Shown: positions 1 to 64,000, counted from the first letter of the stretch. The stretch is DNA of 64,000 bases from Candidatus Omnitrophota bacterium (GCA_022710715.1 JAKLGJ010000002.1:437453-501452), one strand, 5' to 3'. Notes: generated by a model from the sequence alone, not told the origin. Numbers and translations: made by a program.

Positions 1-467
1 ATCAGTGGCAGGAAAACGGGATCAAGGCGAAAGAATATTACGCGGTTGTTCTCTCCAAAGCCGGCGCAGAGTATAAAGACATCGCCGCGCTTGCCGCTGT
101 CCGCGCAGCCGAAGTGGAGTCGAACAAATACATGGAATATAACCTGCGCACGTTTCTGGATCTGGCTTTGAAAGAGGAGAATGCCCAGTTTACCATGAGC
201 AGGGCCCAGATCCAGCCGGCAGCCTACCGGGCAAAGGTCGATTCGCCGGTGACGGTAACCGCGTCGGCAACGGCGCCGGAGAGCGGCTGCATGCAGGTGC
301 AGATGGATTATTTCTGGACCGGAGACGTCGGAACTGAAGCCGGCGCTTCCCAGCAGCCGGAACAGACTCTGACTTTTTCTTCTCCGGGCACAAAGATCAT
401 CGGGCTGGTGGTGGCTACGCCTGCAGCCGTGGTGGACCGGGCATTCGATTTCATCGATGTCGAATGA
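1..467 (+). CDS. hypothetical protein, 5'-truncated at the window edge (reading frame open from nt 3; ORF tool start at GTG 114)
   Basis: Frame is open from the window start to the stop at 467. No recognisable domain. A strong terminator follows. Confidence 0.45.
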   Translation, partial: QWQENGIKAKEYYAVVLSKAGAEYKDIAALAAVRAAEVESNKYMEYNLRTFLDLALKEENAQFTMSRAQIQPAAYRAKVDSPVTVTASATAPESGCMQVQMDYFWTGDVGTEAGASQQPEQTLTFSSPGTKIIGLVVATPAAVVDRAFDFIDVE

Positions 468-499
468 CGCCGGTTGCCGTCGCCCGGTGGAAGCGACGA

Positions 500-538
500 A
501 GAACCTCTTATCTCATGAGATAAGAGGTTCTTTTTTTT
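500..538 (+). terminator. rho-independent terminator
   Basis: Perfect hairpin GAACCTCTTATCTCA/TGAGATAAGAGGTTC followed by T8. Confidence 0.8.
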
Positions 539-628
539 GACGTTTCTTCCTTCAGGCGGGAGTCCCGGATGTCGATACGCTACTATGATACTACCTGTCC
601 TTACTTCACTTAAAAAGGAGTTTTAAGT

Positions 629-1456
629 ATGAGACCATACGTTCTTTGTGCGCTGCTGTCTGTTGTTTTTCTGTGCAGCGCTTATGCGCAGGAGCTTCCG
701 GCCAGAAAACACAACTGGGAATTAGCGGATGAACTGTCCGTGATCACCTATAAAGAGCCGGGTATCATGAAAGAAGAAGGATGGTTGAACGGTATCGCCT
801 ACGGATATGCCTATCGCGGATGGCTCCCTTTTATCGGCGAGCCGCAGCCGCAGCGCTATTCTCTGCGGCTGGAAGGTCGCAATAGCGTCGGTCAGGTCGA
901 TTACAGCGGTTCGGGAACGCTCAAGGATATAGACGATTACCTGTTCGAACTGCGGGGCACGGCCGGATATGATTTCTTTATCCGCGCGCAGCGGTCCATG
1001 ACCGTATACGCGGGTTTCGGATACCGCTACCTTAACGACGATATGGACGGCCGCAGGACGTCAACCGGTCACTACGGTTATATGCGTGAGTCGAAATATT
1101 ATTACAGCCCGCTGGGAGTGGAGATCAGCGATGCGCTTAAAGGGGACTGGCGGATAAAAGCCCGGCTGGAATACGACTATTTCTGGAGCGGCAGGCAGAT
1201 CAGCCATTTAAGCGACGTGCCGGGATACGCCGACGTGAAGAACAAGCAGAACAAAGGGTATGGCCTGCGCAGCAGCGTGGCGTTCATGTACCGGATGAAA
1301 GAATACGATCTGGTGATCGAACCCTACGTGCGTTACTGGAATATCAAACGCTCGAAGGAGTCCGAGATCATCTATAACGGTTTCATCACCAGCACCGGCA
1401 TCGAGCCGAAAAATAATTCCCGCGAGATCGGTTTGAAGGTGGCGGCGTATTTTTAA
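629..1456 (+). CDS. predicted outer-membrane beta-barrel protein (signal peptide, C-terminal aromatic residue)
   Basis: N-terminal signal MRPYVLCALLSVVFLCSAYAQE. Alternating amphipathic strands rich in Y/G. C-terminal ...KVAAYF. RBS AAAAGGAG upstream. Confidence 0.55.
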   Translation: MRPYVLCALLSVVFLCSAYAQELPARKHNWELADELSVITYKEPGIMKEEGWLNGIAYGYAYRGWLPFIGEPQPQRYSLRLEGRNSVGQVDYSGSGTLKDIDDYLFELRGTAGYDFFIRAQRSMTVYAGFGYRYLNDDMDGRRTSTGHYGYMRESKYYYSPLGVEISDALKGDWRIKARLEYDYFWSGRQISHLSDVPGYADVKNKQNKGYGLRSSVAFMYRMKEYDLVIEPYVRYWNIKRSKESEIIYNGFITSTGIEPKNNSREIGLKVAAYF

Positions 1457-1470
1457 AGCAGGAGGGCAGG

Positions 1471-2034
1471 ATGAAAAGAGGGTTTACTCTTGTCGAGCTC
1501 ATTGTGGTCATCGCCATCATCGCTATCCTGGCTGCAGTTATCGCTCCCAATGCTTTCAAAGCGATCGAAAAGGCGAAAGTCAGCACCGCGCTGGCGGATT
1601 TCAAGACATTTCGCACTGCGAGTTACGCGTTTTATTCCGACGTGGGAGACTGGCCCAAGGGCTGGAGCAGGGATGCCTATTTCCAATGCGATCCGGACGT
1701 GGGCCATGTGACCAACGTGAACAACTGGGCCGGCTGGGACGGTCCGTACATGGAAAAGATCAAGAGGGTCGATCCCTGGGCCGGGGCATACTGTTTTGAA
1801 TATTTCGACGTGGACGCGAGCGGCCGGCAGGAGTATTTCATCGAGTTTAACACCAAGTGCCATCCTCATGACGGAGCGCACACCAAACAATGTCCGGTTC
1901 CGGTCGGCAGCGCGCAGTTGATCGATGCCAGCGCGGACGACGGCAATCTGTCTACGGGGGCAGTGCGCCGGGGATCGCTCTACTGCGGGGACAGCGGCTG
2001 TCTGGCCTGGGTGATCGTGAAGGATGTTTTGTAA
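1471..2034 (+). CDS. prepilin-type N-terminal cleavage/methylation domain protein (type IV pilin / pseudopilin-like)
   Basis: N-terminus MKRGFTLVELIVVIAIIAILAAV is the canonical class III signal (G|FTLVE). RBS GGAGGG. Confidence 0.75.
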   Translation: MKRGFTLVELIVVIAIIAILAAVIAPNAFKAIEKAKVSTALADFKTFRTASYAFYSDVGDWPKGWSRDAYFQCDPDVGHVTNVNNWAGWDGPYMEKIKRVDPWAGAYCFEYFDVDASGRQEYFIEFNTKCHPHDGAHTKQCPVPVGSAQLIDASADDGNLSTGAVRRGSLYCGDSGCLAWVIVKDVL

Positions 2035-2067
2035 GCCGGCAGCCCGATGGGCAGCCGGTGAGAGAAC

Positions 2068-2102
2068 AAAAAAGCGAAGGTTTTTACGCCTTCGCTTTTT
2101 TG
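2068..2102. terminator. bidirectional rho-independent terminator between the pilin-like gene and the tRNA-fMet 3' end
   Basis: AAAGCGAAGG-TTTTTAC-GCCTTCGCTTTTTTG hairpin with a T-run on the plus strand and an A-run/T-run on the minus strand. Confidence 0.7.
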
Positions 2103-2149
2103 TTATTGGTTGCGGGGGATAGATTTGAACTATCGGCCTTCAGGTTATG

Positions 2150-2785
2150 CGTACTACTTCAGTTTTCACTGAACTGTCTAAATAGACAGTTATGTAGTCT
2201 GGACTATACCTTGACCTTTTGTGTAGGCCCCTGCCATCTAGTCTCTACACCTTCACCATACAGTTTTGCTATGGCGCTTGGCTCGGTATTACCGTGGTCT
2301 CTCAACTTTAGGCTTCACCGAATTTGGCAGGTTATCCATCAACCGTTTCCGGTTGAGGAGCCCATCGGATAACAAATCCCATCGTTCCCTGTAGTCTGCA
2401 GAAATCGGTTTGCGTTGTCTCTTGATTTTTTCAACAAGCGTAACTGTGCTCGTAAAGCCAAGAAAAACGTTCACCGGCATAACGTAGAAGACATGCAAGG
2501 GTTCGATAAACAGAATTGCGAAATCGAAATCTGTTTCTTTATAGCGTTCCCGCAACATGCATCGTCGATTCGTCTTGGTCCTTCTAACATCGATGCAATA
2601 AGCATTTGCCTGAGTATTGAACCAAGCGCTTTTGACTTGAATGCGCAACAGTTTGCCGTTGAGATCGATGGCAACATCATAGGGGAGACGGTCCCCGATA
2701 GGATGCAGCACCGAAAATTCTCGTTTCAGCAATTCTGTAATGACCGCTGATTCCGCAATATCTGCTTTGAGTTTTGTATCCATTG
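2150..2785 (-). mobile_element. group I intron inserted in the anticodon loop of tRNA-fMet (junction ambiguous within a 2-nt CA repeat; U33|C34 is favoured by 5'-exon U and intron terminal G)
   Basis: The minus-strand intron 3' region contains an R-like element GAGACUAGAUGG (2245..2234) and an S-like element AAGGUAUAGUCC (2212..2201), giving a P7 pairing GACUA/UAGUC. There is a GNRA-capped P9-like hairpin CAGUGAAAACUG, and the intron ends in ...GUACG immediately before the exon. Its GC content is lower than the flanking genes. Confidence 0.75.
2289..2783 (-). CDS. intron-encoded putative homing endonuclease, PD-(D/E)XK-like (about 164 aa)
   Basis: ATG lies immediately after the exon (MDTKLKADIAESAVITELLKREF...). 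Motif ...PYDVAIDLNGKLLRIQVKS is compatible with a D...(D/E)xK nuclease core. The ORF tool's N-terminal MEQSGSSSGS is translated tRNA exon. The tRNA-fMet intron of Synechocystis is known to encode a PD-(D/E)XK homing endonuclease (I-Ssp6803I). Similarity to it cannot be verified here. Confidence 0.55.
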   Translation of the reverse strand: MDTKLKADIAESAVITELLKREFSVLHPIGDRLPYDVAIDLNGKLLRIQVKSAWFNTQANAYCIDVRRTKTNRRCMLRERYKETDFDFAILFIEPLHVFYVMPVNVFLGFTSTVTLVEKIKRQRKPISADYRERWDLLSDGLLNRKRLMDNLPNSVKPKVERPR

Positions 2786-2902
2786 AGCCTGACGAGCTAC
2801 CAGACTGCTCCACCCCGCGAATCTAGTGCTGGTTAAGCTGCTTCTCTGAAAGAACAATACACATTATTGTAACGCAAAATCGCTAAAAACAAAGTACTTT
2901 TT

Positions 2903-3184
2903 CTATTCTTTTTCCTCGGTGATGATCTTTACCGGGATCTCGTCTTTGCGGACCACGCCCATCTTTTCGCGCAAAACCTTTTCCTGATAGAGGGCGTCTT
3001 TTTCCAGCCGTTCCAGCTCGGTTTGCAACAATTTGTTCTCGATGGCCAGTCTGCGGTTTTTCTCCGCGATATCCCGGTTCTTATCCCGCAATTCCTGGAT
3101 CTTGGTGTATCCCGGCAGAAAGAGCGCCAGCAGCAGGATAACGCTCACCAGAGGCCAGACGAATTGTCGGACGAGCTTGATCAT
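2903..3184 (-). CDS. ftsB: septum formation initiator FtsB/DivIC-like protein
   Basis: 93 aa, with a single N-terminal TM (MIKLVRQFVWPLVSVILLLALFL) followed by a coiled coil (ELRDKNRDIAEKNRRLAIENKLLQTELERLEK). Starts 2 nt after the eno stop. The ORF tool's longer N-terminus overlaps eno and is rejected. Confidence 0.6.
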   Translation of the reverse strand: MIKLVRQFVWPLVSVILLLALFLPGYTKIQELRDKNRDIAEKNRRLAIENKLLQTELERLEKDALYQEKVLREKMGVVRKDEIPVKIITEEKE

Positions 3185-3185
3185 C

Positions 3186-4451
3186 TTATTTTTTCCAGAG
3201 GGTGCCGGCGTATACTGCCTGCGCGCCCAGTTCTTCTTCAATGCGCAGCAACTCGTTGTATTTGCAGATGCGGTCGGTGCGCGAGAGAGAGCCGGTTTTG
3301 ATCTGTCCGCAGCCGCAGGCGACCGCCAGATGCGCGATGGTGGTGTCTTCCGTCTCGCCGGACCGGTGCGAGATGATCGCGTTGTATTTGTTTTTCTGCG
3401 CCAGGGCAATGGTATCCAGGGTTTCCGATAATGAACCGATCTGGTTGACCTTGACCAGGATAGCGTTGGCGCACTTTTCGTCTATTCCCCGTTTCAGGAA
3501 TTTGGTGTTGGTCACGAAGAGATCGTCGCCGACCAGCTGCGTTTTGCCGCCGATAGCTGCGGTCATCTTTTTCCATCCCTCCCAGTCGAATTCGGAAAGC
3601 CCGTCCTCAATGGAGACCAGGGGGTATTTCTTCAGCCAGCTGTCGTAGATGGCGATCAGGTCGTCGGATTTTTTCTGCGACTGTTCGAAGGTGTATACGC
3701 CGTTTTTGCAGAATGAGCTTGAAGCGCAGTCCAGGGCGATAAAGACGTCTTTGCCCGCTTTATACCCGGCTTTTTCGATGGCCTGAATGATCAGGGTCAG
3801 GGCTTCCTCGTTAGCTTTGAGGTTCGGGGCGAACCCGCCTTCATCGCCTACCGAAGTGGAGAGGCCTTTGGATTTAAGAATGGCTTTGAGATTGTGGAAT
3901 ACTTCGACGGCGTAGCGCATCGCCTCGGAGAAAGTGGGCGCGCCGATAGGCATGATCATGAATTCCTGGATATCCAGGTTGTTGTCGGCATGCATCCCGC
4001 CGTTGAGGATGTTCATTAAAGGAACAGGCAGGATTGTAGCCTTGCCGCCGCCCAAAAAGCGGTAGAGCGGTTCCCTGGCGTTGATGCTTGCGGCGTGCGC
4101 GACCGCCATGGAAACCCCGAGTATGGCGTTGGCGCCGAGCTTGCTCTTATTCTCCGTGCCGTCCAGATCCAGCATGAGCTTATCGATGCTCTTGAAATCC
4201 GGCTCGAGCCCTGCAACGCGGGGGGCGATGGCAGTATTGACGTTGGCCACGGCCTTGGTCACGGCTTTGCCCATATATTTCGATTTATCTCCGTCGCGCA
4301 GTTCCAGGGCTTCATATTCGCCGGTGGAAGCGCCGGAAGGCACAGCCGCTCTGCCCAGGATGCCGTTATCCAGGAGAATATCCACTTCTACCGTGGGATT
4401 GCCGCGTGAATCGAGAATTTGACGCGCGATAACTTTTTTGATCTTAACCAT
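3186..4451 (-). CDS. eno: enolase (phosphopyruvate hydratase)
   Basis: 421 aa. [24 protein letters not shown]..., [14 protein letters not shown], and the canonical enolase signature throughout. Confidence 0.95.
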
Positions 4452-4523
4452 GGGAACTCCTTTTTTATAAGGTGAAGTGCAGGGAAACCGCTCAAAAGGC
4501 GGGAAAAAACCGACTGTTTATCC

Positions 4524-4551
4524 ATTATACCTTTAAAAAAACCGCGGTCAA
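4524..4551 (-). promoter_or_regulatory. candidate sigma-70 promoter for eno (TTGACC-16-TATAAT on the minus strand)
   Basis: Minus strand reads TTGACCgcggtttttttaaaggTATAAT about 75 nt upstream of the eno ATG. Confidence 0.45.
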
Positions 4552-4657
4552 GCAAAGATTTTGCCGGAATAGAGGGTTGACCGGCGCGCAGAGAGCCAAG
4601 AAAGTATTGACTTCGCCGTTACGGTATGCTATCTTGATACACAACAAAGGAGAGTCC

Positions 4658-6340
4658 ATGTTGAAGCTGAATCCTAAAGTCATCCGCTTTTATATCAAAT
4701 TATACTGGGTCAGAGCCGTAGTTATTGCCATTCTGGCGGCATTAGTCTTCTCTCTGGTGGTGGTAGTGACGAACGGCATGAAGGCCTGGAACGAAGCCGA
4801 ACCGTATCTGCGCCAGTCCCAGATGGCGATGATCCCCCTGCAATTCTATATGCAGGTGATCATGTCCCTGATATTCGGCGTTACCTATACGTTTATGTGG
4901 TACTGGCTCTTTATGAAACAGGGCGCTTCTTCCTTTAGCCAGACCTCCAAGAAAGCTATTTCCGGTAAAGAGATCAATGTGCACTGGGATGACGTGATCG
5001 GCATGGATGAAGCCAAAGAAGAGGCCATGGAGCTGGTGAAACTGATCAAGGACCGCACCGAGGTCAAGAAGATCGGTGGACGTATCCTGCGCGGCTTGCT
5101 GATGTTAGGGCCTCCGGGCTGCGGTAAGACTTATCTGGCTAAAGCCATCTCCACGGAAGCCGGTTTGCCCTTTATCTCCATGTCCGGATCCGAATTCATC
5201 GAGATGTTCGTGGGCGTGGGCGCCGGCCGGGTGCGCAGTTTGTTCAAGCGGGCGCGCATGCTGGCGGACCTGAAAGGCGGCTGCATCATTTTTATCGATG
5301 AAGTCGATGCGGTTGGCGGACAGCGGGTTCAGGAAAAAGGTTTAGGCGGACAGCGGGAGGCCAATACGACCGTGAATCAATTGCTGGTGGAAATGGACGG
5401 GTTAAAGGACAAGGACGCCAATATCGTGGTTATCGGCGCCACTAACGCTCCGGAGAATTTCCTCGACCGGGCGCTGCTGCGTCCGGGCCGGTTCGACCGC
5501 AAGATCTATGTGGATAAACCTAATCTGGAAGATCGGGAGAAACTCCTGGGGTATTATCTGAAAGAAGTGAAATTCGATACGGAGAGCGTAAAAATCGACC
5601 GACTGGCCCGGATCACCGTGGGATCCAGTCCCGCGGATATCGCCAATCTTATCCGGGAATCCGCGCTTATCGCTATCCGTAACCGCAAAGAACTGGTAGG
5701 CATGAAGGAGATCGATGAAGCCCGGGAGCGTATCGCTCTGGGCATCAAGCGGCGCATCCGCCTGCGCGAAGAAGAAAAATGGCAGACGGCTTATCATGAA
5801 GCGGGCCATGCGATCATCACCTATCTGCTGGTGCCTACGCAGGACGTTTTCAAGATCACCATTACGCCGCGCGGTTATACCGGCGGCGTGACCTGGACTC
5901 CGGAACGCGAGGAGATATTTATCCACGACCAGCATAAGCTTCTCGGCAGGATCAAAACCTGCCTGGGCGCTTACGCCGCGGAAAAGATCAAATACGGCTT
6001 TACTACCGCCGGGGTGGACAGCGATTTTGCCGCTGCTCTATCCACCGCCCATCGCATGGTCTGGCGCTGGGGCATGGGCAAGTCCGGTTACATCGGGAAC
6101 TTCCATGCGGTCGACTCGCTCTCCTGGACGGAAGTGGCGATTTCCGACGTGATGAAAGCCAAACTCGACGAGGACACCCAGCAGATCCTGCAGACCTGCA
6201 TGAAAGAAGTCATGGAATTGCTTAAACAGGAAGAGCCGCTGCTTGACCGCCTGGCCAAGGAGCTTGTCGCCAAACAAGAGCTTAATTATGATGAGATCGA
6301 AGCGATTTTCAAGGAATTCGGCAAAGCTCGTCCTGTGTAA
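4658..6340 (+). CDS. ftsH: ATP-dependent zinc metalloprotease FtsH family
   Basis: Two N-terminal TMs, Walker A GPPGCGKT, Walker B IIFIDEVDA, SRH ATNAPENFLDRALLRPGRFDR, zinc site HEAGHA. Start chosen at the ATG with RBS AAAGGAGAG (the ORF tool start at 4472 is upstream of the RBS). Confidence 0.8.
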   Translation: MLKLNPKVIRFYIKLYWVRAVVIAILAALVFSLVVVVTNGMKAWNEAEPYLRQSQMAMIPLQFYMQVIMSLIFGVTYTFMWYWLFMKQGASSFSQTSKKAISGKEINVHWDDVIGMDEAKEEAMELVKLIKDRTEVKKIGGRILRGLLMLGPPGCGKTYLAKAISTEAGLPFISMSGSEFIEMFVGVGAGRVRSLFKRARMLADLKGGCIIFIDEVDAVGGQRVQEKGLGGQREANTTVNQLLVEMDGLKDKDANIVVIGATNAPENFLDRALLRPGRFDRKIYVDKPNLEDREKLLGYYLKEVKFDTESVKIDRLARITVGSSPADIANLIRESALIAIRNRKELVGMKEIDEARERIALGIKRRIRLREEEKWQTAYHEAGHAIITYLLVPTQDVFKITITPRGYTGGVTWTPEREEIFIHDQHKLLGRIKTCLGAYAAEKIKYGFTTAGVDSDFAAALSTAHRMVWRWGMGKSGYIGNFHAVDSLSWTEVAISDVMKAKLDEDTQQILQTCMKEVMELLKQEEPLLDRLAKELVAKQELNYDEIEAIFKEFGKARPV

Positions 6341-7175
6341 TTGCTTCCTGCTGGCGCTGGCGGTATCGGGTTGCTCTTCTTCGCCCACGCCCACCTTCAC
6401 TAAAGCTACGGTTGAAGAGGCGGTGCCCCGCTTGTTGAAGAACGAATACAAGCAGGACGCTACCGCTAAACTTGTCGGCGCCACCCTCTGGGTCTATGTT
6501 CCGGTCGAGGATATGTTCGAACGGCCCAAGGCTCCCGAAAAATATTCCACCAAATTCCTGATCGAGAAGAACGCCAGTGTCGTTGAAGCGCATACCCTGC
6601 AGAGCCAGTTCCAGATCAAAGCTATCCCGGAAAAAGAGAAAGAGCAGGAGTGGGTTATCCGCAGGCAGGTCTCCGAACAGATCGGCAATGCCTGGAAAGT
6701 CATCCGCCGGGTGATCTTCAGCATGCATCCTGCCGAGCGGGACGCGATCAAATTCCTCATGCTGGTCATCGCGGATATCAAGAACGGCATCGAGATCAAA
6801 GAAATGTTCTATTACCTCGATCTGAAAAAAGTCTCCTACAGCATGATCTCCATCCAGGAATACCAGCATCGCATCGTGCAGGATTCAGGCGTAGTGCTGG
6901 GAGCGCTCAAAGACAGGAAAGGCAAGCATCTGCGTTACCGCGAGATACTCATGCCTGAATTTATCTCCCGGCAGATCGAATACCGGATTAATTTGAAATT
7001 CCAGAAGCCGGAAGTCGAGCAAAACGCGGATATCGATAAGGAAGTCAGAAAGATAGTGGTGGAAACGCTGCGGATTTACGGGATCAGGGATATTACGGAT
7101 GTACAGATCGAAAATCTTATTTCCAACGAGCGAATGGTTTTAACCGCGCAGGATATCTGGGGATCGATGCGTTAA
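6288..7175 (+). CDS. predicted lipoprotein, function unknown
   Basis: MMRSKRFSRNSAKLVLCNCFLLALAVSGCSSS has the lipobox AVSGC. The start overlaps the ftsH 3' end by about 50 nt in another frame. The start codon is uncertain (6288/6291). Confidence 0.5.
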   Translation: MMRSKRFSRNSAKLVLCNCFLLALAVSGCSSSPTPTFTKATVEEAVPRLLKNEYKQDATAKLVGATLWVYVPVEDMFERPKAPEKYSTKFLIEKNASVVEAHTLQSQFQIKAIPEKEKEQEWVIRRQVSEQIGNAWKVIRRVIFSMHPAERDAIKFLMLVIADIKNGIEIKEMFYYLDLKKVSYSMISIQEYQHRIVQDSGVVLGALKDRKGKHLRYREILMPEFISRQIEYRINLKFQKPEVEQNADIDKEVRKIVVETLRIYGIRDITDVQIENLISNERMVLTAQDIWGSMR

Positions 7176-7780
7176 CTGCGCGGCTTCAACGTCCTGCCTG
7201 CAACTTTCACTTTTCCTTCCAGACATAAGCGTACCGCCCGGGGATAGAGCCGGTGCTCGACTTGATGGATGCGTTTTTCCAGCGAGGCGAGAGTATCGGC
7301 GGGTTTGATCGGTACCGCTTCCTGCAGGATGATCGGCCCGTGGTCCACTTCTTCATCGACAACATGCACGGTTACGCCGGTAATTTTCACTCCGTAATGA
7401 AATGCGTCCGCGATGGCGTGCGCGCCCTTGAACGCCGGCAGTAATGCCGGATGAATGTTGATGATCTTCCCGCGGAAAGCGTTGACCAGCAACGGGGAAA
7501 GCACGCGCATGAATCCGGCTAAAACGATCAGCTTGATGTCGGCCGCTTTGAGGTAGCGGATGACCGCTTCTTCGAAAGCGCGGCGGCTGGCGAAAGCCGG
7601 CCGTTCCACCAGCAGCGTTTCGATACCGGCTTTACGGGCTTTTTCCAGAACCGGGGCGTGGGGGTTATCGCAGACCAGCAGACTGATGCGACAGTCGAGC
7701 CGGCGTTGTTTTACCGCTTTCACCAGCGCGACAAAATTGCTCCCATTCCCAGAGGCGAAGATCGCGATATTTTTTTTCAT
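7172..7780 (-). CDS. purN: phosphoribosylglycinamide formyltransferase
   Basis: MKKNIAIFASGNGSNF..., INIHPALLPAFKG, HVVDEEVDHGPII. The ATG overlaps the rnfB stop (ATGA). Confidence 0.85.
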   Translation of the reverse strand: MKKNIAIFASGNGSNFVALVKAVKQRRLDCRISLLVCDNPHAPVLEKARKAGIETLLVERPAFASRRAFEEAVIRYLKAADIKLIVLAGFMRVLSPLLVNAFRGKIINIHPALLPAFKGAHAIADAFHYGVKITGVTVHVVDEEVDHGPIILQEAVPIKPADTLASLEKRIHQVEHRLYPRAVRLCLEGKVKVAGRTLKPRS

Positions 7781-8586
7781 CGTTGGGCCTTTTCTTCCGG
7801 CAGACGCAGTTGAATGGTTTTCATCGGACAGGCCTTTACGCAGGCTTTGCAGGAAGTGCATTTATGGTAGTCGATCACCGCGAGGTTGTCGATCACATGG
7901 ATAGCGTCGAAGGTGCACGCTTTCTCGCAGAGTCTGCAGGCGATACAGCCTACCGGGCAGGTCGCTCTGGTGTCCTTTCCCGGATCATGAGAGGCGCAGC
8001 CGATGTATACCGGGTGCGTATGCGGAATGAGGGTAAAGAGTTTCTTCGGGCAGGCCTGCACGCATTTGTTGCAGGCTTTGCATTTGTGCGGGTCGATCAC
8101 CGGCAGGTTCTGATCGGACATGGTGATCGCGCCGAAAGGGCAGATCCGCGCGCAGGTGCCCAGGCCGATACAGCCGAAAATACATTCTTTGGGTCCGCCC
8201 AGGCAGGTATTGGCGGCCGGGCAATCGCGGGTGCCGTCATAGAGGAATTTATCTTTTACTTTTGTGCCGCCGTTACAATGCAGCGCGGCTATGGTTTTGA
8301 TCTTTCTGGAAAAACTCTGGCCCAGGATCCGGGCAATGGCTTCTTTGTTGGCGTCGCTGGCTGCGCGGCAGGCGTCCGGGGTTCTTTTACCGGACAACAC
8401 TTCCTCGGCAAACCCGAAACATCCCGCGCCGCCGCAGGCGCCGCAGTTGGCTCCCGGGAGCAGCCCGTGTATTTTTTCCAGCCGGGGATCGATCTGGACC
8501 GCGAACTTCTTCGCGGCAACAGCCAGCCCCGCGCCGAAAAGTATCCCCAGTGTCGCCAGTGTTAGAACCGGAATAAGTATGTCCAT
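7777..8586 (-). CDS. rnfB: Rnf electron transport complex subunit B (Fe-S)
   Basis: N-terminal TM followed by multiple CxxCxxCxxxCP ferredoxin motifs. Position is at the end of the rnf cluster. Confidence 0.85.
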   Translation of the reverse strand: MDILIPVLTLATLGILFGAGLAVAAKKFAVQIDPRLEKIHGLLPGANCGACGGAGCFGFAEEVLSGKRTPDACRAASDANKEAIARILGQSFSRKIKTIAALHCNGGTKVKDKFLYDGTRDCPAANTCLGGPKECIFGCIGLGTCARICPFGAITMSDQNLPVIDPHKCKACNKCVQACPKKLFTLIPHTHPVYIGCASHDPGKDTRATCPVGCIACRLCEKACTFDAIHVIDNLAVIDYHKCTSCKACVKACPMKTIQLRLPEEKAQR

Positions 8587-8589
8587 AGT

Positions 8590-9198
8590 TTAGAATTTGA
8601 AGCCGTTAAAACCCAGGAAGCTCAAGCTCATGATCGCCGCGATAATGAAACCCAGCGGGAAGTCGCGCAGCGCTTTGGGAACGTTGCACAGCTCGAGACG
8701 CTCCCGTATCGCCGACATCAATAGCATGGCCAGCATATATCCTATCCCCGCACAGATAGCCTGGAATACCGAATAAAAAAAGCTCGCCAGCACCGGGGTT
8801 GTATCGCTCATGAACATATCGGAATTCAATACGGCGATCCCCAGCACCGCGCAGTTGACCGTGATCAGCGGCAGATAAATGCCGAAAAGTTTATACAGAT
8901 GCGGCGCGGTCTTGCGCACGACCATCTCCACGAATTGCACGAATGCGGCGATGACCAGGATAAAAGAGATGGTGCGCAGATAGGTCATGTTAAAGGGAAT
9001 CAGCAGGAAACGGTAAATAAGCCAGGTGATGATCGCCGACATGGTGATCACGAACATTACCGCCATGCTCATGGCAAACGCGGGTTTGGTTTCTTTAGAG
9101 ATGGCGATGAAAGAACATAATCCCAGGAAGCGGGAGAGTATGACGTTGTTGATAAAGACCGCCGAAATGAAGATGCTTAAGAATACGCCGATATCCAT
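8590..9198 (-). CDS. rnfA: Rnf complex subunit A
   Basis: 202 aa polytopic membrane protein of the RnfA/NqrE family (MDIGVFLSIFISAVFINNVILSRFLGLC...). Confidence 0.85.
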   Translation of the reverse strand: MDIGVFLSIFISAVFINNVILSRFLGLCSFIAISKETKPAFAMSMAVMFVITMSAIITWLIYRFLLIPFNMTYLRTISFILVIAAFVQFVEMVVRKTAPHLYKLFGIYLPLITVNCAVLGIAVLNSDMFMSDTTPVLASFFYSVFQAICAGIGYMLAMLLMSAIRERLELCNVPKALRDFPLGFIIAAIMSLSFLGFNGFKF

Positions 9199-9797
9199 CA
9201 GTTCTTTTCCTTGAGATAATTAAAATAGCCCAGCAATAAACCGATCACGAGCAGCGCGCCGGAAGGCATCGCGATCATTGCCGCCGGTGCGAAATTTTTT
9301 GTTACCACGAAACCCGCGATTTTGCCCGCTCCCAGTAACTCGCGGATCGCGGAGATCAGGATCAGGGCTACGGTAAATCCCACGCCCATGCCCAGCGCGT
9401 CCAGGATCGAAGCGACAACGTTGTTTTTCGAAGCGAAGGCTTCGGCCCGTCCCAGGACCATGCAGTTGACCACGATCAGCGGCACATAGATGCCCAGCGC
9501 GCGGTTCAAGGCCGGGCTGTAAGCTTTCATGGACAGTTCGGCGATCGTGACGAAAGTGGCGATGACCACGATATAGCAGGGTATGCGCACTTTGTCCGGA
9601 ATGAAATTCTTCAGGAGCGCGATCATGATGTTCGAGCCCAGCAGGACAAACGTGGCAGCTACGCCCATGCCCACGGCGTTGGCGACGGAAATCGACACCG
9701 CCAGGGTCGGGCAGAGGCCCAGCGCCAGGACAAAGGTTGGGTTCTCCTTGATGATCCCTTTCCAGAATTCCAGGAACAAATTGTTCGTTTTAGCCAT
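9198..9797 (-). CDS. rnfE: Rnf complex subunit E
   Basis: 199 aa polytopic membrane protein of the RnfE/NqrD family (…LALGLCPTLAVS…). Confidence 0.85.
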   Translation of the reverse strand: MAKTNNLFLEFWKGIIKENPTFVLALGLCPTLAVSISVANAVGMGVAATFVLLGSNIMIALLKNFIPDKVRIPCYIVVIATFVTIAELSMKAYSPALNRALGIYVPLIVVNCMVLGRAEAFASKNNVVASILDALGMGVGFTVALILISAIRELLGAGKIAGFVVTKNFAPAAMIAMPSGALLVIGLLLGYFNYLKEKN

Positions 9798-9807
9798 TTT
9801 TTTTCGA

Positions 9808-9844
9808 GTTATCCACAGCCACTCCGGGACTGCCTGTGGATAAC
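9808..9844. repeat. palindromic element GTTATCCACAG-N15-CTGTGGATAAC in the rnfD-rnfE intercistronic gap (termini equal the DnaA-box 9-mer TTATCCACA)
   Basis: 11-bp perfect inverted repeat with a 15-nt loop CCACTCCGGGACTGC. The same core recurs in the 28726..28802 palindrome. Confidence 0.6.
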
Positions 9845-9845
9845 T

Positions 9846-10787
9846 TCAGGTCCCGTAGATACGCTTGCGGGTGTAGCGGTCGATGAGCGGCGTGGCCGCA
9901 TTCATCATCAGAATAGCGTATGAGACGCCTTCAGGGTATCCTCCCCAGAGGCGGATCACCGCGGTCAATACGCCGCAGCCGATGCCGAAAATAATCTGTC
10001 CCCTGGCGGTGAGCGGGGAAGTGACGTAATCCGTGGCCATGAAACAAGCGCCGAGCAGTAGCCCTCCGTTCAGGATATGGAAGAGCCAGTCGCCGGTGAA
10101 TGCGCCCTGCCGTCCGAAAATGAACATCAGCAAAGCCGTTGAGCCGATGAAGCTGACCGGGATGTGCCAGGAGATATAGCCGCGGATGAGCAGAAAAACC
10201 GCGCCGACGAGCAAAGCGATGATACAGACTTCGCCGATACATCCGCCGCGCAACCCCAGCAGCATATCCAGATAAGAGAGCGATTCTACGATCTTGCCTT
10301 CTTTCAGCGCGGCAAGAGGCGTGGCGCCGGTGACGGCGTCCGCTTTACCCAGGGGAGCGCAGAACGTGGTCATTGCCGCCGGCCAGGAAGCCATCAGGAA
10401 TGCTCTGCCTACCAGCGCAGGATTGAAAATGTTCTGGCCCAGCCCCCCGAATACCATTTTACCTATGGCAATAGCGAAACAGGACCCCGCGATCGGGATC
10501 CAGAAAGGGGCATTCGGCGGAATATTATAGGCCAGGAGTAATCCGGTCAAAACTGCGCTTCCATCCGCGATGCTGATCTTTGATTTCGAGAGGAATTGGA
10601 TCACCGCTTCCGTGGCTACCGCAGCCAGTATGGACCAGAGCGTCAGCCATAATGCCTGCAATCCGAAGATCACCACTGCGCCTATCCCGGCGGGTACGAG
10701 GCTCACGGTGACCATCCACATGATCCTGGCTGTGGTCTCGCGGGTGTGCACGTGCGGCGGGCTTCCTATGATCAGTTTGTTATCCAT
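9846..10787 (-). CDS. rnfD: Rnf complex subunit D
   Basis: 313 aa, polytopic. RnfD/NqrB motifs DAVTGATPL and MATDYVTSP. Confidence 0.85.
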   Translation of the reverse strand: MDNKLIIGSPPHVHTRETTARIMWMVTVSLVPAGIGAVVIFGLQALWLTLWSILAAVATEAVIQFLSKSKISIADGSAVLTGLLLAYNIPPNAPFWIPIAGSCFAIAIGKMVFGGLGQNIFNPALVGRAFLMASWPAAMTTFCAPLGKADAVTGATPLAALKEGKIVESLSYLDMLLGLRGGCIGEVCIIALLVGAVFLLIRGYISWHIPVSFIGSTALLMFIFGRQGAFTGDWLFHILNGGLLLGACFMATDYVTSPLTARGQIIFGIGCGVLTAVIRLWGGYPEGVSYAILMMNAATPLIDRYTRKRIYGT

Positions 10788-11370
10788 GCGTCAATAATTC
10801 CTTTATCTGCCGGGATTTTTGTTTTACGGAATCGATCACGGCTCCGGAAGAGATGGTCGCGCCGGTAATGGACTGCACTCCTTCCAGACCGGTCGCTTCT
10901 TTTTGAGAAAACTGTTCGGTAAACCATGGTTTCCGGGCGGTATCCGGTTTTTTCCCTTTGAACACGTCAAGAATGGTGACGTCGGTTTTTACTTCGTTGA
11001 TCTGCGATCCCAGCCCGGGAGTTTCGTTCTGGTTGAGCACTTTGATCGCGGTGATCGTCCCGTCAGGTTTCATGCCCACCATGGTTTCGATCATGCTGGA
11101 ATATCCTTTGCCCTGGGCGGTAAAAGCCACCCCGATCAGCGCGCGAGCGGCATCCAATCCTTTATAATAGAGAAGCGTATTGTTCTCCGGAGCCGTTACG
11201 GGTTCGAAGGAAACGGCTTCGGGTAAGACGTCCTTTAAGCTGTTTTCCAGTTCCAGGCGCGCCTGGGCTTCGATCCGGGGCCTGGTGGCTTTATCGACCG
11301 TAGCCAGTAATCCCGTAGCCACCAGGCAGATCATTCCCAGGATCAGACCGTGGTTGACGATCGTTTTCAT
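10780..11370 (-). CDS. rnfG: Rnf complex subunit G (FMN-binding)
   Basis: 196 aa with an N-terminal TM and the FMN_bind motif SITGATISSGAV. Confidence 0.85.
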   Translation of the reverse strand: MKTIVNHGLILGMICLVATGLLATVDKATRPRIEAQARLELENSLKDVLPEAVSFEPVTAPENNTLLYYKGLDAARALIGVAFTAQGKGYSSMIETMVGMKPDGTITAIKVLNQNETPGLGSQINEVKTDVTILDVFKGKKPDTARKPWFTEQFSQKEATGLEGVQSITGATISSGAVIDSVKQKSRQIKELLTHG

Positions 11371-12674
11371 CGCGGGGCCTCGAGTTTTACCCGTTTAATG
11401 GACTGTACTATTCTGCGGTTAGAGGGGCAGACGAAATTACACAAGCCGCATTCAATGCAATCAAGAGCCCCGTAGGTTTTTGCTTCTGCCCAGAAACTCT
11501 TGTTCGATGCCTGGTTGATCAATGCAGGCGTCGCTCCCATCGGGCATTCCCGGATGCACGCCCCGCAGCGGATGCAGGGTAATTCTTCCGCGCGCCGGGC
11601 TTCCCGCTTGCCGAGCAGAATGATGCCGGTGGTGGATTTGATCACCGGGATCTGGTCGGTAAACTGGGCGATGCCCATCATCGGGCCGCCGGCAATGATT
11701 TTGACCGGCGTTTCTTTGAGCGGACCGCAGGCGTCGATCAGGTATTTGACCGGCGTGCCGATACGCGCCAGCAGATTCTTCGGCGTGGTCAGGCAACCGC
11801 CTGTTACCGTGACCACCCGTTCGATCAGGGGCTTGTTTTTATACACAGCTTCGTATATGGCGTAAACAGTGCCGACATTCTGCACGGTTACTCCGACATC
11901 GAAAGGCAATTTCCCCCGGGGGACCTCGGTCTTGAGAATTTTCTGGACCAGTTGCTTTTCTCCTCCCTGGGGATACTGGGATTTGAGCACCGCCATCTCC
12001 GCCTCGATCCCGTTGATTTTCCAGGAGCGTTGCGCGAGCTCTTTTGTAAGAACGGCGATGGCTTCAGGCGTATTGTCTTCGATGGAGATGTAGATCTTCT
12101 GTAAGGGAAAGCAACGCGCTTCCAGTTCTATCCCGGCAATGATCTCGGGGGCTTTTTCCGCCACCAGTTGGGAGTCATTGGTCAGGTAGGGTTCGCATTC
12201 GGCGATATTTATCAGCAGGCAATGCACGGGTTTCGGAGGGTTGAGCTTGATGTGCGTGGGAAAGGCCGCGCCTCCCATGCCGATGACCCCGGCGCGGAAG
12301 ATCGATTCGCGTATCTGTTCGGGCGTGAGCTTTCCGGCAGCTTCGGGGGAAAGGTTTTTTCCGAATTCAGGCGCCGCGGAGTCTTTGCCGTCGTTCTCGA
12401 TCACTATCGCTTTGCAGGCTCCCAGAGTCGGATGCGGCCAACTCTGAATCGCGGCGATCTTACCGGAAACAGAAGCATGAATGGGCGCAAATGGCTGCGC
12501 CTGGGCAGTGGAAAGCAACTGTCCTTTGAGCACGGTGTCCCCGATCTTTACCTGGAGACAATCGCATATCTTGCCCAGATGTTGCGAGAGGGGGATGTAA
12601 ACGATCGGCGCAGCGGCCAGGACTTCGATCTTTTTATGTTCGGTGTAAAACTTGTTTTCTTCTATTTTTACCAT
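11367..12674 (-). CDS. rnfC: Rnf complex subunit C (NADH-binding, 2x[4Fe-4S])
   Basis: 435 aa. CIRCGACIRECP and CIECGLCNFVCP ferredoxin motifs, RnfC N-terminal barrel sandwich. Confidence 0.85.
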   Translation of the reverse strand: MVKIEENKFYTEHKKIEVLAAAPIVYIPLSQHLGKICDCLQVKIGDTVLKGQLLSTAQAQPFAPIHASVSGKIAAIQSWPHPTLGACKAIVIENDGKDSAAPEFGKNLSPEAAGKLTPEQIRESIFRAGVIGMGGAAFPTHIKLNPPKPVHCLLINIAECEPYLTNDSQLVAEKAPEIIAGIELEARCFPLQKIYISIEDNTPEAIAVLTKELAQRSWKINGIEAEMAVLKSQYPQGGEKQLVQKILKTEVPRGKLPFDVGVTVQNVGTVYAIYEAVYKNKPLIERVVTVTGGCLTTPKNLLARIGTPVKYLIDACGPLKETPVKIIAGGPMMGIAQFTDQIPVIKSTTGIILLGKREARRAEELPCIRCGACIRECPMGATPALINQASNKSFWAEAKTYGALDCIECGLCNFVCPSNRRIVQSIKRVKLEAPR

Positions 12675-13918
12675 GGGGTTTTACGATGGACTACAAGCTG
12701 AAAGATCCCCAGCGCAGCTATTGTCGTGCCGACAGTGACAAGAATATACTGCGGGGGGATGTGTTCTGCCAGGATGCTGGTCAGGAACATGAACACCAGA
12801 AAGGCCAGGTGCATCACTATTTCCAATGAACTGAATATCTTGCCCATCATCTGCTGATCGCTGGCGTTGTGGATGATAGTGTTGGAAGCGATCATGATCG
12901 GGGCAATGACCATGCCCAGGAGCAGGGCTAATAGCGCCGCGATGCTGAAATCAGGGTAATAGCTTATTCCGAGAACAAATCCGATAAGCATTATACCACT
13001 GGCCACCAGAGAGTAAAAGATAATTTTATAATGGGAGATGCGCTGCCCGAATCGGCCGTAGACCAGTGATCCCAGGAAAAGGCCTATGCCCAGGAACATG
13101 ATCAGAAGTCCCAGATCTCTGGTCCCGGAATGTAACATGTTCTGTACGAATACGATAATCACTACATACACCGCGCCTAAAGCGGACCAGAGTCCGAAAA
13201 TCAGGCTGGAGGTAAAACGGATCTCTTTGGCTTTGAGAAAGTAAACAACGCCTTCTTTGACGTCATGCCAGATGGACTTCTGTATGGCTTTGACCAGGTC
13301 GCGGCTTAATTCTTTGATGTCCACCTTGTGATGGCCGTTTTTCCTGCTGATCAGGAAGATCAGGATTCCCGAGACCAGGAAGCTGATGCTGTCCAGGAAA
13401 AAGCCGCTCTGGGCCCCCAGCCATTCCACGATCAAGCCGCTGATGCCGAATCCCAGGACAGCGGCGATCATCCCGGTGGTATTGATCAGAGAGTTTGCCA
13501 GGAGCAGATCTTTCTGTCCGACCAATTGCGGAATGATCGAGAGTTTAGCCGGGACAAAGAATCTGCCGATGGAGAAAGCCAGAAAGATGATCAGATAGAT
13601 CCAGATAAAAGAGCCCTTATTAAAGAGGAAGAGGGGAATGATCACTACCAGCAGGGCGCGCAGCAAATCGCACACATACATGGTTTTGCGTCTGTCCCAG
13701 CGGTCGACATAGGCGCCGGCCAGCGGCCCGATGAGGAATACGGGAATAATGGTGAAAGAGAGCAGCTTGGCGATTTGCAGGGATGAGCCGGGAGCTTTGA
13801 CATAGACCAGGCCGATCAGCGCCATCTGGCTCAACCGGTCCCCTAACTGCGAAATGATCTGGCCGGCCCAGAGGAGAGTGAAGTCGCGATTGCAAAACAC
13901 TTTTCTAAAGTTTGACAA
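12668..13918 (-). CDS. MFS transporter
   Basis: 416 aa with about 12 TMs. N-terminal DFTLLWAGQIISQLGDRL is typical of MFS_1. The stop overlaps the rnfC start. Confidence 0.7.
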   Translation of the reverse strand: MSNFRKVFCNRDFTLLWAGQIISQLGDRLSQMALIGLVYVKAPGSSLQIAKLLSFTIIPVFLIGPLAGAYVDRWDRRKTMYVCDLLRALLVVIIPLFLFNKGSFIWIYLIIFLAFSIGRFFVPAKLSIIPQLVGQKDLLLANSLINTTGMIAAVLGFGISGLIVEWLGAQSGFFLDSISFLVSGILIFLISRKNGHHKVDIKELSRDLVKAIQKSIWHDVKEGVVYFLKAKEIRFTSSLIFGLWSALGAVYVVIIVFVQNMLHSGTRDLGLLIMFLGIGLFLGSLVYGRFGQRISHYKIIFYSLVASGIMLIGFVLGISYYPDFSIAALLALLLGMVIAPIMIASNTIIHNASDQQMMGKIFSSLEIVMHLAFLVFMFLTSILAEHIPPQYILVTVGTTIAALGIFQLVVHRKTPW

Positions 13919-13972
13919 GCGAAGTCCCTTTTGCTTGGCAATGCCAGGTCCGGGCCGATGAAAAGAAATTAA

Positions 13973-14045
13973 AGCCGGCGGAGGGAATTGAACCCACGAC
14001 CCACGATTTACGAAACCGTTGCTCTACCAACTGAGCTACGCCGGC
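13973..14045 (-). tRNA. tRNA-Thr (anticodon CGU); CCA not encoded
   Basis: Minus strand reads GCCGGCGTAGCTCAGTTGGTAGAGCAACGGTTTCGTAAATCGTGGGTCGTGGGTTCAATTCCCTCCGCCGGCT. It folds as a cloverleaf with anticodon loop UUCGUAA. The T-stem has one U-U mismatch. Confidence 0.8.
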
Positions 14046-14090
14046 AAGATGAAGACAACAGATGCAAAAAATCAACATCGGTAACAATCA

Positions 14091-14118
14091 ATTATAGCAA
14101 TTTTTGCTCAATAGTCAA
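14091..14118 (-). promoter_or_regulatory. candidate sigma-70 promoter for tRNA-Thr and the downstream MFS-rnf operon (TTGACT-16-TATAAT on the minus strand)
   Basis: Minus strand reads TTGACTattgagcaaaaattgcTATAAT about 45 nt upstream of the mature tRNA 5' end, in a strongly AT-rich island. Confidence 0.5.
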
Positions 14119-14170
14119 TAATATTGGACGATAATACTAAAAAAGAAACTACATTAATAATTAAAAATAC

Positions 14171-14199
14171 TTGACTTATGTTTTTAGACGTAGTATAAA
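14171..14199 (+). promoter_or_regulatory. candidate sigma-70 promoter for the ROK regulator gene (TTGACT-17-TATAAA)
   Basis: TTGACTtatgtttttagacgtagTATAAA about 40 nt upstream of the ATG at 14238. Confidence 0.55.
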
Positions 14200-14237
14200 T
14201 AAACCATTAAGATTTTTATTCGTCTCGAAAGGACTCA

Positions 14238-15479
14238 TTGTCTATGCATCCTATCAATTTTCAATCAGATAGCCTCTCCGAGAAAGAAAAACGCAACATC
14301 GACATTCTGGAAATCCTCCGCAAACGCGGCCCGATCAGTCGGCCGGACATCTCCAAAGAAATCGGCATCAATGTAGTTACCGTCTCCAATTACATTGATG
14401 ATTTTATCAAGCATAACCTGGTGTATGAAAAAGAGCTGGATATTTCCGAAGGCGGCAGAAGGCCGGTATTGCTGGACCTTAATCCGCAGGGCGGATACAT
14501 CGTCGGTGTCGGGTTGAACCTGATGAACATCGTCGGGGTGCTGGTCGATCTCAAAGGTAATATCATCACCAAGACGCAGATCGCCCGCCCCAAACCGTCG
14601 GTAAAAGAGATCACCGAATGTCTGCTGGAAGTGATCCGCGAAATTTTCCGCCGCTCCAAAGAGTATACCGCGAACATCAAAGGCATCGGCGTCGGCATCG
14701 CCGGCCTGGTGAACAAGCAGGATGGTTCGATCCACTGGCCGCAGAAGATGGATCATTATTATACGTACGCGTCGGTGGACCTGCCGTTGAAGAATTTAAT
14801 CGAGAGGGAATTTGATCTGCCTACCCTGATCGAGAACGACGCTACCAGCGCCGCGTTCGGCGAGTACTGGCTGGGGATAGAAGCGAATATTAAAAATCTG
14901 GTTTATATGTTTTCCGGCGTGGGATGCGGTCTGGTGATCAACGGACAGATCTACCGCGGCAGTCAGGGGTACGCCGGAGAAGTGTCCATTTACAATTTCA
15001 AAGAACAGGATGCTTTCAAATGCGAGCCGGGCAATCCCTGCTTCTTGAAACGGTGGGAAGTCGACCTGGGCATCATCGACGACCTGAAAGCGATCCTTTC
15101 CAGGGATAAAGAGGCGGCGGAGCGTTTTTTCAAACTGACCTCGGCGAACATGGATAATGTCGATCTGAAGAGCGTTTTTATCGCTAATCGGGCCAAAGAC
15201 CCGGTAGTGTCCGCAGTGTTGGAAAAGGCCGCGCAGCGTCTTGGGGTCAAGATCGCTTATCTGGCCAATTTCCTTAACCCCGAAATGGTCGTGCTGGGCG
15301 GTGGCATGGAAGAAGCGGGGGAAGCGTTCCTGAACAAGGTGACTGCTACGGTCAAAGAATGGGCATTCCGGGAAGTCACCGAGGATTTGAAAATTGTCTA
15401 TTCACAGCTGCGGGAGAATGCCGTGGCTTTGGGCGCCGCAAGCCTGGTCATGCAGAAGGTTTTTGCCCAGCTTTGGTGA
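14238..15479 (+). CDS. ROK family transcriptional regulator (NagC/XylR-like; N-terminal HTH plus sugar-kinase fold)
   Basis: N-terminal wHTH (ILEILRKRGPISRPDISKEIGINVVTVSNYI), glycine-rich GVGLN...IGVGIAGLV and the ROK signature region. Confidence 0.75.
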   Translation: MSMHPINFQSDSLSEKEKRNIDILEILRKRGPISRPDISKEIGINVVTVSNYIDDFIKHNLVYEKELDISEGGRRPVLLDLNPQGGYIVGVGLNLMNIVGVLVDLKGNIITKTQIARPKPSVKEITECLLEVIREIFRRSKEYTANIKGIGVGIAGLVNKQDGSIHWPQKMDHYYTYASVDLPLKNLIEREFDLPTLIENDATSAAFGEYWLGIEANIKNLVYMFSGVGCGLVINGQIYRGSQGYAGEVSIYNFKEQDAFKCEPGNPCFLKRWEVDLGIIDDLKAILSRDKEAAERFFKLTSANMDNVDLKSVFIANRAKDPVVSAVLEKAAQRLGVKIAYLANFLNPEMVVLGGGMEEAGEAFLNKVTATVKEWAFREVTEDLKIVYSQLRENAVALGAASLVMQKVFAQLW

Positions 15480-15491
15480 AAGGGAGGATGA

Positions 15492-16703
15492 ATGCCGGAT
15501 AAGATAAAATATATTATCGGTGGCGTCGTGGGTGTCGCTGTTCTCATTATAATAATTCTGCTTGGGGCAAAGATAAAGACCCTGGAAAAACAGAACGATG
15601 ATTTGACCACGGAGAATACCGTTCTGGGGCAAAAGATAGACGCGTTGACTAAAGAGCGGAAGGGCCTTCAGGACAAGGTCAACTCGCTGGGCGAAGAAAT
15701 GTCCAAACTGAACCAGAAGAAGACCGAGCTCGAGCAAAAATTCGACTTGCTCGTAAAGGATAAGGATCAGCTGCAGAAAAAAGTGGATGAACTGGTCAAT
15801 GAAAAAGCCAAACTGGAAAACAAGGTAGGCGAAGCCGCCAAGCAGCCGGTGGTTCCCGATGATAGTTACTGGGCCGGCGTGTTAAAGCAGAAAGCCGCTA
15901 TGGAACTGCGCGCGCAGGCGCTTGAGGATCAGGTCAAGATGCTTAAAACCGCGGCAGACCAGTTGTTGCTGGATCGCAACAATCTTACGCTGGAATTAAG
16001 CAATGTCAGCCGCGACAGCCAGGACGCTCAAAAGACCTATGAGTATAACCAGAAGCTGGCCGATACGCTGACACAGGACCTGGCCCGGGAAAAAATGGAT
16101 AAGATGGACCTGGCCAAACGCTTTGACAGTCTTCGGACCGATAATAAGATCCTGCGACAGCAGTTGCGCAGCGTCAGCGACAGCAAGGTCAGGCTGGAGA
16201 AACAATTATCCGAATTGCAGGCCAAGAATACTACCCTGGAAAGCAGCCTGAACAATATGGAAGCTTTCGTTAAGCAGCAGCTTTATCAGATGGATACCCT
16301 GCGCGGCGAGCTGGAGACCAATAAGGGCAAGAAATTCATCAAGAAGGACGCTTCTTCCCAGTATGACCTGATTCCTCAAGATTCTACGCTGGGGCAGGGC
16401 AAGGATTCGGCCGTGCAACTGGCGCCGATAGTCGTGCGTCCGCAGATGTCCGCCCGGTTAAGCGCTCCGGAAACCCTGCAGGTGACCGGTCAGGGCAGGA
16501 TCCTGTCGCTGGACAGGGACAATAATTTCGCGGTTGTCGATCTGGGAAAATCGCACGGGGTCAGCCTCGGCGATACCTTTAAAGTATACAGGCAGGGGCA
16601 GCGTATTGCCGTTCTGGAAGTTATTCAGCTGCGGGACAAAATCGCTGCCTGCGACATCAAACAGGAGACATCGCCCGTGCAAGTGGGCGATGCGGTGCAA
16701 TAA
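15492..16703 (+). CDS. membrane-anchored coiled-coil protein with a C-terminal beta-rich domain, function unknown
   Basis: N-terminal TM, about 300 aa of heptad-rich, Q/K/E/L-rich sequence, and a C-terminal ...ILSLDRDNNFAVVDLGKSHGVSLGDTFKVYRQGQRIAVLEV. Confidence 0.5.
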   Translation: MPDKIKYIIGGVVGVAVLIIIILLGAKIKTLEKQNDDLTTENTVLGQKIDALTKERKGLQDKVNSLGEEMSKLNQKKTELEQKFDLLVKDKDQLQKKVDELVNEKAKLENKVGEAAKQPVVPDDSYWAGVLKQKAAMELRAQALEDQVKMLKTAADQLLLDRNNLTLELSNVSRDSQDAQKTYEYNQKLADTLTQDLAREKMDKMDLAKRFDSLRTDNKILRQQLRSVSDSKVRLEKQLSELQAKNTTLESSLNNMEAFVKQQLYQMDTLRGELETNKGKKFIKKDASSQYDLIPQDSTLGQGKDSAVQLAPIVVRPQMSARLSAPETLQVTGQGRILSLDRDNNFAVVDLGKSHGVSLGDTFKVYRQGQRIAVLEVIQLRDKIAACDIKQETSPVQVGDAVQ

Positions 16704-17731
16704 TGAGAAAAGGATCTACTTCTAAAACGTTATCGATCAAGGACGTCGCCAAGCTTGCCGGCGTGTCTATCAGCACCGTTTCGCGCGTGATCAACAAGAA
16801 TTCCGGCGTCAAGAACCGGAATCTTTCGAAGGTGCAGGACGCGATCAAGCAGCTTAATTTCAAACCGTCGGTTTTCGCGCAGCGGCTGGCTACCGGAAAA
16901 AGCAACGTCATCTCGCTGGTTATTCCCCGCTTTGAGGGTATATTTTATTCTTTTTACGTCCTGGAGTTGATCCGCGGTATCGGGACAATGGCTGCGGTAA
17001 TGAATCTGGATCTGCTGTTGCATTTGAGCGACGAGCGGTCGAATCTTAATTTCAACGGGATCGGCGGCGTGATCTTTGCCGACCTGATCAAGAATAAGCC
17101 GTTTGTCGAAGACGCGGTCGCGCGCAACATCCCCACCGTGGTGATCAATAATTATGTCGAAGATATGAACGTCAACTGCATTGCCATCGATAATAAAGGC
17201 GGCGCGGAACACGCCGTTAATTATCTCATCGGCCTGGGGCATAAAAAAATAGCGCACATCACCGGCGAGTTATTCACTCAAGCGGCGGCCCATCGTTTCG
17301 AAGGATATAAAGCCGCGCTGAAGAAACATAATCTGCCCCTGGAAGACCGCTATGTGGTCAAGACCGATTATTCCCGCGGGCAGGCCCGCGCCGCCGCCGA
17401 GAGATTGTTGAAACTTCCCGATGCGCCTACGGCTATTTTTGTAGCTTCGGATTCCATGGCGCTGGAAGTTATGGCAGTTGCCAGGGAGCTGGGGATCCGC
17501 ATTCCGGCGGACATTTCGATCGTGGGTTTCGACGATAATCCATCAGGGCTCTATGGCCCGGTTGCTTTGACTACGGTAAGACAGCCGCTGGTGAAAATGG
17601 CGCAGGATTCGCTTAAGGAGCTCAATGCGCTCATGAATCTCAAGAAAAAGGCCGGGGTCAAGAAAGTGTATTTGCCTACGGAACTGGTCGTTCGTGAGTC
17701 TTGCCAATCGCCGCAGTCCGCGCACACGTAA
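16703..17731 (+). CDS. LacI family transcriptional regulator
   Basis: N-terminal HTH LSIKDVAKLAGVSISTVSRVIN followed by a periplasmic-binding-protein-like domain. The ATG overlaps the previous stop (TAATG). Confidence 0.8.
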   Translation: MRKGSTSKTLSIKDVAKLAGVSISTVSRVINKNSGVKNRNLSKVQDAIKQLNFKPSVFAQRLATGKSNVISLVIPRFEGIFYSFYVLELIRGIGTMAAVMNLDLLLHLSDERSNLNFNGIGGVIFADLIKNKPFVEDAVARNIPTVVINNYVEDMNVNCIAIDNKGGAEHAVNYLIGLGHKKIAHITGELFTQAAAHRFEGYKAALKKHNLPLEDRYVVKTDYSRGQARAAAERLLKLPDAPTAIFVASDSMALEVMAVARELGIRIPADISIVGFDDNPSGLYGPVALTTVRQPLVKMAQDSLKELNALMNLKKKAGVKKVYLPTELVVRESCQSPQSAHT

Positions 17732-17805
17732 GTACAAGCCTACGCAGTAAGGTTCTTTCAGACATCCATATCCAGCCACAACAGGTAGTACCCGTCGCTA
17801 TTAAG

Positions 17806-17822
17806 TACACAATATGTTGTAT
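17806..17822. promoter_or_regulatory. candidate NrdR box upstream of nrdJ
   Basis: ACACAATATGTTGTAT matches the NrdR consensus aCaCwAtATaTwGtGt at about 14 of 16 positions. It is immediately 5' of the -35. Only one box is seen. Confidence 0.3.
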
Positions 17823-17830
17823 TTTTTTTG

Positions 17831-17859
17831 TTGACAAAGCGCATCAGCCGCAGTATACT
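17831..17859 (+). promoter_or_regulatory. candidate sigma-70 promoter for nrdJ (TTGACA-17-TATACT)
   Basis: TTGACAaagcgcatcagccgcagTATACT about 70 nt upstream of the nrdJ ATG. Confidence 0.55.
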
Positions 17860-17928
17860 AAAAAAATGCTTCAGGGTTTTCGGATTATTAACCATCATCG
17901 TCATCGATGAGCGAGTCAGGAGGAAGAT

Positions 17929-20217
17929 ATGCCGCTGAAACTGTCGGAGAATGCCCTCAAAGTGCTGGAGCGTCGCTATCTTAAGCGGGATAAAGCCGGT
18001 AAAGTTATGGAAACCCCTGAAGAGATGTTCCGGCGGGTAGCCAGGGCAATAGCCGAAGCGGAAAAGCGGTATGGCGCGTCGGAGCAAAACATCGCCGCGG
18101 TGGAGGAATCGTTCTATCAGGCGATGGTTTCCCTGCAGTTCCTTCCCAATTCTCCCTGCCTGATGAATGCCGGCCGCGACCTGGGTCAGTTAAGCGCCTG
18201 TTTTACTCTGCCGATCAAAGATTCGATGGATTCTATCTTCGAAACCCTCAAAGCCACCGCGATGATACATAAATCCGGCGGGGGGACCGGATTCTCTTTT
18301 TCGCGCATCCGCCCGAAGAATTCAGTCGTGCAGACCACCGGCGGCGTCGCTTCCGGCCCGGTATCGTTCATGAAAGTGTATGATTCGGCGACGGAAGCGG
18401 TGAAGCAGGGAGGGACCCGCCGCGGCGCGAATATGGGCATCCTGCGGGTGGATCATCCGGATATCCTGGAATTCATCGTTTGCAAAGAGAACAATAAAGA
18501 GATCAATAATTTCAATATTTCGGTGGCGATCACCGACGAGTTCATGTCCAAGCTCAAGACCGGAGAAGAGTTCAGCCTGATCGATCCTCATTCGGGCCAG
18601 CTCTACAAAAAGGTCCAGCCGAAAGAAGTCTTCGATCTGATCGTCAAGCAGGCGCATAAGAATGGAGAACCCGGTATTATCTTTATCGATAAGATCAACG
18701 CCGACAATCCCACACCGGCGCTGGGAGCGATCGAGAGCACCAATCCCTGCGGCGAACAGCCTCTGTTGCCGTATGAAAGCTGCGACCTGGGATCGATCAA
18801 TCTGGCTGTTCTGTACAAAAAATCCGGTTCCGCCTACGCGGTGGACTGGGATCGCCTGGCCGAGGTTACCCGGCTGGCGGTGCATTTCCTGGATAATCTG
18901 ATCGACGTGAACAAGTTCCCCCTGCCCGAGATCGAAGAAGCCACGCTGGCTACCCGCAAGATCGGTCTGGGAGTCATGGGATGGGCCAGCCTGCTGATCC
19001 GTCTGGGTATCCCCTACGACAGCGAGGAAGCGGTTACGCTCGCCGACAAAGTGATGTCGTTCGTCCTGGGCAAGGCGTTGGAAAGATCCAAAGAGATGGC
19101 TAAAGACCGCGGCACGTTCCCGCGGTATAAAGGAAGCACCTGGGAAAAACAGAGTATCAAGGTCAGGAACGCCACCATGACCACCATCGCGCCTACCGGC
19201 ACGATCAGCATCATCGCCAGCCCCTGTTCTTCCGGCATCGAGCCGCTCTTCGCCATCGTCTATTACCGCAACGTCATGGATAACGATAAACTGGTGGAAG
19301 TCGATCCGCTGTTCGAGGAAATAGCCAGAGAGCGCCGGTTCTACAGCCGCGAATTGATGGAAAAGATCGCCGAGAAAGGGACGTTGCACGATATCGACGG
19401 AGTTCCTGAAGACGTCAAGCGCGTATTCGTGACCGCGCACGATATCGCTCCGGAATGGCATGTCCGGATGCAGGCGGCTTTCCAGAAACACGTGCATAAC
19501 GCCGTCTCCAAGACCGTAAACTTCCCGCATGAAGCCACGCAGGAAGAAGTGCGCAAGGCGTATTTATTGTCCTATGACCTGAACTGCAAAGGTATCACCG
19601 TCTACCGCGACGGAAGCCGCGAAGAACAGGTGTTGAATATCAACCGTAAGCCGGCGACCGCTCAAGTGGTGCAGGAATCGAAACTGGAGCCGGGCAAGAT
19701 CACTCCCCGCCCGAGGCCGGAAGTCATTTTCGGCACCACTACCAAAGTCGCCACCGGCTGCGGGAATCTCTATGTGACCATTAACCTGGATGAAGAAGGC
19801 AAGCCGTTCGAATTGTTTACTCAAATGGGCAAGGCCGGCGGATGCGCCGCTTCCCAGCTGGAAGCTCTGGGAAGAATGGTGTCTTTGGCTTTTCGCGCCG
19901 GGGTGGAAGTCAAATCCATCATCGAGCAGCTGCGCAATATCCGCTGTCCCTCCCCGTCGTGGGAGAAGGGGCAGAGGATCTTTTCCTGCGCTGACGCTAT
20001 CGCGCGGGTGATCGAGCGGCGGCTGGTCAACGATAAGGTACAGATGCCGGTGATGGAAACGTCCGAAGTGGCGATGAAACATTCGCATAGCGACGATGCT
20101 GCTCTGGACAAAGGCCTTACCGGCGAGATCGTAGGCGTCTGTCCGGATTGCGGCGGCGCATTGCGCCACGAAGAAGGCTGCGTGAAGTGTCACGCCTGCG
20201 GTTATTCCAAGTGCTAG
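17929..20217 (+). CDS. nrdJ: adenosylcobalamin-dependent ribonucleoside-triphosphate/diphosphate reductase (class II RNR) with a C-terminal zinc ribbon
   Basis: 762 aa. Active-site region LPNSPCLMNAGRDLGQLSACF and TNPCGEQPLLPYESCDLGSINL. C-terminal CPDCGG...CVKCHACG. Confidence 0.9.
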   Translation: MPLKLSENALKVLERRYLKRDKAGKVMETPEEMFRRVARAIAEAEKRYGASEQNIAAVEESFYQAMVSLQFLPNSPCLMNAGRDLGQLSACFTLPIKDSMDSIFETLKATAMIHKSGGGTGFSFSRIRPKNSVVQTTGGVASGPVSFMKVYDSATEAVKQGGTRRGANMGILRVDHPDILEFIVCKENNKEINNFNISVAITDEFMSKLKTGEEFSLIDPHSGQLYKKVQPKEVFDLIVKQAHKNGEPGIIFIDKINADNPTPALGAIESTNPCGEQPLLPYESCDLGSINLAVLYKKSGSAYAVDWDRLAEVTRLAVHFLDNLIDVNKFPLPEIEEATLATRKIGLGVMGWASLLIRLGIPYDSEEAVTLADKVMSFVLGKALERSKEMAKDRGTFPRYKGSTWEKQSIKVRNATMTTIAPTGTISIIASPCSSGIEPLFAIVYYRNVMDNDKLVEVDPLFEEIARERRFYSRELMEKIAEKGTLHDIDGVPEDVKRVFVTAHDIAPEWHVRMQAAFQKHVHNAVSKTVNFPHEATQEEVRKAYLLSYDLNCKGITVYRDGSREEQVLNINRKPATAQVVQESKLEPGKITPRPRPEVIFGTTTKVATGCGNLYVTINLDEEGKPFELFTQMGKAGGCAASQLEALGRMVSLAFRAGVEVKSIIEQLRNIRCPSPSWEKGQRIFSCADAIARVIERRLVNDKVQMPVMETSEVAMKHSHSDDAALDKGLTGEIVGVCPDCGGALRHEEGCVKCHACGYSKC

Positions 20218-20233
20218 CAGACAGAGTTGTATG

Positions 20234-20262
20234 ATTGAACCAGGCCGGGAACTCGTTTCCCG
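20234..20262 (+). terminator. rho-independent terminator after nrdJ
   Basis: GCCGGGAA-ctcgt-TTCCCGGC followed by a T-rich tail (ttgttcattt). Confidence 0.55.
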
Positions 20263-20288
20263 GCTTGTTCATTTAAGCGGGTTGAAAC

Positions 20289-20447
20289 GGCCGGCAAGGG
20301 ATAGTGCCGCAGGGACGTTCGTCCGTCCCGCCGTGACGGACTCACTCGGCGTACATTCTCGCTCGTCCCTGACGATATAGCGGGGACACCCTGGCCGCTC
20401 GAATGTCCGTACGCCCTGCTTTCCTATCCCTTACCGGCCGTTGCGAC
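20289..20447. repeat. GC-rich imperfect palindromic element of about 160 bp with 16-bp terminal inverted repeats (GGCCGGCAAGGGATAG / CTATCCCTTACCGGCC)
   Basis: Terminal IRs match at 15 of 16 positions. Internal reiterated GTCCGTCCC / GTCCGTACGCCC / CGTCCCTGAC motifs. Lies in the nrdJ-mnmG intergenic region. Confidence 0.5.
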
Positions 20448-20499
20448 CGGATTACATGTGCAAGCTGTCAGATGCGCTTGATCGAATATAAGGAGTGCG

Positions 20500-22380
20500 A
20501 TGAAAACGTATGACGTCATAGTGATCGGCGCCGGGCATGCGGGGATCGAAGCCGCTTTAGCTGCAGCGCGCATGGGATGCTCGACGTTGATGGCGAATCT
20601 GAACCTGGACACCATCGGCTACATGAGTTGCAACCCGGCGATCGGCGGGGTAGGGAAGGGGCAGCTGGTCAAGGAGATCGACGCTTTGGGCGGTGAGATG
20701 GCCCGGGCAGCGGACGCCTGCGGGATGCAATTTCGTATTCTCAACGCTTCCAAAGGTCCGGCAGTGCAGTCTTCCCGGGCGCAGATAGACCGGCAGTTGT
20801 ATCTGGATTACATGTCCGGGATTGTGCGCAGCCAGCCGAACCTGGAATTGAAAAAATGCGAAGTAACCGCATTGCTGTTGGATGATAAGCGGGTGGTGGG
20901 GATTCGCACGGCTGAAAACGAAGAAATCCTCTCCCGTTGCGTGGTGATCTGTCCGGGCACGTTCTTGAAAGGGCTGCTCCATGTGGGCCTGACGCATTTT
21001 CCCGGTGGCCGCATGGGGGAGCCGGCCAGTCAGGGTCTGGCCGAGCAGCTGCAGCAACGGGGATTTGTTTTGTTAGGTTTTAAAACCGGGACCTGCCCGC
21101 GACTGGATGCCGGGACTATCGATTATTCCCGGTTAACCGTGCAAGACGGCGACGTCCCCCCAAAACCGTTTTCTTTTACCACCCGGGAGCTTCCCCGGCA
21201 ACAGGTCCCCTGCCACATCACCTATACCAATAAGAATACGCATCAGATCATTCGCGACAATCTGGCGAGATCGCCGCTGTACGCTGGGGTGATCAAATCC
21301 ACGGGAGTGCGCTATTGCCCGTCTATAGAAGACAAGATTGTTAAATTTTCGGATAAAGAACGCCATCAGGTGTTTCTCGAACCGGAAGGGTATACCAGCC
21401 CGCAGGTCTATCCTAACGGCATGTCCACCAGCCTGCCTGAAGAAGTACAGTTGAGTATGGTGCGCTCGGTGGAAGGTTTGCAGGAGGCTAAGATCCTGGT
21501 CTTCGGCTACGGCATCGAGCACGCGGTAGTGGAACCGACGCAATTGTATCCCACGCTGGAAACCAAATTGATCGGGAATCTTTATTTAGCCGGGCAGATC
21601 AACGGGACTACCGGGTATGAGGAGGCTGCCGCGCAGGGTCTGGTCGCCGGGATGAATGCCGCTTTGCGCGCTCAAGGCCGGGAATCGTTTATCCTTGATC
21701 GGGCTTCGAGTTATATCGGCGTACTCATTGACGATCTCACCACCAAGGGTACGACGGAGCCGTACCGCATGTTTACTTCGCGGGTGGAATATCGTCTCAT
21801 CATACGGGAAGATAACGCGGACCTGCGTTTGACTGAAGCGGGGTATCAGGCGGGGTTGGTCCCGGCGCAGCGGTATGAGCTGGTCAAAAAGAAAGCAAGA
21901 ATGATCAGCCGGGCGAGGGTTTTGTTGAAGACCACTTTTGTCAAACCGCAGGCGCAGGTCAATCAACTGCTGGAAAGCGCCAGGTCAGCTTGTTTGCGCA
22001 AAAAAACCAGTCTGGAAGATCTGCTGCGTCGGCCGCAGCTGAACTTCGGGCATATCCGCGCTTTGAGCGCGGCGGCGCAAGAAATCCCAGAATTCGCTTC
22101 CCAGCAAGCCGAAATTGAGGTAAAATACTCTGGTTTCATACAAAGGCAGCTTAAGGAAGTTGAACGTTTCCAGCATTTAGAGAAGATTCGATTGCCGGCT
22201 GATCTGGATTACGCGGCGGTTCCGGGGGTCTCCCGGGAAATAAAAGAGAAACTCAAGAAATTCAGGCCGATTAATCTGGGTCAGGCTTCGCGTATTTCCG
22301 GCATCACTCCTGCTGCAGTATCTATTCTAATGGTTTATCTGCGCAAGATTTCTGGCGCACAAGCAAAGCGATCTGCATGA
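20500..22380 (+). CDS. mnmG: tRNA uridine 5-carboxymethylaminomethyl modification enzyme MnmG (GidA)
   Basis: 626 aa. MKTYDVIVIGAGHAGIEAALAAARMG FAD fold and full-length GidA architecture. Confidence 0.95.
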   Translation: MKTYDVIVIGAGHAGIEAALAAARMGCSTLMANLNLDTIGYMSCNPAIGGVGKGQLVKEIDALGGEMARAADACGMQFRILNASKGPAVQSSRAQIDRQLYLDYMSGIVRSQPNLELKKCEVTALLLDDKRVVGIRTAENEEILSRCVVICPGTFLKGLLHVGLTHFPGGRMGEPASQGLAEQLQQRGFVLLGFKTGTCPRLDAGTIDYSRLTVQDGDVPPKPFSFTTRELPRQQVPCHITYTNKNTHQIIRDNLARSPLYAGVIKSTGVRYCPSIEDKIVKFSDKERHQVFLEPEGYTSPQVYPNGMSTSLPEEVQLSMVRSVEGLQEAKILVFGYGIEHAVVEPTQLYPTLETKLIGNLYLAGQINGTTGYEEAAAQGLVAGMNAALRAQGRESFILDRASSYIGVLIDDLTTKGTTEPYRMFTSRVEYRLIIREDNADLRLTEAGYQAGLVPAQRYELVKKKARMISRARVLLKTTFVKPQAQVNQLLESARSACLRKKTSLEDLLRRPQLNFGHIRALSAAAQEIPEFASQQAEIEVKYSGFIQRQLKEVERFQHLEKIRLPADLDYAAVPGVSREIKEKLKKFRPINLGQASRISGITPAAVSILMVYLRKISGAQAKRSA

Positions 22381-23357
22381 GCATTATCCTGATAGGATTT
22401 ACTCTCCTGATGAGCCTGGCAGTCGGTTGGTCTATCGGCGCCAATGACGCGGCTAATTCCCTCGGAACAGCGGTTGGTTCCAAAGTCATCAATCTGAAAC
22501 AGGGTATTGTTCTCATCTCCATCTTTGGCCTGCTGGGCGCGCTTCTTCAGGGGCAGCATGTAGCGCATACCATCGGCAAGGGCATTGTCCCTATGGACCA
22601 GTTGAACGGTTCTCTGGGATTATATGTGGCGTTAGTAGCCAGTTTTGCCGCTTGCGCCTGGGTTGTTCTGGCTACGTATTTCAAAATGCCTATTTCCACC
22701 AGCCATTCTATTGTGGGAGCGGTGGCTGGAGCAGGACTGGCTATCGGCGCGCCGGTGAAGTGGAAAATCCTGGGCGATATCTTTGTCTGCTGGATCACCA
22801 CTCCTATCGGGGCAGCGATTTTCGGATATGTCTTTTATCTTTTATTGAGAAACTTCTTCCACCGCATTATTCCCCGCAAGTTTAACCGCGTCGTTACATC
22901 CGTTTTGATCATTACCAGCGGTTGTTATGTGGCTTATTCCTGGGGGGCGAATGATGTAGCCAATGCCACCGGCGTGATCGTAGGCGCAGGCATTCTTTCC
23001 CCTACCGTAAGCGTGGCGCTCGGCGGTATTGCTATCGTTATCGGCATCGTCACCTGGGGATATAAAGTAATAGAAACTATCGGTTCGGAGATCACGCATC
23101 TTCTGCCCTTGATGGCTTTTGCCGCCCAGCTGGCCAGCGCGATCAATGTGCATGTGTATACGCTGTTCGGTATTCCGGTATCCACCAGCCATTCCATCGT
23201 GGGAGCGATCTTTGGAATCGGCCTGGTTAGGGGGGTGAGGGTGTTGAATATACGCATTATGCGGGAGATCATTTTCTGCTGGCTGGCTACGCCGTTCGTA
23301 TCGGGTGTTATCAGTTTTCTTATACTCAAAGGAATGATCACGTTTATAAAACCTTAG
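22377..23357 (+). CDS. pit: inorganic phosphate transporter, PiT family
   Basis: 326 aa. Duplicated GANDVAN-type motifs (GANDAANSLGTAVGS and GANDVANATGVIVG). Confidence 0.85.
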   Translation: MSIILIGFTLLMSLAVGWSIGANDAANSLGTAVGSKVINLKQGIVLISIFGLLGALLQGQHVAHTIGKGIVPMDQLNGSLGLYVALVASFAACAWVVLATYFKMPISTSHSIVGAVAGAGLAIGAPVKWKILGDIFVCWITTPIGAAIFGYVFYLLLRNFFHRIIPRKFNRVVTSVLIITSGCYVAYSWGANDVANATGVIVGAGILSPTVSVALGGIAIVIGIVTWGYKVIETIGSEITHLLPLMAFAAQLASAINVHVYTLFGIPVSTSHSIVGAIFGIGLVRGVRVLNIRIMREIIFCWLATPFVSGVISFLILKGMITFIKP

Positions 23358-23372
23358 TCGAGGAGGTCCGCG

Positions 23373-24041
23373 ATGAAAGAGATCCGTAATATTCTCGGTT
23401 GGTTGGGCATGGCAGAAGAAAAGTCGATCCTGGAAGGCGCGCGCAAGCATGTGGAAGAGACGTATAAGACCGTGACCTATTTTTCGGAAGCGGTCAGGGC
23501 TTTTATCGATGGTAACCAGGAAGCCAAAGCCCGGGCCATCGAGCAGGTGCGGGAAAGCGAGCATCAGGCGGATATCCTGCGTTCAAATATGGTCAGCACG
23601 CTCTCGGAAAGCTTATTGATGCCGCCGGACAGGGAAGACCTGATGCATTTTATCAAGACGCTGGATAAGATTGCCGACTGGACTAACGGTTCGGCGCGGT
23701 TACTGGGTTTTATTGAGCAAAAGTTGCCCGGGGAAATCCTGCAGAATATCTCCAAAGCCACGGATCTGATCTTTAATGCCACTGCCAGGTTGAAAGAGGG
23801 GATCAGTGCGCTGGTGAAGAATGATCTCAAAAAAGCGCTGGCTGAATGCGAAGAAGTCGCCAGGATAGAGCATGAGGCGGATGATCAGAAGAAGCTTTTA
23901 ATTGAAACGATCATTCACGCCAAGCTTGAGCCGACCAGCCTGCTGCTGACGTTTCAGCTGGCGGAGTACATGGAAGGCGTAACCGACAAGGTTGAGGATG
24001 CCGCTGATTTCGTCAAGGTAGTAGCTATAAAATCACGCTAG
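23373..24041 (+). CDS. DUF47 / PhoU-like Pit accessory protein
   Basis: 222 aa helical protein adjacent to pit. It belongs to the DUF47 family that is typically paired with PiT. Confidence 0.65.
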   Translation: MKEIRNILGWLGMAEEKSILEGARKHVEETYKTVTYFSEAVRAFIDGNQEAKARAIEQVRESEHQADILRSNMVSTLSESLLMPPDREDLMHFIKTLDKIADWTNGSARLLGFIEQKLPGEILQNISKATDLIFNATARLKEGISALVKNDLKKALAECEEVARIEHEADDQKKLLIETIIHAKLEPTSLLLTFQLAEYMEGVTDKVEDAADFVKVVAIKSR

Positions 24042-24076
24042 CGCTAAAATGCGTATCCTGATCTGATTCTGCTTGA

Positions 24077-24112
24077 AAAGGACGGGTGCCCTGCGGCTCC
24101 CGTCCTTTCTGC
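24077..24112 (+). terminator. rho-independent terminator after the pit-DUF47 operon
   Basis: AAAAGGACGGG-tgccctgcggct-CCCGTCCTTTCT. Confidence 0.55.
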
Positions 24113-24127
24113 TTCCGTCCCTTTTCC

Positions 24128-24156
24128 TTGAAGTAGAAGGGTTTATGTGTTATAAT
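24128..24156 (+). promoter_or_regulatory. candidate sigma-70 promoter for nadE with extended -10 (TTGAAG-17-TGTGTTATAAT); the transcript is probably leaderless
   Basis: The -10 TATAAT ends at 24156 and the nadE ATG is at 24167, so the predicted TSS is within about 3 nt of the ATG. There is no RBS. Confidence 0.5.
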
Positions 24157-24166
24157 CACCTGTATT

Positions 24167-24883
24167 ATGCATACGAAGATCGTTAAATGGCTCAAGCGGC
24201 AGGTGGCCGGCGCCGGCGCCCAAGGAGTGGTTTTAGGATTAAGCGGCGGCATTGATTCTTGCGTCGTTGCCGTTCTGGCCAGGAGAGCTCTGGGCGCCAA
24301 GAAAGTTTTAGCGCTTTTCTTGCCCTGCCACAGCCAGCCGCAGGATAAGAAAGACGCGCGGCTGCTGGCGCGGAAGTTCGGCATTCAGCTCACAACCGTC
24401 GATTTGACCGGAACCTACGATACACTGGTCGCCGCGTTACCCGCGGCGGATCGCATGACCCGGGCGAATATCCGGCCGCGGTTGCGCATGATCACGCTGT
24501 ATTATTTTGCCCGCAAGTTCAATTATCTGGTAGCCGGCACGAGCAATAAATCGGAGATACTCACCGGGTATTTCACCAAATTCGGCGACGGAGCGAGCGA
24601 TCTTCTTCCGCTGGGAAATCTGTATAAATCCCAGGTCAGGAAACTCGCCCGGGAGATCGGCATTCCTGAACCGATCATCGCTAAACCGCCTACCGCCGGT
24701 TTGTGGGCCAACCAGACCGATGAAGGCGAAATGGGCATTACCTATCCGGAGCTCGACGATATTTTGAGCCGGATGGAGAAGCGACAAAAGCAGGTTGTAT
24801 CCGCGGATAAAGTAAAACGGGTGAAGCTTTTAATGAAGCGCTCCGAGCATAAGCGCCTGAAAACCCGGGCCTGTCAGGTATAA
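24167..24883 (+). CDS. nadE: NH3-dependent NAD+ synthetase
   Basis: 238 aa. VVLGLSGGIDS PP-loop and GTSNKSEILTGYFTKFGDGASDLLPLGNLYKSQV. Confidence 0.85.
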   Translation: MHTKIVKWLKRQVAGAGAQGVVLGLSGGIDSCVVAVLARRALGAKKVLALFLPCHSQPQDKKDARLLARKFGIQLTTVDLTGTYDTLVAALPAADRMTRANIRPRLRMITLYYFARKFNYLVAGTSNKSEILTGYFTKFGDGASDLLPLGNLYKSQVRKLAREIGIPEPIIAKPPTAGLWANQTDEGEMGITYPELDDILSRMEKRQKQVVSADKVKRVKLLMKRSEHKRLKTRACQV

Positions 24884-24912
24884 AGCCGCAGGCAATCAAA
24901 GGGAGGCATGTC

Positions 24913-25398
24913 ATGGATGAGATTCTGGAGATTCTGGAAAAAGACGCCCGGGTTACTCCTGAAGATATCGGTCGGATGCTGAAGAAGAAACCGGCAGAGA
25001 TAAAGAAAACCGTCGCGAAATACGAGAAAGACGGCGTGATCCTTAAATATAAAGCGGTGATCAATCGGGAACTGATCAAAGACACCAACAGCCAGGTGCG
25101 GGCTTTGATCGAAGTCAATATCACTCCGCAGAAAGATCTGGGATTCGACAAGATCGCCGAGAGGGTATACTCCTTCCCCGAAGTTGCGAGCTGTTATCTG
25201 ATTTCCGGGACCTATGATCTGCTCCTGATTGTCGAGGGAAAAGATCTGCATTCCGTGGCCAAGTTCGTCGCCGAGAAACTATCCCCGATGGAACATGTCA
25301 AAGGGGTGGTTACGCATTTTATGCTTAAGAAATACAAAGAAGACGGCGTGATCCTTAAACAGAAAGAAGAAAATAAGCGCATAGCGATCTCTTATTGA
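24913..25398 (+). CDS. lrp: Lrp/AsnC family transcriptional regulator
   Basis: 161 aa, with an N-terminal HTH (DEILEILEKDARVTPEDIGRML) and a C-terminal RAM domain. Confidence 0.8.
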   Translation: MDEILEILEKDARVTPEDIGRMLKKKPAEIKKTVAKYEKDGVILKYKAVINRELIKDTNSQVRALIEVNITPQKDLGFDKIAERVYSFPEVASCYLISGTYDLLLIVEGKDLHSVAKFVAEKLSPMEHVKGVVTHFMLKKYKEDGVILKQKEENKRIAISY

Positions 25399-25402
25399 TA
25401 CG

Positions 25403-26560
25403 ATGAAAGATATTATCGCGAAAAAAGTCAAGGATATGCAGCCTTCAGGCATCAGGTTGTTTTTTGACCTGGTCCTGGGCATGGATGACGTTATCTCGCT
25501 GGGAGTGGGAGAGCCGGATTTCGTCACTCCCTGGCAGATCCGCGAGGCGGGTATTACGTCTCTGGAGGAAGGTTACACTTCGTACACGTCCAATAAAGGC
25601 TTGTATAAGCTGCGCATGGCCATTTCCCGGTACCTGAAAAGCAACTATGGGGTTGAGTATTCGCCGGACGATGAGATTCTCATTACCGTGGGGGTCAGCG
25701 AGGCGGTGGACCTGGCGCTGCGGGCGCTCCTTAATCCCGGGGACAAAGTGATCGTGCCGCAGCCAAGCTATGTTTCCTACGGCCCGGTAACGGAATTGGC
25801 AGGCGGCACGGCGGTATACATTGACACCTCCCGGAGCGGATTCAAATTGACTCCCGCAGATCTGGACAGGCATATCGACTCCAGGGTCAAAGCGCTCATT
25901 CTGAATTATCCGTCGAATCCTACCGGCGTCACCTATACCAGGAAAGAGCTGGAGGCGTTAAAAAAGATCGTCCTGAAACATAACATACTCTGTATTACCG
26001 ATGAGGTATACGGAGACCTTACCTTTGATTTTGAACACGTGCCGTTCCCCTCTTTGTCCGGGACCAAGGAACACACCCTGTATCTTAACGGATTCTCGAA
26101 AAATTACGCGATGACCGGTTGGCGGGTGGGATTCGCCTGCGGTCCCAAAGAGATCATTGCGGCGATGACCAAGATCCATCAGTACACGATCATGTGCGTT
26201 TCGATTACCGGGCAGATGGCGGCTGCGGAAGCGCTGCATATCGGCAGAAAGCCGGTGGACGAGATGAAGCGCGAATACCGACGGCGCAGGGAGTTGATCT
26301 GCGACGGGTTGTCCGAGCTGGGGTTTACCTTTTTCAAACCGCAGGGCGCGTTCTATATCTATCCTTCGATCAAGAGCACCGGCATGCACTGTCTGGATTT
26401 TGCCAGGGGATTGCTGGAGCAGCAGAAAGTGGCGGTCATTCCCGGCACCGCATTCGGCGAACGGTTCACCGATCGCTTGCGCATGTGCTACGCTTTAAGC
26501 TACGAAGACCTGAAAGAGGCGTTGCGAAGGATGAAGCTGTATCTGGAGAATAAACGATAG
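25403..26560 (+). CDS. PLP-dependent aminotransferase class I/II (aspartate/aromatic aminotransferase-like)
   Basis: 385 aa. ILNYPSNPTG and NGFSKNYAMTGWRVGF (PLP lysine region). Confidence 0.8.
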   Translation: MKDIIAKKVKDMQPSGIRLFFDLVLGMDDVISLGVGEPDFVTPWQIREAGITSLEEGYTSYTSNKGLYKLRMAISRYLKSNYGVEYSPDDEILITVGVSEAVDLALRALLNPGDKVIVPQPSYVSYGPVTELAGGTAVYIDTSRSGFKLTPADLDRHIDSRVKALILNYPSNPTGVTYTRKELEALKKIVLKHNILCITDEVYGDLTFDFEHVPFPSLSGTKEHTLYLNGFSKNYAMTGWRVGFACGPKEIIAAMTKIHQYTIMCVSITGQMAAAEALHIGRKPVDEMKREYRRRRELICDGLSELGFTFFKPQGAFYIYPSIKSTGMHCLDFARGLLEQQKVAVIPGTAFGERFTDRLRMCYALSYEDLKEALRRMKLYLENKR

Positions 26561-26610
26561 CGGCGCTGCCGCGCGGCGTCGGCGAGGACGCCAAACAATG
26601 GAGCGAACAA

Positions 26611-27945
26611 ATGGCCAAGTTAACGAAGTCCGATGTCCTGAAGCTGGTTAAAGAACACAAAATTCAATTTATCCGTCTCTGGTTCACCGATGTTCTAGGG
26701 TTCCTCAAAGGGTTCGCCATTACCCCGGACGAACTTGAAGGCGCTCTGGAGGAAGGCATGGGATTCGACGGCTCGTCCATCGAAGGGTTCGCGCGTATCG
26801 AGGAATCGGATATGATCGCCCGGCCCGACCCGTCGACATTCCAGATCATTCCCTGGAAAGAGGAGGGCGAGGAGCATCGGGTTGCCCGGATGTTCTGCGA
26901 CGTCTATGAACCCGGCGGGAAACCGTTCGAAGGCGATCCGCGTTTTGTTCTAAAACGCATGCTGGCTAAAGCCAAGGCGCTGGGCTATACCTATTATGTC
27001 GGACCGGAGCTGGAATATTTTTATTTCAAGGACGCCCAGAGCGCCGCGCCGCTGGATAACGGCGGTTATTTCGACATGGCTCCTCTGGACGTGGCCCAGG
27101 ATCTGCGCCGCGACACTATCCTGGCCATGCAGCGGATGGGCATCAATGTGGAATACAGCCATCACGAAGTTGCTGCCAGCCAGCATGAGATCGATCTGCG
27201 TTATGACGATGCCCTGACCATGGCTGACCGGGTGATGACCTACAGACTGATAGTCAAGGAAGTGGCCCGTCAGCACGGGGTGTACGCTACCTTCATGCCC
27301 AAGCCGATATTTGGCATCAACGGTTCAGGTATGCACGTGCATCAATCATTGTTTAAGGGAGACAAGAACTCCTTCTTCGACAAGAACGGGCAGTATCATC
27401 TGTCCGACGTCGGCCGCGCCTATACTGCCGGATTGCTCAAGCACGCGCCGGAGTTGACTTCGATCACCAGCCAGTGGGTGAATTCCTACAAACGTCTGGT
27501 TCCCGGGTATGAGGCGCCGGTGTATATCTGCTGGGCGCAGATGAACCGATCCGCGTTGATCCGCGTGCCGATGTACAAGCCGGGCAAGGAAAAGGCTACC
27601 CGTATCGAATATCGTTCGCCCGACCCGTCCTGCAATCCGTATCTGGCTTTTGCGGTGATGCTGGCCGCCGGTCTGGAAGGTATGGAGAAGAAATACAAGC
27701 TGGCTGCGCCGGCTAATGACAATATCTATCACATGGCCGAGTCGGAACGCGAAGCAGCCGGGATCAAATCCCTGCCGGAAGATCTGCTCGAGGCCATCCA
27801 TATTACGGAGAAGAGCAAGCTGATCCGCGACTGTCTGGGTGAGAAACTTTTCGGTTTTTTCATCCGCAATAAAAAGATGGAATGGGATGAATATAAAGCC
27901 CAGGTGACGCAGTACGAAATCAACAAGTATTTACCCATACTCTAA
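26611..27945 (+). CDS. glnA: glutamine synthetase type I
   Basis: 444 aa, with the GS beta-grasp and catalytic domains (…FDGSSIEGF…, …HVHQSL…). Confidence 0.9.
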   Translation: MAKLTKSDVLKLVKEHKIQFIRLWFTDVLGFLKGFAITPDELEGALEEGMGFDGSSIEGFARIEESDMIARPDPSTFQIIPWKEEGEEHRVARMFCDVYEPGGKPFEGDPRFVLKRMLAKAKALGYTYYVGPELEYFYFKDAQSAAPLDNGGYFDMAPLDVAQDLRRDTILAMQRMGINVEYSHHEVAASQHEIDLRYDDALTMADRVMTYRLIVKEVARQHGVYATFMPKPIFGINGSGMHVHQSLFKGDKNSFFDKNGQYHLSDVGRAYTAGLLKHAPELTSITSQWVNSYKRLVPGYEAPVYICWAQMNRSALIRVPMYKPGKEKATRIEYRSPDPSCNPYLAFAVMLAAGLEGMEKKYKLAAPANDNIYHMAESEREAAGIKSLPEDLLEAIHITEKSKLIRDCLGEKLFGFFIRNKKMEWDEYKAQVTQYEINKYLPIL

Positions 27946-27959
27946 CGCTCCGCAGCCAT

Positions 27960-28724
27960 ATGCCTAAAGCTAAAAGGACCGCCAGAAAGCCGGCGCATAA
28001 ACCGGCGATTGCGAAACAGGTGCCGTACGACGCGTATCTCAACCAGATCGCCGCGCTTTCCAAAGTCGCCAGCCTGATCGCTTCCGGGATGTATCTTGAC
28101 GAACTGCTGCGCTTGATCGTCAATGTTACCGCTGAAGCGATGCATTCCAAAATCTCTTCGTTGATGCTGGTGGACGAGGGAAGGAAAGAGCTGGTGATCA
28201 AGGCCACCCAATCCGTTTCCGAAGCCTATAATAAGAAAGCGAATCTGCAGATGGGCGTCGGGATTGCCGGGTTGGTCGCTGTGGAGAACAAACCGATCAC
28301 GGTTTTAGACTTAAGCAAAGAACCGCGGTATATCAACCGGGATATCGCCAGGAAAGAAGGATTGGTTTCGCTGGCCAGCGTACCTCTGGCGGTCAAGGGG
28401 AAAGTGATCGGGGTATTGAACTGCTATACCTCCGCGAAACACGAATTTACTAAAGCAGAAATGGACGTGCTCACCTCTCTGGCGACCCAGGCGGCCATCG
28501 CCATCGAAAACGCCGAGCTGGCTCTGCGCGCGCGCAGCGCCGAGGAAGCTTTGATGACCCGTAAACTCGTTGAGCGCGCCAAAGAAATACTCGCATTGGA
28601 AGCCAATCTCCCCCCGCAGGAAGCCTACCGTTTGATCCAGAAGCAAAGCATGGATACCCGCAAATCCATGCGCGATATCGCCGAAGCGATCATCCTTACC
28701 CACGATCTCAAAGTAAAAAAATAA
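27960..28724 (+). CDS. GAF-ANTAR RNA-binding antitermination regulator
   Basis: N-terminal GAF-like domain. C-terminal ANTAR helix pattern (…TRKLVERAKEILALEANLPPQEAYRLIQKQSMDTRKSMRDIAEAIIL). Confidence 0.65.
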   Translation: MPKAKRTARKPAHKPAIAKQVPYDAYLNQIAALSKVASLIASGMYLDELLRLIVNVTAEAMHSKISSLMLVDEGRKELVIKATQSVSEAYNKKANLQMGVGIAGLVAVENKPITVLDLSKEPRYINRDIARKEGLVSLASVPLAVKGKVIGVLNCYTSAKHEFTKAEMDVLTSLATQAAIAIENAELALRARSAEEALMTRKLVERAKEILALEANLPPQEAYRLIQKQSMDTRKSMRDIAEAIILTHDLKVKK

Positions 28725-28725
28725 C

Positions 28726-28802
28726 TTATCCACAGGGAGTCCCGGAGTGGCTGTTAATAACTATAAGTTATTAACAGCCACTCCGGGACTCCCTGTGGAT
28801 AA
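28726..28802. repeat. 77-bp near-perfect palindrome between convergent genes (GAF-ANTAR and mutL), with termini TTATCCACAG...CTGTGGATAA
   Basis: 37-bp arms with a 2 to 3 nt loop. Contains the same CCACTCCGGGACT core as the rnfD-rnfE palindrome. Likely acts as a bidirectional terminator. Confidence 0.7.
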
Positions 28803-28803
28803 C

Positions 28804-30546
28804 TCAGCTGCGCAGGAATTGTTTGTTCAGGGAAGTCTCGGGGATTTCTACGACCGTGGGCCTGCCGTGAGGGCAGGTGAAGGGGTCCAGACAGAGCAGT
28901 AACGCGCTTCGCTGGAATTCGGCCTGTTCTTTATTCATGGCGAATCCGGCCATAACCGAAGAACGGCAGGCCATGCGCGCCAAAGTTTCCGGCGCCATCC
29001 TGGAGATATTCTCGCCGGCGAGCAAGGTGCGCAGGCTGATCTCGGGGTTGTCGATCAAATGCGGGTGTGAATGCAGCGCAAGGGTTTCTTTGTCGAACAG
29101 GCTGGTGCTGAAACCCATTTTTTCCAGCGTTTTTTGCGCTTCCTGCCAGAGCAGCAATTCCTGGGCGGTGAGTTTGATCAAAATAGGCGCCAGCAGGTCC
29201 TGTATCTCCACCGCGCCTTTCTCCAGCTGGTTCTTCAGTCTCTCGAAGACAATCCTTTCCTGTGCCGCGTGCTGATCGATCACCAGCAGCGAATCGTCGG
29301 TTTCAAACAAAAGATATTTCTGGAGCAGGTTTCCCAGATAGCGGCTCCGGGTGAGCTTTTCCTTGAGATCCGCGCGTTGCCGGGTAGCGATTTCTCCGGT
29401 TTCATAGAGCGGCGGCGTGTGCCCGAACGAGAGCATTGTTTGTTGCGCCGGCCCGGGCTCGCGGATAGTCTCTACGGCCGGCGTTGAGTCGGAAGCGGCA
29501 TGCTCGTTTGACGCGGGGATGGTAAATATGCCCCGGTCAGCCTGACGCGCTTTGCTCCGGGTCATCAGAAGATATTCGCACAGCGGCCGCAGCAGACCCA
29601 GCAGCTGCAATTCGTCCTTGATCTTGACCTCGCGCTTGGTAGGGTGGACGTTCACATCCAGCTGGTCCGCGGGCATGGTAATGAATACGCAGAAAAACGG
29701 ATACACCCCCGGGCTCAAGAGCATCCGGTAGATCTCATTGACGTGAAAACTCAAGGTGCGGTTTTGCACCGGCCGGTTATTGATGAAGATGAACTGCATA
29801 TCTTTGCGGCCCCGCTGAACGTTGATGTCGCCGAGCAGCAACCGTATAGACAGATTGTGATGGGGAAAGTCCTTATGACCTTCGATGAGATCGTTTTTAT
29901 CGAGATGCAAGGCGTTGGCAACGCGTTCCAGCGGATCAGTCGCAGCCGCCAGGTCGATCATCTTTTTACTCTCATGCGTCAGCGAAAAACGTATGCCGGG
30001 GAATAACAGCGTGTAGGGCAAAAAGATATCCAGGATCTGATTGAGCTCGGCGGTGTTGGATTTGAGGAATTTCTTGCGCGCCGGGGTATTAAAGAAAAGC
30101 TCTTTGACTTCAATGGCGGTGCCGGTATGCATGGCCGCCGGTCTGATCCCCAGCCGCTCTGCGCCACGCACATGGATTTCCCACCCGTTATCCTGGGTTG
30201 CAGTTTTGCTTTGCAGGGTGATATCCGCCACCGCGGCTATGCTGTAGAGAGCTTCTCCGCGGAATCCCAGAGAAGCGATCCTGTACAGGTCGTCGATAGA
30301 GGAAATTTTGCTGGTGGCGTGCCGGTTAAAAAGCGTGTCGATATCGTCTTTGGCTATGCCGTTGCCGTTATCTTTTATCCCGATCACGGTTTTCCCCGCG
30401 CCTTTGATCATTACTTCAATGGAGCTCGCTGCGGCATCGAGGGAGTTCTCCAGTAATTCTTTGAGAACCGACGCCGGACGTTCGATGACTTCTCCGGCTG
30501 CGATCTTGGAGACGATTTCAGGGGGGAGTATGCGTACCTTAGCCAT
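28804..30546 (-). CDS. mutL: DNA mismatch repair protein MutL
   Basis: 580 aa. GHKL N-terminus KELLENSLDA and IKDNGNGI. Confidence 0.9.
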   Translation of the reverse strand: MAKVRILPPEIVSKIAAGEVIERPASVLKELLENSLDAAASSIEVMIKGAGKTVIGIKDNGNGIAKDDIDTLFNRHATSKISSIDDLYRIASLGFRGEALYSIAAVADITLQSKTATQDNGWEIHVRGAERLGIRPAAMHTGTAIEVKELFFNTPARKKFLKSNTAELNQILDIFLPYTLLFPGIRFSLTHESKKMIDLAAATDPLERVANALHLDKNDLIEGHKDFPHHNLSIRLLLGDINVQRGRKDMQFIFINNRPVQNRTLSFHVNEIYRMLLSPGVYPFFCVFITMPADQLDVNVHPTKREVKIKDELQLLGLLRPLCEYLLMTRSKARQADRGIFTIPASNEHAASDSTPAVETIREPGPAQQTMLSFGHTPPLYETGEIATRQRADLKEKLTRSRYLGNLLQKYLLFETDDSLLVIDQHAAQERIVFERLKNQLEKGAVEIQDLLAPILIKLTAQELLLWQEAQKTLEKMGFSTSLFDKETLALHSHPHLIDNPEISLRTLLAGENISRMAPETLARMACRSSVMAGFAMNKEQAEFQRSALLLCLDPFTCPHGRPTVVEIPETSLNKQFLRS

Positions 30547-33097
30547 GGTCCTGTATTCTTTCTTTGATCTTCTGCAGTTTGTTCAAGGCCTGCAGAGGAG
30601 TGAGCGCGTTGATATCGGTTTTTTCCAATTCCTCTTTGATCTCACGCAACAATCGTTCATCCCCGCCCTGGAACAGGGATAACTGGTCTTCGGCCGGCGC
30701 TTTCTTGCGGATGGTCTCCTGGAGATCGCCGGAGAGTTCCAGCCGGGTGAGTATCTGGCGCGACCGCTGCACAACTTCCCGGGGGATGCCGGCAAGTTTG
30801 GCTACGTATATCCCGTAGCTGTCATCAGTGCCGCCGGCCACGATTTTGTGCAGGAAGATCACCTCATCGTTCCATTCCCTGACCGCGACATTGTAATTCT
30901 TGACTCCCGGGAATTCTTCGGCCAGGGCGGTCAGCTCATGGAAATGTGTGGCGAACATGGTTCTCACTTTTGCTTTAGCCAGGAACTCCGAGATGGCCCA
31001 GGCCAGGCTCAACCCGTCGAAGGTGGAGGTGCCGCGGCCGATCTCATCGAGCACCACCAGGCTGCGTTCGGTAAGATTGTTCAGTATCCCCGCGGTTTCG
31101 GACATCTCGACCATGAAAGTACTCTGCCCTTTGGTGATTTCGTCATGTGCGCCGATGCGGGTGAATATCTTGTCCACCATCCCGATTTCAGCGGATACCG
31201 CCGGGATGAGGCTGCCGATCTGGGCCAGGATCACCAGTACAGCGGTCTGGCGGATGTACGTGGATTTGCCGGCCATGTTCGGCCCGGTGAGCACCATCAA
31301 ATGGTTCTGGTCGCAGTCCAGAAGCGTGTCGTTGGCGATGAACGGATCGGAGATGGCTTTTTCAACCACCGGATGCCGGCCTTCTTTGATGAGGATCGGC
31401 GAATGTTCTGTCACCAGCGGTACGGTGTATCCCGGCTCCAGGCTCAATACGCTCAAGGAATACAGGCAGTCCAGGGTGGATAACTGCCGGCAGAAAAGAT
31501 GCAGCGCGGCGGCGTTGTCCAGGATGATCCGGGAAATCTCGTCGATAAGCGCGCGTTCCAGCTGCAGCACTTTTTCATCCGCGGTGAGCATTTTGTCTTC
31601 GAATTCTTTCAGCGCCGGAGTGATGAATCGCTCGGCGTTGGCCAAAGTCTGCCTGCGGATATAATCCGCCGGCGCATGGTCCAGGTTGGCCTTGCTGATC
31701 TCGATATAATAGCCGAAAACCTGGTTGAACCCGATCTTCAGGGAGTTGATGCCGGTGCGTTTTATTTCCTGCGACTGGAGATTCTGCAGCCAGGCGCGGC
31801 CGTTTTCCTGCAAATCGCGTAAGGAATCCAGCTCCCGGTTATAGCCTTTGTTGATCACTTTTCCCTCGAAATGAGAGAGAGGGATTTCCGGACTGATCGC
31901 CTGTTCCAGTAACCGGCGCAGCTCGGCGCAATCATCCAGAGCGAAAAGCGCGGTTTTTTCCCGGAGCGCTGCCAGAGCATGATCGATCTCGGGCTGTTTG
32001 AGCAAAGTGATGCGCAAAGCCAGTAAATCCCTGGCTGCGGCAGTGCCGCAGGAAATCCGGGAAATGCTCTTTTCGATATCCGGAATATTCTTGAGCAGCT
32101 GATGCAGCGCTTCCCGGGCAGTCCGGTCTTCCCGCAACAGCACTACCGCCTGCTGGCGGCTGCGTACGGGATCGATGTTTTTGAGAGGATGATACAGCCA
32201 GTCCTTGAGCAATCGTTTGCCCATCGCGGTCTGGGTGTGGTCGATCACCTGTACCAATCCTTCCAGTTCCAGTCCGTAGCTGGCAGCCGGAGAAATAAAA
32301 ACGTAATCCTGATCGGCATAGAGCGCGATTTTATGAATGTGGCGCAGGGGTTGTTTATGCACCTGCTTGAGATATTCCAGCAAAGCTCCGCTGGCGGCTA
32401 TTGCCGCCGGCATATCGTCAATGCCGAACCCGCGCAGGTTATGCGTCTGGAAATGTCCGGTCAGAGATTTTCGCGCGATATCGGTATTGAATGACCAGTC
32501 TTCTGCCGGGCTCAACGCGACCATTTTCGAACGCAGCAGGGGATTTTTAAAAAGGGCGCGAATAAGCTCTTCGTCCTGCGCGGAGAACACGCATTCAGCG
32601 GCGGGCAACTTGGCCAGAACTTCGATCAAATGCGTGGATTGGGCGTACTCATTGGCCTGGATAGCGCCGCTGGCCGTATCGATGAACGCCAAACCGATGC
32701 GTTTATCTTTTATGGTGAGGCAAATGATACAGCGTGATTCAAAACTGGCCTCGTCTATATAGGTGCCGGAAGTGATGATGCGGATAACATCTCGTTTAAC
32801 CAGCCCTTTGGCCAGGGCCGGATCTTCAACCTGTTCGCAGATAGCCACTTTCAAGCCTGCTTTGATCAGCTTGGCGATATACGTATCTGCGGCGTGATAA
32901 GGGATCCCGCACATCGGTATTCTGCCGGCTTTTCCCGCATCCCGGGAAGTCAGCACCACGTCCAGAATACCGCAGGCTTTACGCGCGTCGTCCAGGAACA
33001 TTTCATAAAAATCGCCCAGGCGAAAAAAGAGGATGGCGTTCTGGTGCCGGGCCTTGATTTCCTGATACTGCTTGAGCATGGGGGTTACATTGTCCAT
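30539..33097 (-). CDS. mutS: DNA mismatch repair protein MutS
   Basis: 852 aa. N-terminal mismatch-binding TPMLKQYQEIKARHQNAILFFRLGDFYEMF, Walker A TGPNMAGKST. Confidence 0.95.
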   Translation of the reverse strand: MDNVTPMLKQYQEIKARHQNAILFFRLGDFYEMFLDDARKACGILDVVLTSRDAGKAGRIPMCGIPYHAADTYIAKLIKAGLKVAICEQVEDPALAKGLVKRDVIRIITSGTYIDEASFESRCIICLTIKDKRIGLAFIDTASGAIQANEYAQSTHLIEVLAKLPAAECVFSAQDEELIRALFKNPLLRSKMVALSPAEDWSFNTDIARKSLTGHFQTHNLRGFGIDDMPAAIAASGALLEYLKQVHKQPLRHIHKIALYADQDYVFISPAASYGLELEGLVQVIDHTQTAMGKRLLKDWLYHPLKNIDPVRSRQQAVVLLREDRTAREALHQLLKNIPDIEKSISRISCGTAAARDLLALRITLLKQPEIDHALAALREKTALFALDDCAELRRLLEQAISPEIPLSHFEGKVINKGYNRELDSLRDLQENGRAWLQNLQSQEIKRTGINSLKIGFNQVFGYYIEISKANLDHAPADYIRRQTLANAERFITPALKEFEDKMLTADEKVLQLERALIDEISRIILDNAAALHLFCRQLSTLDCLYSLSVLSLEPGYTVPLVTEHSPILIKEGRHPVVEKAISDPFIANDTLLDCDQNHLMVLTGPNMAGKSTYIRQTAVLVILAQIGSLIPAVSAEIGMVDKIFTRIGAHDEITKGQSTFMVEMSETAGILNNLTERSLVVLDEIGRGTSTFDGLSLAWAISEFLAKAKVRTMFATHFHELTALAEEFPGVKNYNVAVREWNDEVIFLHKIVAGGTDDSYGIYVAKLAGIPREVVQRSRQILTRLELSGDLQETIRKKAPAEDQLSLFQGGDERLLREIKEELEKTDINALTPLQALNKLQKIKERIQDHG

Positions 33098-33272
33098 CGA
33101 AATACCTGTTTAGAGATTTTACCCAGAAGCGCGTTCAAGAGAAGGGATTTTGCTGCGCAGGGCTTACCTTATTTATACCATAAGTTGCCGGCTTTGGTAA
33201 GCAAAAATTGCGTTATGCGGACAGCCTTCCATCCGATCAGGTAACGGTCGGCTGAATTTCTTCTTCAAGACC

Positions 33273-33301
33273 TTGAAAATCCATGATTTATGAGGTATGC
33301 T
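33273..33301 (+). promoter_or_regulatory. candidate sigma-70 promoter for the giant gene (TTGAAA-17-TATGCT)
   Basis: TTGAAAatccatgatttatgaggTATGCT about 80 nt upstream of the TTG/GTG start. Confidence 0.4.
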
Positions 33302-33379
33302 TATGGTGACTGTAGGTGAACCTTTAAAAACTGCGTTAGCTCCATCCAATCCCATTAATTAGGAAACACGCCACGGTTC

Positions 33380-36300
33380 TTGATTAAGGTAAAAGCCGTG
33401 GCATTTTTATGTTCGGTTAAAAATGACTTTTCAAAACTCCTGCGTAAAATCTGCGCCGGCGTTATTATTCTTACCTTGTTACTGCAACAAATCGGTTTCG
33501 CGCAACTCCTGCCGCAACCTGTCGCCATCCAGTCTTCTGCCTTGGAAATGTTCCGTCCGGTGCATCTGCGTTATCTGTCCCACGACGCTGCACGGGATAC
33601 CTACCGGCTTTTGGTCGATCCTGGCTCTGTTGCCCCTGCCCGGGATATCGAAACACAAACCGCGGTATTAATGCGCTATTTTCTCATCGGCCTGGCGCTG
33701 CCCAACAGCGCTTTCTGGGTGAATCTCCGTCCGGATGCGCCTGAACGGGTCATCGATGCGGATCTGGCCAGAACGGATATCGGCAAAATCATGCTCGAAG
33801 CCGACGTGCAGCTCAAGAAAGATCTGGCCGCGTACACCTCGCCTCGAACCGGCCCGGGACGCCGTTACTGGGATAAACTGTATGAGAAAGCCGGAGAATT
33901 ATTCGGACCGGCTGATTGTTCTATTCCCACCATGACCCGCCCCTGGATCGTTCCGGGAGAGATCATTCTGCGCGCAGGCGAAGACCGGGAGTCGGTTTTT
34001 ATTTACAAAGCCACCCTCAAAGTAATGCTGGAGTCCGATTATCTTAAGGACTCGACGGGTCGGGCATTTGCCGACGAGCGGCTACAGGTCCTGAACGATT
34101 ATTCCGCGCAGTTGATCCGCCGCGAGATCCTGCCTCGTTTGACCCGGGACGTCAATACTGCCCGCCGTTACGCGGCGTTGCGCCAGGTGTATTATTCGCT
34201 TATCCTGGCGCAGTGGTTCAAGCAAACGCGCCGTATTCCGGAAAGTTTCGCCATAGACTCGAAAGAACTGACGGGCCTTTGCTCGAAAGAGCCCTGGGAG
34301 CATGCCGTTTATTATGAGCGCTATCGGTCTTCCTTCCAGCAGGGAGAATATAATCTGCGGGAAACCGTTCCAACCGGTCAGGGCATAGCCGTGCGGCAGT
34401 ATTTTTCCGGAGGCGTGCGCCTGGGGCATTTGTCGCTTTATGCCGCGCAAACCCGCGCAGGCGTTGTTCCCGGCGTCGCGCAGGTAGTGCGGGGGAACCG
34501 GAGCCTGGATCCGTATTCCAGCGGATTGAAAAATGCTGTGCCGGTACAGGCAGCAGCGCGCCGGCAAGGCGCAGAGGTGGTCCTGTCGGTGAAGGTTGCG
34601 CCGTCCGCCGGAGAATCTCCGGACGGCGGCGAGGAAAAAGCGGAGAATGCCCGGTTGATGGAGCGGCTCAAAACTCTGATCGTTCCTCAAGTGACCGACA
34701 CGCGGGTCGCCGCCCGGCTCAAGGGCGTGGGCAAGCAGGCGCAGTATCTGCCCACGATCAGGATCACCCGGGATTTTCTGCCCGCGCATTATTCCACCTC
34801 GAACGGTTTGCGCCCTGTGCAGGCGCTGCGCGATTTCCCCAGAAGCCTTAAGGACATTCCCCGCGTCGAAGTCATTCCTTTGAAGATCGACGACAGTTAC
34901 GTGGTTCCCTTCAGCGAAGTGAATAACGGCAGCCAGGCAGTGGTGCTGCTGGGTCAGCTGGAGGATTCGCTGGCCCCGATAGTGCTCAAGACCTATCCCG
35001 GAGACGAGCGCCTCTGTTTGAGTGATTACCAGGGAGCGCAACTGGCAGAGGATCTGGGCATCGGCCCCCGAGTGCACGGCATTTATGATGACAGTTCCGG
35101 CCGCAGCTGGATCGTAGTAGACCTGGTCCCGGGTGATTTTCCGGAGTCCGGCAAACAGCGTTTTACCGCGGAGACTATCGCCGAGTATAAAGAGATCTAT
35201 CGCCGCTTCGGGGAGAATTACCTTTTTCCTTTCTACGATTTTCAGTATTTTGTCACCCCCGAAGGCCATATCTGGGTCATTGATCCTATGGCGTTGGTCA
35301 TCGAAGGCGACGAGCAGGGATTGAGCGAACAGGAATGGTTGATGCAGTATTCGCAGGAATATAAAAAGGGGCTGGGTGTGCTTGCCCAGTCCGTGCAGCC
35401 TGAAGAGAAAACCGGGGCGTCCAGCCGGGAAGGTTCATCTACAGTCAAAGATAACCTGCCTTCTGACGCCCCGGCTCTTTATGCAGGGCGGGTCGCGGTG
35501 CCCGGAGTCTTCAGGACTGCTCAAGAAAAAGGGTTCTACGGTAATATCCTGGACGGGTATGCCACCGGCAGGATCGTTGATTCGCGCGGTAGTTTTGTGG
35601 ACGACCATTCGGTGCTCGACGAAGGGTTGTTCGAGGAAAATACCCGGGGATTGGCGCCCGCTTCGCTGGCAATAGTCGCGGATCAATTCGCCCGCAGGCC
35701 CGGGGGAGTGCGCATCCTGATCACCGGCGGAGGATCGGGAAGGGAAGCCGGGCAGATCAAAAAGCTGGCTGCGCAACAGCGCAGGCTTGCGGGTATTGAT
35801 AGAGTCGACAGCATCAGTTTGTCCCCGGTTCCGCCTAATTACTGGTTGCTCGCCGATGCCCGGCAGATCCGCGAGGATATCCGCGACTATCTGATGAACT
35901 ATGACGGCGCTTTTCCCGGACTGGAGGAGTATTATTCCCTGTTGACCGGTAAGCCCGCGATTTCCTTCCAGGATATGTCCCGGCAGCATTTTATCAACCA
36001 GATTCAACAATGGCCGGAAAAGCCTGTCCCGGTGAGCGCGGTGTTCGGGTTGGAGCAGCAAGGGCACCGGTTGTATCACTTCGCGGCGCTGCCGCATACG
36101 GACAGGCAGTTTATCGTCCAGCTGGAGGATGCGCATAAGCTCATTGCTGCGGACCAGGTGGATTATACGGTTATCCTCGATCAGTGCGGCGGGTTTTATT
36201 ATATGTGTAAACACGATGGCCTGGAAGCGGCGGTGCGCGCCGTGGCTCCGCTTCTGGCTGGCGACGGCATTTTTTACGCGGAGCAGCTTCCCGACGATAT

Positions 36301-45373: not shown

Positions 45374-46188
45374 TGTTCAGGATACTTGATACGTATACCC
45401 TCGGTCCCAAGATGCATTATATGCTCATGGAGGCGCCGTTGATCGCCCGCAAGGCGCGGGCCGGCCAATTCGTGATTGTCCGGGTCAGGGAACAGGGAGA
45501 GCGCATTCCGTTGACTATTGCCGATTATGACCGCCAGCAGGGGACGGTGACCCTGGTGTTCCAGGAGGTCGGTAAGACCACCTGTATGCTGGGCGCTATG
45601 AAAAAAGGCGATGTGTTGCTGGATCTGCTGGGCCCGCAGGGCAATCCCACCGAGATCGAGAAATTCGGTCATGTCGCGGTTGTCGGCGGAGGGATCGGCG
45701 TTGCTCCGGTGTATCCGCTTGCCCGGGCGTTGAAAGAGGCCGGCAATAAGGTCACCGCGATCATCGGTTATCGTTCAAAAGAGCATGTTTTCTGGGAAGA
45801 TAAGATGAAGGCGGCCTCGGACAATCTGATCATCGCTACGAATGACGGTTCCTACGGCAGGAAGGGTTTTGTCACCGATATGCTCAAAGAGCTGATGGCC
45901 GGCGCCGAAGCGATCAACGTCGTTTTTGCCATCGGGCCCGCGGTGATGATGAAAGCCGTGTGCGATATGACCCGCCAGGCGAATCTCAAGACCATTGTCA
46001 GCCTCAACTCGCTGATGGTGTGCGGTATGGGTATGTGCGGCGCCTGTCGGGTAACGGTTGCCGGGAAGACTAAATTTACCTGCATGGACGGTCCTGATTT
46101 CGACGGCCATCAGGTCGATTTCCCGGAATTGATGAAACGGCTTGAAAGCTATAAGTGCGAAGAATGCGCTTGCCAGAGCGCAGGATAA
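45373..46188 (+). CDS. NfnA / SudB-like FAD and [2Fe-2S] oxidoreductase subunit (PyrK-like)
   Basis: About 270 aa. FNR-like FAD/NAD fold with a C-terminal Cys cluster (CGMGMCGACRV…C). The ATG overlaps the ackA stop (TGATG). Confidence 0.7.
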   Translation: MFRILDTYTLGPKMHYMLMEAPLIARKARAGQFVIVRVREQGERIPLTIADYDRQQGTVTLVFQEVGKTTCMLGAMKKGDVLLDLLGPQGNPTEIEKFGHVAVVGGGIGVAPVYPLARALKEAGNKVTAIIGYRSKEHVFWEDKMKAASDNLIIATNDGSYGRKGFVTDMLKELMAGAEAINVVFAIGPAVMMKAVCDMTRQANLKTIVSLNSLMVCGMGMCGACRVTVAGKTKFTCMDGPDFDGHQVDFPELMKRLESYKCEECACQSAG

Positions 46189-46259
46189 GTGCCCTCCCCC
46201 TAGTCGGTGGAATGTCCACAGAGTGAGTGGAACAGGGTGCAACCAGGTAAGGAGTTCCT

Positions 46260-47660
46260 ATGGCAGTCGAAAAAAAAGCAATCCCGATGCGCGAGCAATC
46301 GGCGCAGGAACGCATTAAGAATTTCAACGAAGTCCCCTTAGGCTATAACGAGAACGAAGCGCTGCAGGAAGCTGCGCGCTGCATGCAGTGTCCCAAGAAA
46401 CCCTGTGTCGAAGGGTGTCCCGTCCATATCGACATCCCCGCTTTTATCAAAGCGCTCAAAGAGAAAAATTTCCAGAAAGCCATAGATATCGTCCACGATT
46501 CGGATTCGCTGCCTTGCATTACCGGACGCGTCTGTCCGCAGGAAGAACAATGTCAGGCGGTCTGTGTGATGAAAAAGCTGGGAGAGCCGATCTCTATCGG
46601 CAGGCTGGAGCGGTTTCTTGCCGATCGGGATCTGGATCGCCGTATAAAGAACAATGCCGGTTCCAGGCCGTCGTCTGCCGCGAGAGGCCTTAAGGTCGCG
46701 GTGGTCGGTTCAGGTCCGGCCGGGCTGACCTGCGCCGCGGAGCTGGCGAAAAAAGGCTATGACGTCACCGTTTTCGAAGGGTACCACAAACTCGGGGGAG
46801 TGCTGGTATACGGTATCCCGGAATTCCGCCTGCCCAAGGCGATTGTCGCCGCAGAGATCGATCTCCTGCAGGAACTGGGAGTCCGTTTCGTTACCAACGC
46901 TCTGATCGGCCGGGCGCTGACCATTGAAGACTTATTCAAAGAGGGCTTTAAGGCGATCTTTGTCGGGTCCGGCGCGGGACTGCCGAATTTCATGGGGATC
47001 CCCGGTGAAAATCTTATCGGGGTGTATTCCGCCAATGAATTTCTCACTCGCGTCAATCTGATGAAAGCGTATACGTTCCCGGAGGTTGATACTCCGGTGA
47101 AACGCGGCAAATTTGTCGCGGTGGTCGGCGGCGGCAATGTCGCCATGGATTCGGCGCGTACCGCTCTGCGTCTGGGCGCGGAAAAAGTTTATTTGATCTA
47201 CCGGCGCTCGGAGAAAGAGATGCCCGCGCGGGAAGAAGAGATTATCCGTGCGCGGGAGGAAGGCATTGATTTCCGGCTGCTTACCAATCCTTTGAGGTAC
47301 ATCGGAGACGAGAAAGGGTTTATCAAACAGGTGGAATGCATCAAAATGGAATTAGGCGAGCCTGATGCGTCCGGCAGACGCAGCCCGGTACCTCTTAAAG
47401 GTTCGGAATTCATCCTGGATATAGACGAAGCCATTGTCGCCATCGGTAATACTCCCAATCCGATCATTGCCCGCACCACTGCAGGATTGAAGATCAAACG
47501 AAAAGGCGAGATCGAAGCCGACGATGACGGTAAGACGTCGCTTCCCGGCGTATTCGCCGGAGGAGATGCGGTTACCGGAGCAGCCACGGTTATTACCGCC
47601 ATGGGAGCCGGCCGTAAGGCCGCGGCGGCCATAGATGCGTATGTGAAGCAAAAGGCGTAA
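46260..47660 (+). CDS. NfnB / SudA / GltD-like NADPH-dependent oxidoreductase (glutamate synthase small-chain family)
   Basis: 466 aa. N-terminal Fe-S region CMQCPKKPCVEGCPVHIDIP, VAVVGSGPAGLTCAAEL FAD site, and a second GGGNVAMD NADPH site. Confidence 0.75.
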   Translation: MAVEKKAIPMREQSAQERIKNFNEVPLGYNENEALQEAARCMQCPKKPCVEGCPVHIDIPAFIKALKEKNFQKAIDIVHDSDSLPCITGRVCPQEEQCQAVCVMKKLGEPISIGRLERFLADRDLDRRIKNNAGSRPSSAARGLKVAVVGSGPAGLTCAAELAKKGYDVTVFEGYHKLGGVLVYGIPEFRLPKAIVAAEIDLLQELGVRFVTNALIGRALTIEDLFKEGFKAIFVGSGAGLPNFMGIPGENLIGVYSANEFLTRVNLMKAYTFPEVDTPVKRGKFVAVVGGGNVAMDSARTALRLGAEKVYLIYRRSEKEMPAREEEIIRAREEGIDFRLLTNPLRYIGDEKGFIKQVECIKMELGEPDASGRRSPVPLKGSEFILDIDEAIVAIGNTPNPIIARTTAGLKIKRKGEIEADDDGKTSLPGVFAGGDAVTGAATVITAMGAGRKAAAAIDAYVKQKA

Positions 47661-47788
47661 GACAACTTTGCGTTACGACATCACCCCTTGCACTTATTGT
47701 GTTCGCGCGGCGAGCTGTGCTAAGCGCGCCGATGACTATAGAGAATTTCGCACAAGATAAGCCATTCTTTCCAACACAGGGGGATGTA

Positions 47789-48319
47789 ATGAAGAACCGC
47801 TTGCAGCAAGAGGGGGTCAGTCGGAACGCCATCGACGCAATTATTGAGAACTATCGCGGCAACGCCGGCAGCCTGTTGAGTATCCTCGAAGAAGTCCAGA
47901 ATCTCCATCCCAACAAATATCTTCCCGCCGCGACGCTGGAATATATCGCCGGCGCTGCCGGTGTTCCTCTTTCGCGCGTTTACAGCGTAGTAACCTTTTA
48001 TGCCTTCTTTAATCTTAAGCCGCAAGGCGATCATTCCATTATCGTCTGTCGCGGCACTGCCTGCCACACCCGCCGTTCGAAAAATCTCCTGGAGTATCTC
48101 AAAAGCATACTGAATCTTAAAGAGGACGAATCCAAAGAAGGCGAGAAGATGTTCCTTACCACCGCCGACAACAAATTCACTTTGAAGACCGTTGCCTGTT
48201 TCGGTCAGTGCGCCCTGGCTCCGGTAGTCGAGGTCGACGGGGTCATTCACAGCCATATGACCGAAAATAAATTGAAAGAGATCATTGAGAAGGTTAGCCG
48301 CGGAGGGAAGAAGAAATGA
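47789..48319 (+). CDS. NuoE-like [2Fe-2S] thioredoxin-fold subunit (HydC/HndA type) of an NAD(P)-linked [FeFe]-hydrogenase
   Basis: About 176 aa. CRGTACH…C…C pattern of the NuoE family. RBS ACAGGGGGA. Confidence 0.75.
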   Translation: MKNRLQQEGVSRNAIDAIIENYRGNAGSLLSILEEVQNLHPNKYLPAATLEYIAGAAGVPLSRVYSVVTFYAFFNLKPQGDHSIIVCRGTACHTRRSKNLLEYLKSILNLKEDESKEGEKMFLTTADNKFTLKTVACFGQCALAPVVEVDGVIHSHMTENKLKEIIEKVSRGGKKK

Positions 48320-51300
48320 AGATCACCAGCTTTGAGACGTTGCAGGCATTAAAAGATAAAGGTATGAAAAAATATCTTCCCGACAGGATCCGTATCGCGG
48401 TAGGCATGGATACCTGCGGCATCGGCAACGACGCGGATCAGGTTTACGCCGCGTTCGAGCAGGCGCTCAAGAGAAATAAGCTCAAAGCGTATCTTGCCAA
48501 AACCGGCTGTTTCGGTTTTTGCGCCGAGGAACCGCTGGTGAATATCCTTATTCCCGGTCAACCGCTGCTTATCCTGCATAAGGTCGCGGTCAAAGACGTC
48601 GGCGCGATCGTTGCCGGCCTGGTCAAAGGTCGCGTTCCGGAAAAGAAAGCTCTGTGTAAGATCGAAGAGTGGGACCATCTCACCGCCAGGGTCTCTTTTG
48701 TCAAAGGCTATCCCGGGATTCCGCTCTGGGACGAAGTGCCGTTCTTTAAATGGCAGAAAAAGATCGTTTTGCGCAACAGCGGCCTGATCAATCCCGAAGA
48801 TATCGAAGAATATTTCGCGGTGGGCGGCTACAGCGCGCTCTTCAAGGTGTTGCACGAGATGTCTCCGGATGCCGTGGTCGATACGGTCAAGAAAGCGAAA
48901 CTGCGCGGCAGAGGCGGCGCCGGATTTCCTACGGGCAGAAAATGGGAATTGATGAAGCAGATCCAGGCGGATAAGAAATATATTATCTGTAATGCCGACG
49001 AAGGCGATCCCGGCGCGTATATGAACCGCAATGAAATAGAATCCGATCCGCACATGCTGCTGGAAGGCATGCTTATCGGCGCGTACGCCATGGGCGCTTC
49101 CGAAGGAGTGGTGTATATCCGGGCGGAATATCCTCTGGCTGTGAAGCGGTTGAAAGCGGCCATCAAAGAAGCGCAGGCGCATGGTTTGCTGGGTAAGAAC
49201 ATCATGGGGTCGCAGTTCAATTTCGATCTGCAGATAGTTGAAGGCGCAGGCGCTTTTGTCTGCGGCGAAGAAACCGCCCTGATCGCTTCCATCGAAGGCA
49301 AGCCCGGCCGTCCCCGGCCTCGCCCGCCGTTCCCGGCGCAGAAAGGGCTCTGGGGTAAACCGACGACGATCAACAACGTGGAAACCTGGTGCAATGTTCC
49401 GGTGATCATCGCTAAAGGCGGCGAATGGTTCACCCATACCGGTACCGAGAACAGTCCGGGCACCAAAGTGTTTTCCCTGGTAGGCAAGATCAAGAATACC
49501 GGTCTGGTGGAACTGCCGCTGGGATCCCCGGTGCAGACCATCGTCTATAATATCGGCGGAGGAACCGGTACCCGCAAGCGGGTTAAAGCGGTGCAGACCG
49601 GCGGTCCTTCCGGCGGATGTATTCCCATCAATCTCTTTAATACGCCCGTGGATTACGAATCGCTCAACGCCCTGGGCGCGATCATGGGCTCGGGCGGTAT
49701 GGTGGTCATGGATGACGATAACTGCATGGTGGACGTGGCGCGGTATTTTACCGAATTTACCACGTCTGAATCCTGCGGCAAGTGCACGCCGTGTCGCGAA
49801 GGGTTGTTCCAGAGTTTAAAGATCCTGCAGCGTATCAGCGCCGGCAGCGCGTGCGTGGAGGATATTCCGAAGCTTAAAGCGCTGGGCGATGTGATCAAGG
49901 ATACCGCGCTGTGCGGCCTCGGTCAGACCGGACCCAATCCGGTGTTGACTACGCTGAAGTATTTTAAGAAAGAATACGACGAGCATATCGAAGGAAAAAA
50001 ATGCCGGGCCGGGGTATGTCTCAATCTGTTCATCTCTCCGTGCGAGAACAGCTGTCCGTTGCATATGAATATTCCCGGTTTCCTGACGTTGCTCAAGGAA
50101 AACAAGCTGATGGAGGCGTTCGAATCGATCCTGCGGGACAATCCGTTCCCGGCTTCCAGCGGCAGGATCTGTCATTTTCACTGCAAAATGCGTTGCCGCA
50201 GAGAGGATATCGACGAGCCGGTTTCTCAAGGCGAGGTCCACCGATTCATTGCCGACGCCGTTTATAAAGCCGGGAAAGAAGACGCGGTGCTGAATAAGCT
50301 GATCAAAGAAAGATTACCCAAAACGCATAAGCGGATTGCGATTGTGGGCGCCGGCCCTGCGGGATTGACTGCGGCATTTTATCTGGCCAGACTGGGGCAC
50401 GAAGTAACCATCTATGAAGCGAATAAGGAAGCAGGGGGTATACTCCGTTATGGAATTCCCGAATACCGTCTGCCTAAAGCCGTGCTGGCGCATGAAGTGG
50501 CTTTCGTGCATAAAATGGGTGTTAAGTTCGTTTTTAACAGGCAGATCGCCACCGAAGATCTCAAGAAGCTGGAGCGTGATTTTGATGCTGTTTTTCTGGC
50601 TACGGGCGCGTACAGGAACATGTCCCTGGGCATCCCGGGAGAGCATCTTGACGGGGTCATTTCGGGAACGCGTTACCTGGAAGAAGGATTGAACGGCAGG
50701 AAGCCGCGCGTGGGCAAGACGGTTTTGATCATCGGCGCAGGCAATGTCGCGGTCGATGCCGCACGCACCGCTTTCCGCGCCGGAGCCAACGTTACGATTG
50801 TCTATCGCCGGGATAAAGCGGACATGCCGGCGAATAAAGAGGAGATTCTCGAGGCGGAGAAAGAAGGGATCAAGTTTATTTTCTTTGCCGCTCCCAAGCA
50901 GGTGCTCGACGACGGAAACGGTAAAGTCAGGGCGTTGGAAGTCGTGAAAATGCTCCCCGGCGATTTCGATGTCTCCGGCCGCAAAAAGCCCATCTCCACC
51001 AATGAGACCTACGAGATCCCCTGCGATACGATCATGCTGGCTATCGGCGAGCGGGTGGACTCGGATTTTCTCAAAGAGTTCGGCATCGTGCTGAATCAGG
51101 ACGGCACTGTTCAGATCAACCATTTCTCCCTGCGTACGAATTTCCCCAGGGTCTATGCCGGCGGAGATCTGGTTACCGGCCCGTCCACCGCGGTTGAAGC
51201 TTCCGCGTTCGGTAAAGACGTCGCCCGGGTCATTGACAGGACGTTGATGGCTGACGAGAAGCGATTTGAGACGCTCTTCCGGCGGTTCGATTACGAGAAC

Positions 51301-51483
51301 AAAGTGCCGCTTAAGCCTTCTTCGGCGAAAAAGCAGACCGGGAAACGTCTGACGGTGCCGCAGCGTAAAGGCAATTTCAAGGAAGTGTCGATGGGGTTAA
51401 GCAGGCTGCAGGCAGACCTGGAAACGTTGCGTTGCCTTCGGTGCGATGTCAAGGATACCAATGAAAGCGCGTCGGTAAAATAG
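48316..51483 (+). CDS. fusion protein: thioredoxin-like [2Fe-2S] N-terminal domain, NuoF-like FMN/NADH/[4Fe-4S] module (HydB type), and a C-terminal GltD-like FAD/NADPH oxidoreductase domain
   Basis: 1055 aa. GRGGAGFPTGRKW and NADEGDPGAY (NuoF FMN and NADH sites), ESCGKCTPCREG, then GltD-like CLNLFISPCENSCPLHMNIP, RIAIVGAGPAGLTAA and LIIGAGNVAVD. The ATG overlaps the upstream stop (ATGA). Confidence 0.75.
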   Translation: MKITSFETLQALKDKGMKKYLPDRIRIAVGMDTCGIGNDADQVYAAFEQALKRNKLKAYLAKTGCFGFCAEEPLVNILIPGQPLLILHKVAVKDVGAIVAGLVKGRVPEKKALCKIEEWDHLTARVSFVKGYPGIPLWDEVPFFKWQKKIVLRNSGLINPEDIEEYFAVGGYSALFKVLHEMSPDAVVDTVKKAKLRGRGGAGFPTGRKWELMKQIQADKKYIICNADEGDPGAYMNRNEIESDPHMLLEGMLIGAYAMGASEGVVYIRAEYPLAVKRLKAAIKEAQAHGLLGKNIMGSQFNFDLQIVEGAGAFVCGEETALIASIEGKPGRPRPRPPFPAQKGLWGKPTTINNVETWCNVPVIIAKGGEWFTHTGTENSPGTKVFSLVGKIKNTGLVELPLGSPVQTIVYNIGGGTGTRKRVKAVQTGGPSGGCIPINLFNTPVDYESLNALGAIMGSGGMVVMDDDNCMVDVARYFTEFTTSESCGKCTPCREGLFQSLKILQRISAGSACVEDIPKLKALGDVIKDTALCGLGQTGPNPVLTTLKYFKKEYDEHIEGKKCRAGVCLNLFISPCENSCPLHMNIPGFLTLLKENKLMEAFESILRDNPFPASSGRICHFHCKMRCRREDIDEPVSQGEVHRFIADAVYKAGKEDAVLNKLIKERLPKTHKRIAIVGAGPAGLTAAFYLARLGHEVTIYEANKEAGGILRYGIPEYRLPKAVLAHEVAFVHKMGVKFVFNRQIATEDLKKLERDFDAVFLATGAYRNMSLGIPGEHLDGVISGTRYLEEGLNGRKPRVGKTVLIIGAGNVAVDAARTAFRAGANVTIVYRRDKADMPANKEEILEAEKEGIKFIFFAAPKQVLDDGNGKVRALEVVKMLPGDFDVSGRKKPISTNETYEIPCDTIMLAIGERVDSDFLKEFGIVLNQDGTVQINHFSLRTNFPRVYAGGDLVTGPSTAVEASAFGKDVARVIDRTLMADEKRFETLFRRFDYENKVPLKPSSAKKQTGKRLTVPQRKGNFKEVSMGLSRLQADLETLRCLRCDVKDTNESASVK

Positions 51484-51500
51484 AAAACAGGAGCATACCT

Positions 51501-53267
51501 ATGGCTGAAAAGAAAGTGACGATCAAAATTGACGGGCGCCAGTATCAGGTCGACGCCGGAATCAGTATTCTGAAAGCCTGCCGGCAGGTGGGGATCGATA
51601 TCCCGACTATCTGTTATCTGGATGGAGTCAGCGAGGAAGCCGCCTGTTCCATTTGCGTGGTGGAAGTCAAGAACGCCAAAACGCTGATGCGCTCGTGCGT
51701 GACTTCGGTCAGCGAGGGCATGGAGATAGCGACTGCCACTGATCGGGTCAGGAAGGCCCGGCGGCTCAACCTTGAGCTGCTGCTCGCCGGACATCCCAAA
51801 GATTGTTTTGTCTGCGACCGCAACCAGACTTGCGAATTGCGCAGGATCGCCTACGAGATGGGCATCCGCGATGTGCGTTTCCCCAAGGCCACGAAATTCG
51901 ATATGGAGCTCGATCAGACTTCGCCCTCCCTGATCCGCGATCCCAACAAGTGCATTCTTTGCCGCAGGTGTATCTCTGTCTGCGCAAACGTGCAGACCGT
52001 GCATGCGATAGACGCCACCCAGCGGGGCAAATTGACCAGGATCTCCACCTTTATGGATAAAGGCCTGGGTAACGTGGAATGCGTAAATTGCGGGCAGTGC
52101 CTGATGGTCTGTCCCACCGGGGCGATCATCGAGAATAACGCGATCTCCGGAGTCTGGCAGGCGTTGGCGGATTCCCGGAAATACGTGGTGGTGGAAACCG
52201 CTCCGGCGGTGCGCGCGGCTATCGGTGAAGAATTCGGTATGCCTGCGGGCAGCCTGGTTACGGGCAAGATGGCGGCGGCGTTGCGCCGGCTGGGTTTCGA
52301 CAAAGTGTTCGATACGCAGTTCTCCGCGGATCTGACCATCATGGAAGAAGGGTTTGAGCTGATCGACCGGATCAAGAGCAAAGGCGCGTTACCGTTGATC
52401 ACTTCCTGTTCTCCGGGCTGGATCAAATTCGCCGAGCATTTTTATCCCAAGGTGCTGGAGCATATTTCCAGCTGCAAGTCGCCGCAACAGATGTTCGGCG
52501 CTGTGGCCAAGACCTACTATGCGGAGAAACTCGGGATCGATCCGCGGAATATGACGGTGGTTTCGATCATGCCCTGCACAGCCAAGAAATTCGAAGCCGT
52601 CCGGTCGGAGATGGACAGCGCGTTCGACTATTGGAAACAGAAAATGCACCTGAAGGATGAGGAGCGTTTTCCCGACGTCGATTTTGTCCTGACTACCCGC
52701 GAGGCGGCCCGGATGATCAAAGAGACGGGGATCAATTTTGTCAGTCTGGCGGATGAGCGGTTTGACGAGCCGCTGGGGGTTTCCACCGGCGCAGCGGTCA
52801 TATTCGGCGCGACCGGCGGGGTGATGGAAGCGGCGCTGCGCACTGCCTACGAAGTGCTTACCGGCAAGACGCTGGAGAAAATAGATTTCGAAACGGTGCG
52901 CGGGTTGAAAGGGATCAAGACCGCCGAGATCGATATTGACGGAAAAAAACTGAAAGTCGCTGTGGCCAGTTCCCTGGGCAATGCCCGGGTTTTGCTGGAT
53001 GAAGTCCAGAAGGGCGTCTCACCCTATGCGTTTATCGAGATCATGACCTGTCCCGGCGGTTGCCTGGGCGGGGGCGGCCAGCCTATTCCGACTACCGACG
53101 AAATCCGTCAGAAACGCATGGACGCGATTTATCAGGAAGACCGGAATATGCCGCTGCGCAAATCGCACGAGAATCCCGCGGTAACGGCGCTGTATAAGGA
53201 ATTCATGGAAAAGCCGTTGAGCGAAAAATCGCACCATCTGTTGCATACCCACTATGCGCCGCGTTAA
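51501..53267 (+). CDS. hydA: [FeFe]-hydrogenase catalytic subunit HydA (N-terminal 2Fe-2S/4Fe-4S ferredoxin domains plus H-cluster domain), with an atypical L1 motif
   Basis: 588 aa. H-cluster motifs L2 MPCTAKKFE and L3 EIMTCPGGCLGGGGQP are canonical. L1 reads TSCSPGW instead of TSCCPxW. Confidence 0.85.
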   Translation: MAEKKVTIKIDGRQYQVDAGISILKACRQVGIDIPTICYLDGVSEEAACSICVVEVKNAKTLMRSCVTSVSEGMEIATATDRVRKARRLNLELLLAGHPKDCFVCDRNQTCELRRIAYEMGIRDVRFPKATKFDMELDQTSPSLIRDPNKCILCRRCISVCANVQTVHAIDATQRGKLTRISTFMDKGLGNVECVNCGQCLMVCPTGAIIENNAISGVWQALADSRKYVVVETAPAVRAAIGEEFGMPAGSLVTGKMAAALRRLGFDKVFDTQFSADLTIMEEGFELIDRIKSKGALPLITSCSPGWIKFAEHFYPKVLEHISSCKSPQQMFGAVAKTYYAEKLGIDPRNMTVVSIMPCTAKKFEAVRSEMDSAFDYWKQKMHLKDEERFPDVDFVLTTREAARMIKETGINFVSLADERFDEPLGVSTGAAVIFGATGGVMEAALRTAYEVLTGKTLEKIDFETVRGLKGIKTAEIDIDGKKLKVAVASSLGNARVLLDEVQKGVSPYAFIEIMTCPGGCLGGGGQPIPTTDEIRQKRMDAIYQEDRNMPLRKSHENPAVTALYKEFMEKPLSEKSHHLLHTHYAPR

Positions 53268-53270
53268 TAA

Positions 53271-53400
53271 CGCAGACGCTTTCCCCATCTGCTACTCTTG
53301 CATATGGTTGCAAAGATATTATTCTGGCCTCAAAATAACCCCCCTGAATAATATCTTTGTAACTCCATGGTAGATATCAGGATGGGGAAAGCGTCTGCAG
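53271..53400. repeat. imperfect palindromic element of about 130 bp with 18-bp perfect terminal inverted repeats GCAGACGCTTTCCCCATC
   Basis: CGCAGACGCTTTCCCCATC at 53271..53289 and its reverse complement at 53381..53400. Inner IR CAAAGATATTATTC / GAATAATATCTTTG. A third copy of the 16-mer occurs at 55179. Confidence 0.55.
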
Positions 53401-53416
53401 GTATAAATTGCACAAC

Positions 53417-53444
53417 TTGAAATTGTAGTCTTTTATGCTATACT
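53417..53444 (+). promoter_or_regulatory. candidate sigma-70 promoter (TTGAAA-16-TATACT) driving a structured leader of about 260 nt
   Basis: TTGAAAttgtagtcttttatgcTATACT. The downstream transcript runs to the terminator at 53687..53713. Confidence 0.4.
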
Positions 53445-53450
53445 TATTGA

Positions 53451-53713
53451 GGATGTAAGCTCATATTCTGCTGATAAAGGCAAACCCCGAGTAATCGGGG
53501 GACGTCCCGCAGAAAGATCGGTGCGATCGATCGGCGGGACTCCAGGTGAACGCGTAAGCGATGCCTGGGGCAAAGCGACAGGCCTTATCTGCACGATGCA
53601 CCCGGCGCAATTTGAATATGCGCCGGTGTTCTGCCTGTGCAGAAGGTGGCTGCGTTACCCAAGGGAATATTTTTTTGTTTTATATGCCCCAAGGTTAACG
53701 CTTGGGGTTTTTT
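53451..53713 (+). ncRNA. candidate structured 5' leader / riboswitch-like element (partial resemblance to the c-di-GMP-I GEMM aptamer) ending in an intrinsic terminator
   Basis: GGCAAACC (53479..53486), followed by GNRA hairpin CCCCGA-GUAA-UCGGGG, then GGGACG…CAGAAAG…, a second GUAA-capped hairpin, and the terminator CCCCAAG-gttaacg-CTTGGGG-T6 (53687..53713) directly before the RBS of the next gene. Confidence 0.3.
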
Positions 53714-53741
53714 GTTGAGAGCAGCTTCAGAGGAGGGACAG

Positions 53742-53993
53742 ATGAAAGAAACCGTCACCAATGAGCGTAACCAGAGAGTAGTCACGTTCTTGAACCGCGA
53801 AGAAGTCGACTTCCTGGACAAGCTGGGCAAAGACGCTTTGTTTACCGCCGGCGCCAAGCTCTCCCGGGCAAAGCTGATCGCCTGGTTGGTGGATATGCTT
53901 AAAGGGCTTAATATCAGCGGCGAAAATCTCAAGTCCGAAGAAGATCTTGAGCGCAGAGTCGTAGCGGCGTTGCAGCATCTCGAAGGAAAATGA
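53742..53993 (+). CDS. small hypothetical protein (83 aa), possibly a ribbon-helix-helix-like regulator
   Basis: Strong RBS AGAGGAGGG 7 nt before the ATG. No TM. The ORF tool's longer N-terminus spans the terminator and is rejected. Confidence 0.45.
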   Translation: MKETVTNERNQRVVTFLNREEVDFLDKLGKDALFTAGAKLSRAKLIAWLVDMLKGLNISGENLKSEEDLERRVVAALQHLEGK

Positions 53994-54006
53994 GCCGGAG
54001 CGGAAG

Positions 54007-55116
54007 ATGGATATTCTTGGAAAATGCCTGATGATCGCTTTTCTGGGAATGACGATGATGATCCCGGCGCGCGTTTACGCACAAGCCATACCATATAAAG
54101 GAAAGGCCGACACGATCATAGCTCGTTCTAACGGCAATTTCCAACAGATCCAGCAAGCCCTTACCCGCGCCTGGGATCGGACCATGCAGTCGAATTTCGA
54201 TTATAACGCCGACGGCGACTTCAACGACAAGGATATCGAGGCGTTTGAGACCGCTATCACTAACAGTCTGTATAATCAGAAGATGGACCTTAACGGGGAC
54301 GGGAAGCTGGACGCGGCGGATGCATCCTTAATGCGAAATCTCGCCAGGTTCGCCGCTTTATCCCGGGACGCTAAAGCTAAAACGTTGCAGGATCTGAAAG
54401 TTTCTGCCGCAGCAACGGTCATTCTCGGGCTGGCAAAATCCGGCAAAGGCAGTGAAGCAGCTACGCTGCTGCAATTGCTTGACTCCCAGGTTGTGGCGAC
54501 AATTCTCAAGGACAAACAATTCAACGACCAGCAGGTCGCCAATCTCCTGGGGCAATTCTCCGCGCAAAAAGCCAAAGAAGTCCTGGGATACTTCAGTACC
54601 GGAAAGACGGCCAGGATCATGGAAAAGATGGGGACGTTTGGGGTCGGCCAAACCGGCAGAGACCCGGGACGCGACCAGGTTACCGCGGTGCTGGCTCAAA
54701 TGCTCAATGCGCAGGACAATGATTTAAAAAGCAAGGAGAATGCCGCCGCGATCTTCAATGCCATGGAAACATCCAGGGCTGTAGAGGTGCTCAAAGGCTT
54801 GAAGTCCGCCGAGATCGCGGATCTGGTGTGTTTTGCAGACGCCGAGAAGAGCGCAACGCTTCTCGAGTCGATCGGCACAGATGCGGCCGCGGCCGTTATC
54901 GAGAGCATGTCGAACAAAAAACAGTCCCTGACTATCCTGAACACCCTCAAGGGCGATTTTTCTCGACAACTGATCGGGGTGATAGGATCCGGCGACATGG
55001 CGCGCATTCTTTACCATGCGGATAACGCTGCCATCAACGCGATCCTTGCCCGTCTTGAAGAAGATATCGCCCGGCAGATTCGCGAGGAACTCAAGAAGAA
55101 AGACGCGCTTTTCTAA
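54007..55116 (+). CDS. secreted protein with an N-terminal dockerin-like double Ca-binding loop and C-terminal MgtE_N/FliG-like helical repeats
   Basis: Signal peptide. DYNADGDFNDKD and DLNGDGKLDAAD are 12-residue EF/dockerin loops about 22 aa apart. Repeated A..L..L…A..IL..L helical motifs follow. Confidence 0.55.
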   Translation: MDILGKCLMIAFLGMTMMIPARVYAQAIPYKGKADTIIARSNGNFQQIQQALTRAWDRTMQSNFDYNADGDFNDKDIEAFETAITNSLYNQKMDLNGDGKLDAADASLMRNLARFAALSRDAKAKTLQDLKVSAAATVILGLAKSGKGSEAATLLQLLDSQVVATILKDKQFNDQQVANLLGQFSAQKAKEVLGYFSTGKTARIMEKMGTFGVGQTGRDPGRDQVTAVLAQMLNAQDNDLKSKENAAAIFNAMETSRAVEVLKGLKSAEIADLVCFADAEKSATLLESIGTDAAAAVIESMSNKKQSLTILNTLKGDFSRQLIGVIGSGDMARILYHADNAAINAILARLEEDIARQIREELKKKDALF

Positions 55117-55146
55117 GCCTGCCCGAATTTCGTTTCATACCCGCAC

Positions 55147-55179
55147 GGGGCTGCGCTTCCGCGGCGCAGCCCCTTTTCC
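55147..55179 (+). terminator. rho-independent terminator
   Basis: GGGGCTGCGC-ttccgcg-GCGCAGCCCC followed by TTTTCC. Confidence 0.7.
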
Positions 55180-55311
55180 GCAGACGCTTTCCCCAACCAT
55201 TTACCGGGCAAGAAGATACAAAAGTAATATTTCCCTTCGCTATGCCATTTTCCCAATCTATGCTATAATATCCTCAAGATTTCAGGTCAGCCATTCCGGA
55301 GGGTACGCGTG

Positions 55312-55884
55312 ATGAAAAAAGAAAAGCTGGGCGCAAAAACATTCCTCTATCCCATGCCGACCGTCCTGGTGGGCGCGCGGGTCAAAGGCAAACCGAACTA
55401 TCTGACCGTGGCGTATTGCGGTATCATGAATCACGACCCCGCCCTCATCGCCGTGGCGATCAATAAAGCACACTACACCAATCGCGGCATCAGGGAGAAT
55501 GACTGTTTCAGCGTGAATATCCCCTCGACGGCGCTGATCCGTCAAACCGATTTCTGCGGTATCTTTTCCGGCGCCCGGGTGGATAAATCCGCGGTGTTTG
55601 CATCATTTTACGGAAAACTCAAGAAAGCGCCGATGGCCGAAGAGTGTCCGGTGAATCTCGAATGCCGGCTGCGGCAGATCATCCCTTTCTCCGTGGATGA
55701 GGTGTTCATCGGCGAGATCGTCCAGGCCTATGCGCACAAGCGGTTCCTCTCCGGAAAGATGCCCGACATAAAAAAGATCGATCCCATCCTTTTCTCCATG
55801 CACGATTATTCCTACTGGGCGGTGGGGCGGCGTTTGGGCAAGGCCTGGAGTATCGGGGAGAAATTCAAGATCAAACCGCGGTGA
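55312..55884 (+). CDS. flavin reductase-like FMN-binding protein (flavoredoxin family)
   Basis: About 190 aa. Flavin_Reduct fold (…FLYPMPTVLVGARVKGKPNYLTVAYCG…). RBS GGAGGG. Preceded by a TGCTATAAT extended -10. Confidence 0.7.
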   Translation: MKKEKLGAKTFLYPMPTVLVGARVKGKPNYLTVAYCGIMNHDPALIAVAINKAHYTNRGIRENDCFSVNIPSTALIRQTDFCGIFSGARVDKSAVFASFYGKLKKAPMAEECPVNLECRLRQIIPFSVDEVFIGEIVQAYAHKRFLSGKMPDIKKIDPILFSMHDYSYWAVGRRLGKAWSIGEKFKIKPR

Positions 55885-55906
55885 TTCTTTCAGGGCGGAG
55901 GAAGAT

Positions 55907-56239
55907 ATGCAAACAGAGAAGATCGTGGGGTGGGCGCTTCTGGGGTGCGGGCTGTTGATCTGCCTGACGGCGCTTCTGGGCGCGCATGGGATCTTCACCG
56001 GAGGGGCGCAGCCGAATCAGCTTATGCGTATGGACGCCATCGTCGTCACCATCCCGGCGCAACCGCCGACGTTCCCCGGCGGAACGGTGGAGGTGATGAA
56101 GGCCGAAGCCGCCACGCATTTCATCAGTCTGATGTTCGCCTATATCCTCAATGTGTTTGTTCTGCTGGTGGGCGGCAAGGTCGCCGGCATAGGAGTTCTG
56201 ATGCTGCGGGAAATGAAATTCGTGGCAAAAGGGGGATAA
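55907..56239 (+). CDS. small membrane protein (110 aa, 2 TM), hypothetical
   Basis: RBS GGAGGAAG. Two hydrophobic helices. Confidence 0.4.
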   Translation: MQTEKIVGWALLGCGLLICLTALLGAHGIFTGGAQPNQLMRMDAIVVTIPAQPPTFPGGTVEVMKAEAATHFISLMFAYILNVFVLLVGGKVAGIGVLMLREMKFVAKGG

Positions 56240-56241
56240 GG

Positions 56242-56787
56242 ATGGTGGTGCGGTTGATCCTCGCCGTGATCCTGTGTTTTCCCGTCGCAGCCGCAGCGGA
56301 ACAGCTCACCGGAGATACGGCATGGCGTTATATCGGCGATCTCGGGCAGAAACTGACCGAACAACCGTATTACGCCATTACCCTGGACCGGCGCAATCGC
56401 AATCCGCAGACAGCCGGTTTTGTCGACGCGCTGGTTTGTGTCCCGGGACAGGAGTCCTATCGATATGTCCGGCGACAGGATGACAATCACGTCCTGTCTA
56501 TCGGCGAAAAGGGGGCAAGCCGGTTGCAGGCGCAGCTGATACGTCCGGAAACCCTGGCGTATTACCGCAAGCTCATCCTGGATAATCGGCTTAAACCCGT
56601 GGTGATACTCGAAGCGAACGGTCGGGAATCCGGCATCGTTTTTTGCGGCATCAATTCCTGCAGCGTGGTTGCGGGCTTCCGGCAGGACGGTTCAGTATAT
56701 CTCGAAGTAAAGAAGGCATCCTTTCTGTCCGACAAAACGGAACTTCCGTTCCGCGTAGTTCCGGATACTGCAGAGGCGATCAAGTAA
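56242..56787 (+). CDS. secreted hypothetical protein (signal peptide), about 181 aa
   Basis: MVVRLILAVILCFPVAAAAEQL signal. RBS AAGGGGGATAAGG. The ORF tool's upstream 104 aa are out-of-frame overlap with the preceding gene and are rejected. Confidence 0.5.
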   Translation: MVVRLILAVILCFPVAAAAEQLTGDTAWRYIGDLGQKLTEQPYYAITLDRRNRNPQTAGFVDALVCVPGQESYRYVRRQDDNHVLSIGEKGASRLQAQLIRPETLAYYRKLILDNRLKPVVILEANGRESGIVFCGINSCSVVAGFRQDGSVYLEVKKASFLSDKTELPFRVVPDTAEAIK

Positions 56788-56815
56788 GGTATCAGCAGCC
56801 TGTAAGGAGCGCATT

Positions 56816-57679
56816 ATGAACGATCAGCAAAAAACATGGGTGCTTTTGTTCCAATGTCCGGACCAGCGGGGTATCGTGGCCAAAATCTCCGATTTTATCT
56901 TTCAGCTCGACGGCAATATTATTACCGCCGATCAGTACGCTACCGCACGGCAGGGCGGAACGTTTTTCATCCGCATCGAATTCGTGATAAGCAGGGATCG
57001 CTGGAATAAGCAGTCGCTGTCCCAGGCGTTTCTGCCGGTGATCCGGCATTTCGGCGCGCACTGGAGTCTTTTCGACAAAGAAGATCCTCTGCGCATGGGG
57101 ATCTTTGTCTCGCAGCCGGATCACTGTCTGTTCGAACTGCTGTATCTGTGGAAATCCGGAGAACTCAAGGTGCGAATTCCTTTTGTGGTCTCCAATTACG
57201 AAGGCCATCGGGACCTGGTCAGCCAATTCGGGATCCCTTTCCATTTTGTCCCCGCCACACGGCAGGAGCGCAAGGAGCAGGAGCTTCTCGCTATTGCCGG
57301 CGAAGCATCCGATTTCCTGGTTCTGGCCCGGTACATGCTCACTCTTTCCGGAGATTTCCTCGCGCGCTACGGCAAGGATATCATTAATATCCACCACAGT
57401 TTTTTGCCTTCTTTCAAAGGCGCCCGTCCCTATCAACAGGCGTATGATAACGGGGTCAAAGTAATCGGCGCCACCGCGCATTTCGTGGTCGAGCATCTTG
57501 ATGAAGGGCCGATTATCAGTCAGGAAGTCGTCCGGGTGACCCATCGCGATGACGTGGAGAGCCTCAAGCGTAAAGGAAAAAACCTGGAGAAGCTCGCGCT
57601 TTCGCACGCCCTGTTGCAGTATATCGACTACCGTATCATCCGCTACCAGAACAAAACAATCGTTTTCGAGGATAAATAG
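56816..57679 (+). CDS. purU: formyltetrahydrofolate deformylase
   Basis: 287 aa. N-terminal ACT domain plus formyltransferase core (INIHHSFLPSFKGARPYQQA…HFVVEHLDEGPIISQ). Confidence 0.9.
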   Translation: MNDQQKTWVLLFQCPDQRGIVAKISDFIFQLDGNIITADQYATARQGGTFFIRIEFVISRDRWNKQSLSQAFLPVIRHFGAHWSLFDKEDPLRMGIFVSQPDHCLFELLYLWKSGELKVRIPFVVSNYEGHRDLVSQFGIPFHFVPATRQERKEQELLAIAGEASDFLVLARYMLTLSGDFLARYGKDIINIHHSFLPSFKGARPYQQAYDNGVKVIGATAHFVVEHLDEGPIISQEVVRVTHRDDVESLKRKGKNLEKLALSHALLQYIDYRIIRYQNKTIVFEDK

Positions 57680-57687
57680 AATAAGCG

Positions 57688-57827
57688 GTGCCCTGGTGGA
57701 GTATACCTTGCGCAAGCACCCAGCGTTAATAAGGAATTACGCTGGTGTTCCCTTGTGGGAATATTGCCCTGGTGGATGATACCCCGCGCAGATCTGAATT
57801 GCGCGGGTATTGCCCTGGTGGGCAAGG
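57688..57827 (+). repeat. three direct repeats of TGCCCTGGTGG (two extended to TGCCCTGGTGGAKTATACC) upstream of the octaheme cytochrome gene, plus a short palindrome CCGCGCA-N10-TGCGCGG
   Basis: Copies at 57688..57707, 57764..57783 and 57810..57827. Candidate operator array. Confidence 0.45.
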
Positions 57828-57835
57828 AGGGGGGT

Positions 57836-59077
57836 ATGGTTATACCTAAAGCGGTATTCGTAACTGTCTGTCTGTCGGTTTTCGCTTTTATTCCGGCAGC
57901 CCGGGCTAAAGAGGCGTGCGTCGATTGCCATAAGGATGTGACTGCGGGTATTGTCGCGGACTGGAAGATCAGCGCGCATGCCAAACACGATGTTTCGTGC
58001 TCCGCCTGCCACGGCAGCGCGCACAACGGTCTGGATACCGTCGACAAAGTTCTCATCCCCACTGCAGAAACCTGCGGCGGTTGTCATAAGGAAAAACTCG
58101 AGCAGTTCAAAAAAGGCAAGCACGCCGTGGCCTGGAAGGTGATGAAGGCCATGCCCACGCTGCACTGGCAGCCCATGGCCTTGATCGACGGAATGAAAGG
58201 CTGCGGCGGCTGTCATAAGATCGGGCTTAAGAGCTCCGATGAAGTCAAGCAACTGCGCGCGCAGGGATCGGGTTTCGGCGTGGCTTCCTGCGACAGCTGT
58301 CACACCCGGCATACGTTTTCCGAGGACGAAGCCCGGCAGCCGCAGGCCTGCGCTACCTGTCACATGGGATTTGATCATCCCCAGTGGGAGATGTATTCTA
58401 CTTCCAAGCACGGGGTGCGCTACCTTTTGAAACAGAACAAGGTGTTGCCGGAAACCGCTGCGGCTCCCAGTTGTCAGACCTGTCACGTGCAGGGCGGCAA
58501 CCATGAAAATCGCGCCGCCTGGGGATTCCTGGCGGTGCGCCTTCCGTTCCCGGACGACGAGCAGTGGAAAGGGGATCGTACGGTGATCCTGCAGGCCCTG
58601 GGCGTGCTTGATCGCGAGGGTAAGCCTACGGCGCGGCTGGATACGGTCAAGGAAACGGCTCTGTGCCGTTTGAGTCAGGATGAATGGCTCGCCGCCCGGC
58701 GGACAATGATCGCCGCCTGCCGGCAGTGTCACTCTGCGGCGTTTACCGCTTCCGAGCTTTCCAAGGGCGACGCCATGATCAGGGAAGCCGATCGTCAGAT
58801 GGCCGAAGCGATACGCACGGTGGCCGGGCTGTATAAAGACGGATTGATCAAGAAGCCGCATGCATATATGCAAGCGTTTCCCGACCTGCTGGCTTTTCAC
58901 GACGCGCCCACTCCGATCGAGACGAAGCTGTTTCTGATGTTCATGGAATATCGCATGCGCGCTTTTCAGGGCGCTTTCCATATGAATCCCGATTATGCTT
59001 TCTGGTACGGGTGGAGTTCGTTGCGCCAGGCGTTGACTGAAATCAAGGCGCTTGACGAGCAGATGCGCAGGAAATAG
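57836..59077 (+). CDS. octaheme c-type cytochrome (8 CxxCH motifs; HAO/ONR-like multiheme family)
   Basis: Signal peptide. CVDCH, CSACH, CGGCH, CGGCH, CDSCH, CATCH, CQTCH, CRQCH. RBS GGAGGGGGG. Confidence 0.8.
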   Translation: MVIPKAVFVTVCLSVFAFIPAARAKEACVDCHKDVTAGIVADWKISAHAKHDVSCSACHGSAHNGLDTVDKVLIPTAETCGGCHKEKLEQFKKGKHAVAWKVMKAMPTLHWQPMALIDGMKGCGGCHKIGLKSSDEVKQLRAQGSGFGVASCDSCHTRHTFSEDEARQPQACATCHMGFDHPQWEMYSTSKHGVRYLLKQNKVLPETAAAPSCQTCHVQGGNHENRAAWGFLAVRLPFPDDEQWKGDRTVILQALGVLDREGKPTARLDTVKETALCRLSQDEWLAARRTMIAACRQCHSAAFTASELSKGDAMIREADRQMAEAIRTVAGLYKDGLIKKPHAYMQAFPDLLAFHDAPTPIETKLFLMFMEYRMRAFQGAFHMNPDYAFWYGWSSLRQALTEIKALDEQMRRK

Positions 59078-59107
59078 TTCCGGCTTTCGATGGGCCGGAA
59101 TTTGTAC

Positions 59108-59136
59108 TTGACAAAATGATATAAATATAGTATCAT
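59108..59136 (+). promoter_or_regulatory. candidate sigma-70 promoter for the Rrf2 regulator (TTGACA-17-TATCAT); leaderless transcript predicted
   Basis: The -10 ends 6 nt before the ATG at 59143. There is no RBS. Confidence 0.55.
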
Positions 59137-59142
59137 TTAACT

Positions 59143-59550
59143 ATGAAGCTGGTTACCCGAGATACGGATTACGCGGTGAGGGCGCTGGTGTATATGGCGC
59201 AGCAGAGAGGCCGGCTGGTTACCTCCCGGGAGATGGTCGATGAGTTGCGTATACCCCGTGCGTTTCTTCGCCGGATCCTGCAGCAATTGGGCCGGCATGC
59301 CGTGCTCAAGCCTATCAAGGGAAAGATGGGCGGATTTGTTTTGAGCCTGCCGGCCGAAAAGATCAGGCTGACGGATGTGATGCGGATATTCCAGGGCAGC
59401 CTGGAGATTTCCGAGTGCATGTTCAAGAAACAGGTTTGCCCGAATAGAGCTCGGTGTTTCTTAAGGAAGCGGATCGTGAGTATCGAAGCATATGTGGTAA
59501 ACCAATTGCGCGCGATTTCCATCGCGTCATTGTTAACGGAGGCGCGTTGA
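59143..59550 (+). CDS. Rrf2 family transcriptional regulator (Fe-S cluster type, IscR/NsrR-like)
   Basis: 135 aa. N-terminal wHTH (DYAVRALVYMAQQRGRLVTSREM…). Three Cys in ECMFKKQVCPNRARC. Confidence 0.8.
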   Translation: MKLVTRDTDYAVRALVYMAQQRGRLVTSREMVDELRIPRAFLRRILQQLGRHAVLKPIKGKMGGFVLSLPAEKIRLTDVMRIFQGSLEISECMFKKQVCPNRARCFLRKRIVSIEAYVVNQLRAISIASLLTEAR

Positions 59551-60230
59551 TGAAAAAAAAGATCATCCGCATTGACGAAGAAAAGTGCGACGGTTGCGGA
59601 ATATGCGTCAAGGCCTGCGCGGAAGGCGCGCTGGCGCTGGTTAACGGCAAGGCCCGGCTGGTCAATGAACAGCATTGCGACGGATTAGGAGCCTGTATCG
59701 GTCCCTGCCCCCGGCAAGCGATCACGATCATAGAGCAGGAAGTGTGCCTGCCGGGACGCGCTGCCTGCGGGTGCCCGGGTTCTCTGGCGATGGATCTGCG
59801 TGCAAAAGCCGGCGCCCCGGACCGGCCGGCGCAGTTGCCTGCGGTTCAACCCGGCGGCGCCAGCGCTTTACAGCAATGGCCGGTGCAGCTGCATCTTTTA
59901 AATCAGCAGGCCGCCTATTTCCAGGATGCGGATATCCTGATAGCCGCGGATTGCGTGCCGGCAGCGCTGGGCGATTTTCATCCCGGCCTGCTCAAGGGCA
60001 GGATACTGATTATCTTCTGTCCCAAACTGGATAATGCCGCGCAGGAATATACCGGGAAACTGACGGAGATCTTTCGCCTGAACCGGGTGCGATCGGTTAC
60101 GGCAGCGCATATGGAAGTGCCCTGTTGCTATGGGACGATCAAGCTGGTTCAGGACGCGCTCAAAGCTTCGGGTAAACATATTCCATTCAATGAGGTCGTG
60201 GTTACTGTACGAGGAGAAATAAAACCGTGA
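59550..60230 (+). CDS. 4Fe-4S dicluster ferredoxin-domain protein with a C-terminal domain of unknown function
   Basis: [15 protein letters not shown] and [15 protein letters not shown] motifs. The start overlaps the Rrf2 stop (TGATG). The ORF tool's upstream extension is rejected. Confidence 0.65.
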
Positions 60231-60520
60231 TTCAGCGATGCCCGGGAGCGAATATATTCCGGCAACCGGTGCCGGAAGACATTCATTGTTCAGTCTGTTC
60301 GACGACAGTCGAGATCTGGTCGGACGAGATTGCGGTTGTCTGCCCTGGCTGTAAGACGCGGATGGTCCGGCCCAGACGGGCCAGCTGTCTGGACTGGTGC
60401 GCGCGCGCGCACGAATGCCTGGGCGCGTCCGGCGCAGCGAAGCCGGCCGGGACGAGGATAGGTATCGCCGCATTTTTTTTGCTGGCGGCAGTATGCCAGC
60501 AGTTGAGAGGAGGGATTGCC
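60227..60520 (+). CDS. Cys-rich zinc-ribbon-like N-terminal region, in frame with msrBA (separate small protein, or an N-terminal extension and membrane anchor of MsrBA)
   Basis: GTG start overlapping the upstream stop. HCSVC…CPGCK plus four more Cys, followed by a hydrophobic helix [13 protein letters not shown]. There is no stop before the msrB-like ATG at 60521. Confidence 0.3.
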
Positions 60521-61447
60521 ATGGCAGCTCCCGATAAGGGATTGACTCCTGAACAGTATCGCGTCGTACGGCTTAACGGGACGGAAGCGCCTTTCGATAA
60601 CCGCTACTGGGATAATCACCGCGCGGGTATCTATGTGGACATAGTTTCCGGTGAGCCGCTCTTTGCTTCAGTGGATAAATTCGATTCCGGAACAGGCTGG
60701 CCGAGTTTCACCCGCCCGATCAGCGATGACGCGCTGGTGAAAAAAGAAGATGCCGGCCACGGCATGGTCCGGACCGAGGTGCGTTCGAAAAAAGCGGACA
60801 GCCATCTGGGTCACGTTTTCAATGACGGTCCTGCGCCCGGCAGAGAACGCTACTGCATCAATTCCGCCGCTTTGCGTTTCATTCCGGTGGAAGATATGGA
60901 GCGGGAAGGATACGCGCGTTACCTGGCGCTGTTCAAGGACGCCCCTTCGCCCGCGACGGCGGCCGCGAAGACGGAAATCGCGGTTTTCGGCGCCGGATGC
61001 TTCTGGGGAGTGGAAGCGGCGTTTCGCGCAATTCCCGGCGTAGTCGGCACTGCGGTCGGCTATATGGGCGGAACGTCGGATAACCCCACGTATAAAGACG
61101 TCTGCTCCAGCACCACCGGGCATACCGAAGTGGTGCGGGTCGAATTCGACCCGGCGCAGGTCTCATATCAAAAGCTGGTCGAGATGTTCTGGGATATGCA
61201 CGATCCCACGCAGGACAACCGCCAGGGGCCGGATTACGGTTCCCAATACCGCTCGGTGATTTTTTACACCACGCCGCAGCAGCACAAAACCGCCCTGGCC
61301 GGCCTCAAGCGGCTGTTGTTATCAGCCAGATTCAATAAGCCGGTGGTTACCCGGATCGAAGCGGCGAAAACATTCTGGCGGGCTGAAGAATACCACCAGC
61401 AGTATCTGGAAAAGAACAGGACTGCTTCCTGCCGGTTGAAAAAATAA
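60521..61447 (+). CDS. msrBA: peptide methionine sulfoxide reductase MsrB-MsrA fusion
   Basis: MsrB: LTPEQYRV…GTEAPF…GWPSF…RYCINSAAL. MsrA: [15 protein letters not shown]…GYMGG…YHQQYL. RBS GAGAGGAGGG before the ATG at 60521. Confidence 0.8.
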
Positions 61448-61488
61448 AAGGGACGTTCCCTGCGGAGCCACCCCTTGAAAGATAAAAC

Positions 61489-61550
61489 GGACGATTCTCT
61501 TTTTCCGGTGCCGGCGAGCCGAAAAAAATAGAACCGTCCTCTTTTTTTTC
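61489..61550 (+). terminator. rho-independent terminator after msrBA (long imperfect stem plus T-run)
   Basis: GGACGATTCTCTTTTT … AAAAAAATAGAACCGTCC, followed by TCTTTTTTTTC. Confidence 0.5.
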
Positions 61551-61595
61551 TGGTACAATAGAAGAAAGCGGCTATTTCCAGCAAAGGAGGAGAGG

Positions 61596-64000: not shown

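Follow-up and report, generated by a model that had tools for sequence, protein, structure and literature searches.

A probable homologue of the Synechocystis tRNA-fMet intron and its homing endonuclease I-Ssp6803I in an Omnitrophota initiator tRNA gene

The initiator tRNA gene of Synechocystis sp. PCC 6803 is interrupted by a 655-nt group I intron that encodes the 150-aa homing endonuclease I-Ssp6803I. To our knowledge, the I-Ssp6803I family is the only characterised bacterial family of PD-(D/E)XK homing endonucleases; its traits are site-specific cleavage of the anticodon region of intronless tRNA-fMet genes and tetrameric assembly. Another arrangement occurs in the Scytonema hofmannii PCC 7110 genome (locus L082), where the tRNA-fMet intron is about 244 nt long, has a short P1 loop and holds no ORF, and an I-Ssp6803I-like gene stands free 77 nt downstream of the tRNA. 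More distant are the subgroup IC3 introns of Anabaena tRNA-Leu(UAA) and Azoarcus tRNA-Ile(CAU), which also lie in anticodon loops and have compact cores of about 200-250 nt. In the literature up to 2012-2014, homologues of I-Ssp6803I are mainly cyanobacterial.

Here we analyse a 64,000-nt stretch of DNA from Candidatus Omnitrophota bacterium (GCA_022710715.1 JAKLGJ010000002.1:437453-501452), hereafter the window, in which an earlier note had described a split initiator tRNA gene. We consider it very likely that this Omnitrophota gene carries homologues of the Synechocystis intron and of I-Ssp6803I. The host gene is the same in the two systems, and the kind of element is already known; what is new is the host phylum, along with a slightly different arrangement of the ORF relative to the P1 helix. 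Unlike its Synechocystis counterpart, the window system is known from sequence alone. Its intron and endonuclease are probably functional: conservation leads us to infer that the precursor splices, that the ORF is translated and that its product cuts DNA. The features of the locus are collected in Table 1.

Table 1. Features of the split initiator tRNA gene, with positions counted from the first letter of the window
Feature	Position	Strand	Basis
tRNA-fMet 5' exon, 34 nt, ends with U33	2786..2819	-	direct reading; ARAGORN on joined exons
tRNA-fMet 3' exon, 43 nt, C34 to encoded CCA	2107..2149	-	direct reading; ARAGORN on joined exons
Group I intron, 636 nt, C+1 (2785) to terminal omega-G (2150)	2150..2785	-	ARAGORN; RF00028; empty-site comparison with L087/L088
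Homing-endonuclease ORF, 164 aa plus UAA stop (conserved J5/4 GGUAAU)	2289..2783	-	ORF listing; PF11645; 2OST
P1 5' strand (AGGCU|CA region), 5' splice site after U2786	2784..2789	-	pairing with 2364-2359
P1-extension 5' strand UGGAUACAAA, UG of AUG start plus codons 2-4	2773..2782	-	pairs with 2376..2366
P1-extension 3' strand UUUGUUAUCCG, codons D-L-L-S-D (residues 136-140)	2366..2376	-	pairs with 2782..2773
Internal guide sequence A-UG-GGCU, P1 3' strand	2359..2365	-	structure on window sequence
Ribozyme core P2-P9	2150..2358	-	canonical pairs in window; covariation in 53 sequences
P2	2358-2336	-	GAAA cap
P3	2331-2325/2236-2230	-	
P4	2321-2316/2288-2283	-	
P5/P5a	within 2150..2358	-	GAGA cap
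P6/P6a	within 2150..2358	-	
P7, GACUA/UAGUC	2243-2239/2206-2202	-	
P8	2229-2213	-	
P9.0	2198-2194/2157-2153	-	
P9a	within 2150..2358	-	
P9b, CAGU-GAAA-ACUG hairpin	2172-2159	-	GAAA cap
Candidate -10 box TACAAT, tRNA gene	2866..2871	-	alignment with TGGTATAAT upstream of L088 intronless allele
16-bp hairpin between A-run and U-run, gap between tRNA and convergent pilin-like gene	2065..2104	.	fold energy

Read directly from the minus strand, the 5' exon is CGCGGGGUGGAGCAGUCUGGUAGCUCGUCAGGCU (2819..2786) and the 3' exon is CAUAACCUGAAGGCCGAUAGUUCAAAUCUAUCCCCCGCAACCA (2149..2107). Joined, they form a 77-nt cloverleaf that ARAGORN labels tRNA-Met(CAU), and with intron detection the same program recovers the genomic gene with a 636-nt intron, in line with what the earlier note had proposed. 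That note had also called the product almost base-for-base E. coli tRNA-fMet. That wording goes slightly too far: 67 of 77 positions are identical to the E. coli tRNA-fMet sequence, and the ten differences lie in the D loop (one base), the variable loop (one base), the 29:41 pair and the T stem (three compensated pairs). The C1xA72 mismatch, the anticodon loop CUCAUAA and the T-loop UUCAAAU that it had listed are all present, as are the CAU anticodon, the initiator mark A11:U24 and an encoded CCA. Position 1:72 is mismatched (CxA, UxU or AxA) in all relatives inspected by eye, and 11:24 (alignment columns 13/27) is A-U in 53 of 53 aligned sequences.

Bacterial initiators typically have three consecutive G-C pairs at 29-31:39-41, and natural initiators having two exist. 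The joined tRNA has two, G30:C40 and G31:C39; its third pair is A29:U41, where the E. coli sequence has G-C, and this tells against our reading. Many Omnitrophota relatives have an equal or weaker anticodon stem (CAAGG/CCUUG), and the A29:U41 stem looks like a trait of the lineage and not like decay.

The split gene is invisible both to a default ARAGORN run and to the Rfam tRNA model, which between them report only a tRNA-Thr at 13973..14045 in the 64-kb window. No second initiator tRNA was found in the window by the ARAGORN and Rfam scans, as the earlier note had stated. If the genome had no other copy, as that note reasoned, splicing would be essential. Upstream of the tRNA gene on the same strand are enolase and a DivIC/FtsB-like gene, and a convergent pseudopilin-like gene ends at 2034. 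The hairpin 3' of the CCA folds at -21.9 kcal/mol (z=-7.1) and is a probable bidirectional intrinsic terminator. Scans for consensus promoters and terminators found neither, and the terminator scan did not report this hairpin. The TACAAT at 2871..2866 is a weak candidate for a promoter element of the tRNA gene.

That the interruption is a group I intron, as had been proposed, is borne out by Rfam, in which RF00028 matches 2411..2181 of the minus strand over model positions 1-253, scoring 55.6 bits (E=2.1e-11) where the gathering score is 50. We dropped the P1 that Rfam placed at 2411..2382; the real 5' strand of P1 lies 370 nt upstream, at the exon junction. The position of that junction had been described as ambiguous within a 2-nt CA repeat. 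The ambiguity is real, and comparison with an intronless allele gives an identical 2-nt overlap. In the relatives L051, L054 and L073, however, the intron starts with UG instead of CA, which leaves no other junction that would yield CAU, and the junction is therefore U33|C34.

A complete secondary structure, drawn manually for the window intron, has canonical pairs throughout P1 to P9, including all core helices P3-P8 and the P3/P7 pseudoknot. The P7 strands, the CAGU-GAAA-ACUG hairpin and the terminal G recognised in the earlier note all lie where it had put them. We then asked for covariation in an alignment (A2) of 53 related split genes, scoring 93 pairs drawn from P1-P9 and from the tRNA stems as a control. 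Across these sequences 94.9% of cells are paired, compared with 31-42% when the partners are slid by 1-3 columns; compensatory change occurs in 47 of the 93 pairs, and none of 500 shuffles reached the observed values. P4 and P7 are essentially invariant, and the P2, P3, P6a, P8 and P9 helices carry the compensatory changes. For P1 (alignment columns 33-37 against 467-471), pairing across the 53 sequences reaches 99.2%, the splice-site wobble U2786-G2362 (columns 36/468) is U-G in all 53, and the guide bases G457-G459 are invariant. From complementarity, A2365-U2364-G2363 can also pair with C34-A35-U36 of the 3' exon to form P10. U2364 and G2363 also partner the A and C at intron positions +2 and +1 in P1, and the CA repeat at the junction may exist because these two bases serve both helices.

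The core has recognisable kin. Mean column identity is 70% to the cores of a Synechocystis-like locus, L081, where the alignment includes a compensated P7 pair, and of the homologous Scytonema intron, which occupies the same insertion site. Its J3/4-P4, P6 and J6/7-P7 segments (CAAAUUCGG, CCGAGCCAAG, GAAGGUGUAGAGACUAGA) are probably near-identical in the Anabaena and Azoarcus IC3 introns. Unlike the window intron, those IC3 introns have no ORF and lie in other tRNAs at other loop positions.

The 164-aa ORF, which the earlier note had taken for a PD-(D/E)XK nuclease, matches Pfam PF11645 (PDDEXK_5) with E=4.8e-39; the score of 134 bits is well above the curated cut-off of 26.1, and the match takes in residues 1-137 and profile positions 1-137 of 138. 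It also matches I-Ssp6803I itself (PDB 2OST) with E=1.5e-42 and 51% identity over 136 residues, including a shared D...QVK signature. A search of NCBIfam gave no match for the ORF. D8, D36 and Q49-V50-K51 align identically with 2OST and are invariant in 26 homologues; D36, Q49-x-K51 and the N-terminal acidic residue D8 are putative catalytic residues of the PD-(D/E)XK type. NCBI lists the identical protein under the name 'group I intron-associated PD-(D/E)XK endonuclease [Candidatus Omnitrophota bacterium]', and the contigs that hold it are as long as 914 kb. A longer, 174-aa frame starts at GTG 2813 and reads through the tRNA exon. We rejected that start because MDTKLK opens the protein in every homologue, even in free-standing copies whose upstream DNA is unrelated; this start, ATG 2783 in the window, is conserved in 26 of 26 homologues. 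Compared with its relatives the ORF has a dN of 0.17-0.23 and a saturated dS, even against the nearest one sampled; in the comparisons that allow a ratio, dN/dS comes to about 0.1. It has therefore long been under purifying selection.

This conservation bears on whether the element could be a decaying or immobile remnant, with a dead ribozyme or endonuclease and with the cell's initiator tRNA supplied by an intact gene outside the window. The homing-cycle model does predict decay of the endonuclease after fixation, some relatives (L027, L034) have in-frame stops, and the part of the genome inspected was 64 kb. In the window, however, the ribozyme helices, the splice-site U-G wobble, the P7 bases and the terminal G are all intact, the exons are undamaged, and the ORF is full length with conserved motif residues and that low dN/dS. 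Moreover, an active endonuclease would have a target in any intronless initiator gene that shared its cell. We regard a remnant as distinctly unlikely, and a functional homologue of the Synechocystis element as the better account.

The ORF lies in the loop of P1, which is 3-4 nt long in the ORF-less relatives L037, L049 and L061. Its frame continues across the guide sequence and P2-P5 as far as the UAA of J5/4. A comparable placement is known from the td intron of phage T4, where the I-TevI ORF occupies a peripheral loop and RNA structure restricts its translation (PMC3984707); I-TevI, in contrast to the window enzyme, is a GIY-YIG endonuclease, and its hosts are phage protein-coding genes and not a chromosomal tRNA gene. 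The window AUG lies 2 nt inside the intron, within an extension of P1, in which codons 1-4 (AUG GAU ACA AA) are paired with codons 136-140 (GAU UUG UUA UCC G). Upstream of it the only bases resembling a Shine-Dalgarno sequence are the AGG of the anticodon stem, compared with GGAGG in the free-standing relative L042. The extension rests mainly on one strongly covarying pair, which joins the third positions of codon 2 and of the Leu-137 codon (columns 50/458), both of them synonymous sites. Of the 53 sequences, 32 have C-G at this pair, 16 have U-A and 5 have U-G, while C-A never occurs (Fisher p=1.4e-9, without correction for phylogeny), and the C-G and U-A states are interspersed in a neighbour-joining tree. 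The other pairs of the extension are invariant or changed on one side only, and at several positions 3-9 of the 53 sequences are unpaired. The sequence of the 3' strand is absent from free-standing copies such as L082.

Because the ORF reads through the ribozyme core, we attribute its conserved tail, ...LLSDGLL.RKRL.D.L.NSV.P, to constraint on the RNA and not on the protein. The ribozyme sequence thus dictates the C-terminal 25 residues, which may be non-functional; in many homologues the frame already ends at a GUAA tetraloop in P2, to give 145-aa forms. Reading through the guide sequence and P2-P5 also means that translation and ribozyme folding should exclude each other, with ribosome transit and folding mutually exclusive on one transcript.

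Much of this arrangement is found in the Synechocystis-like locus L081, whose protein is 95% identical to 2OST. There too the insertion point follows GGGCU (GGGCU|CAGG...), the ORF sits in the P1 loop and reads through the guide sequence, and a P1 extension is present (GCAAGAUG/CAUCUUGC). The sizes of the window and Synechocystis elements are also similar (636 nt and 164 aa against 655 nt and 150 aa). L081 differs in small ways: about 20 nt separate its AUG from the 5' splice site, this AUG follows the P1 extension on the downstream side instead of lying inside it, and its ORF stops in P2. The A29:U41 pair of the target anticodon stem also sets the window apart from the Synechocystis system.

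To place the element more widely, we scanned one genome per species for relatives of the endonuclease, which occur in at least 412 species genomes from several phyla, and examined the loci of the best 80. These 80 come mostly from Omnitrophota MAGs; the remainder include Bacteroidota (cultured Arcicella, Saprospiraceae, Cytophagales), Patescibacteria, Margulisiibacteriota and one cyanobacterium. A second protein search added many cyanobacteria, Hymenobacter and one Planctomycetes MAG. The tRNA-fMet gene is split at the identical U33|C34 site in 73 of the best 80 loci. ARAGORN labels of 'tRNA-Leu/Ser/Thr/Pro with intron' in related loci proved to be mis-parses of the tRNA-fMet junction. Our literature searches on tRNA-fMet introns in non-cyanobacterial phyla found no paper, and those on Omnitrophota introns, on collaborative homing at tRNA genes and on PDDEXK_5 found nothing relevant; hits concerning Thiomargarita and cyanophages had no bearing on the locus.

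The earlier note had supposed a lateral acquisition from cyanobacteria, which would make the element foreign and, if recent, newly arrived. Besides the cyanobacterial bias of the older literature, this idea has the base composition in its favour: the intron's G+C is 0.44-0.48 and that of its flanks 0.51-0.60, so the drop that the note had seen is real. Homing-endonuclease ORFs are, however, usually low in G+C, and the homologues themselves point elsewhere. The closest, at 65-78% identity, are mostly from Omnitrophota-labelled MAGs, while cyanobacterial copies are 51-58% identical to the window ORF. By neighbour joining, without support values, the window copy falls in an Omnitrophota-dominated clade, apart from a clade of cyanobacteria, Bacteroidota and Patescibacteria. 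The saturation of dS even against the closest sampled relative and the A29:U41 exon, a local type common to the intronless allele at the syntenic position, also argue against a newcomer. We consider a recent cyanobacterial origin highly improbable, and this part of the earlier reading is not supported.

That intronless allele came from a search for empty sites, an exact-match scan of metagenome contigs with the spliced junction plus T arm as query. Two contigs, L087 and L088, each carry an intronless tRNA-fMet in which we count 75 of 77 positions in agreement with the window tRNA after splicing. The gene is syntenic with that of the window and follows eno and divIC, which show 68% nucleotide identity with the window. 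The window's 3' exon is 98% identical to the intronless allele, and the L088 alignment reaches window position 2784. The two alignment blocks overlap by 2 nt (CA) and exactly bracket 2785..2150. The L088 allele reads TCGTCAGGCTCATAACCTGAAGG, and the two alleles define a candidate substrate for the endonuclease. Some of these related lineages therefore have the element and others lack it, and targets for homing occur in nature.

These targets are also relevant to the suggestion that the endonuclease persists because it serves the host or the intron, for example as a maturase, and not because of homing, a role that would be compatible with homology to the Synechocystis system. Strong purifying selection over a divergence that saturates dS would fit such a role, and fungal group I intron-encoded endonucleases with maturase activity are known. 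Against it stand the empty sites, on which homing could act, and the ORF-less introns of the same family (218-288 nt), which presumably splice alone. Free-standing copies of the endonuclease, furthermore, adjoin ORF-less introns or intronless phage tRNA genes, so the protein persists outside introns; free-standing enzymes that target an intron insertion site are likewise a feature of collaborative homing (PMC3984707). A host or maturase role thus seems unlikely to us, and we retain homing as the probable activity.

Taken as a homologue of the Synechocystis system, the locus would work as follows. The gene would be transcribed as a precursor of about 713 nt, probably from its own promoter and up to the strong terminator hairpin. 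The 3' 230 nt of the intron would form the compact ribozyme P2-P9, whose fold is the covarying one, and the guide UGGGCU (2364..2359) would pair with the end of exon 1 as P1, a structure also found by covariation, to set the U33-G wobble at the splice site. Exogenous G would attack after U2786, the guide bases would then pair with the CA(U) of the 3' exon as P10, and the terminal G 2150 would be released as the exons are ligated into the 77-nt tRNA-fMet. With an AUG that lacks a strong Shine-Dalgarno sequence and is buried in the P1 extension with codons 136-140, the exclusion between translation and folding would hold endonuclease levels low. By analogy with I-Ssp6803I, the enzyme would recognise an intronless tRNA-fMet gene by the pseudo-palindromic DNA of its anticodon stem-loop and cut it there; such intronless alleles exist in a related lineage. 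Repair from the intron-bearing copy would insert the intron and so destroy the target site.

A broader reading, which we put forward tentatively and hold to be possible but doubtful, extends this to the phylum. The initiator tRNA of much of Omnitrophota, and of lineages in several other phyla, would be made only by self-splicing, so that all translation initiation would depend on a group I intron. Purifying selection would have maintained the endonuclease over the long term, and the pairing of the AUG within P1 would switch the transcript between splicing and translation of the endonuclease. Every stage of the proposed formation of a mobile intron would, in addition, survive in this family, with the endonuclease free-standing by an intronless phage tRNA-fMet gene, free-standing by an ORF-less intron, and embedded.

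Standard tRNA annotation misses the split gene, and such genomes therefore seem to have no initiator tRNA; once the intron is recognised, an essential gene can again be annotated in many MAGs from uncultured phyla. The range of the I-Ssp6803I family is widened from mainly cyanobacterial to at least 412 species genomes, with members in Omnitrophota, Bacteroidota, Patescibacteria, Margulisiibacteriota and phages, and the family provides natural variants of enzyme and target (anticodon stems UCAGG, CAAGG and UCGGG) for studies of specificity. With its embedded and free-standing arrangements and its empty sites, the family offers a chromosomal bacterial system in which to study how mobile introns are assembled and how they persist.

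A relative of the organism in the window carries the initiator tRNA gene in intronless form: two metagenome contigs, L087 and L088, hold an uninterrupted tRNA-fMet at a locus syntenic with that of the window (eno-divIC), and an extended -10 box, TGGTATAAT, lies upstream of this allele. In the window, a strong 16-bp hairpin (2065-2104), bordered by a run of A and, opposite it, a run of U, sits between the tRNA gene and a convergent pseudopilin-like gene (1471-2034, plus strand). The hairpin is probably a bidirectional terminator; a consensus terminator scan of the window did not pick it up.

Intronless alleles and an example of an ORF-less intron with a free-standing endonuclease gene
Feature	Location	Source
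Intronless allele of the window's tRNA-fMet	L087:5858-5934	JGI contig Ga0315278_10014938
Intronless allele of the window's tRNA-fMet	L088:1831-1907	JGI contig Ga0315276_10009916
ORF-less intron with free-standing endonuclease gene	L082:2107-2983	Scytonema hofmannii PCC 7110

Across related loci L001-L057, the guide sequence (GGGCU, GGGCC, GGGUC) changes together with the anticodon stem, in which two G-C pairs are frequently all there are (CAAGG/CCUUG). Position 1:72 of these initiator tRNAs varies (CxA, UxU, AxA), and the mismatch is kept in all sequences read (L001-L057; first and last columns of alignment A2, which holds 53 split tRNA-fMet genes). Two endonuclease ORFs contain possible in-frame stop codons, AAAATAGGGG in L027 (A2 columns ~370-380) and GATTGATTA in L034 (columns ~135-145), which suggests decay of some copies alongside an intact ribozyme.

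Homologues of the endonuclease also occur outside introns. Four phage-like viral contigs from IMG/VR (L083-L086; 4-178 kb) encode a free-standing homologue (55-59% identity) within a tRNA gene array, around positions 2001-2500. The 3' end of the homologue either adjoins or runs into an initiator-like tRNA-Met(CAU) that has no intron. The anticodon stem of this tRNA is GACG/CGUU in L083 and L085, unlike the usual target, GGGC/GCCC.

At least 13 genomes from at least four phyla have a tRNA-fMet gene split at the same site by a 218-288-nt intron that lacks an ORF, with a free-standing I-Ssp6803I-like gene 54-1125 nt downstream of the tRNA gene on the same strand (L082, L060, L052, L058, L069, L072, L078, L049, L061, L071, L042, L065 and L037). 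The free-standing L037 ORF still has GATTTGTTATCCGAT at its end (L037:3380-3440), the sequence that supplies the 3' side of the P1 extension, and the gene therefore descends from a copy that lay inside an intron. A duplicated tRNA 3'-end fragment (...TCCCCGCAACCA) follows the free-standing gene in L061 and L063. In the neighbour-joining tree, which carries no support values, free-standing copies are scattered among embedded ones, and this interspersion argues for repeated switches between the two arrangements. An ORF-less intron beside a free-standing endonuclease gene resembles a naturally occurring case of 'collaborative homing'.
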